Part shown: positions 1 through 11,516 of the stretch, one piece after another
How positions within the stretch are numbered: the stretch's first letter is position 1
Layout: every line of letters begins with the position of its first letter
Virus record (IMG/VR): IMGVR_UViG_2778261454_000012
Direction: 5' to 3' (one strand)
Source of the DNA: a virus
Taxonomy: Duplodnaviria; Heunggongvirae; Uroviricota; Caudoviricetes
Length of the DNA stretch: 11,516 nt
Program-made: the position numbers and the translations under genes
Notes under the pieces: model-generated
The model's input: only the letters and a program-made list of their open reading frames with translations
What the model was told of the DNA's origin: nothing
The model's database searches: none

Positions 1-443
1 TGAAACGTAAAACACTGCCTCTGCTGGCGCTGGTTGCCACCACTCTGTTTCTCATCGCATGCGATGACAGAAGTGATGACCTGAAGGCCATCAGTAAATT
101 TAAGGACCTCACCCCACCGCGTTTCAGTGATGTGGTCAGCCACCAGGATGATGTCAGCGAAGAATGGTCACAGGTTGACTACTTATCCGGTCCCACCTTG
201 CAGGTTTTACGTACCCGCCAGTCGCCCGATGGCTGCGAGGATGGCAGTTACTACTACCTCGTGGATATGCAGGAAAAAACCGTCCAGCCACTGATGAATG
301 CGCTGTGTATTGCCGATAACATCAAACTGGAATACCAGGAGGTGACGGACCCGTATACCAAAGAAAAATACTTTGAGTACGCCCATGACGGCAAACTGAT
401 GGGGCGACTGCTGATACCCTCAAACCCTGACAATCAGGAATAA
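1..443 (+). CDS. yafY: Inner-membrane lipoprotein, YafY/YfjS family (5' partial: window starts at the 2nd base of the ATG)
   Basis: Frame from position 3 reads KRKTLPLLALVATTLFLIAC-DD and continues into track ORF 132..443. Lipobox LIAC with Asp at +2 is the inner-membrane retention signal (established for YafY/YfjS). Position upstream of the ykfB-ykfF-yafX block matches CP4-6 gene order from memory. Confidence 0.6.
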   Translation, partial: KRKTLPLLALVATTLFLIACDDRSDDLKAISKFKDLTPPRFSDVVSHQDDVSEEWSQVDYLSGPTLQVLRTRQSPDGCEDGSYYYLVDMQEKTVQPLMNALCIADNIKLEYQEVTDPYTKEKYFEYAHDGKLMGRLLIPSNPDNQE

Positions 444-465
444 AACAACGATAAAGGAGACAAGA

Positions 466-933
466 ATGACAATACTTTCACTAAGTCGGTTTATGCTGGC
501 GGGTGTACTGCTCGCGAGCTTTAATGCCTCTGCTATCCCGGGGTTCTGGCAGCAGGGTTACGGTCAGGGCAATACGGAATACAGCGTGACCGAAGCCAGC
601 GGAAAGACGTTTACCATCAACTGCACAGGGAACCCGGACCAGAATGGTTTCTATCAGCATTCAGTCTTTCTTACCCTTGCCGATGACAAGATGGTCAGTT
701 CGCACGATGACGACACTACTATCACCGTAGTGATGGATCACCAGCAGTACATTATTCCGTCCAGCCTGGGCTGGCGTAACGGCGATAACGCCTGGTTTGA
801 CTTCATCAGCAATATCTCTGAGGCCGGGCAGTTCGACGTCTACGTCAATGACCACAAAGCAGGGACCTTCACTGCGGACCGGAAGAACGCTGAGAAAGTT
901 CTGTCCACTCTCGGAGACTGCAGCAACGACTGA
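466..933 (+). CDS. Secreted/periplasmic protein with N-terminal signal peptide (YkfB-like by position)
   Basis: 155-aa ORF. AAGGAG at 454-459, 6 nt before the ATG. N-terminus [23 protein letters not shown] is hydrophobic and signal-peptide-like. Followed by hairpin terminator at 960-994. Confidence 0.6.
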
Positions 934-959
934 TAGTAGCATCTTCCCCAGCAAATCCA

Positions 960-994
960 CCCCGACAGCTAGCAGGCTGCCGGGGTTTTCTTTT
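960..994 (+). terminator. Rho-independent terminator-like hairpin
   Basis: ccccgacagc / gctgccgggg stem (9 of 10 bp) with 6-nt loop, followed by ttttctttt. Confidence 0.5.
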
Positions 995-1009
995 ATCAGG
1001 AGCCCGAAA

Positions 1010-1249
1010 ATGACCCAATCCGTGTTGCTGCCACCGGGGCCTTTCACCCGGAGACAAGCGCAAGCGGTCACTACCACGTACAGCAATATCACACTCGAAG
1101 ACGACCAGGGCAGTCACTTCCGTCTGGTGGTTCGTGATACTGAAGGCCGGATGGTCTGGCGGGCATGGAACTTTGAGCCGGATGCCGGTGAAGGTCTTAA
1201 CCGCTATATCCGCACCTCAGGCATCCGTACAGACACGGCCACCCGCTGA
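1010..1249 (+). CDS. ykfF: DUF905-family small protein (YkfF-like), 79 aa
   Basis: Internal ATG at 1010 preceded by AGGAG (998-1002). Product [20 protein letters not shown]... is 79 aa; the longer track ORF 797..1249 overlaps the upstream gene and is rejected. Gene order matches CP4-6. Confidence 0.6.
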
Positions 1250-1302
1250 TCGCGAAGCATTTACCCGCATTCACCTCCCCGAACACACTTTATATCCCCA
1301 TA

Positions 1303-1328
1303 CGCCAGCCATCGCCGCTGGCGTTTTT
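1303..1328 (+). terminator. Rho-independent terminator-like hairpin
   Basis: cgccagc / gctggcg 7-bp stem, 7-nt loop, then ttttt. Confidence 0.5.
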
Positions 1329-1346
1329 ATTGACGGAGACATACCC

Positions 1347-1805
1347 ATGATAACACAGACGCAGCACGACCTCGCACCCGCTAACCAACCCGAATTTGAA
1401 CTGACCGTCACGCCGGTCCCCGATGAACAGCGTATCGATTTCTGGCCACAGTACTTTGGCGCTATCCCGCAGTGGCTACTCCTGGAGCCGCATATCTTCG
1501 CCTGGATGGACCGCTTCTGTGAGGGCTACAGCGGTGGTATCTGGTCGTTCTACACCCTCAGCAATGGCGGCGCATTTATGTCCCCCGAGCCTGACAACGA
1601 TGAGACATGGCGTCTGTTTAACTGCCTGAACGGTAACGATGCCCAAATGAGTGCAGAAGCAGCAGGTATTGCTGTCTGCCTGATTGCGTATAGCCACCAT
1701 GCCTGCCGTACAGAATGTGACGCGATGACCGCACACTATTACCGCCTGCGGGAGTATGCCATGCAACATCCAGAGGCTCACGCCATTCTGCGTATTATCG
1801 ACTGA
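1347..1805 (+). CDS. yafX: Antirestriction protein, ArdB/KlcA-like (YafX/YfjX/YeeS-type), 152 aa
   Basis: ATG at 1347 with GGAGA 7 nt upstream. Product MITQTQHDLAPANQPEFELTV...EAHAILRIID matches the conserved CP4-type antirestriction protein from memory. The track ORF 1134..1805 N-terminal extension is rejected. Confidence 0.7.
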   Translation: MITQTQHDLAPANQPEFELTVTPVPDEQRIDFWPQYFGAIPQWLLLEPHIFAWMDRFCEGYSGGIWSFYTLSNGGAFMSPEPDNDETWRLFNCLNGNDAQMSAEAAGIAVCLIAYSHHACRTECDAMTAHYYRLREYAMQHPEAHAILRIID

Positions 1806-1820
1806 CCGAAGGAGCAACAG

Positions 1821-2297
1821 ATGAAACAGCTTTCCTTTTTACCCGGCGAGATGACGCCACAGGACCGGCGTCTCATTCAGCGGGCGCTCAGGGCTCTGGA
1901 CCGCCACCTGCATGAGCCCGGCGTAGCCTTCACCTCTACCCACGCCGTACGTGAATGGCTGCGACTGCATATGGCCGCGCTTGAGCGGGAAGAGTTCCGG
2001 GTGTTGTATCTGGACAACCAGAATCAGTTGATTGCCCATGAAACGCTCTTCACCGGCACGATTAACCGCACCGAGGTGCATCCCCGGGAGGTGGTCAAAC
2101 GTGCTCTGCACTTCAACGCGGCGGCGGTGATACTCGCGCATAACCATCCTTCCGGCGAGACGACACCTAGCCAGGCCGACAAAACCCTCACGCAGCGACT
2201 GGTTCAGGTGCTTCAGCTGGTGGATATCCGTGTCCCTGACCATCTGATTGTCGGTGGCAGGCAAATCTATTCGTTCGCAGAACACGGTCTGCTTTGA
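1821..2297 (+). CDS. ykfG: RadC-like JAB-domain protein (YkfG/YfjY/YeeS family), 158 aa
   Basis: AAGGAG RBS before ATG 1821. Contains the JAMM-like motif region ...AAAVILAHNHPSGETTPSQAD... (HNHPSG is the RadC/JAB signature). Confidence 0.75.
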   Translation: MKQLSFLPGEMTPQDRRLIQRALRALDRHLHEPGVAFTSTHAVREWLRLHMAALEREEFRVLYLDNQNQLIAHETLFTGTINRTEVHPREVVKRALHFNAAAVILAHNHPSGETTPSQADKTLTQRLVQVLQLVDIRVPDHLIVGGRQIYSFAEHGLL

Positions 2298-2305
2298 GGT
2301 ATTAC

Positions 2306-2527
2306 ATGAAAATTATCAGTAAACGCAGGGCAATGACGATATACCGCCAGCATCCTGAGTCCCGAATCTTTCGCTACTGCACCGGCAAATACCAGTGGCA
2401 CGGTAGCGTCTGTCATTACACCGGCAGGGACGTTCCGGATATCGCCGGAGTCCTCGCGGTATACGCCGAACGCCGCCAGGACCGCAATGGGCCCTATACC
2501 TGCCTGATGAGCATCACCCTGAACTGA
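2306..2527 (+). CDS. ykfH: DUF987-family small protein (YkfH/YeeT/YfjZ-neighbour type), 73 aa
   Basis: Internal ATG at 2306 gives MKIISKRRAMTIYRQHPESRIFRYCTGKYQWHG..., 73 aa, with GAGG upstream. Conserved partner immediately upstream of the CbeA-type antitoxin. Confidence 0.6.
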   Translation: MKIISKRRAMTIYRQHPESRIFRYCTGKYQWHGSVCHYTGRDVPDIAGVLAVYAERRQDRNGPYTCLMSITLN

Positions 2528-2545
2528 CAATAGTGGAGAACTGTA

Positions 2546-3225
<680 letters not shown>

Positions 3226-3290
3226 ACATTGCGTACAACCTTCCCGATTTACATTTCTGAACTTCCTCCCTTGTTTACCTATTGCGTAAT

Positions 3291-3326
3291 GCGCCTGCTA
3301 CTACCCGGCAGGCGCGTTATCTTTTT
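3291..3326 (+). terminator. Rho-independent terminator downstream of the toxin gene
   Basis: gcgcctgc / gcaggcgc perfect 8-bp stem, 9-nt loop, followed by gttatcttttt. Confidence 0.6.
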
Positions 3327-3596
3327 ACGGACAAACAATCATGCAACCAGAAGTTGAAGTATTAACCGATCATAATGAGCTAATTTGTTCGAGCTTTATT
3401 GAACACATTGCCAACACATTAAATTTAGGAGTGGTGTACAACTAAACCTGCAGCCAAGGATGTATAGTGAGCGAAGCCCTATCAGGCCTTTTTGGTCAGT
3501 AGATAAGATTGATCTTCGTTGATAGAATTTACTTACACCAGCTGTTACATTAAGATAATTTTTTGGTGGGAGAATGATAAGATCTTACGTAACAAT

Positions 3597-3652
3597 TTGA
3601 TTTTAATGGTGCCGATAATAGGAGTCGAACCTACGACCTTCGCATTACGAAT
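3597..3652 (-). repeat. att-type direct repeat: partial copy of the thrW 3' part (46 nt of tRNA from the anticodon loop to CCA, plus 10 bp of flank)
   Basis: 3597-3652 matches 10063-10118 with one mismatch (3604 t vs 10070 a). Identity stops exactly at attacgaat (anticodon loop). Sequence diverges on both sides. Confidence 0.85.
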
Positions 3653-3843
3653 CTGTAGCACCAATCATAACTATCTGTTTTAGCAAGCATTAACCGCATT
3701 CACTAAGCTATAGTTGATGGCACAAACAGAAAGTTGATGCATGATGTTGTCATGTATATGTCACAAATACGGCACAACGATCTTCAAACATGTAGCCACA
3801 CATCCACAGAAGAGCACAAAGCCTTGCAATCCAGTGCAACGCT

Positions 3844-4071
3844 TTGTGTACCATAGTTTTTCCTTATCAACTACCGCAAGTATCGATCGATGGAGGCTTG
3901 GATGTTAAATTTCATGACTTTGATCACTTGGTGCATCACGAAACTATCGAAGTGCAACTCGCTCATGCCAACGGCGGATCTGTGCGTGGGATTTACAACC
4001 ATGCTCAGTATCTCGATAAGCGCAGAGAAATGATGCAGTGGTGGGCGGATTGGATTGATGAGAAGGCGTGA
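3844..4071 (+). pseudogene. C-terminal fragment of a P4-family tyrosine integrase (remnant)
   Basis: Translation ...KFHDFDHLVHHETIEVQLAHANGGSVRGIYNHAQYLDKRREMMQWWADWIDEKA carries the P4-type C-terminal signature (E-x-x-LAH...VRG-x-YN-x-x-Y...RR-x-MMQ-x-WAD). The frame is open only from 3796 (TAG at 3793-3795); track start is a TTG. The N-terminal ~300 aa are absent. Confidence 0.6.
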
Positions 4072-4165
4072 TGCTTTCCATCTTTCCATTCGGATTCCTC
4101 CTACCAGGCTTGCCGGTATGGTGATATAGTTAATGTTTTACTTTTTATAGTTTATAGATAAACAG

Positions 4166-5215
4166 ATGAAAAATAATAGCATCCAGATAGCAAGGGCGAT
4201 TGCCGCGTTACTTGTAGTGTTTCACCATTTGTTTATACCAATATTCCATAGAGATAATGCCTACACAGATTATCTGAAGCATTTTAATTTTAGCTTCATC
4301 GGTGATTATGCCGTTTATGTTTTTTTCTGTATAAGCGGTTACGTAATGATGATGTCAACGACAAAAAAGCATAAAGGATCGATATCTTTCCTGAGTGACA
4401 GAATATTAAGAATCTATCCTTCGTATATTATATGGACAGTTATCGCCATTGCTTTAGTATACATTGGCAGAGTAATTGGCTATGAAATTGTTAGATTTAA
4501 AAATATTCCTCATAATGTTGTGGATATGATTCAGGTATTGCTTTTGTTGCCTTCTATTTCTGACCACAGCAACTACGCCATGACTTTGCCAACAGCATGG
4601 TCACTTGTGTATGAAATGTATTACTACGTTGTATTTGCTCTATTACTTAAATTTATTAGTGTTCGTAATATCCCGTATGCTCTCATGGGTATATTTGCTT
4701 TATCTTCGTTTGTTATTAACTCAAACTTCCCTCAGGGTAGGTACGGTTGGGTGAATTTATGGTACATTATTGGGGACTATGCGAATATATGTTTTGCATC
4801 GGGGGCGCTGATATATAACATAACAAACAACATCAATAATCCAATAAAATACAAACACCTCCCAATTGCGATTGTATTATTATTTGCGGTATTGCTATCT
4901 TCCAATAACGGCTCACTATACCAAATAAATATAATCATGATGTCAATTACAACGTTCATTTTATTTCTTTTTAGTGACTTTGGGAGTGGTGTGCTTTCTA
5001 GATGTTTTTCATATATCGGTGATGCATCGTATAGTATATACATAACCCACATGCTATTTAATTTAGCGGCTTGGAATTCTTGGACTCAGTATAGCAGTTT
5101 GGTTGGTGCCTTTGGAATTTCTATAACATCAATAGTATTTGGGATTATAGCTTACGAATTCCTTGAAAAACCATTAACGATGGCGTCCAGAACTTTAAAG
5201 CAAAGAGTTGCTTAA
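4166..5215 (+). CDS. Acyltransferase-3 family integral membrane protein, O-antigen/LPS O-acetyltransferase-like (Oac/OafA-type)
   Basis: 349 aa, many hydrophobic segments. N-terminal IARAIAALLVVFHH and RILRIYPSYIIW motifs are typical of the AT3 family. Strongly AT-rich. Convergent with the tailspike-like gene, next to the att repeat, as in Sf6-type conversion modules. Confidence 0.7.
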   Translation: MKNNSIQIARAIAALLVVFHHLFIPIFHRDNAYTDYLKHFNFSFIGDYAVYVFFCISGYVMMMSTTKKHKGSISFLSDRILRIYPSYIIWTVIAIALVYIGRVIGYEIVRFKNIPHNVVDMIQVLLLLPSISDHSNYAMTLPTAWSLVYEMYYYVVFALLLKFISVRNIPYALMGIFALSSFVINSNFPQGRYGWVNLWYIIGDYANICFASGALIYNITNNINNPIKYKHLPIAIVLLFAVLLSSNNGSLYQINIIMMSITTFILFLFSDFGSGVLSRCFSYIGDASYSIYITHMLFNLAAWNSWTQYSSLVGAFGISITSIVFGIIAYEFLEKPLTMASRTLKQRVA

Positions 5216-5218
5216 GAT

Positions 5219-5240
5219 AAAGGGCGCAAACGCGCCCTTT
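5219..5240. terminator. Bidirectional rho-independent terminator between the convergent genes
   Basis: aaagggcgc / gcgcccttt perfect 9-bp stem with aaac loop, A-run on the left and tttattattt on the right. Confidence 0.75.
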
Positions 5241-5245
5241 ATTAT

Positions 5246-7210
5246 TTAGGGGTTTCTGACCTGCCATACTTTGTCATAGCCGTGCGTATACCCACATCGT
5301 GTAACGGTTAGGTGTACTATTGCCATTGATAGAGTAGGCGTATCAAACCGGAAGCGAATATACGTCCCTCCGTTTACTACCTGCTTTACAACGTTAATTC
5401 CTGTTAGATTTTTGTCTCCTGGATCATAATTTGTCCATATATTGCCTGCTGAGGATATATCTGATTGCGTTGTACCAGAAACAGTTGCCAGAATCCTGCC
5501 ACCGGAACCTGATGATGTAACCCCGGATTTTCCAACAGGAAAAATGATTGCTTCCACGCATAAAAAATTCCCGCCAGGCGTCTTGGTTTCCTCCCCCACT
5601 GCGGTAAGGAAAACATCAAGTGATGCACCATATGGAACGATAACCGTCCCCTTGTCTGTAGATACATTGTTAAAAACAGCATTACTGTTGTAGTTTACTG
5701 CCGAAAGAACAGCCCCAATTCTGTTATTAGATATGCTATTTGAGGATTCAGTTCCGTACCACCTTCCATTTATTTTTACGCTTTGCGCCTTGGTAGAGTT
5801 CATTTTAGATGCAGTTACCGAGCTAACAAATCTAAATGTATCCTTGATCTCAAAACCACGGCATTGATTAATGTTGCTGTCGTTGCTATTGACAAAGAAC
5901 TGTACCGCCCTATCGGTCTTTATCATCCCTGTTTGGAATACTGCCATTCCTAATACGTTTGTTGCATTGTCAGGAGTTTTAACCACGGATGTTACTGTTG
6001 AGTCTCGTGTAGTCTGAATCCAACAATCAACAGCATCAAAATATATAGCAGATCGTTCAGTTTCAGCAAATGGTGAGAAATCAAATAACGTATCACCCCT
6101 AACCCCTTCAATACCTAATCCAGTTATTTTTAAATCTCTCCCCCTGTAAAATTTGTGTGGGGTAATACACATATCTGCGGCAATATTATTTGCCGCAACG
6201 TACATCAATACCTCATCATCTGAGAATGCGGGAATTTTTGATACCCTATCATAGGTTGCTCCCCAACAAAAACCGACTCCGCATCTTAATGCCCACGCAG
6301 CTGATAGATTTATAGATGTTGCAACTAGGGTCATGCCAAAGTTGCATGAATACATGAATACTCTGTCGCTTTCAGATACGAAACATGACAATGCCAGACC
6401 AACATTGTATCTCATGAGGTTTACATTGTTTATTTTATATTGCTGCCCACCTCCGGAAGGTTGCCCTAACTCTGAGTTACCTGAAATTACTAGAGGGCAG
6501 CCAACAGTTTCCTCATCGGCATTAACAAAGCCAATGTTTTCAACCAATAATTCATGACACCATGTTGCACAGAAGAAACCGCCGTCTCCGGATGTGTATA
6601 TTACTGAGTGGAGCGGGTTTGTGCCGAAAATATTTAACGAGTACCCATCCCATCTTTTCGCAGTAATATCAATTGAGGTATCGCCAATATACATAGGGCT
6701 ATCAATAAAGATTGGCATGTATGTATTATAGGCCGCAATCAATGCTGCGCTGTCGTTTGTTACCCCAGTCAGGTCAGGCCTAGGCATATCCGTGTCGTGA
6801 TTAATATCATGAACATCAACTTTTGGCGCATCCATCCACGCGCCAAACATACGAGGTGTTACGTACCCCTTCCCTTGCAGATCTCGTTTCCAGCGTTTAC
6901 CACCCGCAGTGACAATGACCATGCCGTTATCATCTGCAGAAGTCGAATCTGTGAAATCGGCCACAAACAGACCACCACCAGTATCACCTGATACTGTCGG
7001 CTTCATGCCTGTAGTGTGGAAGTCGACGAAAATCTTTTGCTGATCTCGCTCAGGCTCAATTGTCCTTAACATTGCTATATCAGGGCATGTCCCGATGTAT
7101 TTAAGACCGTCTTCATTGCCGTCCCATAAAGGAGGTGATGCGGATGTTTTTCTTTTATCGCTACTTGTAACATCAGGAATAGCGATTACTTCTATTGTTG
7201 TTTTCTTCAA
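5246..7210 (-). CDS. Tailspike-like right-handed beta-helix protein (putative polysaccharide depolymerase/receptor-binding protein), 654 aa; start uncertain
   Basis: Long clean ORF. Around residues 115-150, GYVTPRMFGA...LTGVTNDSAALIAAYN resembles the pectate-lyase-fold entry motif (FGA...G-x-TDD-x-AA). Many Asn/Gly-rich repeats downstream. Position and orientation match a P22/Sf6 tailspike. The only start at the ORF head is TTG at 7208-7210, with no Shine-Dalgarno and a stop just upstream. Confidence 0.5.
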   Translation of the reverse strand: MKKTTIEVIAIPDVTSSDKRKTSASPPLWDGNEDGLKYIGTCPDIAMLRTIEPERDQQKIFVDFHTTGMKPTVSGDTGGGLFVADFTDSTSADDNGMVIVTAGGKRWKRDLQGKGYVTPRMFGAWMDAPKVDVHDINHDTDMPRPDLTGVTNDSAALIAAYNTYMPIFIDSPMYIGDTSIDITAKRWDGYSLNIFGTNPLHSVIYTSGDGGFFCATWCHELLVENIGFVNADEETVGCPLVISGNSELGQPSGGGQQYKINNVNLMRYNVGLALSCFVSESDRVFMYSCNFGMTLVATSINLSAAWALRCGVGFCWGATYDRVSKIPAFSDDEVLMYVAANNIAADMCITPHKFYRGRDLKITGLGIEGVRGDTLFDFSPFAETERSAIYFDAVDCWIQTTRDSTVTSVVKTPDNATNVLGMAVFQTGMIKTDRAVQFFVNSNDSNINQCRGFEIKDTFRFVSSVTASKMNSTKAQSVKINGRWYGTESSNSISNNRIGAVLSAVNYNSNAVFNNVSTDKGTVIVPYGASLDVFLTAVGEETKTPGGNFLCVEAIIFPVGKSGVTSSGSGGRILATVSGTTQSDISSAGNIWTNYDPGDKNLTGINVVKQVVNGGTYIRFRFDTPTLSMAIVHLTVTRCGYTHGYDKVWQVRNP

Positions 7211-7290
7211 TTATTTCGACTGGCTGAAAATCTGGCTTGCTCCAAAACTTTACCTTATCGAATATGCAGCATCATTGGTTAAGTAATTTC

Positions 7291-7316
7291 AGGCCGCATA
7301 GTCGGCCTTCATTTTT
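7291..7316 (+). terminator. Terminator-like hairpin (plus orientation) in the junction region
   Basis: aggccg / cggcct 6-bp stem, 6-nt loop catagt, then tcattttt. Confidence 0.4.
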
Positions 7317-7345
7317 GGCATAAACAACAGAATAAACACTGCACT

Positions 7346-7373
7346 GTGTATTCATTCCAACGAGTGAATACAC
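7346..7373. promoter_or_regulatory. Perfect 9-bp inverted repeat (gtgtattca N10 tgaatacac), candidate operator or RNA hairpin
   Basis: Read directly: 7346-7354 is the reverse complement of 7365-7373. Lies about 100 bp upstream of the ATG at 7475. Confidence 0.35.
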
Positions 7374-7474
7374 GGAGCAATGTCGCTCGTAACTAAACAG
7401 GAGCCGACTTGTTCTGATTATTGGAAATCTTCTTTGCCCTCCAGTGTGAGGTCAATTTTTTTGACGGAGGATAT

Positions 7475-8443
7475 ATGAGTGAAGTAACAGATTTAGTTGT
7501 TATTGAAAAAGCAAATGCAATGACTGTATTTCAGTCTGCCGACCAGATTGAAGAAATCCTTCAAAAGGTTGAACGTGAAGTTATGTCCTTTGTGCCTGAT
7601 ATCACAACGGCAAAGGGCAGAAAGGAGATCGCTTCTCTGGCGTATAAAGTTGCGCAGACGAAAACATATCTCGATGGCCTTGGCAAAGACCTTGTTGCTG
7701 AACTGAAGGAAATTCCAAAGCTAATTGATGCCAACCGCAAGACAGTACGCGATCGCCTTGATGAACTGAAAGCCAAGGCGCGCCAGCCTCTTACTGATTA
7801 TGAGGAAGAACAGGCGCGGATTAAAGCCGAAGAAGAAGCTAAGGCAGCAGCTGAAGCTCTCGCAAAGCAAATTGAGTCTGACCATGAAATAGCGATTTTG
7901 ATGGATCGCGAATTTGACCGCCAAAGAGAAGAGGCAAGACTCAAAGCGGAGCAGGAAAAGCGAGAGCATGAAGAACGCTTAAAAAGAGAAGCTGAAGAGA
8001 AAGCCAGAGCAGAAGCCGAAGCAAAGGCAAAAGCCGAAATTGAAGCAGCAGCAAGGCGAGAAGCAGAAGCTAAGGCAGCAGCGGAACGTGCAGAGCGTGA
8101 ACGCATTGAAGCTGAGCAACGAGCACAGCGCGAAGCAAAAGAGGCAGCAGAACGAGCTGAAAGAGAAAAGCAGGCGGCAATTGAAGCAGAACGCCGAAAA
8201 GCACAGGAGGAGGCTGAACGAATCCGGCGCGAGGCTGAAGCAAAAGAGCAAGCCAGAATAGCAGAAGAAAAAAGAATCAAGGACGAAGAAGAGCGTAGAG
8301 CAAAGGATAAAGCTCACCGGAAAGAAGTAAATAACAAAATACTTGCTGACCTTATCAAGGTTGGCGCATCAGAAGATGTTGCTAAAAATATCATAACAGC
8401 CATCGTAAAAGGCGAAGTATTCGCAACAAAAATAACCTACTAA
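7475..8443 (+). CDS. Phage early-region protein with a long ER/K-rich charged alpha-helical (coiled-coil or single-alpha-helix) segment, 322 aa
   Basis: ATG at 7475 with GGAGG (7466-7470). N-terminal domain MSEVTDLVVIEK...; central ~150 aa is almost only E/A/K/R/Q in heptad-like repeats (AEEKARAEAEAKAKAEIEAAARREAEAKAAAERAERER...); short C-terminal domain. The upstream 18 codons of track ORF 7421 begin with TTG and are rejected. Confidence 0.65.
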   Translation: MSEVTDLVVIEKANAMTVFQSADQIEEILQKVEREVMSFVPDITTAKGRKEIASLAYKVAQTKTYLDGLGKDLVAELKEIPKLIDANRKTVRDRLDELKAKARQPLTDYEEEQARIKAEEEAKAAAEALAKQIESDHEIAILMDREFDRQREEARLKAEQEKREHEERLKREAEEKARAEAEAKAKAEIEAAARREAEAKAAAERAERERIEAEQRAQREAKEAAERAEREKQAAIEAERRKAQEEAERIRREAEAKEQARIAEEKRIKDEEERRAKDKAHRKEVNNKILADLIKVGASEDVAKNIITAIVKGEVFATKITY

Positions 8444-8467
8444 TAAAACCAACATAAGGAACCACCC

Positions 8468-8599
8468 ATGATTCACGCAATCGCGGGAGGCGCTCGCATG
8501 GGTGCCTTCCAACTAAATGAATCTTTACTTGAACGAATCACCCGTAAATTACGTGACGGATGGAAAAGAGTTGAGGTCTTATTATGCGCAATGAAATAG
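8468..8599 (+). CDS. Small hypothetical early protein, 43 aa
   Basis: ATG at 8468 with AAGGA 8 nt upstream. MIHAIAGGARMGAFQLNESLLERITRKLRDGWKRVEVLLCAMK. Overlaps the next ORF. Confidence 0.35.
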   Translation: MIHAIAGGARMGAFQLNESLLERITRKLRDGWKRVEVLLCAMK

Positions 8600-8736
8600 C
8601 CATCAATCACCAGATGCTTCGTGCAGCACAGAACAAAGCAGTAATAGCCAGATTTATTGGTGATTCAAAAATGTGGATTGAAGCAAATAAAGCGATGAAA
8701 TCAGCTATCAACCTTCCGTGGTATCGCAGGAAATGA
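8584..8736 (+). CDS. Small hypothetical early protein, 50 aa
   Basis: ATG at 8584 with GAGG upstream. MRNEIAINHQMLRAAQNKAVIARFIGDSKMWIEANKAMKSAINLPWYRRK. Stop overlaps the next start (ATGA). Confidence 0.4.
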   Translation: MRNEIAINHQMLRAAQNKAVIARFIGDSKMWIEANKAMKSAINLPWYRRK

Positions 8737-8891
8737 GTTTTACAGATAACTGGTCAGACGAAGAATTCATTCGTCAGATGAAAGAATTAATCGGTAACGA
8801 AGGAGATATTCATGTCACTTGCAACCACAGTGAAGGAGAGCAAGTTACAGAGACGCATGTACACGCAGAAAGCTCTCTGGTATCGCCATAA
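8733..8891 (+). CDS. Small hypothetical early protein, 52 aa, acidic
   Basis: ATGA overlap with the preceding ORF (translational coupling). MSFTDNWSDEEFIRQMKELIGNEGDIHVTCNHSEGEQ.... Overlaps the 8812 ORF in another frame, so one of the two may be spurious. Confidence 0.3.
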   Translation: MSFTDNWSDEEFIRQMKELIGNEGDIHVTCNHSEGEQVTETHVHAESSLVSP

Positions 8892-8982
8892 TGGCGACCG
8901 CGAAGGAATGCGGGTATGCCTTAATTTGTCCCGAGTCGAAGTATTAAATCAGCGTTATTTCCTTGGGCCGTGTCCATTCTGA
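8812..8982 (+). CDS. Small hypothetical early protein, 56 aa
   Basis: ATG at 8812 with AGGAG 6 nt upstream. MSLATTVKESKLQRRMYTQKALWYRHNGDREGMRVCLNLSRVEVLNQRYFLGPCPF. Ends 8 nt before the next gene. Confidence 0.45.
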   Translation: MSLATTVKESKLQRRMYTQKALWYRHNGDREGMRVCLNLSRVEVLNQRYFLGPCPF

Positions 8983-8990
8983 GGTGAATT

Positions 8991-9698
8991 ATGGATTTGA
9001 ACAAATTCGATGAGCCATTCAGCCCTGAAGATATCGAATGGCGAATACAGCAAAGCGGTAAAACACGCGATGGCAAGGTGTGGGCTATGGTGCTGGCTTA
9101 TGTCACGAACAGGGCAATCATGAAACGCCTGGACGATGTTTGCGGCAAAGCAGGATGGCGCAATGAATACCGCGATATTCCCAACAACGGCGGCGTTGAA
9201 TGCGGCATATCAATCAGGATTGATTCCGAATGGGTAACCAAATGGGATGCTGCTGAAAACACGCAGGTAGAAGCCGTCAAAGGTGGTCGTTCCGGTGCAA
9301 TGAAGCGCGCTGCCGTTCAGTGGGGAATCGGTCGGTATCTGTATAACATTGAGGAAGGTTTCGCACAAACATCTCTCGATAAAAAGCAGGGATGGCACAG
9401 GGCAAAACTCAAGGATGGAACAGGATTTTACTGGCTCCCTCCATCGCTGCCGGGATGGGCAATCCCAGCATCAGATAACAAACCATCACCAGAAAATACC
9501 AACCAGAAATCTCCATCGGTTGACTGCGAGCAAATCCTGAAAGACTTCAGCGATTATGCGTCAACAGAAACTGACAAGAAAAAACTCATCGAGCGTTATC
9601 AGCGTGACTGGCAATTAATGGCTGGCAACGAGGAGGCGCAGGCTAAATGCGTTCAGGTAATGAACATCAGAGTTAACGAACTAAAACAGGCGGCATAA
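8991..9698 (+). CDS. Single-strand annealing protein, Rad52/Rad22 (Sak-like) family, 235 aa
   Basis: GAGGTG RBS. Contains ...GVECGISIRIDSEW...KGGRSGAMKRAAVQWGIGRYLYN..., the Rad52/22-type GIGRYLY signature. Followed directly (TAAATG) by an ssb start. Confidence 0.7.
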   Translation: MDLNKFDEPFSPEDIEWRIQQSGKTRDGKVWAMVLAYVTNRAIMKRLDDVCGKAGWRNEYRDIPNNGGVECGISIRIDSEWVTKWDAAENTQVEAVKGGRSGAMKRAAVQWGIGRYLYNIEEGFAQTSLDKKQGWHRAKLKDGTGFYWLPPSLPGWAIPASDNKPSPENTNQKSPSVDCEQILKDFSDYASTETDKKKLIERYQRDWQLMAGNEEAQAKCVQVMNIRVNELKQAA

Positions 9699-10058
9699 AT
9701 GGCAAGCAGAGGCGTAAATAAGGTGATTATCCTTGGTCGGGTAGGACAAGACCCGGAAGTTCGATACTCACCATCAGGAACAGCGTTCGCTAAGGGAGCG
9801 TTAAAGCGGGCAGGCATTAGCAACTTCCGCTTCCATGATCTGAGGCATACCTGGGCAAGCTGGCTGGTTCAGTCCGGTGTCTCTCTTCTTGCACTTAAAG
9901 AGATGGGAGGATGGGAAACTCTCGAAATGGTTCAAAGATACGCCCACCTTTCAGCCGGGCATCTCACCGAGCACGCAAGCAAAATCGATGCGATTATAAG
10001 TCGCAATGGCACAAATACGGCACAAGAGGAGAACGTGGTTTACTTAAATGCTAGGTAA
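9699..10058 (+). pseudogene. In-frame chimera: SSB N-terminus (about 29 aa) fused to C-terminal catalytic segment of a tyrosine integrase (about 90 aa)
   Basis: [29 protein letters not shown] is the canonical SSB N-terminus. From about codon 30 the product reads ...[48 protein letters not shown]..., the box II region (H-x-x-R ... Y) of phage integrases. Ends 14 bp before the thrW 3' end, convergent with it. Confidence 0.75.
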
Positions 10059-10072
10059 CTTATTGATTTAAA

Positions 10073-10148
10073 TGGTGCCGATAATAGGAGTCGAACCTAC
10101 GACCTTCGCATTACGAATGCGCTGCTCTACCAACTGAGCTATATCGGC
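10073..10148 (-). tRNA. thrW: tRNA-Thr (anticodon CGU)
   Basis: Reverse complement reads GCCGATATAGCTCAGTTGGTAGAGCAGCGCATTCGTAATGCGAAGGTCGTAGGTTCGACTCCTATTATCGGCACCA, 76 nt. It has the D-arm GCTCAGTTGGTAGAGC, anticodon loop with CGT, T-arm GGTTCGACTCC and encoded CCA. Confidence 0.95.
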
Positions 10149-10262
10149 CCTGAAAGGACATGTTCACGAACGTGAATCACGGTGGACAAGGTTAAAACTA
10201 ACCGGGCGATGCGTCAATGGCCTTGTGAATCAAATGGCTACTTTTGCATCACCCGGTTTTAT

Positions 10263-11516
10263 TTACGCACGAATGGTGTAATCACCAATGCCGATCCACT
10301 TGTAAGTGGTCAGTGCTTCCAGCCCCATTGGGCCACGCGCGTGGAGTTTTTGTGTGCTTACCGCCACTTCCGCACCCAGACCAAACTGGCCGCCGTCGGT
10401 AAAACGCGTAGAGGCGTTAACGTAAACAGCGGACGAATCCACTTCGTTAACAAAACGCTGGGCGTTGCGCATATCGCGGGTCAGGATCGCATCGGAGTGT
10501 TGTGTGCCGTGTTCACGAATATGGGCGATGGCATCGTCAAGATCGCTGACGATTTTGACGTTCAAATCTAATGACAGAAACTCATCGTCATACTCTTCGG
10601 CTTTAACAGCAACCACCTTCGCAGGGCCTGCCTGCAACTGCGCCAGTGCAGCTGCATCTGCGTGTAATGTCACGCCGCTTTCCGCCATTTGTTTGCTTAA
10701 TGCGGGCAGGAAGCTATCGGCGATGTTTTTATTCACCAGCAACGTTTCAACCGTATTACATGTGCTCGGACGCTGAGTTTTCGCGTTGACGATCACTTTT
10801 AATGCTTCAGCGATCTCTACACTTTCATCAACGTAAATATGGCATACGCCTATACCACCTGTGATCACCGGGATTGTCGACTGTTCACGGCACAGTTTAT
10901 GCAAACCAGCGCCACCACGCGGGATCAGCATGTCGATGTATTTATCCATACGCAGCATTTCACTGACCAGCGCACGGTCAGGATTATCAATCGCCTGCAC
11001 GGCACCCGCCGGTAAGCCGCAGGATTTCAGGGCGTCCTGAATCACCGCCACCGTTGCAGCGTTAGTGCGACACGTTTCTTTGCCACCGCGCAGGATCACC
11101 GCATTACCGGTTTTCAGGCACAGCGAAGCGACATCAACCGTCACGTTCGGGCGCGCTTCATAAATCACGCCAATAACCCCCAGCGGTACGCGACGACGCT
11201 CAAGACGCAGGCCGCTGTCCAGTACGCCGCCATCGATTACCTGCCCCACCGGATCGGCGAGGTTGCACACCTGACGTACATCGTCGGCAATGCCTTTCAG
11301 CCGTGCGGGCGTCAGTGCCAGACGGTCAAGCATCGCTTCGCTAAGGCCATTGGCTCGCGCGTCAGCAACATCCTGGGCGTTAGCGTTGAGGATGATTTCG
11401 CTTTGTGCTTCCAGTTCATCGGCGATTTTTTCCAGCACGCGATTTTTTTCGCGGCTGGAGAGTTGCGCTAATTTATACGAGGCTTGCTTCGCGGCAATGC
11501 CCATTTGTTCCAGCAT
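10263..11516 (-). CDS. proA: Gamma-glutamyl phosphate reductase (proline biosynthesis), 417 aa, complete
   Basis: Translation [38 protein letters not shown]...[12 protein letters not shown] matches E. coli ProA in full. Start codon is the last three bases of the window. Confidence 0.97.

Follow-up and report, generated by a model that had tools for sequence, protein, structure and literature searches.

Layout of the thrW locus

The window, i.e., the whole stretch of 11,516 nucleotides analysed here, consists of the near end of a CP4-6-type island, an insert of 6.4 kb that on its gene content is a decayed P22-like prophage, and the thrW gene followed by the chromosomal proA (Table 1). Both ARAGORN and Rfam identify the tRNA-Thr(CGT) gene on the minus strand as the only tRNA gene, with the Rfam scan giving no RNA family besides tRNA, and this thrW is intact and identical to that of K-12. 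The repeat finder pairs 3586-3652 with 10052-10118 at 93% identity, and within this pair 3597-3652 and 10063-10118 differ by one mismatch (3603 T versus 10069 A), located within the 10 nt flank; the three programs thus agree with the earlier note, which had described an intact thrW together with this 56-bp direct repeat. The strictly identical block is 46 nt long (3607-3652 and 10073-10118) and corresponds to tRNA positions 31-76, i.e., the last 46 nt of thrW, with the number of exact 46-mer repeats expected by chance in 11.5 kb being about 1e-20. The block starts at the last base of the anticodon-stem 5' strand, 1 nt ahead of the loop, so that the earlier note, which put the repeat end in the anticodon loop, was off by no more than 1 nt.

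Relative to K-12, the window is collinear over 1-3652 (99.7% identity) and over 10063-11516 (99.9%), a single 56 bp segment of K-12 matches both copies of the repeat, and no K-12 counterpart of 3653-10062 is present in the alignment, giving 6,410 bp of extra DNA in the window. It had been anticipated that collinearity would hold up to 3652, with inserted DNA from 3653 onward, which is what is seen, but that it would resume at 10073, while in fact it resumes at 10063. The alignment bears out the view that a 6.4 kb element lies between thrW and the CP4-6-type island that adjoins thrW in K-12.

Table 1. Features of the window. Island gene calls were taken from the identical or near-identical loci L004 and L009.
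Feature	Position	Strand	Basis or remark
CP4-6-type island, near end	1-3596	+	collinear with K-12 262,9xx-266,5xx, 99.7%
yafY/yfjS	to 443	+	island gene, first base cut off
ykfB	466-933	+	island gene
ykfF	1010-1249	+	island gene
yafX, antirestriction	1347-1805	+	island gene
ykfG, RadC/JAB	1821-2297	+	island gene
ykfH	2306-2527	+	island gene
yafW, antitoxin	2546-2863	+	island gene
ykfI, toxin	2884-3225	+	island gene
attR	3597-3652	-	displaced original thrW 3' part (3607-3652) and 10 nt of K-12-type 3' flank (3597-3606)
P' arm of thrW-type attP	3653-3864		96% identity to HK75 attP arm
IntS-type (argW-type) integrase gene, last 128 nt	3944-4071	+	aligns to intS 3' end in L002
Acyltransferase, 349 aa, Acyl_transf_3, intact	4166-5215	+	Pfam PF01757 1e-30; phrog_3333 O-acetyltransferase 1e-50
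Tailspike gene without first ~120 codons (head-binding domain)	5246-7113	-	PHROG tail-fibre and depolymerase matches
gp16-like ejection-protein gene relic, 12 nt (CATTGCCGTCCC)	7114-7125		12-mer also in L012 gp16-like fragment and L002
pL-operon gene, 3' part (phage N7 ORF35-like)	7126-7286	+	phrog_3054
Coiled-coil pL-operon protein, 322 aa, Glu/Ala/Lys repeat-rich	7475-8443	+	phrog_1376, phrog_21365
cIII	8468-8599	+	coordinates from L001 annotation, gap-free alignment; Lambda_CIII in L009
kil	8584-8736	+	Pfam Lambda_Kil 2e-19; phrog_2055
Two small overlapping pL-operon ORFs	8733/8718-8891 and 8812-8982	+	phrog_2123, phrog_1723; L001 and L009 annotations
Rad52/Erf-like single-strand annealing protein, 235 aa, intact	8991-9698	+	Pfam Rad52_Rad22 2e-25; phrog_1097 3e-129
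ssb'-'int in-frame fusion ORF, 119 aa	9699-10058	+	Pfam SSB and Phage_integrase; L001 and HK75 alignment
attL	10059-10118	-	14 nt phage P arm after int stop codon (10059-10072), then 46 nt core (10073-10118)
thrW, tRNA-Thr(CGT)	10073-10148	-	intact; 5' part chromosomal, 3' part phage-supplied
proA	10263-11516	-	chromosomal backbone, K-12 comparison

Attachment sites and the stacking of two elements

In a four-way comparison of the two att sites with HK75 attP and K-12 attB, attL runs from the HK75 P arm through the core into the thrW 5' part, while attR runs from the K-12 flank through the core into the HK75 P' arm, i.e., they are clean reciprocal hybrids of an HK75-type attP and the K-12 attB. 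The match to HK75 covers about 280 bp of the P arm and about 210 bp of the P' arm. The only mismatch of the 56-bp repeat segregates in the same way, with position 3603 in attR having the K-12 allele and position 10069 in attL having the phage allele, which fits a crossover inside the tRNA part. The P' arm likewise directly adjoins thrW' in HK446, mEpX2 and SfX, as well as in the lambda-like AMSCJX03 prophage.

The published att core of P22, SfI, SfII, SfV and SfX is 46 nt long, and both copies in the window match it exactly. Comparison of the repeat with P22 attP, which the earlier note had proposed, gives the same 46 nt core with the same terminal nucleotide. What is left of the integrase can be assigned to the P22 Int family: the intact relative of this fragment has 53% identity to P22 Int and about 55% to SfII Int, whereas this integrase type is 99% identical to that of HK446/HK75. 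The exact core and the leftover fragment thus agree with the earlier suggestion of a P22-type integrase acting at thrW. Moreover, the direct repeat is the 3' segment of thrW and one copy of it completes the intact tRNA gene, as is the case for a prophage at such a site, and at locus L001 an intact relative is present at the same site with its int convergent on thrW. Judged from the sequence, it is supported that a P22-type tyrosine integrase placed the prophage from which the insert derives in thrW. A complete P22-family int beside attL together with an excisionase gene is not present in the window.

Both the K-12 alignment and the att comparison indicate that two elements are stacked at thrW, as had been claimed before. 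Since the island is uninterrupted, the arrangement is tandem and not nested as described earlier. In terms of the Islander scheme, each member has its own tRNA fragment, with the fragment at 3597-3652 separating both members, but not its own integrase, because the int of the remnant is truncated and the integrase of the island lies beyond the window. The distal tRNA fragment of the island also lies beyond the window; it is present in K-12.

The earlier note had contrasted the repeat with the use of the T-arm end by P4-type enzymes. This contrast does not apply here, because the repeat bounding CP4-6 in K-12 begins at about tRNA position 28 and extends to CCA plus about 11 nt, and is thus not confined to the T arm. 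Similarity between the CP4-6 integrase IntF and the P22-type Int was not detectable by BLASTP, and we thus rejected IntF as a P22-type enzyme that would explain the shared sublocation. The idea of a 'sublocation preference' is attributed to Williams 2002 in papers summarising the concept.

Gene content and stepwise decay of the prophage

Around attP the genes stand in the order known from P22 (tailspike, conversion gene, attP, int ... erf, kil, c3), and the early-left operon points towards int. The best DNA matches of the element are N7, Sf6, CUS-3 and a P22-like prophage. Beside the P' arm is found the intS piece, which is annotated as a partial integrase pseudogene at the same place in ZF8-1 and HS and is the trace of an older integrase gene that a swap of the int/att cassette in the phage lineage left behind. 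An ORF of 72 aa at 3871-4089 was rejected as a real gene, since it has no family match and is antisense to this scar. The adjacent acyltransferase, a membrane protein gene of 34-38% GC, occupies the 'conversion' slot with attP on one side and the tailspike on the other, as an Oac-like gene would, and its product is identical in amino-acid sequence (100%) to that encoded by the P22-like prophage of mip270_04. It is probably a surface-polysaccharide or O-antigen O-acetyltransferase, as its family matches and position indicate. Since its best matches in the phage collection are distant (<35% identity), with Sf6 not among the best 15 of the 23 matching phage records and no sequence relationship to a characterised Oac being found among them, we do not call it an Oac homologue. 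In a promoter and terminator scan of the element the counts were no higher than in shuffled sequence, with nothing convincing upstream of the acyltransferase. The tailspike is 99.7% identical to that of L002, with the alignment ending 360 nt before the start of the L002 gene. A TTG-initiated ORF of 654 aa was not accepted as giving the true tailspike start, because the homology ends at 7113.

On the early-left side, the gene of the 322 aa protein contains the repeat families D1 and D3, and in relatives the protein is annotated as hypothetical, 'TolA' or coiled-coil. At the end of the operon, SSB codons 1-32 are fused to integrase codons 297-384, with the joint of the deletion at 9792/9793 having AA microhomology, so that the fusion is without the first catalytic Arg and the Lys of the integrase. 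The xis/HTH gene is absent from the remnant, having been deleted. With the ssb-int fusion deletion and the loss of xis, the remnant as read from these genes presumably cannot excise by itself. Pfam and PHROG matches give no head, ejection, lysis, replication or immunity modules in 3653-10072, and no packaging functions. The element is not an intact mobile unit but what remains of a prophage, its integrase being truncated and its excisionase missing, and its pL genes are inferred to be a silent, promoter-less operon tail.

The decay can be followed in a Logan assembly (L012) that has the same remnant, 100% identical, except that a stretch of 1,012 bp takes the place of 12 bp in the window; the 12-mer of the window falls inside this stretch. 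From this, two more deletions can be deduced (223 and 777 bp, at TT and ATAA), and the 12 nt relic is what is left between them. The presence of 1 kb more in this assembly thus indicates that the decay was stepwise. The remnant has the identical structure in independent assemblies, and the ssb'-'int fusion is carried by GCA_002518125.1, GCA_022538985.1, SRR3993847 and SRR33282647. The remnant was always found at one chromosomal site and between identical flanks, as would be expected from vertical inheritance. At least 80% coverage of the element, or of the 3653-4400 junction, was found in no complete E. coli genome or phage record, and no intact progenitor joining this tailspike and acyltransferase with a thrW-type int was found in 5,426 complete E. 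coli genomes and 50,697 phage records; the full extent of the main deletion is thus estimated from relatives.

Compared with known systems, the window shares with P22, SfI, SfII, SfV and SfX at thrW beside proA the identical att core and an int convergent on thrW, and with P22 and the Sf phages the polysaccharide-modification gene at the opposite end by attR with tailspike or tail genes adjacent; it differs from them in having a single acyltransferase in place of gtrABC and in being reduced to a 6.4 kb remnant. With HK75, HK446, mEpX2 and the intact thrW prophage of E. coli 19451123 it shares the attP arms, the int 3' end and the cIII-kil-Rad52-ssb block at 96-99% identity. By contrast, these are complete lambda-like siphoviruses, while at its late end (tailspike and acyltransferase) the window resembles P22/Sf6 and has its match in a prophage at argW. 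SHI-O-type islands are what is left of serotype-converting phages at thrW or argW, small in size and retaining only the O-antigen modification genes. The insert resembles them as a phage remnant of a few kb that retains a conversion gene at the same tRNA site, but its conversion gene is that of an acyltransferase and not gtrABV, and part of the pL operon has been retained. Successive elements at a single tRNA gene, separated by a tRNA fragment, are also known from tandem SfI and SfX lysogens and from Islander arrays, and in E. coli HS and ZF8-1 a P22-like prophage is followed by a second integrase island at thrW; unlike in Islander arrays, however, the proximal member here has lost its integrase. 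Finally, the neighbouring island end is 99.7% identical to K-12 CP4-6, with the difference that in K-12 it adjoins the intact thrW and in the window only the displaced 3' fragment.

Order of arrival and significance

Given the observed repeat, hybrid att arms, deletion joints and gene content, we consider it very likely that a temperate P22-like phage entered thrW by tyrosine-integrase recombination in an E. coli strain with the island behind this gene, and then decayed to the remnant. The host strain most likely carried the CP4-6-type island directly behind thrW. The phage, whose attP contained the last 46 nt of thrW and whose integrase was of the HK75/HK446 type within the P22 Int family, would have recombined inside the 46 nt common to attP and thrW. 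After the exchange the phage copy would complete the working tRNA gene (attL, the proA side), while the original 3' piece of thrW would be pushed to the far end of the prophage (attR), still touching the island. At least five deletions, each at a very short microhomology, would then have reduced the prophage, originally of about 40 kb, to 6.4 kb, with one of them joining ssb to the last 88 codons of int and removing xis and the others removing the head, lysis, replication and immunity genes and the head-binding domain of the tailspike. What would survive is the intact acyltransferase, the crippled tailspike and the promoter-less tail of the pL operon.

The order of arrival is not provable by sequence alone. 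If the phage had come first and the CP4-6-type island later into the phage attR copy of thrW, the final sequence should be the same, and secondary att sites can be used, as SfI integrated at the attL of a resident SfX. However, attR is without tRNA positions 25-30, which are part of the repeat bounding CP4-6 in K-12, and should thus be a poorer target for IntF. Moreover, the island directly on intact thrW is widespread, with 472 genomes holding at least 80% of window 1-3700 and mip270_04 having the island 100% identical over 1-3652, where the match ends, while only 4 of 5,426 complete E. coli genomes have the junction of island and phage. We thus regard this reverse order as improbable. Still less probable is the view of the 6.4 kb unit as a streamlined mobile element that still functions, such as a satellite-like or helper-dependent cassette, and not as debris, although both att arms appear complete relative to HK75, one cargo gene is intact and the same remnant is present in several assemblies; its boundaries cut genes (the tailspike and the ssb'-'int fusion), xis, replication and packaging functions are missing, and all occurrences share that single chromosomal site with its identical flanks. 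It is hardly credible that the structure is an assembly chimera produced by the 56 bp repeat. Short-read assemblers do break here, as seen from the contigs L012 and L013 ending inside the repeat, but both junctions lie within the 40 kb NCBI contig L009, which has 100% identity to the window, and each junction is found separately in complete genomes; we thus rejected the artefact.

For the remnant left by the integrated and decayed phage, it is conceivable, though we think it rather unlikely, that it is a retained, domesticated cassette, in which the acyltransferase modifies the O antigen or another surface polysaccharide and thereby changes serotype or phage sensitivity. Since both att arms are complete, an incoming phage of the HK75/HK446 type could, with its Int and Xis, still excise such a cassette and move it.

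The event itself is ordinary and well understood, and nothing here challenges the current understanding. It is a worked example of one tRNA gene being used at the same sublocation by two unrelated integrases, with the later arrival displacing the tRNA fragment that marks the earlier island, and of small microhomology deletions driving prophage decay, with an intermediate still present in public data. Island-finding tools that need an integrase for each member of an array would merge or miss such a remnant, and the surviving acyltransferase is a candidate modifier of the serotype or of a phage receptor.

The thrW duplication and the hybrid attachment sites

The single tRNA gene in the window, tRNA-Thr(CGT), is identical in sequence to K-12 thrW. 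The earlier note had described a direct repeat of this gene with one mismatch, and this is confirmed: the repeat finder pairs 3586-3652 with 10052-10118 at 93%, and 3597-3652 differs from 10063-10118 at one base (3603 T versus 10069 A), which falls in the 10 nt past the tRNA 3' end. The block of perfect identity is 46 nt long, covers tRNA positions 31 to 76 and begins 1 nt ahead of the anticodon loop; the chance expectation for such 46-nt repeats is about 1e-20. When the window is aligned to K-12 MG1655, both flanks are collinear, as had been expected, with the 56 bp segment of K-12 being used twice, and 3653-10062 is extra in the window; an insert already present in the K-12-like background does not apply to K-12 MG1655, where the alignment gives no sequence matching 3653-10062.

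Both window junctions were then set in a four-way line-up with K-12 attB and the attP of the lambda-like phage HK75. In attL, the thrW-side junction next to proA, the core joins the phage P arm to the chromosomal 5' part of thrW; in attR, the far junction touching the island, it joins the K-12 flank to the phage P' arm. The single flank mismatch segregates as expected for an exchange within the tRNA part. The comparison with P22 attP that had been proposed gives the same 46 nt with the same end nucleotide, and these 46 nt match exactly the att core published as common to SfI, SfII, SfV, SfX and P22 (PMC3636060). The hybrid arms together with the K-12 collinearity support a P22-type insertion between thrW and the CP4-6-type island. 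Note that the integrase in its intact form shares 99% identity with the HK446 enzyme, against about 55% with the integrases of SfII and P22-like Salmonella phages and 53% with P22 Int.

It is noted that in K-12 CP4-6 itself is bounded by a thrW repeat, adjoining intF, which begins near tRNA position 28 and extends through CCA into about 11 nt of the 3' flank. Since no similarity between IntF and P22-type Int is detectable, two unrelated integrases use the same anticodon-stem-to-CCA segment, and the contrast with P4-type site use drawn before is inapplicable here. As related in papers summarising Williams 2002, particular tRNA sublocations are preferred by integrase subfamilies. About 20 nt past CCA are also alike in K-12, HK75 attP and P22 attP.

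Composition and decay of the 6.4 kb insert

Features of the window and of the K-12 reference locus
Feature	Position	Content or match	Basis
Left block	1-3652	ykfI-yafW-ykfH-ykfG-yafX-ykfF-ykfB-yafY end of CP4-6; K-12 MG1655, 99.7%	alignment
P' arm of thrW-type attP	3653-3864	HK75, HK446, mEpX2, SfX, AMSCJX03 prophage	DNA comparison
Block with tailspike	3944-7114	P22-like prophage at argW, strain mip270_04, 99.7%	DNA comparison
Integrase scar	3944-4071	last 128 nt of IntS/argW-type integrase gene	
Acyltransferase	4166-5215		Pfam and PHROG searches
Tailspike-like protein	5246-7210 (ORF)		Pfam and PHROG searches
Early-left block	7126-9793	distal early-left operon of N7, Sf6, 19451123 prophage	DNA comparison
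Hairpin	7336-7383	22 nt arms, 82% complementary, 4 nt loop	
322 aa pL-operon protein	7475-8443		
Kil			Pfam and PHROG searches
Rad52/Erf-type annealing protein	8991-9698		Pfam and PHROG searches
119 aa ORF		first 32 residues SSB, remainder tyrosine integrase C-terminus	Pfam and PHROG searches
int 3' end and attP	9792-10118	HK75/HK446 type	DNA comparison
tRNA-Thr(CGT)	10073-10148, minus strand		
Right block	10063-11516	thrW-proA; K-12 MG1655, 99.9%	alignment
CP4-6 bounding repeat (K-12)	NC_000913.3 about 297,200-297,275 (L007, K-12 locus, 3704-3773)	thrW 262,898-262,970	

The insert is a mosaic with the P22 gene order flanking attP, i.e. tailspike, conversion gene, attP, int ... erf, kil, c3. 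GC is 34-45% over 3600-7400 versus 50-57% in the flanks. The block shared with mip270_04 holds the last 128 nt of intS of that prophage, the acyltransferase gene and the tailspike gene minus its first 120 codons.

The element is a remnant rather than a complete mobile unit, with int truncated and the HTH/xis gene deleted. At 9792/9793, ssb codon 32 is fused to int codon 297 of 384 with AA microhomology, and, measured against the intact prophage of strain 19451123, about 3.8 kb have been lost, comprising the remainder of ssb, the anti-RecBCD, ea and HTH/xis genes, and three quarters of int. The fusion protein retains the HxxR box, the Trp and the catalytic Tyr; because it is without the first Arg and without the Lys, its sequence predicts that it cannot be an active recombinase. 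The joint after the tailspike is composite. The Logan assembly SRR33282647 (L012) is 100% identical on both sides of it, having 1,012 bp (3491-4502) versus the 12 bp of the window (7114-7125), and since this stretch encloses the window 12-mer, in a gp16-like gene fragment, the window is an L012-type remnant that has lost a further 223 bp (at a TT microhomology) and 777 bp (at an ATAA microhomology). Most of the phage, including arc and the tailspike N-terminus, is already missing from L012. Its extra stretch also holds more of the ral/ORF35 region, and about 500 bp of it (3729-4222) have no match among the phages fetched for comparison.

The identical remnant is present in GCA_002518125.1 (100% across the whole window, which makes it the probable source), in Logan SRR3993847 (over 3624-10100) and, as far as the contigs extend, in GCA_022538985.1 and a JGI metagenome; it is found in none of 5,426 complete E. 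coli genomes.

With pL and N lost, the remaining pL-operon genes are probably silent. The 322 aa protein has long Glu/Ala/Lys-rich coiled-coil repeats (families D1 and D3; AT skew about 0.49) and is conserved in Sf6, N7, HK633, CUS-3 and many prophages; it has no Pfam family, and its relatives are annotated variously as 'TolA' or hypothetical. The near-perfect hairpin lies within a pL-operon leader-like region common to HK75 (window 7322-7451, HK75 locus 1501-1630), just upstream of HK75-annotated terminators.

Stacking at thrW and the acyltransferase module

Two elements are stacked at thrW, as proposed, with the arrangement being tandem rather than nested. Parsimony suggests that the island was present before the phage, because an island abutting intact thrW is common, because the complete genome of mip270_04 (NZ_CM132654.1) is 100% identical over 1-3652 with the match stopping there, and because tRNA positions 25-30, which the repeat of CP4-6 includes, are missing from attR. 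The attR junction in its exact form, from the ykfI end through the thrW fragment into the phage P' arm, is present in only 4 of the 5,426 complete genomes; in AMSCJX03, the one examined, lambda-like late genes fill at least 20 kb on the phage side. The thrW fragment and P' arm lie beside other sequence in many more genomes. E. coli HS and ZF8-1 carry a P22-like prophage and, behind it, a further island that has an integrase of its own. Experiments with SfX and SfI have yielded tandem lysogens at thrW (PMC3306764), and the Islander database lists tandem arrays at tRNA genes (PMC4383910).

The integrase scar lies beside the thrW-type P' arm, and annotations of the P22-like thrW prophages in HS, ZF8-1 and many others list it as a partial integrase. 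Because 3653-4071, P' arm and scar together, is kept in such prophages, the scar is older than this insertion and is a record of an int/att cassette swap in the phage lineage.

The tailspike and acyltransferase block of mip270_04 is nearly identical to that of the window but lies in a prophage at argW, with the acyltransferase protein 100% identical and paired with the same tailspike; mip270_04 may be closely related to the window's strain, or may have donated the module. The acyltransferase gene has a GC of 34-38%. Among the matches listed (best 15 of 23; 50,697 phage records searched), none exceeds 35% identity and no close characterised relative was found. Family and position suggest a surface polysaccharide as its target, and it may form with the tailspike a matched pair of receptor modification and receptor recognition. 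SHI-O is the name given to small phage remnants at thrW or argW keeping only conversion genes (PMC7545054). Overall, this is a decayed prophage of an ordinary and well-known kind.

Follow-up and report, generated by a model that had tools for sequence, protein, structure and literature searches.

A predicted O-antigen acyltransferase gene as probable lysogenic-conversion cargo of a P22/Sf6-like prophage remnant at thrW

Why does the G+C content fall so steeply beside a phage attachment site, and what does the AT-rich DNA encode? The question is raised by a window of 11,516 nt, the whole stretch of DNA analysed here, in which a first-pass annotation had taken positions 3653 to about 7400 for one separately acquired moron. 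What the window contains is a 6.4-kb mosaic, left over from a P22/Sf6-like prophage that had integrated in thrW, and we consider it probable (roughly three chances in four) that the G+C trough represents a lysogenic-conversion cargo gene of a P22/Sf6-like temperate podovirus, now surviving in a deletion remnant at this site. The moron-like unit is the stretch 4072–5245 (~1.2 kb); the 3.7-kb extent proposed originally is three times that of the real unit.

The compositional break at the acyltransferase region is real. The acyltransferase gene (4166–5215) has a G+C content of 0.347, with 0.346, 0.340 and 0.354 at the three codon positions, against 0.544 for the CP4-6 genes (1–3225) and 0.543 for proA (0.648, 0.414 and 0.567), so the sharp step reported between this gene (34.7%; 35% at third positions) and the flanking E. 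coli genes (54%) holds. The gene lies 12.8 binomial standard deviations under the host genes. It also departs from the rest of the prophage (0.446; z=−6.5), with G+C and GC3 about 11 points lower, a deviant composition of the kind expected of a moron. The hand counts on 60-nt lines were reproducible: a recount gave 14–27 G+C per line within the gene, including a 22 and a 14, and 37 in several lines of proA. Over 3653–7400 the G+C content is 0.404, compared with 0.507 elsewhere in the window. In an entropy-based segmentation, positions 3206 and 7607 scored highest as change points (0.546, 0.402 and 0.481 in the successive segments). A computed profile without a significant step had been named beforehand as grounds for giving up the idea; a significant step is present, as none of 200 shuffles matched the score of either change point. 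Nested within this segment is a trough at 4124–5221 (0.339), for which segmentation and permutation gave p=0.006 for the split at 4123 and p=0.06 for that at 5221.

The borders of the low-G+C DNA differ from those first drawn. Position 3653 is indeed the first base past an att repeat, an exact 48-bp direct repeat (3605–3652 and 10071–10118), but the drop starts ~400 nt earlier, at the end of ykfI, and the intergenic DNA at 3226–3585, common to K-12, is already at 0.397. The block is not uniform, as part of an integrase fossil (3944–4071) is at 0.516. The fading described within the tailspike gene is seen as a partial rise at 6750–7050 (0.45–0.49), which gives way to a renewed dip (0.38–0.41) over a deletion junction; the tailspike fragment as a whole (5246–7114) is at 0.431 and the early-left genes (7341–9793) at 0.463. 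In a control of 29 kb of ordinary E. coli flanking DNA, 4% of 1050-nt windows had a G+C content of 0.36 or less (minimum 0.322), so that low G+C alone is not unique to the acyltransferase gene.

The remnant is composed of several parts. At its left end, the att copy (3605–3652, minus strand) is formed by 46 nt from the 3′ end of thrW and two further nucleotides; imperfect similarity reaches out to 3586, and the attP core of phage HK75 could be aligned. The adjoining attP arm of a thrW-integrating lambdoid module (3653–3860) is 93% identical to HK75, has a G+C content of 0.404 and pairs with the HK75-type integrase end at 9792–10118. It is followed on the plus strand by 211 nt (3861–4071) of an argW-type integrase gene (intS/Sf6 int type), a fossil comprising the last ~70 codons; positions 3863–3943 are ~90% identical to K-12-type intS and have a disrupted reading frame, and 3944–4071 match mip270_04 intS, inside a 99.7%-identical block. 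Beyond the cargo and the tailspike fragment, a filler (7115–7125) marks the large deletion junction between tailspike and early-left operon, at which some 30 kb appears to have been lost, carrying the late, lysis, replication and immunity genes. The early-left DNA at the junction (within 7115–7400) is 98% identical to phage N7. The early-left operon remnant (7126–9793, plus strand), 97–99% identical to phages N7 and Sf6 and to a thrW prophage at another locus (L004), contains genes for a coiled-coil protein (7475–8443), cIII, kil and an Erf/Rad52-type recombinase (8991–9698), and the first 32 codons of ssb. A 3.8-kb internal deletion created an in-frame ssb′::int′ fusion ORF (9699–10058, plus strand), which has SSB and Phage_integrase matches; of a thrW-specific (HK75/P22-type) integrase it keeps ~89 codons, those for the C-terminal part. 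The right att copy (10071–10118, minus strand) lies in thrW, next to proA; this tRNA-Thr(CGU) gene (10073–10148) is intact, and an Rfam scan of the window found thrW only.

The head-binding part of the tailspike and the late genes that would mark a P22-like phage are both deleted from the window, which makes the element a remnant and not a phage. The PF09008 domain and gp16-, gp20-, gp7- and gp10-type genes are present in the mip270_04 copy and gone from the window; a gp16 fragment is still present in a variant (L020).

The cargo proper (4072–5245) consists of a 5′ spacer, the acyltransferase gene and a bidirectional terminator. The AT-rich spacer (4072–4165, plus strand; G+C 0.36) is unique to this cargo and contains a candidate extended −10 box, TGATATAGT, at 4122–4130. 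A consensus −35 element or consensus sigma-70 promoter was not found upstream of the gene, and in a promoter scan sites were no commoner than in shuffled sequence, with none directly 5′ of the gene. Since the upstream integrase gene is dead in the remnant, the acyltransferase gene may be silent. The intrinsic terminator (5216–5243), between the convergent acyltransferase and tailspike genes, has a G+C-rich stem of 12 bp, in and next to which lie A-rich and U-rich bases, and none of 200 shuffles folds as well (z=−4.1). On the upstream side, intS homology in ~2800 genomes ends at the intS stop codon (4066–4071), so that the slot 3′ of it is one of variable cargo. The complete mip270_04 genome, whose prophage is complete across the 10 kb examined, has argW, intS, acyltransferase and convergent tailspike in that order. 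The gene is absent from the same slot in close relatives, as expected of a moron, and occurs in only 1 of 5426 complete E. coli genomes, whereas the neighbouring prophage DNA is found at 96–99% identity in hundreds of phages and genomes. A separate origin is thus upheld for the acyltransferase gene; it does not extend to 3653–7400, where attP arm, integrase fossil, cargo, tailspike, deletion junction and early-left DNA were found in place of one moron.

The tailspike fragment (5246–7114, minus strand) comprises the C-terminal 622 codons, with the receptor-binding and enzymatic part, and was assigned by identity to mip270_04 and by PHROG 33504 (E=8e-157). The block 3944–7114 is 99.75% identical to mip270_04, which has a full 742-aa tailspike; the 120-codon P22-type head-binding domain is deleted from the window, and Head_binding (PF09008) matched at residues 1–113 of the intact mip270_04 protein only. 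An ORF at 5246–7210 with a TTG start was rejected as a junction artefact. The tailspike is the phage's own essential structural gene and not a moron. A sequence search of solved structures matched its first ~95 residues only, to CBA120 TSP2-type N-terminal domains, and the best tblastn match among phages was 44% identical. NCBIfam gave no match for either the acyltransferase or the tailspike.

The acyltransferase gene (4166–5215, plus strand) encodes an AT3-only membrane O-acyltransferase of 349 residues, as judged from PF01757, PHROG 3333, sequence motifs and a structure model. The PF01757 match (E=1e-30; 107 bits against a cut-off of 31) is full-length, aligning residues 4–330 with positions 2–325 of the 326 in the profile, and PHROG 3333, ‘O-acetyltransferase’, matched with E=1e-50. 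The motifs sought were R/K-X10-H in TMH1, FFxISG in TMH2 and RxxR near TMH3, which contain residues essential in OafA and Oac (PMC7448272). They are present as R10-X10-H21, F53-F-x-I-S-G58 (F53-F54-C-I-S57-G58) and R79-x-x-R82; all three are invariant in an alignment of 19 sequences, and H21 is nearly invariant (90% or more) in one of 33. Proteins of the AT3-only subclass, ~330–400 aa in length, have no fused periplasmic SGNH domain, and the protein conforms to this in its length, its single Pfam domain (4–330) and its lack of an SGNH domain. The AlphaFold2 model is all-helical (pLDDT 90.1, pTM 0.89) and was compared with the multi-helix transmembrane acyltransferase fold (TmAT), which HGSNAT is reported to share: human HGSNAT takes the first four places among the PDB matches, with Foldseek probabilities of 0.99–1.00 but E-values of 0.07–0.15 and TM scores of 0.47–0.50, and no bacterial AT3 structure was among the PDB matches. 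With every catalytic motif in place, the AT3-only acyltransferase is most likely an O-antigen O-acetyltransferase, predicted to serve as a lysogenic-conversion gene.

No relative above 28% identity was found in deposited phages by tblastn, a single-protein scan of IMG/VR viral contigs and GTDB representative genomes found none, and a profile of the seven closest proteins matched no viral contig and, among genomes, no more than six distant loci. The search for a donor lineage that had been suggested yielded no nameable donor, the best relatives outside E. coli being only 38–44% identical. The homologues in Dryocola sp. BD626 and Siccibacter turicensis (38–40%) are the last gene of a wzx/wzy O-antigen cluster, just before gnd; that of Lonepinella (34%) lies in an ABC-transporter polysaccharide cluster, and the Paramixta homologue is an orphan with no polysaccharide cluster around it. 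The homologues measured (Dryocola, Paramixta and Lonepinella) have a G+C content of 0.28–0.34 in hosts of 0.39–0.57. Prophages at three att sites (thrW, att-lambda and argW) carry intact copies of the gene that differ by one base change at most. The sole complete genome with the gene carries O32-family wzx and wzy; a literature search on O-acetylation of E. coli O32 returned no paper mentioning E. coli O32.

Could the whole of 3653–7400 nevertheless be a single block from one foreign donor, inserted into the prophage? The coarse segmentation does give one low-G+C segment (3207–7607, 0.402), and 3944–7114 is one contiguous match to another prophage. However, at least five pieces differ in relatives and G+C content (HK75-type att arm; intS fossil, 0.516; cargo, 0.347; tailspike, 0.431; junction and early-left DNA), the low G+C begins before the att repeat in DNA common to K-12, and divergence is unequal in a further locus (L016), where an acyltransferase allele of 73% amino-acid identity adjoins a tailspike receptor part of 93% identity in an unrelated phage backbone. 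A single donor block is accordingly very improbable. The last comparison, together with the saturated synonymous sites of the acyltransferase, also led us to reject the acyltransferase and tailspike as one block of equal age. The low G+C might instead reflect no more than the make-up of a very hydrophobic membrane protein (13% Ile, 7% Phe, 7% Tyr and 6% Asn, with a GC2 of 0.34), yet third positions, largely free of protein constraint, are at 0.354 against 0.54–0.71 in the host genes of the window (0.48–0.50 in the neighbouring erf and ssb′::int′), and the non-coding upstream spacer is also at 0.36. Recent acquisition is also shown, without recourse to composition, by the presence of the gene in 1 of 5426 genomes, and we give this explanation very little credence. 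A chimeric assembly of thrW and argW prophage DNA is suggested by the 99.75% match of 3944–7114 to the argW prophage of a strain whose thrW flanks are 100% (1–3652) and 99.7% (right) identical to the window. It was rejected, as the sequence recurs at 100% identity in independent assemblies (GCA_002518125.1, whole window; Logan SRR3993847, 3624–10100), a variant is present in SRR33282647, and the same ssb′::int′ fusion lies beside thrW-proA in a JGI metagenome and in GCA_022538985.1, whose contigs begin right of the cassette.

The preferred reading, a lysogenic-conversion cargo gene, suggests the following mechanism. Judging from the motifs and from relatives that have been studied, the AT3-only integral-membrane protein would pass the acetyl group of cytoplasmic acetyl-CoA through a membrane pore, and a sugar in the O-antigen repeat would receive the group on the periplasmic side. 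The O-antigen concerned is probably the one that is bound and cleaved by the adjacent tailspike, and its acetylation would change the serotype and block re-infection by phages of that tailspike specificity. The position of the gene in the oac slot of Sf6, and of its relatives at the end of low-G+C O-antigen clusters, makes O-acetylation of the O-antigen recognised by the tailspike, with lysogenic conversion and superinfection exclusion, the most likely function. There is precedent in Sf6 Oac and BTP1 OafB, which by O-acetylation block the tailspike of the phage that encodes them (PMC9558356). A different substrate (capsule or K-antigen, enterobacterial common antigen, peptidoglycan or a small molecule) or a need for some other partner, the tailspike link being only positional, appears unlikely. 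In its favour, the substrates acylated by AT3-only proteins are many (PMC9558356), the tailspike is similar in its N-terminal part to portions of Klebsiella phage depolymerases, and the Paramixta homologue lies apart from polysaccharide genes; against this stand the two Enterobacteriaceae homologues in wzx/wzy clusters, the third in an ABC-type cluster and the oac slot itself. As to history, the gene was probably drawn from the low-G+C pool of O-antigen genes, its relatives being equally AT-rich wherever they are located. From the breakpoints, a swap of integration modules would have brought it into a thrW-integrating phage, leaving the dead integrase 3′ end, and two later deletions would have removed all lytic functions while sparing gene and terminator. 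More tentatively, it is possible that the cassette of integrase fossil, acyltransferase and terminator is a domesticated host gene, kept by selection while the three prophages (thrW, att-lambda and argW) decay or differ, and perhaps spreading between att sites via conserved phage flanks; it may represent an Oac-like subfamily, so far uncharacterised, that would give a minority of E. coli an O-acetyl serotype variant (possibly of O32) together with phage resistance.

O-acetylation of the O-antigen changes serotype, vaccine epitopes and phage susceptibility. A rare, uncharacterised AT3 subfamily in E. coli that is physically paired with a tailspike is a candidate for a new pair of receptor and receptor-masking functions. 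The locus may also serve as a teaching example: the G+C trough pinpoints ~1.2 kb of cargo and not the surrounding mosaic, the integrase fossil records a swap of integration modules, and stepwise prophage decay spares the conversion gene.

Among known systems, a close parallel is Sf6 Oac (gene 15, O-antigen acetylase), likewise AT3-only (~340 aa), with the TMH1 Arg/His, FFxISG and RxxR in common and with the same order of integrase, acetylase and convergent tailspike, a terminator lying between the last two. Sf6 Oac is a prophage-borne lysogenic-conversion gene, the role predicted for the gene in the window. The two are not orthologues, as the alignment shows 32% identity over the first 93 residues only; orthology to the characterised OacB, OacC or OacD was likewise not supported by tblastn of deposited phage records (none above 28%), which covers such copies as those records contain; Sf6 oac is far less extreme in composition (0.418 against 0.347), and the window copy is in a thrW remnant, not an argW phage. 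BTP1 OafB (family II GtrC) and P22 gtrABC likewise modify the O-antigen and are carried beside att and tailspike by P22-like prophages, and their modifications protect against the phage's own tailspike (PMC9558356). OafB, however, is a fusion of AT3 and SGNH that has an 11th helix as well as a periplasmic domain, where the window protein has the AT3 domain only, and GtrABC glucosylates and does not acetylate. The uncharacterised acyltransferases encoded by Dryocola sp. BD626 and Siccibacter turicensis are the closest chromosomal relatives and members of the same subfamily (38–40% identity over the full length, same length), and the Dryocola gene (0.335) lies in a cluster of similar G+C content (0.325); unlike the phage cargo, both genes are fixed in the chromosome, where they close an O-antigen cluster on the side of gnd. 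The class to which the cargo is likened is that of the lambdoid-phage morons in the sense of Hendrix and Juhala: extra genes of deviant composition, with their own terminator, at a place where related phages have other DNA or none. The terminator of the cargo is strong; for a promoter of its own, the extended −10 candidate at 4122 is the only sign. The gene is thus a familiar kind of phage cargo and not a new system, and it leaves the current view of phage biology unchanged.

The acyltransferase gene (4166-5215, plus strand) is a foreign, moron-like cargo, and to this extent the reading of the first-pass annotation, which took 3653 to about 7400 as one low-G+C moron from a different donor, is borne out; the proposed extent is not. 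The compositional break is real, and the hand counts on which it was based were reproduced in kind. In a sliding profile and per-segment counts, G+C is 0.347 in the acyltransferase ORF, against 0.544 in the CP4-6 genes (1-3225) and 0.543 in proA, with 0.431 in the tailspike fragment and 0.463 in the early-left genes. Each of the three codon positions of the acyltransferase has a G+C of about 0.35, with a GC3 of 0.354 compared to 0.54-0.71 in the host genes of the window; hydrophobic residues are therefore not the sole cause of the trough. Segmentation with permutation tests places the chief change points at 3206 and 7607, with the trough (4123 to 5221, G+C 0.339) nested within. The step had been located right after the att repeat; its actual left edge lies approximately 400 nt ahead of the repeat, because the intergenic stretch from ykfI to the former thrW position (3226-3585), which is common to K-12, is already AT-rich (0.397). 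G+C spans 0.35 to 0.52 within 3653-7400, and a single donor block does not hold, as the insert consists of pieces with different relatives (HK75, intS/Sf6 and N7).

The window matches contig NODD01000031.1 (E. coli assembly GCA_002518125.1) at 100% identity, and an independent read set (SRR3993847) has the identical sequence over 3624-10100. Positions 1-3652 comprise the end of the CP4-6 island, from yafY to the yafW/ykfI toxin-antitoxin pair, and the 3' 46 nt of thrW; identity over this stretch is 99.7% with K-12 and 100% with mip270_04, a complete E. coli genome. Positions 10052-11516 contain thrW and proA. The 6.4-kb insert is bracketed by an exact 48-bp direct repeat (3605-3652 = 10071-10118), and a search of complete E. 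coli genomes returned none with more than half of the window. The P22-like remnant sits between thrW and the CP4-6 island, whose end is the type IV pair yafW/ykfI (2546-3225); two mobile elements therefore lie in tandem at one tRNA gene.

Taken piece by piece, the insert is a P22/Sf6-like prophage stripped of the genes for late functions, lysis, replication and immunity. The attP arm (3653-3860) is 93% identical to phage HK75 and fits the HK75-type integrase C-terminus and att core at 9792-10118. It is followed by the dead 3' end of an argW-specific integrase of the intS/Sf6 type (3861-4071), and by the cargo (4072-5245), in which the 349-codon acyltransferase gene follows a 94-nt AT-rich spacer and is closed by a bidirectional terminator with a 12-bp stem. 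The tailspike fragment (5246-7114, minus strand) comprises the C-terminal 622 codons, the 120-codon P22-type head-binding domain being absent; the block 3944-7114 is 99.75% identical to mip270_04, in which the tailspike gene is intact (742 aa). Beyond the deletion-junction filler (7115-7125) lies early-left-operon DNA (7126-9793), which carries genes for a coiled-coil protein, cIII, kil and erf as well as the beginning of ssb, and shares 97-99% identity with phages N7 and Sf6 and with the thrW prophage of L004. Purine bias between the strands is extreme in the coiled-coil gene (7475-8443), with an AT skew of up to 0.75 and a GC skew of 0.26; its product, which features a long Glu/Ala/Lys/Arg-rich run, belongs to PHROG 1376 and is named 'TolA-like' in some records.

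A second deletion, of 3.8 kb, produced an in-frame ssb'::int' fusion (9699-10058), in which the first 32 codons of ssb are joined to the last ~89 codons of the thrW-type integrase. At the junction (9792/9793), 3787 bp are absent relative to the thrW prophage of L004, and gene calls in at least five independent assemblies include this identical 119-aa product. At the other junction, a variant contig (SRR33282647) retains a fragment of P22 gp16. This contig is identical to the window on either side of 7114-7126, and both breakpoints agree to the base; 1012 bp (3491-4502 of the contig), made up of the gp16 3' fragment and ral-side early DNA, replace the 12 nt of the window (CATTGCCGTCCC).

The acyltransferase gene is found in one complete genome, mip270_04, in identical DNA. 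There it lies within an Sf6-like prophage, apparently complete over the 10 kb inspected, in the order argW, intS, acyltransferase and convergent tailspike. In approximately 2800 E. coli genomes, homology to intS ends at the intS stop codon, which makes the slot behind it a variable cargo site; in the CPS-53 prophage of K-12 this slot is occupied by the gtrABS genes. The integrase fossil beside the HK75-type att arm argues for a swap of integration modules from argW to thrW; the sequences indicate that the thrW-type module took the place of the argW-type one by illegitimate recombination, and that the cargo itself probably did not move.

The left junction (from 3807) recurs at a third chromosomal site, inside a decayed prophage of lambdoid type that occupies att-lambda, beside ybhB-bioA. 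In this copy the tailspike is shortened to 173 codons and the acyltransferase differs by 1 base. Positions 9641-11591 of contig L006, and likewise contigs L007-L010, correspond to 3807-5756 of the window, with the att-arm tail, the intS fossil and the acyltransferase cassette. Ahead of the copy lie the P arm of lambda and a stem-loop resembling the lambda tI/sib terminator. The acyltransferase is intact in all three contexts (thrW, argW and att-lambda), which, at such small divergence, would fit selection for retention of the gene.

The nearest genome-placeable relatives outside E. coli (38-40% identity), in Dryocola sp. BD626 and Siccibacter turicensis, are the final gene of a wzx/wzy O-antigen cluster, directly ahead of gnd. 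A relative from Lonepinella (34% identity) belongs to a polysaccharide cluster of the ABC type. AT-richness extends to the homologues of Dryocola, Paramixta and Lonepinella (G+C 0.28-0.34, against 0.39-0.57 in their hosts) and to the Dryocola O-unit genes overall (0.325). These values argue that the low G+C of the acyltransferase is the mark of the O-antigen gene pool, and not of a nameable donor species.

A phage with a different backbone, a large tape-measure protein and a different tailspike N-terminal adaptor (Tail_spike_N) carries, at 8541-11896 of its contig (L016), an acyltransferase allele 73% identical to that of the window, beside a tailspike receptor part that is 93% identical. Between this phage and the window, dN/dS of the receptor part is about 0.05 and the synonymous sites of the acyltransferase are saturated. 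Judged from these alignments, this acyltransferase type and this receptor-binding type form a recurrent pairing of genes of different age and history. In mip270_04, the only complete genome with the acyltransferase, wzx and wzy (within 2752000-2776000) bear O32-family annotations, which may hint at the O-antigen target of the tailspike and acetylase pair and are the sole substrate lead.

The protein has a full-length match to Pfam Acyl_transf_3 (E=1e-30) and matches PHROG 3333 'O-acetyltransferase' (E=1e-50); a domain search of the protein found no SGNH domain. The motifs R10-X10-H21, FFxISG (53-58) and R79xxR82 are present, and all are kept among the homologues; they include residues essential by mutagenesis in OafA and Oac (PMC7448272). 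The AlphaFold2 model is confident (pLDDT 90), and its best matches among solved structures are to the transmembrane acetyltransferase HGSNAT, with weak E-values. If it acts like Sf6 Oac and BTP1 OafB (PMC9558356), the protein would pass the acetyl group of cytoplasmic acetyl-CoA through its AT3 pore to a sugar of the O-antigen, altering the epitope; the cognate tailspike would then be blocked sterically and the lysogen rendered resistant to re-infection. The gene is probably a rare new addition to a well-known class, the prophage-borne O-antigen-modifying acyltransferases that adjoin a tailspike, and in the mip270_04 prophage the gene order is that of Sf6 (int, oac, tailspike).

Follow-up and report, generated by a model that had tools for sequence, protein, structure and literature searches.

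According to statements or citations in PMC3630932, Sf6 integrates at tRNA-argW and its oac gene maps next to int; attachment at thrW and argW, and the position of oac beside int, are confirmed in the literature (PMC8022706, PMC2629481 and PMC3630932). In this argW-integrating Lederbergvirus the order is attP, int, oac and then a tailspike gene on the opposite strand, and the Sf6 record annotates an oac promoter downstream of the int stop codon as well as 'boundary sequences'. IntS- and P4-type elements have int downstream of the tRNA and attP and on the same strand, as is seen at the argW homologues and at the P4 attP; in P4 itself attP is upstream of int, and in the islands int comes after the tRNA on the tRNA strand. 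The KplE1/CPS-53 intS locus of E. coli K-12 has what we take to be a related intS-gtr layout, and the part of it compared here is the 3' end of intS, where a match to our sequence was found. Lambdoid phage genomes are mosaics, in which non-homologous joints are followed by homologous exchange at the shared flanks.

We describe here a short remnant of intS in an 11,516-bp stretch of DNA, the window, taken from IMG/VR virus record IMGVR_UViG_2778261454_000012. Our overall reading, in which we have considerable confidence, is that this intS stub lies inside a degraded P22-like prophage at thrW, and that the cargo block beside it came from an argW-type phage. The window has the same order and orientation of genes as Sf6, but unlike Sf6 it keeps only 42 of 385 int codons, the argW-type attP and the 5' part of int being gone, and its acyltransferase is not the Sf6 oac, with no DNA match past the int stop codon. 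Read in this way, the locus illustrates clearly how P22-like phages with different tRNA target sites reassort their integration modules and cargo among one another.

Results and Discussion

The prophage remnant at thrW

The right end of the window is occupied by proA and an intact thrW (Table 1), the latter being the sole match in an Rfam scan of the whole window, and the thrW-proA synteny agrees with that of E. coli MB06232. The displaced 3' half of the tRNA gene, thrW', forms the core repeat of attR, and the 47-bp identical core is contained in a 67-nt direct repeat, one copy of which is at 10052-10118 and the other around thrW'; the thrW' sequence is annotated as attP in the records of P22, ES18 and HK446. 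A four-way alignment of both window sites with the SfX attP and the occupied thrW of MB06232 reveals a hybrid att structure, with the SfX attP arm extending rightward from 3652 and an SfX-type int 3' end extending leftward from 10072. Because both att sites are hybrids, 3653-10072 is a single integrated element, a heavily deleted 6.4-kb P22-like (lambdoid) prophage at thrW.

Table 1. Features in and around the thrW prophage remnant. Positions are those of the 11,516-bp window.
Feature	Position	Strand	Basis
thrW' (displaced 3' half of tRNA-Thr(CGU)), attR core repeat	3606-3652	-	47 bp identical to 10072-10118
Phage-side attP arm, SfX/HK446/mEp213 (thrW) type	3653-3808	.	Similarity to SfX and to annotated attPs
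Hairpin element, 52 bp	3809-3860	+	Stem-loop 3814-3849, followed by a T-rich run
Spacer between hairpin and stub, holding the recombination joint (~3925-3943)	3861-3943	.	Sharing with relatives
intS', pseudogene: 3'-terminal 42 codons and stop of an IntS/Sf6-type (P4-family) integrase	3944-4071	+	DNA and protein similarity
Acyltransferase_3-family O-acetyltransferase (predicted), 349 aa	4166-5215	+	Pfam PF01757, E 1.1e-30; PHROG 3333, E 1.4e-50
Tailspike without N-terminal head-binding domain	5246-7114	-	PHROG tail matches from residue ~32
Lambdoid early-left operon remnant: cIII, kil, 340-aa coiled-coil protein, Rad52/Erf-like annealase, ssb 5' end	7126-9793	+	
ssb'-int' deletion-fusion ORF, 119 aa	9699-10058	+	Pfam SSB at residues 6-32 and Phage_integrase at 30-86; NCBIfam and PHROG agree
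thrW, intact tRNA-Thr(CGU)	10073-10148	-	ARAGORN; Rfam tRNA, 71.8 bits; attL side, next to proA
proA	10263-11516	-	Beyond thrW

The hybrid attL and attR carry their phage attP arms inward, as in a P22-like prophage at thrW. The P22-type virion and lysogeny gene set (head-binding domain, ejection proteins, immI, and intact int and xis) is not present, and what is left in the remnant is a tailspike without its head-binding domain, the early-left genes and an ssb'-int' fusion. Since xis and most of int are lost, the remnant would be unable to excise by itself.

To the left of thrW', and adjoining it, are plus-strand genes at 1134-3225 for antirestriction, RadC/JAB, YkfH-like, CbeA/YafW antitoxin and CbtA/YkfI toxin products. 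Their equivalents at the syntenic MB06232 locus are annotated ykfH, yafW and ykfI, and these genes are the distal end of a CP4-6-like island. Because the end of this island abuts thrW', the P22-like phage must have entered an already occupied thrW, giving a tandem array, and the region from thrW' to thrW is one twice-deleted prophage remnant stacked before the CP4-6-like island.

Identity and extent of the integrase stub

The stub lies 292 bp inward of the attR core, on the phage side. It corresponds to residues 343-384 of the IntS protein of E. coli mip270_04 (IEVQLAHANGGSVRGIYNHAQYLDKRREMMQWWADWIDEKA, followed by the stop codon at 4069-4071) and has the same C-terminus, …ADWIDEKA and stop. 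The original prediction, made from the letters alone, was of an orphan C-terminal fragment of a P4-type integrase, and database searches bear this out. Sf6 Int and 611R6 IntS, searched by tblastn against the whole window, gave one significant match, at 3913-4065 (E 8e-23, in the frame of 3796), and no second match better than E 1.4. The mip270_04 IntS matched the stub region with E 1.5e-26, and residues 366-406 of P4 Int matched 3940-4059 with 51% identity and E 1.7e-10, so that the significant P4-type similarity on which the prediction had staked itself is there. The stub is matched as well by the NCBIfam model NF007246 (PRK09692; model positions 355-394 of 413, E 4.7e-10), with a score well below the full-length cutoff of the model, as expected for a fragment, and by the integrase family PHROG 1 (E 3.5e-7), and at the DNA level 3944-4066 is 96.7% identical to the last 123 bp of Sf6 int. 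Judged from these alignments, the similarity to integrases is far above chance, and the PGAP/RefSeq call on the equivalent piece in MB06232, HS, ZF8-1 and 2017.15.02CC is 'integrase, incomplete, missing N-terminus'. Pfam scans of the 91-aa and 52-aa stub translations gave no match, Phage_integrase included; because the stub is too short for that model, the family was assigned through tblastn, NCBIfam and PHROGs.

The predicted extent of 60-90 codons, at 3796-4071, shrinks by about half, to 42 codons and a stop, DNA homology to intS beginning at 3944. We rejected an in-frame extension of the int-derived sequence to 3796 or 3913, since the DNA homology runs only from 3944; the protein alignment reaches 3913 weakly and needs a 5-residue gap to do so. 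Position 3796 is the first codon past an in-frame stop, and 3796-3943, considered as integrase coding sequence, was also rejected, being non-coding attP arm and hairpin element in which the ORF is open by chance. The tblastn check suggested with the prediction recovered no more of the gene: six integrases, searched over 3500-4200 in all frames and with E up to 10, found no further integrase piece beyond 3913-4065. Translation of a TTG-initiated 75-aa ORF at 3844-4071 is conceivable but improbable. We also note that three PHROGs of short proteins listed as 'unknown function' (37801, 14880 and 24775) match the stub with E 1e-14 to 1e-28; they seem to have arisen from ORFs called on the 3' remnants of intS in phage genomes, and would be pseudogene debris rather than real families.

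Sf6 Int, mip270_04 IntS and P4 Int are alike in architecture, each with Arm-DNA-bind_3, Phage_int_M and Phage_integrase domains, and the stub has the similarity to P4-family integrases in the C-terminal catalytic region. The Arm-DNA-bind_3 (DUF4102) and Phage_int_M domains are both absent from the window, and the tyrosine-recombinase catalytic set (two Arg, Lys, His, His/Trp and Tyr) is incomplete. The stub keeps the last segment only (…LAH…RGIYNH…), with motifs that we take to be the final His and the nucleophile Tyr, and the HGFRH box, which presumably holds the second catalytic Arg, is placed by the alignment at IntS 324-328, upstream of the joint and hence outside the stub. The stub derives from a P4-family integrase and is not itself a functional member of the family; it is without catalytic capacity, and it probably has no function beyond offering homology.

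The sequence to the left of the stub

Inward from the attR core the window is of thrW type: 3589-3890 is 94.7% identical to SfX 2768-3068, and 3597-3890 is a thrW-type attP, 95-98% identical to the annotated attP of HK446, mEpX2, mEp213 and HK542. A 20-nt direct repeat (ATGTCACAAATACGGCACAA), at 3758-3777 and 10006-10025 and 95% identical between the two, flanks the att core on both sides, and a copy is also found in SfX and in MB06232; these repeats may be arm-type sites at which the thrW-type integrase binds.

The attP arm is followed by the hairpin element, the stem-loop of which has an RNA fold of -19.1 kcal/mol and a z of -4.75, with none of 200 shuffles as stable; a simple terminator scan did not call it. 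Phages 611R6, Gally and E212 have the same element ~20 bp past the stop codon of intS, and it is also found ~160 bp beyond the core in the thrW-type attP arms of SfX and HK446. It is a probable int terminator, and may be either a shared terminator of this kind or a sib-like element. The segment bearing it, 3809-3924, is located past the intS stop codon in other phages, and the match to the post-int segment of E212 reaches window position 3924. The spacer that separates hairpin and stub is common to HS, MB06232, ZF8-1 and 2017.15.02CC and has no DNA homology to intS. Because the E212-type match stops at 3924 and the intS homology starts at 3944 (codon 343), we place the joint in the short interval between them (Table 1).

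The cargo block and its source phage

Directly 3' of the stub sits an AT-rich acyltransferase gene (about 35% GC), the product of which is predicted from its family membership to acetylate O-antigen. The gene was found in one of 5426 complete E. coli genomes, that of mip270_04, at 100% identity, and the phage records hold no relative of it above 35% identity. The tailspike gene beyond it is truncated: it can be aligned with the gene for the 742-aa mip270_04 tailspike as far as 7114 (L012 position 10043), 360 bp short of the start of the latter. A deletion joins the tailspike to the early-left operon at about 7115-7126; judged against complete P22-like prophages, it probably removed tens of kb. 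The tailspike ORF as such spans 5246-7210, with an apparent TTG start at 7210 within unrelated sequence.

Over 3944-7114 the window is 99.75% identical to mip270_04 (NZ_CM132654.1), differing at 8 of 3171 bp in an ungapped alignment. The order in mip270_04 is yfdC, tRNA-Arg (argW), intS (385 aa), acyltransferase, opposite-strand tailspike, and the genes for Arc and the ejection proteins, and the locus is an argW-integrated P22-like prophage. It is the intact version of the locus described here, which it matches from codon 343 of intS, across the acyltransferase and into the greater part of the tailspike gene; unlike the window, it has a full-length IntS that adjoins tRNA-Arg in the canonical P4-type orientation, and neither the head-binding domain of the tailspike nor the ejection genes have been lost from it. 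The order int 3' end, acyltransferase and convergent tailspike is the same in the window, Sf6 and mip270_04, and the coordinates and strands of the three genes in the window (Table 1) are those of an Sf6-type int-cargo-tailspike module.

Because mip270_04 holds the same block behind a full-length intS, the stub, acyltransferase and tailspike must have arrived as one block from an IntS-type phage. On sequence grounds, the donor would be an argW-type phage essentially identical to the mip270_04 prophage, which is its closest sequenced relative. The original prediction had proposed that an intact version might be found next to an oac-like gene elsewhere, and that the element from which the fragment came was possibly the vehicle of the AT-rich acyltransferase. 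Both proposals hold: mip270_04 has a full-length intS at argW and, behind it, first the identical acyltransferase gene and then the tailspike gene, and the AT-rich acyltransferase and the tailspike specificity region came together from an argW-integrating, IntS-encoding P22-like phage.

intS stubs in other phages

Stubs of this kind are not confined to the window. A search of phage genomes with the last 400 bp of Sf6 int, which also finds intact intS genes, revealed intS stubs of ~77 bp in 434, Gally, ev099, mEp332, JEP4 and the Salmonella phages Si3, SI8, SF6 and SF10, and of ~54 bp in Stx phages 1717 and 2851, Sf101, mEp234 and E212. The 123-bp class of stub, and the joint of a thrW arm to intS', were in no record of the phage collection and are found in E. 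coli chromosomes only. In the cases inspected, attP is on one side of the stub and the cargo region on the other, and the phages have unrelated integrases, Gally and 434 encoding a lambda-type Int and Sf101 and E212 a different Arm-DNA-bind_3 type; in Stx phage 1717 it lies ~330 bp inside the prophage end, beside effector cargo. The cargo near the stubs varies and includes acyltransferases, T3SS effectors and hypothetical genes, or the tailspike follows directly. A full-text literature search for integrase remnants near attP in P22-like phages found no description of such stubs. Short integrase stubs, which are sometimes annotated as small hypothetical ORFs, can thus help to establish the origin of a moron.

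This recurrence invites the proposal that the stub is kept as functional DNA or RNA, whether as a promoter, an operator, a transcript-stability element, a retroregulator like sib/tI or a handle for cassette exchange, a proposal that we consider improbable. It draws on the finding that the intS 3' end is 89-100% identical beside attP in many lambdoid phages, always at the cargo boundary, but such identity equally fits recent descent from, or recombination with, an intact intS, and the differences are all synonymous. A conserved hairpin adjoins the stub in several phages, and in 434 the stub follows an annotated terminator; the order of hairpin and stub in the window is, however, reversed relative to that in Gally, 611R6 and E212. 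Moreover, the stubs are cut at different points (about 123, 77 and 54 bp), which is what random joints would give, and a promoter scan called no plus-strand promoter-like site in or after the stub that could serve the acyltransferase, while the annotated oac promoter of Sf6 lies past the int stop codon.

Orientation of the stub and origin of the joint

The fragment reads away from the partial tRNA, as predicted: it is on the strand opposite to thrW' (Table 1), the 5' end of an int gene is not found beside the tRNA 3' end on the same strand, and the stub has to thrW' neither the relation of int to attP seen in P4 nor that of int to tRNA seen in the islands. The original prediction took this orientation to be an anomaly of a P4-type insertion, an interpretation that we do not share. 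The stub faces away from thrW' because it was never related to thrW, and its own argW/attP lay upstream of the 5' part that was lost and replaced. We propose that in an IntS-type P22-like phage, with the order tRNA-argW/attP, int, O-antigen-modifying cargo and opposite-strand tailspike, the 5' 90% of intS and its attP would have been replaced by a thrW-type (SfX/P22-like) attP-int module, the integrase of the incoming module lying at the other prophage end and converging on thrW. The nearness of the stub to thrW' is a by-product of module replacement and not of integration geometry.

The stub is indeed a relic of a different integration system, and to that extent the prediction of a different integrative element stands; the part of it that invoked a separate or older island beside the att repeat does not, both att sites being hybrids. 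That the fragment could be the last piece of an older P4-type island once at thrW, independent of the P22-like prophage, is an explanation to which we give very little weight. P4-type integrases do occupy thrW in relatives, and in HS and ZF8-1 a full-length Arm-DNA-bind_3 integrase, 50-52% identical to the fragment, is found just outside thrW', in the canonical layout and on the tRNA strand. The fragment in the window, however, lies inward of the attR core with the phage attP arm between the two, it is contiguous with 3 kb of P22-like phage DNA matching mip270_04 almost throughout (99.75% identity), its strand is opposite to that of a thrW P4-type insertion, and its DNA identity to Sf6 int is 96.7%, against about 50% (protein) to the thrW island integrases. 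The further idea that aberrant integration or excision duplicated part of the thrW-type integrase gene belonging to this prophage, and that the fragment is such a copy or a diverged form of it, can be set aside in spite of the second integrase C-terminal piece at the other end of the element (9794-10058), as the two pieces are unrelated beyond the tyrosine-recombinase superfamily (Sf6 Int against 9885-9995, E 1.4), the MB06232 thrW-phage Int has no match better than E 0.9 in 3500-4200, and the resident integrase type is without Arm-DNA-bind_3.

Replacement of the argW-type integration module by one of thrW type is ordinary lambdoid phage mosaicism, and the stub calls for no new mechanism or kind of element. 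As at other lambdoid mosaic joints, the novel joint falls inside a gene made dispensable by the incoming module, and a short remnant of that gene is left.

Proposed cargo exchange at the stub

At least 80% of 3796-4071 is carried by 63 genomes. In HS, ZF8-1, 2017.15.02CC and MB06232 the thrW' core, the SfX-type attP arm, the hairpin, the joint at 3944 with the same left flank and the 123-bp stub are as in the window, but different cargo starts near the int stop codon, consisting of nothing, two hypothetical genes or a 302-aa acyltransferase, and each has another tailspike. Three of these four prophages seem to have lost far less than the 6.4-kb remnant described here.

The mismatches between the window and mip270_04 are unevenly distributed. 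Five of the 8 are in the stub, at 3948, 3960, 3963, 3987 and 4020 (binomial P 6e-7), all of them synonymous and at third positions, whereas 4021-5866 is free of them. The stubs of HS, ZF8-1 and 2017.15.02CC likewise have 3948C, 3960C and 3963T, alleles that are absent from all three intact intS genes in the comparison. The sites do not form a single clean switch: 4020 goes with the thrW class, and 3990 and 3993 go with mip270_04. In MB06232 the joint is the same but 3948, 3960 and 3963 are intS-like, so that the history of the locus involves more than one event.

These observations are consistent with a two-step history. The joint of the thrW arm to intS' would have formed once, by illegitimate recombination, and would be older and common to the other thrW prophages; the present cargo would have been imported later by homologous recombination, with the left crossover inside the stub. 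The evidence for a crossover in the stub consists of the three diagnostic sites and the clustering statistic, and, given that the site pattern is not perfectly clean, we favor this sequence of events only moderately. Because the cargo differs at the same joint and the mismatches cluster in the first 77 bp, the data suggest that cargo was swapped by recombination anchored in the homology of the stub. We looked for the HS cargo behind an intact intS elsewhere and found nothing informative, and the anchor model therefore applies to this window.

A broader and decidedly more tentative suggestion, one that we would put forward as a possibility that is on balance doubtful, is that the intS 3' end is a shared handle at the attP/cargo boundary of lambdoid phages, through which cargo has repeatedly been swapped with IntS-type phages. 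It would cover phages with thrW/SfX-type, lambda-type, Sf101-type and Stx-phage-type integrases, and the swapped cargo would be surface-modifying, tailspike and effector genes. If correct, it would explain why the stubs are so close to live intS (89-100% identical) and differ from it by synonymous changes only.

The right part of the remnant

Annotated prophage regions of 135 E. coli genomes share 97-98% identity with the early-left operon remnant, and Pfam Rad52_Rad22 and PHROG 1097 match within it. At its distal end, ~32 codons of SSB are in frame with the last ~88 codons of the resident SfX/P22-type integrase, and the fusion ORF abuts thrW; intact as it looks, this ssb'-int' ORF is a deletion scar. 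The ORF for the 340-aa protein (7421-8443, +) has a very strong skew of A over T, with an AT skew of up to 0.58, and contains degenerate GAAGCAGAAGC-type repeats at 7829-8273 that encode an E/A/K-rich coiled coil. This protein is matched by PHROGs 1376 and 21365, for which the listed function is unknown, and its relatives are annotated 'TolA' or 'coiled-coil domain-containing'.

Follow-up and report, generated by a model that had tools for sequence, protein, structure and literature searches.

The stretch of DNA analysed here (the window; 11,516 nt, IMG/VR record IMGVR_UViG_2778261454_000012) comes from an Escherichia coli assembly (GCA_002518125.1) and raises the question of why a membrane acyltransferase gene and a convergent 654-codon frame for a beta-helix protein stand long and uninterrupted in a prophage that has lost its other structural genes. 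A sequence-only reading had proposed that the pair is retained for a host-side function. Our analysis points elsewhere: very probably, a decayed Sf6/P22-like prophage occupies thrW of E. coli, arranged in tandem with a CP4-6-like island, and the region is its attL-proximal end, in which the tailspike piece is a pseudogene made by deletion while the acetyltransferase gene is intact. The remnant is a known kind of phage relic and not a new host cassette. Its features are as follows.

3597..3652, no strand: attL, in which the 3' part of thrW is partially duplicated together with a few neighbouring bases; left border of the remnant, with the CP4-6-like island to its left.
3944..4071, plus strand: what is left of the 3' end of an IntS-type integrase gene (~43 terminal codons and stop), a mosaic boundary relic upstream of the acyltransferase.
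4122..4130, plus strand: possible extended -10 promoter (TGaTATAGT) for the acyltransferase, from reading of the sequence.
4166..5215, plus strand: Oac-like lysogenic-conversion gene for an intact, AT3-only membrane acyltransferase of 349 aa (PF01757, phrog_3333, motifs).
5219..5240, no strand: bidirectional intrinsic terminator hairpin common to both convergent genes, AAAGGGCGC-AAAC-GCGCCCTTT.
5246..7114, minus strand: 5'-truncated tailspike gene, codons 121-742 of a 742-aa P22-like tailspike (homology, fold).
7115..7210, minus strand: read-through of 32 codons by which the mechanical 654-aa ORF reaches its TTG start; not tailspike sequence.
7126..7286, plus strand: last 53 codons of an early-left-operon gene (121 aa, lambdoid/P22-like phage), on the right side of the junction 7114/7115.
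7475-8443, plus strand: coiled-coil protein of 322 aa, surviving early-left gene.
8468-8599, plus strand: cIII, surviving early-left gene.
8584-8736, plus strand: kil, surviving early-left gene.
8812-8982, plus strand: 56-aa protein, surviving early-left gene.
8991-9698, plus strand: Rad52/Erf-like annealing protein, surviving early-left gene.
9699..10058, plus strand: fusion ORF of the first ~31 codons of ssb and the last ~89 codons of a thrW-type integrase; second internal deletion, junction about 9791/9792.
10063..10148, minus strand: attR (10063-10118, from comparison of the att repeats) within the intact tRNA-Thr(CGU) gene thrW (10073-10148).
10263-11516: proA, adjoining thrW.

The remnant measures 6.4 kb and is bounded by 56-bp thrW att repeats (3597-3652 and 10063-10118; 55/56 identical), with the CP4-6-like island adjoining. 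K-12-type genomes match the window solely outside this insert. G+C content is 0.35-0.46 over the gene pair versus 0.49-0.59 in the flanks. As the sequence-only reading had stated, no structural genes are left besides the tailspike piece: profile searches of the window ORFs found no other virion gene. The P22/Sf6-type lysogenic conversion layout that it proposed also holds, in that the Sf6 conversion end (gene 14 tailspike, oac, intS, attP) has an identical order and orientation of int, oac, terminator, and convergent tailspike gene, and the acyltransferase occupies the same slot between int/att and the convergent tailspike in Sf6 and in argW and thrW prophages. Unlike Sf6, the window element lies at thrW rather than argW, is a non-inducible remnant, and carries a tailspike gene without codons 1-120. 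The int relic shares 77% identity with the C-terminal end of Sf6 Int and, in P22-like prophages at thrW such as that of E. coli HS, the same relic is annotated 'integrase, missing N-terminus'. The hairpin shared by the two convergent genes was likewise confirmed as a perfect bidirectional terminator, with a 9-bp stem, a 4-nt loop, and T-runs on both sides. A terminator scan missed it, probably because flanking bases lengthen the stem and consume the T-run; folded directly, it gave -21.9 kcal/mol on the plus strand (z = -5.6) and -18.2 kcal/mol on the minus strand (z = -4.5).

Comparison with intact P22-like prophages at argW (mip270_04, NZ_CM132654; CP126295) clarified what the 654-aa ORF is. 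Homology to these prophages begins at 3944, and over 3944-7114 they share 99.7-99.9% DNA identity with the window, including an identical acetyltransferase and identical tailspike residues 121-742; unlike in the window, their intS and 742-aa tailspike genes are full-length and their set of virion, lysis, and replication genes is complete. Residues 33-654 of the window ORF correspond to residues 121-742 of the mip270_04 tailspike with 622 of 622 identical. The tailspike homology ends at 7114, and codons 1-32 (7115-7210) run antisense to an unrelated early-left gene, the 3' end of which lies on the plus strand from 7126. Thus, although the ORF on the minus strand is open throughout in the ORF list (5246-7210), as is the acyltransferase ORF, the earlier description of an AT-rich pair of long uninterrupted ORFs stands only for the open frames and the low G+C content; the 654-aa ORF is not a whole gene, and only its codons 33-654 are tailspike. 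Sequence reading found no Shine-Dalgarno upstream of its TTG start, and a consensus scan found no promoter-like site upstream on the minus strand, leaving the window tailspike copy with no native start, ribosome-binding site or promoter. The gene's own start codon, arc, the ejection-protein genes, and the late genes, all present in relatives, are missing in the window. Judged from these alignments, the '654-aa ORF' is a chance extension of a tailspike piece into antisense DNA.

The part that is absent can be named. Residues 1-116 of the full-length 742-aa homologue are the Sf6/P22 head-binding domain and are near-identical to residues 1-116 of Sf6 gp14 (E=3.7e-64). PF09008, which represents this domain, is present in the 742-aa form but had no Pfam match in the window ORF, whose alignment to that form starts at residue 121, and the PHROG tailspike profile aligns to the window ORF from profile position 120. 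Hence, the N-terminal domain, which had been suspected to be different or domesticated, was deleted and not replaced (residues 1-120 of the 742-aa form are missing), and the earlier reader did not recognise a head-binding domain because the missing 120 residues are that domain. What is retained comprises the internal TSP2-like domain, the beta-helix, and the C-terminal domain. In agreement with the tailspike-like beta-helix proposed from the sequence, an AlphaFold2 monomer model of the ORF (mean pLDDT 81.3) was nearly all beta, and its top 40 Foldseek matches in the PDB were phage tailspikes or depolymerases, including those of Sf6 and HK620, with probability 1.00. The model therefore predicts that a right-handed parallel beta-helix receptor-binding or catalytic domain with its putative C-terminal trimerisation part is present in the window protein. 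PF27114 (Phage_tail_beta) was precomputed for the product while the local Pfam copy gave no significant match for the 654-aa ORF. Among the homologues listed (n=33; E <= 1e-10; 421-1023 aa), all 33 carry this tail beta-helix domain, and the majority also carry an N-terminal adaptor (PF09008, PF18668 or PF12571).

The Sf6 endorhamnosidase is unrelated in sequence to the window receptor-binding part and has the fold alone in common with it. Modular tailspikes of lytic phages (Kuttervirus-like, Kagunavirus, and Dhillonvirus; CBA120 TSP2, 5w6p/6w4q) are 38-44% identical over the whole 622-aa receptor-binding part and share the internal N-terminal domain and the beta-helix fold; their adaptors differ, e.g. 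PF18668 in place of PF09008, whereas the window copy is without any adaptor. These best phage-record relatives are mostly unannotated. NCBIfam held no model for the tailspike ORF, the acyltransferase or the coiled-coil protein.

The two internal junctions account for the rest of the remnant. To the right of 7114/7115, 48 of the 53 residues encoded by 7126-7286 match the C-terminal end of a protein whose gene lies upstream of cIII in strain GPEC859, and a terminator-like hairpin (7291-7308) follows the end of this gene. Microhomology and IS ends were looked for at this junction and none were found. In the fusion ORF (9699-10058), Pfam matched SSB over residues 6-32 and Phage_integrase over residues 30-86, and the homology of the full-length integrase of L009 (GCA_974498245.1) to the window starts at 9792. 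L009 carries another decayed P22-like remnant at thrW-proA, with the same attL flank, int relic, acetyltransferase, and tailspike (99.75-100%) and with most phage genes gone; unlike in the window, the head-binding domain is still present in its tailspike, which an IS interrupts, its left flank is different, and arc, fragments of ejection proteins, and a full integrase remain. We considered that the window junctions might be assembly artefacts, given that the source is a 40-kb contig of a draft genome. This is extremely improbable: a 6477-bp contig of a separate Logan assembly (run SRR3993847), which may stem from the same isolate, is 100% identical over both junctions, and the flanks are colinear with K-12. 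A 30-mer across the junction (AAGACCGTCTTCATTGCCGTCCCATAAAGG) had no matches in the genome-contig collection, which holds one genome per species and hence gives this result little weight.

These data allowed us to ask whether the acetyltransferase and the beta-helix enzyme without its head-binding domain were kept together as a host cassette that modifies or trims surface polysaccharide, or excludes phages, independently of a virion. Both frames are open, the whole predicted beta-helix and C-terminal domain are retained, and the pair travels together in argW-type and thrW-type P22-like prophages. Moreover, there is a precedent. WceF of Pantoea stewartii, encoded in an exopolysaccharide gene cluster, is made complete and is exported. 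Its structure (6tgf) is a tailspike-like parallel beta-helix encoded in a bacterial genome, as in the window; unlike WceF, the window gene is a fresh deletion product without start signals or an export signal. Against a host cassette, the ORF opens with 32 codons of antisense early-left DNA from a TTG lacking start signals, and the product has no signal peptide or export route. The protein is 100% identical to the phage copies, and its DNA differs from intact copies at three bases, all synonymous. The truncated ORF is carried by only 2 contigs as opposed to 136 collection blocks with the exact acyltransferase protein, and other relics of this tailspike beside the same acetyltransferase (the IS-split copy and a 510-bp 3' stub) form a pattern of neutral decay. 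Because the differences amount to three synonymous ones in the tailspike and none in the acyltransferase, the decay is too recent to show selection and an argument from dN/dS for retention is impossible; because the acyltransferase DNA is identical to that of intact-prophage copies, there is no evidence of selective retention. Finally, PADLOC-DB models were compared with the acetyltransferase, the tailspike and fusion ORFs, and the coiled-coil and Rad52-like proteins; none matched at E <= 0.001, and we rejected the reading as a defence system. The tailspike gene is an ordinary phage gene, found at full length in complete P22-like prophages with capsid, portal, terminase, and ejection proteins, which is a refuting condition that the sequence-only reading had itself named and gives no support to a domesticated receptor-binding enzyme. 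Joint retention for the host is thus highly improbable.

P22 tailspike without its N-terminal domain folds and stays active in vitro. The truncated frame is still open for 654 codons, and a low-level product may arise from it. A specific scenario, to which we attach slightly less credence still than to the host cassette, is that a cryptic start yields small amounts of the tailspike without its head-binding domain, which folds as an active trimeric glycanase and joins the acetyltransferase in remodelling or sensing the polysaccharide of its own cell; if true, the locus would show tailspike domestication as in WceF at an early stage.

With the tailspike piece read as a deletion-made pseudogene, the acyltransferase is the sole product of the remnant that is plausibly active. 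The proposed acyltransferase-3 assignment was borne out: PF01757 matches over residues 4-330 (E=1.1e-30; profile 2-325 of 326, i.e. full-length), Pfam finds no other domain and no fused SGNH, and the protein matches phrog_3333 'O-acetyltransferase' (E=1.4e-50). A crude Kyte-Doolittle scan gave eight strongly hydrophobic segments, about ten TM helices being expected for the AT3 family. AT3 family motifs are R/K-X10-H in TM1 and RXXR in the first cytoplasmic loop (PMC9558356), and the window protein contains R10-X10-H21 and R79-I-L-R82, both of which align with residues of Sf6 Oac, itself AT3-only with the R-X10-H and RXXR motifs. The comparison with Oac is nevertheless mixed, as the motifs align but the 32% identity is limited to 93 N-terminal residues. 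As a closest known relative, we considered Kapi1, a P22-like phage of E. coli that uses argW and modifies O-antigen, and rejected it: the acyltransferase query retrieved no Escherichia phage record at E <= 1e-5, and the Kapi1 paper describes limited homology to acyltransferases only, and in another gene.

A substrate other than O-antigen (e.g. enterobacterial common antigen, colanic acid, capsule or peptidoglycan) seems rather unlikely to us. In its favour, AT3 proteins modify many surface glycans (review PMC9558356), the similarity to Sf6 Oac is low, and the nearest phage-record relatives are less than 35% identical and variously annotated. However, it is in this slot, between int and a convergent tailspike, that Sf6 has its O-antigen conversion gene, and the linked tailspike finds its best structural matches among depolymerases of O-antigen or capsule.

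Whether the gene is expressed is a separate matter. The whole remnant, acetyltransferase included, could be silent junk of very recent decay, with the gene intact for lack of time to mutate; there are zero base differences from intact-prophage copies, the acetyltransferase of the argW phages lies 94 nt downstream of intS and may need int-side transcription, which is lost here, and a two-hexamer consensus scan found no promoter-like site upstream of the acyltransferase. On the other hand, Sf6 oac has its own annotated promoter and terminator at positions equivalent to those of the remnant, an extended -10 of the form TGnTATAGT lies at 4122-4130, and lysogens often express accessory 'moron' loci at a high level (PMC7067206). 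A moron would have a promoter and terminator of its own and a base composition unlike its neighbours; the window gene shows the terminator and a G+C content of 0.35 versus about 0.5, and for a promoter the possible extended -10, which the consensus scan did not pick up. The same intact acetyltransferase also occurs in myovirus-type prophages with a tailspike stub, although these were looked up by exact protein and intactness there is true by construction. On balance, we regard complete silence as unlikely, if less so than a substrate other than O-antigen.

Very probably, the ancestral phage of this locus carried, next to att, the int relic, the AT3-only acetyltransferase gene, the bidirectional terminator, and the convergent 742-aa tailspike gene. 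A first, illegitimate deletion (7114/7115) would have brought tailspike codon 121 up against the 3' end of the early-left gene. With it would have gone the start codon and head-binding domain of the tailspike, the promoter of the late operon, and every gene for virion, lysis, replication, and immunity. Through a second deletion (9791/9792), ssb would have become joined to the C-terminal part of the integrase, leaving the element immobile. The acetyltransferase gene is intact and, with its low G+C content, possible extended -10, and own terminator, probably self-contained. What the analysis shows is the anatomy, homologies, truncation, fold, and motifs; the expression, substrate, and exclusion effect of the enzyme are our inference. 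By analogy to Sf6 Oac, we infer that the enzyme would transfer acetyl from cytoplasmic acetyl-CoA across the inner membrane to a sugar of the O-antigen or another surface glycan, which would change the serotype and block phages with a cognate tailspike.

The locus illustrates how, in a dead prophage, a deletion product may run on by chance into foreign DNA and pass for a long gene, a tempting misreading that comparison with the full-length phage copy settles. The acetyltransferase is a divergent, uncharacterised Oac-like enzyme of many E. coli prophages and could alter O-antigen serology and phage susceptibility even though the prophage is dead, as serotype-converting remnants do in Shigella flexneri. 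The several relics of one tailspike beside an identical acetyltransferase show on a small scale how recombination in flanking relics carries conversion cassettes from one prophage type to another.

The window is matched at 100% identity (11,516 of 11,516 bases) by contig NODD01000031.1 of the E. coli assembly GCA_002518125.1, and in K-12-type genomes the match is confined to the two window ends, 44% of the window. Because the 56-bp direct repeats that flank the 6.4-kb insert are the 3' part of thrW, we identify them as att sites. The layout is as follows.

Left end, CP4-6-type island genes: cbtA/cbeA, radC and an antirestriction gene
3597-3652 and 10063-10118, 56-bp att direct repeats, 55 of 56 positions identical
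3944-4071, left part of the insert, IntS-type integrase relic, last ~43 codons
4166-5215, + strand, full-length Acyl_transf_3 protein (PF01757, E=1.1e-30; phrog_3333 'O-acetyltransferase', E=1.4e-50)
5246-7210, - strand, mechanical 654-codon frame with a TTG start
Right of the 7114/7115 junction, early-left genes: 322-aa coiled-coil protein, cIII, kil, a 56-aa protein and a Rad52/Erf-like annealing protein
9699-10058, + strand, 119-codon ssb-integrase fusion ORF: first ~31 codons of a phage ssb and last ~89 codons of a thrW-type integrase
10073-10148, - strand, right end, thrW, tRNA-Thr(CGU)
10263-11516, - strand, right end, proA

The CP4-6-like island (1-3596; a YfjT/YkfB-like gene, antirestriction, RadC, DUF987 and the CbeA/CbtA toxin-antitoxin) directly adjoins attL, and thrW therefore holds two mobile elements in tandem. 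Profile searches with Pfam and PHROG found no virion gene inside the insert other than the tailspike. Much of the sequence-only reading of the acyltransferase-tailspike pair stands: its full-length acyltransferase, the loss of the remaining structural genes, the AT-richness (G+C drops to 0.35-0.46 across the pair) and the shared terminator, a perfect hairpin at the convergence point (5219-5240) with T-runs on both sides and folding energies of -21.9 kcal/mol (z -5.6) on one strand and -18.2 kcal/mol (z -4.5) on the other. The proposed P22/Sf6-type layout is also supported, Sf6 having the same order of tailspike, terminator, convergent oac, oac promoter, intS and attP.

The same reading held that the pair is retained for a host-side function and that the 654-aa protein may be a domesticated receptor-binding enzyme. 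Comparison with intact copies does not support this. What was found is the very situation that the reading itself had named as its refutation, an ordinary tailspike embedded in complete prophages. A search of 5,426 complete E. coli genomes located the pair in a single strain, mip270_04 (99.9% identity), and there it sits at argW in a complete P22-like prophage with intS, the acyltransferase, a 742-aa tailspike, arc, ejection proteins, needle, gp10 and gp4 as well as capsid, portal, terminase, lysis and nin genes. From residue 33 to residue 654 the window ORF matches residues 121-742 of this tailspike without a single difference (622/622). The full-length protein begins with a canonical head-binding domain, residues 1-116, which is related to Sf6 gp14 (E=3.7e-64) and the P22 tailspike (E about 1e-51). 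Tailspike DNA homology ends at base 7114. From 7126 on, the + strand carries the 3' end (53 codons) of an early-left-operon gene for a 121-aa protein, which in other lambdoid prophages stands in front of cIII; therefore, codons 1-32 of the 654-aa frame are the antisense of an unrelated gene. The frame exists and is predicted to encode a tailspike fold, but its N-terminus, correctly noted as unlike a head-binding domain, is so because that domain was deleted and not because it is novel. Just past the junction, residues 118-213 of the full-length protein form an internal domain common to CBA120 TSP2 and other spikes, which in other E. coli genomes is annotated within 'head-binding domain-containing' tailspikes. 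No Shine-Dalgarno sequence precedes the TTG at 7210, and a promoter scan found no promoter-like site upstream of it on the - strand. Since the fragment lacks start signals, a promoter and a route for export, we take it to be a pseudogene. Apart from the source contig, the 654-aa ORF was found on just one other, a 6,477-bp Logan contig that has the att repeats at its ends. Relative to the intact copies, the tailspike has three base differences, all synonymous, and the acetyltransferase has none.

The cut gene at the deletion (7126-7286, + strand), which lies upstream of cIII, encodes a small membrane protein with a hydrophobic C-terminus (LLVTSGIAITSIVVFFNYFDWLKIW...); about 2,600 E. coli genomes contain sequence that matches it.

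The 622 retained tailspike residues were modelled with AlphaFold2 (mean pLDDT 81.3); the model is nearly all beta, and Foldseek against the PDB matched it at probability 1.00 to phage tailspike depolymerases, CBA120 TSP2, WceF and the Sf6 and HK620 tailspikes. PF27114 is present in all 33 sequence homologues (421-1023 aa) that were listed with E <= 1e-10, most also with a recognised N-terminal adaptor (PF09008, PF18668 or PF12571), and several lytic phage groups hold full-length relatives with 38-44% identity. We conclude that the gene encodes a modular phage receptor-binding protein of the ordinary sort.

The exact acetyltransferase protein was found in 136 blocks of the assembly collection, and its contexts were read in loci L005-L014. 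In five P22-like prophages (L007, L010-L013), argW, intS and the acetyltransferase are followed by the intact 742-aa tailspike, with frames intact. In four myovirus-type argW prophages (L005, L006, L008, L014), which share the segment 3944-5756 (locus coordinates 9779-11591), the tailspike gene is reduced to a stub, its 3'-terminal 510 bp. This stub and the 3' end of intS flank the identical acetyltransferase gene, and myovirus genes for tail fibre and baseplate lie beyond the stub. Recombination in these flanking relics seems to be how the cassette passes from one prophage type to another. Locus L009 (GCA_974498245.1, 9438-19277) is a second decayed thrW remnant with the attL flank and cassette as in the window. 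An IS (DDE_Tnp_1) at the equivalent of ~6779-6784 interrupts its otherwise full-length tailspike, while arc, gp16 fragments and an intact full integrase are still present.

The P22-like prophage at thrW of E. coli HS has the same integrase relic beside attL, and in such prophages what comes after the relic is other cargo, then a tailspike, arc and the ejection proteins. Because the cargo after the relic differs in each prophage, the site appears to be a hot spot at which conversion genes recombine. The attL flank and relic (3605-4053; compared loci L003 and L004) are 98-99% conserved in 34 complete E. coli genomes, those with thrW-type P22-like prophages. On the right, homology to the full thrW-type integrase starts at 9792, and the prophage therefore has a second internal deletion with its junction at about 9791/9792.

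The coiled-coil protein of the early-left operon (7421/7475-8443, + strand; 322-340 aa) is rich in Glu, Ala, Arg and Lys, and its gene is very strongly skewed towards purines (AT skew up to 0.58). Relatives are named 'TolA' or 'coiled-coil domain-containing' in RefSeq, its PHROGs entry is phrog_1376 (function unknown), and it has no match in Pfam or PADLOC.

PADLOC defence models gave no match. Altogether, this cryptic prophage contains two new, uncharacterised members of kinds already known, a conversion gene that is Oac-like and the relic of a P22-type tailspike. The acetyltransferase, an AT3-only protein, is just 32% identical to Sf6 Oac across 93 residues; it contains the R/K-X10-H (R10...H21) and RXXR (R79-R82) motifs, which a review of AT3 proteins gives as functionally essential (PMC9558356). 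Its expression is plausible, judging from a possible extended -10 element at 4122-4130 and its own downstream terminator. The enzyme would act from the periplasmic side, acetylating an O-antigen sugar or one in a related surface glycan. Such acetylation would shield the cell from phages with the cognate tailspike, as Oac does for Sf6 (PMC9558356).

Follow-up and report, generated by a model that had tools for sequence, protein, structure and literature searches.

The window analysed here (11,516 nt in full) contains the relic of a P22-like prophage, of which 6.4 kb is left from approximately 39 kb, lying between proA-thrW and the CP4-6 island. The relic is flanked by 67-bp repeats at 3586–3652 and 10052–10118, and both att arms are intact. 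On the attR side (3586–3943), the 3′ part of thrW is present as a second copy, with 21 nt added (3586–3652), and an attP arm follows (3653 to about 3890), as judged from the repeat and from attP homology. K-12-like sequence (L004) continues to position 3652, its end being the segment repeated at 10052–10118, whilst positions 3640–3890 are 95–98 % identical to the attP arm of the thrW-integrating lambdoid phages SfX, mEp213 and HK542. On the attL side (10052–10148, minus strand), ARAGORN identifies an intact tRNA-Thr(CGU) gene, thrW (10073–10148), which overlaps the att repeat. A preliminary description of this DNA had placed a P22-like prophage at thrW, and the att arms, the att repeat and the early-operon homology detailed below all agree with this.

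Within these borders, a 128-nt 3′ stub of an intS-type (argW) integrase gene (3944–4071, plus strand; aligned to 9171–9044 of sequence L003, at the intS 3′ end) precedes an intact gene of the O-antigen acetyltransferase type, Acyl_transf_3 (4166–5215, plus strand; PF01757, 1e-30; phrog_3333, O-acetyltransferase), which is likely a lysogenic-conversion gene of the former phage. A 654-codon ORF, confirmed as real, occupies 5246–7210 on the minus strand and is the principal subject of this analysis. Beyond it lie an intact 322-aa gene of the early-left operon (7475–8443, plus strand; phrog_1376; homologue of Sf6 gene 33 and N7 ORF34), this being the divergent early gene of the preliminary description, and an intact erf-type recombinase gene of the Rad52/22 family (8991–9698, plus strand; PF04098, 2e-25; homologous to N7 ORF31). 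The final ORF (9699–10058, plus strand) is an in-frame fusion of ssb codons 1–31 to the C-terminal ~86 codons of a thrW-type integrase, recognized by homology and by Pfam matches to SSB on residues 6–32 and to Phage_integrase on residues 30–86. Homology to N7 stops at 9793, and positions 9792–10075 are 98–99.6 % identical to the int 3′ end and attP of SfX, HK75 and mEpX2; the ssb′-′int fusion at about 9793 marks a second internal deletion junction. The integrase is thus represented only by a C-terminal fusion fragment, and immunity, replication, lysis, head and tail genes are absent. With att repeats and phage att arms at a tRNA site, and with its lytic and excision genes lost, the element is a cryptic prophage.

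The greater part of the 654-codon ORF is tailspike sequence. Its codons 33–654 correspond, with 100 % protein identity, to residues 121–742 of WP_284181087.1, a 742-aa 'phage tailspike protein' from the argW prophage of E. coli mip270_04, so that a remnant comprising codons 121–742 of 742 and the native stop can be delimited at 5246–7113 (minus strand) from DNA and protein identity to the intact homologue. Only three nucleotide differences separate this part from the mip270_04 gene (99.8 % DNA identity), and all are synonymous. The frame is fully open across the 622 retained codons, with no decay visible past the cut, although a recent deletion would lead one to expect the same undamaged state. 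Homology to the intact tailspike DNA begins at 7114/7113, and alignment with the intact gene reveals that codons 1–120, encoding the head-binding domain and linker, are gone, leaving approximately five-sixths of the gene, namely its rear part. In keeping with this, the intact 742-aa homologue matches the Pfam family Head_binding (PF09008) over residues 1–113 (2.3e-67), whereas a Pfam search of the 654-aa ORF returned no match to PF09008. The only hit from that search, to DUF2888, was sub-threshold and was judged to be noise. Precomputed Pfam results assign PF27114 (Phage_tail_beta) to the remnant, which also matches phrog_33504 at 8e-157 together with tail-fibre and depolymerase PHROGs. By these similarities, the retained part is the C-terminal receptor-binding β-helix module of a P22-type tailspike.

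Comparison with other tailspikes underlines what the window copy lacks. The 25 homologues found are all 739–1023 aa in length, apart from one partial match of 465 aa, and none has a native length of 608–654 aa. An N-terminal anchor domain (PF09008 or PF18668) is recorded in 17 of the 24 full-length homologues, the others having an N-terminal stretch of similar length with no recorded Pfam anchor. From the motif EDGLKYIG onwards, the module is 94 % identical to protein P0002, and aligns over its full length, at 42–43 % identity, with the tailspikes of Kuttervirus (CBA120-type TSP2, PDB 5w6p) and Kagunavirus; these bear their own N-terminal anchor domains (e.g. PF18668), whilst the window ORF is without any. 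A sequence search of the PDB matched only the first ~90 retained residues (CBA120 TSP2), and is uninformative with regard to the catalytic part.

The DNA upstream of the remnant has a different origin. The early-left operon of phages N7 and HK633 is homologous to the window from 9793 back to 7126, on the opposite strand and reaching 85 nt into the ORF; for N7, window positions 7126–9793 correspond to 27078–24411 at 97 % identity. The segment at 7126–7286 (plus strand) is, by N7 homology, a 3′ stub retaining the last 53 of 121 codons of an early-left-operon gene, homologous to N7 ORF35 (phrog_3054, function unknown). ORF codons 1–28, including the TTG at 7210, are antisense to this stub. The adjoining 7287–7474 (plus strand) is an intergenic stretch of the same operon, homologous to Sf6 24147–24396, and it corresponds to the tL2A terminator and bsq4 boundary sequence annotated in Sf6; a terminator scan locates a terminator-like hairpin at 7291–7308. 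The 264 bp at 7211–7474, previously described as running straight into the divergent early gene, do end at its ATG (7475), but rather than plain spacer they hold the gene stub (to 7286) and this hairpin.

Between the stub and the tailspike remnant lies a 12-nt island (7114–7125, minus strand) of a gp16-like ejection/transglycosylase gene, recognized by sequence match and left between two deletions, which extends to 18 nt (7112–7129) when the flanking microhomologies are counted. The sequence TTATGGGACGGCAATGAA matches positions 3729–3712 of L010, a longer form of the relic introduced below, and 4957–4973 of L003, within the ejection-protein gene in each case. ORF codons 29–32 derive from this island. 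Two other origins were considered for the 11–12 nt between the homology blocks (GGGACGGCAAT), as untemplated filler or as a variant linker of the ancestral tailspike, and both were dropped once a k-mer search placed the sequence in the ejection-protein gene as a surviving island. No viral contig scanned contained an exact copy of GGGACGGCAATGAAGACGGTCTTAAATA. The first 32 codons of the ORF are thus an accidental read-through of foreign DNA and not tailspike.

The breakpoint can thus be set at 7112–7129, inside the ORF and 82–99 nt from its listed 5′ end. The tailspike gene had been expected to carry a deletion junction at its 5′ end, with the endpoint in or just upstream of the N-terminal domain; the junction is indeed there, but since codons 1–120 are wholly lost it lies neither within nor upstream of that domain. 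By reference to N7, 28,640 bp is missing at this point, taking with it ral, N, immunity, replication, nin, lysis, head and tail genes, and the earlier estimate of roughly 30 kb is therefore close to the approximately 29 kb measured. Aligned jointly with the intact tailspike and N7, the window shows homology to the complete gene starting internally, with unrelated sequence upstream, as the '5′-clipped relic' alternative of the preliminary description predicts. In the intact homologue compared, N-terminus and upstream sequence both differ from those of the window, so a deletion at this position continues to hold.

A longer sibling form of the relic (L010, L014, L015, L017) contains 1,000 bp more and is otherwise 100 % identical to the window, with zero differences over the shared 11.5 kb. 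At least 10 contigs, drawn from NCBI, JGI and Logan, carry it, among them GCA_035826215.1 (JAPPYQ010000038.1), JGI 3300056440 and several Logan runs, and it shares both the chromosomal site and the ssb′-′int fusion with the window form. Its tailspike has already lost everything before codon 121, and the 3′ end of the ejection gene abuts the cut, such that the sequence upstream of the tailspike is entirely different in the two forms. The long form has in addition a complete 121-aa ORF35 homologue (L010 4298–4663) and part of the next gene upstream in the early-left operon (HK633 homology), and of the ejection gene it keeps 292 bp in inverted orientation along with the last 213 nt. Reconstruction demonstrates that removal of 223 bp and 777 bp from the long form yields the window exactly, these two deletions being bounded by microhomologies of 2 nt (AA) and 4 nt (TTAT). 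A carrier of the short form is, for example, GCA_002518125.1. Two independent deletions with tailspike endpoints only a few nucleotides apart, indicative of a hotspot or of selection, were also considered and rejected, as the reconstruction has the short form descend from the long one and inherit its breakpoint.

That the junction might be an assembly artefact deserves mention, as the window comes from a draft assembly contig and the relic and its junction are absent from 5,426 complete RefSeq genomes, with no complete RefSeq E. coli genome having the junction. The probability of this is close to nil: a Logan assembly made independently from another run (SRR3993847) shows the same junction, the 2–4 nt shared with the partner sequences are too short for a repeat-induced misjoin, and the related long form recurs in the NCBI, JGI and Logan contigs already mentioned.

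Similarity to the mip270_04 argW prophage extends beyond the tailspike, with window positions 3944–7114 showing 99.75 % DNA identity. In that prophage the intact tailspike, of the P22 family (Lederbergvirus), is likewise adjoined downstream by the same O-acetyltransferase gene and integrase 3′ end; the window copy differs in having no upstream arc and ejection-protein genes, and in residing at thrW rather than argW. One could therefore picture the junction as the scar of an illegitimate transplant, in which a 3.2-kb block made up of the tailspike module, the acetyltransferase and the int stub passed from an argW-type phage into a thrW prophage as a failed receptor-module swap. The near identity of the block at 3944–7113 to the mip270_04 prophage would fit, as would the position of one of its ends, within a stub of intS-type integrase that does not belong in a thrW phage, the only 93.75 % identity to mip270_04 of the neighbouring ejection-gene fragment in the long form, and the coincidence of the cut with a module boundary of the tailspike. 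The shift in identity is, however, equally explained by ordinary mosaicism of an intact ancestor, the microhomology at the junction is only 2 nt, and no intact thrW phage with or without the block was found for comparison. We consider a transplant improbable, and the outcome would be the same either way, a gene without head-binding domain or start.

With regard to expression, the strength of each candidate start was scored as the anti-SD duplex energy over the 17 nt upstream. A TAA at 7213–7211 abuts the TTG at 7210, which forms codon 1 of the ORF, and this TTG is merely the first start-like codon past the first in-frame stop. Its energy of +0.1 kcal/mol bears out the earlier remark that no Shine–Dalgarno sequence precedes it, and its position directly after the stop is likewise as previously described. 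In the same window, genuine start sites reach −9.5 kcal/mol (322-aa early gene) and −9.9 kcal/mol (erf). The in-frame ATG codons score poorly at ATG-47 (at 7072; −3.0 kcal/mol), and at +0.4, −0.1 and −1.5 kcal/mol for ATG-69, ATG-97 and ATG-126; ATG-121 gives −6.3 kcal/mol, yet its AGGGG lies 15–20 nt upstream and is too distant, so that the reported lack of an early ATG with a good ribosome-binding site also stands. GTG-83 (at 6964) is preceded by the SD-like GGTGGTGG at −9.4 kcal/mol, but as −8 kcal/mol is reached by ~3 % of random positions and seven candidate starts were scored, this value falls within chance. Gene callers place the start of the same sequence differently: in the window form they take the TTG and predict 654 aa, in the longer form ATG-47 and 608 aa. 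A crude consensus scan of the minus strand at 6600–7700, which weak or read-through promoters may escape, found no sigma-70 match, which leaves the suggestion of a gene now expressed from a new promoter unsupported.

These data bear upon a further reading, in which the headless tailspike would still be made from ATG-47 or GTG-83, driven by a promoter that is there by chance or through read-through. The product would be a polysaccharide-cleaving enzyme, free and not part of a virion, that serves the host; it might, for instance, trim O-antigen or capsule, be it the host's or that of competitors, or block superinfection. Without its N-terminal domain, P22 tailspike (residues 109–666) forms stable, enzymatically active trimers, and here the receptor-binding module survives in full, with the same protein sequence as in a working gene, the cut falls 1–2 codons from the natural module boundary and an SD-like sequence stands before GTG-83. 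Set against this are the negative result of the crude promoter scan, the poor signal at ATG-47 and the chance-level one at GTG-83, and upstream sequences so wholly unlike between the window and long forms that no expression signal is conserved. Furthermore, with zero divergence between the two forms, selection need not be invoked to account for the intact frame. An enzyme of this kind is, on balance, quite improbable. The broader notion that a headless module beside an O-acetyltransferase gene may act as a free glycan-processing enzyme from an internal start, or as a chromosomal reservoir of host-range modules, strikes us as highly improbable; were a reservoir to exist, incoming P22-like phages with a conserved head-binding domain could gain a new module by recombination.

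The ORF is very probably a 5′-truncated tailspike pseudogene in a heavily deleted P22-like (Lederbergvirus-type) prophage relic at thrW. Of the features of a functional gene, the receptor-binding module is retained, whereas the head-binding domain is missing, as is an own start codon with ribosome-binding site behind the late or ant-region transcription unit, the DNA upstream of the remnant being antisense early-operon sequence. In a first step, the prophage would have lost its immunity-to-tail region together with the 5′ end of the tailspike, giving the longer relic. One sub-lineage would then have dropped 223 bp and 777 bp through illegitimate recombination or replication slippage at the microhomologies, producing the window form. 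This order is based on parsimony and on the long form being found in more contigs, rather than on a dated phylogeny. The remnant is presumed not to be translated to any useful extent, and its persistence would reflect how very recent the deletions are, the two forms being identical over their shared length; the intact O-acetyltransferase conversion gene next door is a possible added reason. Judged from its sequence, the gene would be an ordinary pseudogene in a decaying prophage remnant, neither working nor unusual.

Cryptic, deletion-riddled lambdoid prophages at tRNA genes are familiar from E. coli in the form of CP4-6, CPS-53/KpLE1, Rac and DLP12, which have lost most of their genome internally and in which truncated tail or tail-fibre genes and isolated O-antigen modification genes are left. 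Unlike these, the relic described here is P22-like, shares the thrW site with CP4-6 in a tandem arrangement, and offers two stages of deletion for direct comparison. No open biological question becomes newly testable through it, and its value lies mostly in annotation, where the called 654-aa (or 608-aa) 'protein' should be marked as a 5′-truncated tailspike pseudogene. Beyond this, it reveals how a 'filler-like' 12-nt island can originate at a junction, and provides a clean, small example of stepwise prophage decay, with two relic forms that differ by two microhomology-bounded deletions.

The 654-codon tailspike-like ORF at 5246..7210 on the minus strand is real, and its residues 33–654 correspond, with 100 % protein identity, to residues 121–742 of WP_284181087.1, the intact 742 aa tailspike of E. 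coli mip270_04. The tailspike part of the window displays three DNA differences from the intact gene, all of which are synonymous. The first 113 residues of the intact protein form a Pfam Head_binding domain (PF09008; E = 2e-67), which a Pfam search of the 654 aa product shows to be absent from the ORF. Codons 1–28 of the ORF are the opposite strand of an ORF35 stub (7126–7286, plus strand) comprising the final 53 of 121 codons of that gene; this stretch is read as antisense read-through, and the opening TTG as accidental. On the plus strand, a 63-codon ORF (7095–7286) takes its ATG from within the antisense of the tailspike remnant and continues beyond the junction through the final 53 codons of the ORF35 homologue, and is thus a chimera made by the deletion. 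A database search returned 25 homologues of the tailspike-like ORF, 24 of 739–1023 aa and one 465 aa partial match, with no native protein of 608–654 aa among them. An N-terminal anchor domain (PF09008 or PF18668) is recorded in 17 of the 24 full-length homologues, whilst the other seven possess an N-terminal stretch of similar length for which no Pfam anchor is recorded.

The junction is composite, and reads ...CACCTCCT-TTAT-GGGACGGCAATG-AA-GACGGTCTTAAAT... in the tailspike sense. The preliminary description proposed a likely deletion at the 5′ end of the tailspike gene, which is supported, and suggested that its endpoint may be in or just upstream of the N-terminal domain; the breakpoint instead lies inside the ORF, at 7112–7129, and the N-terminal domain is wholly lost. 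The 12 central nucleotides were considered as filler, which was ruled out by a k-mer search that places TTATGGGACGGCAATGAA within a gp16-like ejection/transglycosylase gene (positions 4957–4973 of L003, the sequence carrying the mip270_04 argW prophage), a gene that precedes the tailspike in intact phages. In alignments A3 and A4 the cut in the tailspike (window 7090–7114; codon 121, EDGLKYIG) is within 1–2 codons of the natural module boundary, this being the point where spikes with completely different N-terminal anchors begin to align, such as those of Kuttervirus, Kagunavirus and P0002, a 94 % identical homologue with a PF18668 anchor on a 44.5 kb contig. As this is a single event, the closeness of cut and boundary may be coincidence, or could be the trace of a module exchange. 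Measured on the map of Lederbergvirus N7, 28,640 bp extend from the ORF35 breakpoint to tailspike codon 120, in agreement with the roughly 30 kb previously thought to be missing; the corresponding N7 stretch contains ral, N, c2, cro, the replication, nin, Q, lysis, terminase, head and ejection genes, and the immI region.

A longer form of this relic, integrated at the identical site, is found in contigs of GCA_035826215.1, JGI metagenome 3300056440 and several Logan runs, which encode the unique ssb′–′int fusion protein and a 608 aa ORF. Wherever these contigs overlap the window, for up to the full 11.5 kb, identity is 100 %, and they harbour 1,000 bp more at the junction. In the tailspike sense, the long-form junction comprises a complete ORF35 homologue with part of the next PL gene, then a 292 bp segment of the 5′ portion of the ejection gene, inverted (3727–4018 of L010, a long-form contig; Sf101_0013 nt 255–546), then the last 213 nt of the ejection gene with its TAG stop and 27 nt downstream, and finally the tailspike, starting within codon 121. 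The inverted 292 bp piece, which is not in the window, directly adjoins the 3′ end of the ejection gene in sense orientation, and the big deletion was therefore a complex inversion-deletion rather than a simple excision. The window sequence is reconstructed exactly when 223 bp and 777 bp are taken out of the long form, with AA common to both ends of the former deletion and TTAT to both ends of the latter. The window form is represented by two contigs from three samples, and the long form by at least ten contigs. The tailspike had thus already been beheaded at codon 121 in the long form, and the window would represent a subsequent, very recent step in this decay; that decay ran from the long form to the short is suggested by parsimony and prevalence.

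With regard to translation, the ORF opens with TTG at 7210, immediately after an in-frame TAA (7213–7211), and the region upstream runs, as previously noted, to the divergent gene, ending at its plus-strand ATG at 7475. Shine–Dalgarno strength, taken as the anti-SD duplex energy over the 17 nt preceding each start, is +0.1 kcal/mol for TTG-1, −3.0 for ATG-47, +0.4 for ATG-69, −0.1 for ATG-97 and −1.5 for ATG-126 (numbered by codon of the ORF), compared with −9.5 kcal/mol for the real start of the 322 aa early gene (7475) and −9.9 for that of erf (8991), bearing out the earlier view that the TTG lacks a Shine–Dalgarno and the early in-frame ATGs a good RBS. ATG-121 (−6.3 kcal/mol) was rejected as a start, its energy being due to an AGGGG 15–20 nt upstream, which is too distant to function. 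The GTG at codon 83 reaches −9.4 kcal/mol, a score within chance, given that −8 is attained at approximately 3 % of random positions and that seven candidates were examined. Gene callers also differ, choosing TTG (654 aa) in the window form and ATG-47 (608 aa) in the long form. The P22 tailspike without its N-terminal domain folds and stays active, such that a headless product started internally could in principle be functional; this is, however, considered very improbable here, given that no SD is present, that no sigma-70 consensus match occurs on the minus strand in 6600–7700, and that the sequences upstream of the cut differ entirely between the window and long forms, hence no expression signal is conserved. 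Of the features of a functional tailspike, the ORF possesses the receptor-binding module, but neither the head-binding domain nor a translation start, whilst all tested features of a defective prophage relic and a 5′-truncated pseudogene are present. Judged from its sequence, the ORF is a 5′-truncated tailspike pseudogene within a cryptic P22-like prophage relic.

The window matches contig NODD01000031.1 of GCA_002518125.1 at 100 % identity, and its layout was derived by comparison with a K-12-like E. coli genome and phage records. Positions 1–3652 hold the terminal part of the CP4-6 island (yafY to ykfI) and a duplicate of the final 46 nt of thrW, followed by an inserted element of 6,399 bp (3653–10051), and by thrW and proA (10052–11516), with thrW itself (tRNA-Thr CGU) at 10073–10148 on the minus strand. 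A 67 bp att repeat is present at 3586–3652 and 10052–10118, and the insert ends match the two attP arms of the thrW-integrating lambdoid phages SfX, HK75, mEpX2, HK542 and mEp213 (95–99.6 % identity), which together identify the insert as a prophage that integrated site-specifically, in tandem with CP4-6. The att copies differ at five positions (92.5 % identity); that at 3586–3652 is the same as in the K-12-like chromosome, and the variant is the copy overlapping thrW, consistent with the reconstituted tRNA gene having received its 3′ end from the phage.

Region 7126–9793 shares 97 % identity with the N7 early-left (PL) operon, with Sf6 and HK633 also matching, and contains, on the plus strand, the 3′ part of N7 ORF35, a 322 aa homologue of ORF34/Sf6 gene 33, cIII, kil, a small ORF, erf and ssb codons 1–31. 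As in P22, these genes are directed towards thrW. The cIII, kil and erf frames (8468–8751 and 8991–9698, plus strand) are intact, but have no known promoter, since the relic has lost PL, N, nutL and the repressor; kil is potentially toxic. At ~9793, ssb codons 1–31 are joined in frame to the final ~86 codons of a thrW-type integrase, generating a 119 aa fusion ORF (9699–10058, plus strand) with Pfam matches to SSB (residues 6–32) and Phage_integrase (residues 30–86). This join marks a second internal deletion, which removed the rest of ssb, most of int and whatever lay between the two (on the N7 map, abc2 and xis). The fusion is emitted as a protein by gene callers in several assemblies.

The block at 3944–7114 displays 99.75 % identity to the apparently intact P22-like argW prophage of mip270_04, and comprises a 128 nt integrase 3′ stub, an Acyl_transf_3 O-acetyltransferase gene (4166–5215) and the tailspike from nt 361 to its stop. 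The stub is of the argW type (intS), within a thrW-integrated element, and the long-form ejection-gene fragment (L010 3489–3728) shows only 93.75 % identity to the same argW prophage. This contrast, along with the argW-type stub at thrW, indicates that the ancestor of the relic was mosaic, or that the block (3944–7113) was transplanted.

The cut tailspike in its cryptic prophage is a well-known kind of object, with counterparts in the tail-fibre genes found truncated in cryptic prophages of E. coli; none of 5,426 complete RefSeq E. coli genomes contains the relic described here, which is thus a new instance of a kind already known. Adjoining the dead tailspike, the plus-strand O-acetyltransferase gene is intact (349 aa) and lacks a recognisable SD (+0.4 kcal/mol). 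It is probably, by prediction, an O-antigen-modifying conversion gene, and may be the one component of the relic from which the host still benefits.

Follow-up and report, generated by a model that had tools for sequence, protein, structure and literature searches.

The window (the whole 11,516-nt stretch of DNA analysed) contains four small ORFs on the plus strand, which together cover positions 8468–8982. The initial annotation had listed the same four overlapping frames and had compared them with the lambdoid kil/gam/anti-defence zone, upstream of a recombination module; both points agree with our results, which place the ORFs in a lambdoid early-left (PL) zone, the next gene being that of an Erf-like protein. 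The ORFs and their surroundings are presented in Table 1. ORF1 and ORF2 overlap by 16 nt, ORF2 and ORF3 by 4 nt (ATGA, 8733–8736) and ORF3 and ORF4 by 80 nt; 8 nt separate the stop of ORF4 from the ATG of erf at 8991. ORF3 is given from its ATG; in the mechanical ORF list it starts at a GTG at 8718 and has 57 aa. The translational-coupling geometry which had been described for the four ORFs, with the ATGA junction as an example, is found also in P22, lambda and HK620. Concerning the Shine-Dalgarno (SD) sequences, two good ones had been reported; good ones do exist, but three are usable, those of cIII, kil and ORF4. Their best SD:anti-SD duplexes reach -6.2, -6.3 and -8.8 kcal/mol, respectively, with a spacing of 5–6 nt (AAGGA for cIII; AAGGAG for ORF4, the strongest of the set). 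The duplex of ORF3 reaches just -4.3 kcal/mol with zero spacing, and ORF3 therefore relies on the ATGA coupling.

Short ORFs are uninformative by themselves, since the window contains 122 ORFs of at least 30 aa. The evidence beyond chance for the four ORFs is homology together with frame-specific purifying selection. Their proteins are 98–100% identical to the products of Sf6 genes 32, 31, 30 and 29, and the DNA is 98% identical to phages Sf6 and IME10 across positions 7400–9793. The segment is very probably the cIII–kil–gp30–gp29 part of the PL operon of an Sf6/HK97-type lambdoid phage, which encodes four genuine proteins and now lies in a remnant at thrW. All four genes are already catalogued in Sf6/HK97-type phages and represent known biology; the proteins had been called unannotatable, but ORF1 and ORF2 belong to Pfam families, and all four are annotated in Sf6 (gp32–gp29) and its relatives.

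Table 1. Coordinates of the four ORFs and of the features around them in the window.
Feature	Position	Strand	Basis
att direct repeat, 67 nt, left copy (partial thrW copy)	3586..3652	.	Repeat search
Terminator-like hairpin with T-run, upstream of gp33	7291..7318	+	Terminator scan
Second terminator-like hairpin, homologous to Sf6-annotated tL2A	~7437-7462		Sf6 annotation mapped
Sf6 gp33-like coiled-coil protein, 322 aa, RefSeq 'TolA', precedes cIII	7475..8443	+	phrog_1376, E 2e-110
ORF1, cIII, 43 aa, ATG	8468..8599	+	Pfam/PHROG/lambda similarity
ORF2, kil, 50 aa, ATG	8584..8736	+	Pfam/PHROG/lambda similarity
ORF3, 52 aa from ATG, Sf6 gp30 / HK97 gp42.1 family	8733..8891	+	PHROG, selection
ORF4, 56 aa, ATG, Sf6 gp29 / HK97 gp42 / HK620 HkaM family	8812..8982	+	PHROG, selection, hhalign
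Rad52-like single-strand annealing protein, erf position, 235 aa, first gene of the Rec module	8991..9698	+	
In-frame fusion ORF: first ~31 codons of ssb and C-terminal ~88 codons of an integrase	9699..10058	+	
att direct repeat, right copy, overlapping intact tRNA-Thr (10073-10148)	10052-10118		

The four ORFs are contained in a twice-deleted 6.4-kb prophage remnant at thrW, bracketed by att repeats. The two copies of the repeat are 93% identical and spaced by 6466 nt, and the flanks outside them are contiguous in K-12. Homology to Sf6 is limited to positions 7213–9793; relative to Sf6, all that precedes the 3' end of gene 34 and all that follows codon 31 of ssb is lost. At the right-hand side, the fusion ORF contains the Pfam domains SSB (residues 6–32) and Phage_integrase (residues 30–86), and its integrase part is 100% identical to the thrW-adjacent integrases of E. 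coli EC596 and HS. This ssb'::int' fusion is a deletion scar which closes the PL operon fragment, and its integrase part is thrW-specific. The junction had no exact match in a search of one genome per species, and no complete E. coli genome spans it. Upstream of the four ORFs there is also a truncated tailspike gene in antisense orientation. The gp33-like gene differs from Sf6 gene 33 at 14 nt, every one of them synonymous; it also contains internal 37-nt repeats. The position of tL2A was obtained by transfer of the Sf6 annotation with an offset of 4399 nt.

In intact lambda and P22, transcription of this segment starts at PL, with antitermination by N. In the window PL, N and nutL are lost and the terminators upstream are kept, so the four genes are probably silent, unless read-through or a non-consensus promoter serves them. 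A consensus scan of positions 6900–10200 found no promoter-like site upstream of the four genes; its one consensus-like site, fewer than the 4.4 expected from shuffled sequence, lies inside ORF3 and is not regarded as a promoter. The Rfam scan of the window found tRNA-Thr alone.

ORF1 matches the Pfam model Lambda_CIII (PF02061) at residues 2–36 with 52.7 bits (cutoff 25.7), and phrog_550 with an E-value of 2.7e-19. It is 66% identical to residues 1–33 of lambda CIII, including ESLLERITRKLRDGWKR, which matches lambda exactly; R32 of lambda corresponds to R34 in ORF1. Residues 14–37 of lambda CIII, R32 among them, form the essential and sufficient region of this FtsH inhibitor, whose mechanism has been described (PMC1838920). 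In the equivalent region of ORF1 the last four positions differ (IDIL to EVLL). Judging from these similarities, ORF1 is a short Sf6-type CIII and a predicted inhibitor of the FtsH protease: its amphipathic helix would competitively inhibit host FtsH, by which CII would be stabilised and lysogeny favoured. As a lysogeny regulator, CIII does not belong to the anti-defence genes, one of the kinds which the initial annotation had suggested for such short proteins.

The suggestion that a host-division inhibitor might be present was borne out by ORF2, which covers all 31 positions of the Pfam model Lambda_Kil (PF06301) with 69.2 bits (cutoff 27.6) and matches phrog_2055 over its full length (E 3.6e-35). 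Its identity to lambda Kil is 57% across 30 aa. Also, kil directly follows cIII in both, with a 32-nt overlap in lambda. Lambda Kil prevents the FtsZ ring from assembling and makes cells filament (PMC3961180). ORF2 is classified by its similarity as a lambda/HK97-type Kil, a predicted inhibitor of FtsZ-ring assembly which would arrest division of the host.

ORF3 encodes an acidic protein (pI 4.4) and matches phrog_2123 at positions 1–52 of 52 with an E-value of 6.6e-42. Conservation of the individual frames, which had been proposed as the check on the four ORFs, was found for the first part of ORF3 and for ORF4 but not for the tail of ORF3. In codons 1–26 of ORF3 (8733–8810) pN/pS is 0.35 in frame vs 1.42 and 1.16 in the other two frames, both of which contain stops, and the selection has Fisher p-values of 0.0003–0.01 against three divergent lineages. 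The tail, which overlaps ORF4 (8811–8888), has a dN/dS of 1.4–2.1. Selection for an open ORF3 frame within the overlap was considered and rejected: 61–84% of synonymous recodings of ORF4 leave this frame open to at least 77 nt. Coding selection on ORF3 is confined to the first ~26 codons, and the tail is an unconstrained by-product of the ORF4 frame. AlphaFold2 predicts one helix (residues 9–20) with a mean pLDDT of 59, and the rest is largely disordered. Translation of ORF3 would start by termination–reinitiation at the ATGA junction, and its selected part would be the one helix in the first ~26 residues.

These properties of the tail, open as chance would have it, are also what would be seen if the segment had only three genes and ORF3 were a leader, translated or not, whose conservation reflects the ribosome-binding site of ORF4 and the stop of kil. 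The poor SD and low AlphaFold2 confidence of ORF3 point the same way, as do the changes within its clade, which are chiefly non-synonymous (11 vs 5 synonymous minor codons among close alleles). Several phage records, e.g. those of mEp234 and mEp043, leave ORF3 unannotated, and ORF4 is found without it in HK620 and in ~6 loci. We consider a three-gene segment unlikely, however, because in codons 1–26 pN/pS is below 1 solely in the ORF3 frame. The ATG and the ATGA junction of ORF3 are moreover retained whichever of three genes precedes them (kil, a 114-aa gene or another allele of cIII), and its N-terminal motif, [W/F]SDEEFI, recurs at the same position in P22 Arf.

ORF4 is basic (pI 10) and matches phrog_1723 over its full length (E 9.4e-36). 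It is under strong purifying selection: in codons 28–56 pN is 0.11–0.15 and pS is saturated (Fisher p 1e-13). Translation would start at its own strong SD within ORF3. The AlphaFold2 model (pLDDT 92) is a basic hairpin of two helices, 7–27 and 30–51. The C-terminus has the pattern FLG-x-x-PF; in the family alignment F50, P55 and F56 are invariant, L51 and G52 are conserved in at least 90% of the sequences, and the codons of the motif vary synonymously. The members of the family have about 56–62 aa, form ~22 clusters at 50% identity and are found in HK97, HK022, Sf6 and H-19B/Stx phages as well as in phages of Erwinia, Enterobacter and Salmonella. A fold search with the ORF4 model in PDB and BFVD gave generic helical hairpins alone (E at least 0.2), and a sequence-profile search of PDB gave nothing below E 0.24. 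No credible larger protein containing the ORF4 domain was found in an exhaustive profile search. A few long matches to the profile are spread over multiple stretches and look like low-complexity sequence.

ORF3 and ORF4 are a co-inherited pair at the 5' boundary of the recombination module. Of 183 loci, about 177 have ORF3 alongside ORF4, the gene upstream of the pair varies as described above, and DNA homology to other phages starts exactly at the ATG of ORF3. A recombinase gene lies 1–16 nt downstream of the ORF4 family in 185 of 189 loci, and it belongs to one of three superfamilies: Rad52-like (75 loci), ERF (97) or AAA_24/Sak4-like (13). In the window it is the Rad52-like type; the product matches Pfam Rad52_Rad22 (PF04098, E 2.2e-25) and phrog_1097, 'Erf-like ssDNA annealing protein' (E 3e-129), and differs from Sf6 gp28 by 1 aa. 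Because the pair directly precedes recombinases of three unrelated superfamilies, we infer that it may have an accessory role in recombination or replication of the phage, as an analogue, by position, of P22 arf. Its partner would then be one common to all types, such as the SSB of host or phage or enzymes which dock on SSB, and not one specific recombinase. The linkage to recombinases could also simply arise because the cIII–kil module ends with this pair. Counted by a strict C-terminal pattern among closely related loci, 105 of 171 have an ORF with an SSB-like acidic tail ending in ...IPF no more than 2.6 kb downstream; in at least some of the others the SSB has an extended C-terminus.

Neither ORF3 nor ORF4 has a match in Pfam or NCBIfam, and neither resembles a recombinase or annealing-protein family or fold. 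The PHROG label 'recombinase' of phrog_2123 and phrog_1723 is without support and looks positional; it probably descends from the naming of HK620 hkaM as 'arf' by position (PMC5928155). A better label for the gp30 and gp29 families is 'unknown function, Rec-module associated'.

The position of the pair between kil and the annealing protein is the gam slot, and zones of this kind are rich in host-takeover genes; ORF3, moreover, is small and acidic, as are many DNA-mimic inhibitors. The initial annotation had looked to anti-restriction or anti-RecBCD functions, and ORF3 and ORF4 might be anti-defence or anti-nuclease genes. We regard this as rather improbable. The two proteins have no similarity to Gam, Abc2, Ral or Ocr/Ard, or to PADLOC, Pfam or NCBIfam models (PADLOC and NCBIfam searches gave no meaningful matches for any of the four ORFs), and the fold searches with ORF4, which gave the generic helical hairpins described above, are uninformative. 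In intact relatives (Sf6, mEp043 and the Stx1a phage) a separate abc2 is already present a few genes downstream.

A single 82-aa protein made from ORF3 and ORF4 by programmed +1 frameshifting inside the 80-nt overlap is highly improbable: several database proteins of 81–82 aa do combine the N-terminus of ORF3 with the C-terminus of ORF4, but they are rare (1–4 sequences per cluster, vs hundreds of members for the unfused forms), they switch frame after differing residues (26, 29, 35, 44, 47, 49 or 51), third-frame products such as random indels would give occur as well, no shift-prone site was seen in the overlap by eye, and ORF4 has a better SD than any other ORF of the region and exists without ORF3.

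For the annotation of the window these results carry little weight, as the genes are catalogued lambdoid genes, near-identical to those of Sf6, in a dead prophage. The lead which comes from ORF4 is its C-terminus, where the ...PF resembles the tip of SSB; this is the one point worth testing. The C-termini of host and phage SSBs read ...DIPF, ...SIPF or ...YPPF, and ExoI, RecQ, RecJ, PriA and others dock at this tip. The Sak4 of HK620 also needs the tip of the SSB cognate to it (PMC5928155). That the ORF4 family is a phage-made mimic or binder of the SSB tip is a long shot. A mimic or competitor of this kind would be usable whatever the recombinase family, and the occurrence of ORF4 before Rad52-like, ERF and Sak4 proteins would thereby be explained; the acidic, co-inherited ORF3 could then be its partner or regulator. 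With its place directly before recombinases of three superfamilies and its conserved ...PF end, the ORF4 family is a concrete candidate for a part in the 'accessory' layer of phage recombination.

Concerning known phage systems, HkaM of HK620 (NP_112046), which is encoded upstream of sak4, takes the same position as ORF4. Its gene was first named arf from this position, and Hutinet et al. 2018 called the protein an orphan (PMC5928155). Profile comparison by hhalign (98.6% probability, E 7e-16, 59 columns) indicates that HkaM is not an orphan and belongs to the ORF4/gp29/gp42 family. Its gene overlaps kil by 4 nt and its C-terminus ends in ...PF as that of ORF4, with S in place of G52; HK620 lacks ORF3. 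The whole HK620 module with hkaM gives the same oligonucleotide recombineering as sak4 and ssb alone (PMC5928155), and the ORF4-family protein is thus dispensable in that assay.

In P22 the genes c3–kil–arf–erf have the same operon position and packing as those of the window (overlaps of 20 nt for c3/kil, 11 nt for kil/arf and 4 nt for arf/erf), although the P22 'kil' is a different protein from the Kil of the window. P22 Arf was reportedly described as an accessory recombination function by Poteete et al. in 1991, and it has been without a mechanism since. Like ORF3, Arf is small, acidic and encoded between kil and the recombinase. It helps Erf recombination and is non-essential (PMC12315714). 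Homology of either ORF to Arf was considered but is not supported. ORF4 has no similarity to it, and ORF3, which shares the N-terminal motif alone, has no match to the Pfam model of Arf (PF17585) at E up to 0.1; the similarity of ORF3 to phrog_2445 (Arf; E 0.037 over 22 residues) and that found by hhalign (6.6% probability, P 0.0055, 17 columns) are not significant.

The closest system is that of Sf6 (NC_005344), the genome of which is said to have been reported by Casjens et al. in 2004. Its genes 32 (cIII), 31 (kil), 30 and 29 have the same order, overlaps and sequence as the four ORFs; the proteins of the window differ from gp32, gp31, gp30 and gp29 by 1, 1, 0 and 0 residues, respectively, and the neighbouring genes for gp33 and Erf are common to both. 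Sf6, however, has a complete PL operon (PL, nutL, N, ral etc.), whereas the window contains a fragment. The equivalents in HK97 are cIII, kil, gp42.1 and gp42. The lambda genes cIII–kil–gam–bet, like those of P22, occupy the same operon position with the same packing, but lambda CIII has 54 aa vs 43 aa in the window. The slot before the annealing protein is thus filled by gam in lambda, by arf in P22 and by ORF3 and ORF4 in the window.

Based on the comparison with known phages, the four small ORFs of the plus strand (ORF1–ORF4, 8468–8982) lie in the cIII/kil zone of a lambdoid phage. The stretch 7400–9793 shares 98% identity with phages Sf6 and IME10, and some part of it has a match in 421 phage records. 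The Sf6 annotation numbers the four genes 32 (cIII), 31 (kil), 30 and 29, with gene 33 upstream and Erf and SSB downstream; ORF1 and ORF2 each differ from the Sf6 protein by one residue, ORF3 and ORF4 by none. In Pfam, ORF1 hits Lambda_CIII at 52.7 bits (cutoff 25.7); it is 66% identical to residues 1–33 of lambda CIII, including the core ESLLERITRKLRDGWKR, which falls within the 24-residue amphipathic region reported to be both necessary and sufficient to inhibit FtsH (PMC1838920). ORF2 matches Lambda_Kil (69.2 bits, cutoff 27.6), with 57% identity to lambda Kil across 30 residues; lambda Kil prevents FtsZ assembly, an effect that depends on ZipA (PMC3961180). Pfam and NCBIfam contain no family for ORF3 or ORF4; at full length, they belong to phrog_2123 (E 7e-42) and phrog_1723 (E 9e-36), respectively. 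The initial annotation is thus confirmed in its observation and partly right in its interpretation: the lambdoid kil-zone reading holds, and the proposed host-division inhibitor is found in one ORF, Kil, but ORF1 is CIII. The proteins are not unannotatable, as two are textbook genes and two belong to catalogued families, so the finding is already known.

The coordinates agree with those first assigned (Table), including the ATGA at 8733–8736. The overlaps are 16 nt (ORF1/ORF2), 4 nt (ORF2/ORF3, the ATGA) and 80 nt (ORF3/ORF4), and the ATG of the 235-aa ORF at 8991, which encodes a Rad52-like annealing protein (PF04098), lies 8 nt past the ORF4 stop. Since the window contains 122 ORFs of at least 30 aa, the bare presence of four small ORFs is no evidence. 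Good Shine–Dalgarno sequences had been noted for two ORFs; three have usable ones, with best duplexes of -6.2 (ORF1), -6.3 (ORF2) and -8.8 kcal/mol (ORF4) at a spacing of 5–6 nt, whereas that of ORF3 (AGGAA directly against the ATG, zero spacing) is weak at -4.3 kcal/mol. The upstream Sf6 gp33-like protein (322 aa) is coiled-coil, rich in Glu/Ala/Lys/Arg, named 'TolA' in RefSeq and without a family in the Pfam search; its gene has internal 37-nt repeats and 14 nt differences from Sf6, all 14 synonymous.

Table. Positions of the features in the window.
Feature	Position	Strand	Remarks
67-nt direct repeat	3586–3652 and 10052–10118		93% identical; exact 47-nt core is part of tRNA-Thr thrW
Integrase 3' fragment	within 3944–7114		in the insertion
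Acyl_transf_3 acyltransferase	4166–5215		intact; in O-antigen acetylase position
Tailspike gene	5246 to about 7114	-	5'-truncated; strand opposite to ORF1–ORF4
63-aa ORF	7095–7286	+	3' part from about 7126 matches Sf6 gene 34 end and other lambdoid prophages
PL-operon fragment	7213–9793 (Sf6 homology)		3' end of gene-34-like ORF to ssb codon 31
Sf6 gp33-like gene	7475–8443	+	322 aa
ORF1	8468–8599	+	43 aa
ORF2	8584–8736	+	50 aa
ORF3	8733–8891	+	52 aa counted from ATG; GTG 8718 start in mechanical ORF list
ORF4	8812–8982	+	56 aa
ssb/integrase chimeric ORF	9699–10058	+	Pfam SSB and Phage_integrase

About 190 related loci were gathered, and the window allele was compared with alleles of 67–75% DNA identity. 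Codons 28–56 of ORF4 show pN of 0.11–0.15 with pS saturated (Fisher p 1e-13), and codons 1–27, overlapped by ORF3, a dN/dS of 0.18–0.32; by these patterns ORF4 is clearly under purifying selection. Read in the ORF3 frame, the overlap gives a dN/dS of 1.4–2.1, so the ORF3 tail is not selected as protein. When ORF4 was recoded synonymously, the ORF3 frame stayed open to at least 77 nt in 61–84% of versions, so its openness across the overlap is the chance expectation. The 26 ORF3 codons preceding ORF4, on the other hand, evolve like coding sequence, with a pN/pS of 0.35 in the ORF3 frame versus 1.42 and 1.16 in the other two, each interrupted by stops; Fisher p is 0.0003–0.01 against three lineages. 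The AlphaFold2 models accord with this picture: ORF4 is modelled with confidence as a hairpin of two helices (7–27 and 30–51; pLDDT 92), ORF3 as a single helix at residues 9–20 with the rest of low confidence (mean pLDDT 59). Programmed frameshifting joining the two ORFs was rejected: fusions of 81–82 aa in public databases form rare clusters with the frame switch differently placed in each (82 aa: P0001, P0005, P0021, P0024, P0027, P0031, P0069; further examples of 70–73 aa: P0063, P0066, P0075), and are indel variants or errors. Many such one-off fusions, all produced by single-base indels inside the overlap, are present in public protein collections; overlapping reading frames thus inflate apparent protein diversity in assemblies.

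Of 183 informative loci, about 177 have ORF3 alongside ORF4. The gene upstream of ORF3 differs (kil as in the window, another allele of cIII or a gene of 114 aa), the ATGA junction is kept behind each upstream gene examined, and the ORF3 ATG is the exact start of DNA homology to many phages. The recombinase gene starts 1–16 nt past the ORF4 stop in 185/189 loci; three superfamilies are represented, Rad52-like in 75 loci, ERF PF04404 in 97 and AAA_24/Sak4-like in 13. With such varied neighbours, the ORF3–ORF4 pair is a mosaic unit, and by its placement marks the 5' edge of the recombination module whichever recombinase comes next.

The ORF4 family is small: an exhaustive profile search gave 22 clusters at 50% identity, with all credible members of 56–62 aa, and tblastn gave 69 phage records from phages of Escherichia, Shigella, Salmonella, Enterobacter, Klebsiella and Erwinia. 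Across members as distant as 38% identity, three residues never change (F50, P55 and F56, the last of the protein), while conservation at L51 and G52 is 90% or more. Among closer alleles the codons for this C-terminal motif show synonymous variation, which places the constraint on the protein. The two proteins differ in charge, with a pI of about 10 for the basic ORF4 and about 4.4 for the acidic ORF3. The SSBs of these modules carry ...DIPF, ...SIPF or ...YPPF at the C-terminus, and stimulation of Sak4 by the HK620 SSB requires the SSB tip (PMC5928155); the conserved ...PF end suggests ORF4 as a possible mimic of this tip or competitor with it. Nothing specific came out of fold and sequence searches of ORF4 against structures, whether solved or predicted. 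Some relatives have a phage SSB with a 17-residue extension after ...DFDDDIPF (IMG/VR contig L056, 3888–4403, versus Sf6, L001, 5300–6262), which makes the normally terminal tip internal. In its last 15 residues the extension is identical to the C-terminal end of gp26, the neighbour in Sf6, and the extended SSB is an apparent ssb::gp26 deletion fusion.

Concerning the context in the window, 1–3652 and 10052–11516 are contiguous in E. coli K-12 (CP4-6 genes, thrW, proA), and the 67-nt repeats bracket a 6.4-kb insertion (3653–10051) between CP4-6 and thrW/proA, a heavily deleted prophage at thrW. At the same site E. coli HS has a ~42-kb prophage with matching ends. The left part, 1–3225, contains the CP4-6 cryptic-prophage genes yafY', ykfB, ykfF, yafX (antirestriction), ykfG and ykfH and the YafW/YkfI type IV toxin–antitoxin pair, and is 99.7% identical to K-12. 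The integrase fragment, acyltransferase and tailspike are 99.7% identical to the P22-like argW prophage of E. coli mip270_04, so the remnant is mosaic with an argW-type phage. The 63-aa ORF, whose 5' part crosses the tailspike junction, probably represents the truncated remains of a gene-34-like ORF, not a gene. In the chimeric ORF the first ~31 ssb codons run in frame into the ~88 C-terminal codons of a thrW-specific tyrosine integrase; this deletion junction was found neither in 5,426 complete E. coli genomes nor in one genome per species. PL, nutL, N and everything from ssb to xis are absent from the remnant, gene 33 is preceded by two terminator-like hairpins, and a promoter scan found no promoter-like site upstream of the four genes. 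We infer that they are not expressed in the window, which agrees with a potentially toxic kil having been kept intact.

In P22, the slot held here by ORF3–ORF4 is occupied by arf, whose non-essential product helps Erf-mediated recombination by a mechanism not known (PMC12315714). ORF3 and P22 Arf share [W/F]SDEEFI at the same N-terminal position; ORF3 gave no match to PF17585 (Arf) in the Pfam search, only E 0.037 against phrog_2445 (Arf) and an hhalign probability of 6.6% against Arf, so the motif is a lead and not a sign of Arf membership. ORF4 is in the same family as HK620 HkaM (hhalign 98.6%, E 7e-16), which was named arf at first by position and later described as an orphan of unknown function; in HK620 oligonucleotide recombineering the whole module including hkaM was no better than sak4 plus ssb (PMC5928155). 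The value that remains lies in a corrected annotation, in placing HkaM within a larger family and in the conserved ...PF tail as a lead open to testing. Both phrog_2123 and phrog_1723 are labelled 'recombinase', a label spread to RefSeq entries of Sf6, HK97, HK620, mEp phages and others, and no support for it was found in sequence or predicted structure. Given the first name of HkaM, it looks like an inherited positional one, which probably stems from the naming of HK620 hkaM as arf.

Follow-up and report, generated by a model that had tools for sequence, protein, structure and literature searches.

In an 11,516-nt window (the whole stretch of DNA analysed here), a 119-aa ORF very probably marks where a deletion closed up a decaying P22-like/lambdoid prophage at thrW, and its product, if made, would be inactive. 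The preliminary description had read this ORF as an ssb–integrase chimera lying immediately downstream of a Rad52-like gene, and it exists as described: both halves are found by Pfam and by DNA identity, and the stop codon of the Rad52/Rad22 gene abuts the chimera ATG (TAAATG), an abutment also seen in intact phages. The case is one of ordinary prophage decay, a deletion-derived fusion pseudogene of a well-known kind, and no new protein family is involved. The deposited protein identical to the chimera, WP_097475699.1, is named only "tyrosine-type recombinase/integrase". Coordinates of the features discussed are collected in Table 1.

Table 1. Positions in the window of the chimera, its two parts and the surrounding prophage remnant
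Feature	Position	Strand	Basis or remark
attR core: partial thrW copy, far end of the remnant	3597-3652		Repeat of 10063-10118
3' scar of IntS-type integrase, last 42 codons (IEVQLAHANGG...WIDEKA, then stop)	3944-4071 (within 3844-4071)		Homology
Acyl_transf_3 acyltransferase	4166-5215	+	argW prophage match
Tailspike without its first ~120 codons	5246-7114	-	argW prophage match
Surviving early-left (pL) operon: 322-aa coiled-coil protein, cIII, kil, 56-aa ORF	7475-8982	+	Gene calls, Pfam labels
Rad52/Rad22-family single-strand annealing gene, intact, 235 aa	8991-9698	+	Pfam PF04098, E 2.2e-25
ssb::int chimera ORF	9699-10058	+	ATG start, 119 aa
5' ssb fragment, 31 codons + 2 nt	9699-9793	+	95/95 nt identity, homology ending at 9793
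Deletion junction, dinucleotide AA common to both parents	9792-9793	+	Ungapped comparisons, BLAST end points 9793 and 9792
3' fragment of thrW-type (P22/HK75-like) tyrosine integrase, last 88 codons + stop	9792-10058	+	262-266/267 identity
attL core: 3' 46 nt of thrW + 10 nt	10063-10118		Direct repeat, 55/56 identity
thrW, tRNA-Thr (CGT), integration target	10073-10148	-	ARAGORN; 14 nt past the chimera stop
proA	10263-11516	-	Beyond thrW; int-tRNA-Thr-proA-proB order also in annotated genomes

Ungapped comparison identifies the 5' part of the ORF as the opening 95 nt of ssb, with no mismatch in E. coli 19451123 (L009), E. coli E10 (L002), L003 or phage HK75, and the 3' part as the final 267 nt of int, the comparators being four annotated full-length int genes adjacent to thrW. 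The chimeric protein consists of SSB residues 1–31 followed by the last 88 integrase residues; it thus keeps 31 of about 153–168 ssb residues and 88 of 384 int residues (297–384, numbered from the annotated start of the comparator gene). The N-terminal origin of the ssb share and the C-terminal origin of the int share had been correctly recognized, as had the removal of about three quarters of int (77% is gone), while the sizes first given, ~29 codons of ssb and ~90 residues of integrase, are revised to 31 codons plus 2 nt and to 88 residues. With Pfam, chimera residues 6–32 match SSB (PF00436) over profile positions 1–27 of 104 only, at 27.3 bits (E 3.9e-6), a marginal score against a cut-off of 26 bits; residues 30–86 match Phage_integrase (PF00589) over profile positions 113–170 of 172 only, at 59 bits (E 6.4e-16). 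The SSB origin is nevertheless settled, because the DNA is identical to annotated ssb at 95 of 95 positions, which excludes a chance match.

That both Pfam domains score above cut-off in a single ORF might suggest a natural two-domain family with SSB-like and integrase-like parts, but each match covers a terminal quarter of its profile only, and the halves are about 99–100% identical in DNA to separate full-length genes. Moreover, none of 5,426 complete E. coli genomes covers at least 80% of a junction-spanning query. Among the matches listed from a search of 5.8 billion protein clusters, the two halves are covered together only by the chimera's own 90%-identity cluster, which has three members; the other matches listed contain the integrase part alone. 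The genome count and this lone cluster rule out a natural fusion family, a reading to which we give scarcely any credence.

The breakpoint can be placed to within 2 nt. A megablast query of 8991–9800 against the 5,426 complete E. coli genomes retrieves 403 in which a Rad52-family gene precedes ssb (the DNA being 99% identical and the product annotated as a Rad52/Rad22 family protein), and in all of the best 25 matches listed, homology stops at window position 9793. The query 9500–10200 retrieves site-specific integrase genes adjoining tRNA-Thr, with homology running from 9792 in the best 30 matches listed. Parent ssb reads ...TTCGCTAA (also written ...GTTCGCTAA) up to the breakpoint and CCTGAC beyond it, parent int reads ...GGCATGG before it and AAGGGAGCG after it, and the junction reads ...GTTCGCT[AA]GGGAGCG, in which the AA can be assigned to either parent. 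Both halves are therefore collinear with separate intact genes in close relatives, and homology switches within 2 nt at one sharp breakpoint. Comparing each half separately with its closest intact gene and mapping the breakpoint, both proposed earlier, thus gave nearly 100% nucleotide identity for ssb and for int, and a single point with 2 nt of microhomology. Ungapped comparison with the parents revealed no microhomology or repeat at the breakpoint beyond this AA; a nearby AGCGTT repeat does not coincide with the breakpoint.

Over its full 11,516 nt the window matches NODD01000031.1, a contig of the E. coli draft genome GCA_002518125.1, with 100% identity. A draft source could raise the suspicion of an assembly or chimeric-contig artefact, yet an identical 70-nt junction is present in all five contigs compared, which were assembled separately from different samples: two belong to NCBI isolate assemblies, one to a JGI metagenome and two to Logan SRA assemblies. 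An artefact is ruled out by this shared 70-mer, as nearly to certainty as such a comparison allows. In their overlap with the window, the carrier contigs compared show 100% identity except for one indel difference in contig L007, and the exact 119-aa protein is encoded on six contigs. Carrier genomes include GCA_022538985.1 as well as GCA_002518125.1. By these comparisons the junction is confined to one near-clonal E. coli lineage and is not conserved across diverged genomes.

Intact relatives have the same gene order as the window, with the missing genes in place: Rad52-like gene, ssb, accessory genes, xis, int. The undeleted arrangement at thrW that the preliminary description suggested looking for is found in the prophage of E. 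coli 19451123 (NZ_CP191548.1), which occupies the same chromosomal site (int-thrW-proA-proB) and has the same operon from the 322-aa gene onward, with identities to the window of 98.7% on the left side of the junction and 99.3% on the right side. Its early-left order starts with the 322-aa protein, cIII, kil, a small ORF, the Rad52-like gene and ssb, continues with anti-RecBCD, DUF2737, an ead fragment, two small ORFs and an HTH (xis-like) gene, and ends with int, after which come tRNA-Thr, proA and proB. Unlike the window, this prophage retains intact ssb, the xis-like HTH gene and int, and cI, cII and Ral are still present upstream. The genes at 7475–8982 of the window are all full length, equal in length to those of 19451123 and 98.7% identical to them. 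In phage HK75 (HM173637) and its relatives mEpX2 and ECP1, the early-left operon is made up of the Rad52-like gene, ssb, abc2 and accessory genes, followed by xis and int; mEpX2 and ECP1, too, hold both chimera parts within one genome. HK75 matches the window in the same order, with 96.6% identity from cIII through kil and the Rad52-like gene into the 5' end of ssb and 98.8% over the int 3' end and att core, and shares the attP region, but has a full 168-aa SSB, four accessory genes, an annotated excisionase and a full integrase. The segment missing from the window between ssb nt 95 and int nt -267 measures 2,976 bp by comparison with HK75, 3,789 bp with E. coli 19451123 and 8,663 bp, IS100 included, with E. 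coli E10. A direct ancestor with identical flanks was not found, the best comparators being 0.4–1.3% different.

These relatives bear out the earlier proposal that a deletion took out most of ssb, the accessory genes, xis and most of int, and suggest the following route. The ancestor would have had an early-left operon of 322-aa protein, cIII, kil, Rad52-like gene, ssb, anti-RecBCD and small accessory genes, xis and int, with int followed by attL in thrW. Illegitimate (homology-independent) recombination, using the 2-nt AA microhomology, would then have joined ssb nt 95 to a point 267 nt before the end of int, removing about 3–4 kb, or more if the ancestor bore extra cargo. The ssb and int frames would have coincided by chance, with a prior of 1/3, so that the in-frame outcome needs no special explanation, and since they coincide, gene callers see one 119-aa ORF and label it integrase. 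Given undeleted relatives with the same order, a single deletion in such an ancestor is sufficient; the single deletion claimed earlier stands as the simplest reading rather than a proven one, as a junction records the last event only.

The ORF lies at one end of a remnant of ~6.5 kb, measured from attR core to attL core, with int at the tRNA-proximal end. The two att cores are identical at 55 of 56 positions, and their 46 nt of tRNA sequence are identical; the attR flank (3586–3860) is 93.5% identical to the HK75 attP region (6256–6529). No head, tail, lysis, replication or immunity genes are left in the remnant. The preliminary description held that the prophage is locked in place; this is right in cis, but both att cores survive, and a related phage could provide Int and Xis in trans and so excise the element. 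The claim adds little in any event, since nearly all of the prophage except these 6.5 kb has already gone. We also note a 20-nt direct repeat, ATG[T/G]CACAAATACGGCACAA, whose two copies (19/20 identical) lie at 3758–3777, in the attR-side arm, and at 10006–10025, close to attL within the 3' coding sequence of int. Both copies are candidate arm-type sites for integrase binding, and because the second lies inside the int tail, the chimera coding sequence would overlap att function.

Phages P22, ST64T and ST104 integrate in thrW (PMC2629481), and int at one end with an O-antigen modification gene at the other is the arrangement of Shigella flexneri serotype-converting phages at thrW/argW (PMC3630932). 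The remnant resembles defective serotype-converting prophages in that its int remnant adjoins attL/thrW and its acyltransferase and tailspike adjoin attR; it differs from them in that the int end is here an in-frame ssb::int fusion and an O-antigen role of the acyltransferase is putative. The oac1b remnant has lost recombination, immunity, replication and lysis functions (PMC3630932), and the same functions are lost here. Together the IntS scar, acyltransferase and tailspike form a contiguous match, at 99.75% identity, to an argW prophage in E. coli mip270_04 that has both IntS and a 742-aa tailspike intact. With an HK75-like, thrW-type attP core and arm (3586–3860) just upstream of the scar, the match points to an ancestral phage that exchanged its integration module but retained a piece of its former int.

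Such mosaicism bears on whether the ssb::int junction could have taken several steps to arise, or have joined two elements instead of parts of one prophage, for instance by a deletion spanning tandem thrW prophages or by recombination of a superinfecting phage with a resident remnant. The remnant combines modules of different origin, an IntS scar among them, and thrW has tandem elements in the window: beyond attR, positions 1–3590 hold the end of a CP4-6-like island (YfjT, DUF905, antirestriction, RadC and DUF987, together with the CbeA antitoxin and CbtA toxin), so that thrW bears two tandem integrated elements in the carrier strain. Tandem arrays in relatives are hinted at by E. coli E10, where an attP-arm flank follows the att core: after int and att core, E10 18736–18803 matches the attR-side phage arm of the window (3653–3664) rather than the body of thrW, a sign that thrW of this strain may carry tandem or permuted elements. 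Against such routes, ssb and int lie in cis in HK75, mEpX2, ECP1 and the 19451123 prophage, the remnant, read from attR to attL, has its genes in the order of one P22-like prophage, and one deletion suffices. We therefore consider an origin in several steps or from two elements unlikely.

A working SSB forms a DNA-binding oligomer through a complete OB-fold domain (~104 profile positions) and recruits partner proteins through an acidic C-terminal tip (..DD[ED]IPF). The full catalytic set of a tyrosine recombinase comprises Arg-I, Lys, His, Arg-II, His/Trp and Tyr, and integrases of this kind need N-terminal arm-binding and core-binding domains to recognize att DNA. The chimera has one beta strand's worth of the OB fold (profile positions 1–27 of 104) and lacks the acidic tip: it ends in integrase sequence (...VVYLNAR), whereas intact SSBs end in ...FDDEIPF (L002) or in ...FDDDIPF with a 15-residue extension (L003). 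On the integrase side, motifs were placed by aligning the intact integrase to HP1 integrase (1AIH) and to the XerC-like 4A8E. The chimera keeps HDLRH (H-x-x-R; His and Arg-II), GW (the His/Trp position) and RYAH (catalytic Tyr); the RYAH catalytic-tyrosine region named in the preliminary description is indeed present, with the motif corrected to QRYAHL. In the same alignments, the GLRRS arginine (Arg-I) and the beta-hairpin Lys map upstream of integrase residue 297 and are deleted, and with residues 1–296 the arm-binding and core-binding domains are absent. The int half descends from the thrW-specific P22/HK75-type gene, a statement of homology and not of activity. With an SSB stub too short for an OB fold and no tip, and with Arg-I, Lys and the DNA-binding domains missing, we infer that the product cannot be active either as an SSB or as a recombinase.

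Two further fusions belong to the chimera's cluster. P0002 (261 aa) is a triple fusion, in which ~155 N-terminal residues of the 322-aa protein are followed by ssb from codon ~15 onward and then by int; P0003 (110 aa) has a different upstream junction at nearly the same ssb codon as P0002, the two independent junctions lying within a few nt of each other. Both are further derivatives, and show that the chimera ORF is already undergoing more deletions within its lineage. P0004 (196 aa, from an ENA contig) resembles the chimera in that its C-terminal ~90 int residues are 100% identical and are in frame with the N-terminal part of a pL-operon gene, but its partner is a lambda-N-like antiterminator (PF11438), and its breakpoint lies ~5 codons further upstream in int. 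The different partner and breakpoint make P0004 an independent event, and int-tail fusions next to thrW thus recur. Many short int tails raised the idea of a breakpoint hot spot in int, which we reject: a recurring length of 97 aa is explained by an internal Met (MRTDSNKAW...), and true int-tail junctions vary (-88, -93 and about -150 codons).

Could the chimera nonetheless be a selected functional protein, such as an Int C-terminal fragment coupled to the annealing gene that poisons Int tetramers of incoming thrW-specific phages or stabilizes the remnant? Its frame is open, the native ssb start and TAAATG coupling are retained, the upstream genes are intact, and Int C-terminal fragments adjoining thrW recur in databases; in principle, selection and not chance could lie behind the in-frame join and the preserved upstream genes. 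Yet the recurrent 97-aa fragments reflect the internal Met and the junction positions vary by case, the carriers form a single near-clonal lineage, whose sequences do not vary and so can reveal no constraint, and within that lineage the ORF has been eroded by the P0002 and P0003 deletions. Nor does a consensus scan support a promoter: it finds one weak sigma-70 site (8739–8766) against 4.0 expected by chance in shuffled sequence, and no site upstream of the 322-aa gene. The remnant lacks pL, N and cI, and a terminator-like hairpin lies upstream of the chimera at 7291–7308. Expression of the chimera, which the preliminary description thought possible, is therefore hypothetical. We accordingly hold a selected function to be very unlikely. 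The particular version in which the fusion is made by coupling to the Rad52-like gene, and its int tail (H-x-x-R, W, Y and the C-terminal segment) is dominant-negative on the integrases of incoming or co-resident thrW-specific phages, is likewise very unlikely; if true, it would lower integration or excision of thrW phages, so that the acyltransferase-bearing remnant would be protected. A thrW terminator inside the int tail was also considered as a reason for its retention, and rejected: only a 5-bp stem is present (10005–9989, minus strand), with a folding z of -1.36.

Taken as a deletion scar, the junction offers a clean example, mapped to the base pair, of prophage decay by short-homology-independent deletions. 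Because it is in frame, the scar has entered protein databases as a plausible integrase, and the record WP_097475699.1 ought to carry a pseudogene or fusion flag. The shared junction is also a handy clonal marker for the carrier E. coli lineage, and the nested derivatives P0002 and P0003 and the L007 variant give the order of decay events. Biological importance would arise only if the fragment interferes with related integrases; otherwise the case matters little beyond bookkeeping.

The remnant bears further marks of rearrangement and repetition. The 654-aa "tailspike" ORF at 5246–7210 (minus strand) is itself a junction product, in which homology ends at 7114 and unrelated sequence then replaces the N-terminal codons. 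At this tailspike junction (~7114–7125), contig L007 (SRR33282647) has 1,012 bp extra, including a gp16-like 3' piece, and the window 12-mer CATTGCCGTCCC (7114–7125) is found at offset 223 inside this insert. As a 12-mer from inside the L007 insert survives in the window, the deletion behind the tailspike scar was a complex one, sparing a 12-bp island. In E. coli E10, the early-left operon is interrupted by IS100. The 322-aa gene at the head of the surviving operon (7475–8443) encodes a Lys/Glu/Ala-rich coiled coil, with degenerate GAAGCnnAAGC... repeats at 7829–8273; the protein has no Pfam match, other genomes label it variously "TolA" or "coiled-coil domain-containing", and its full length is conserved in pL operons.
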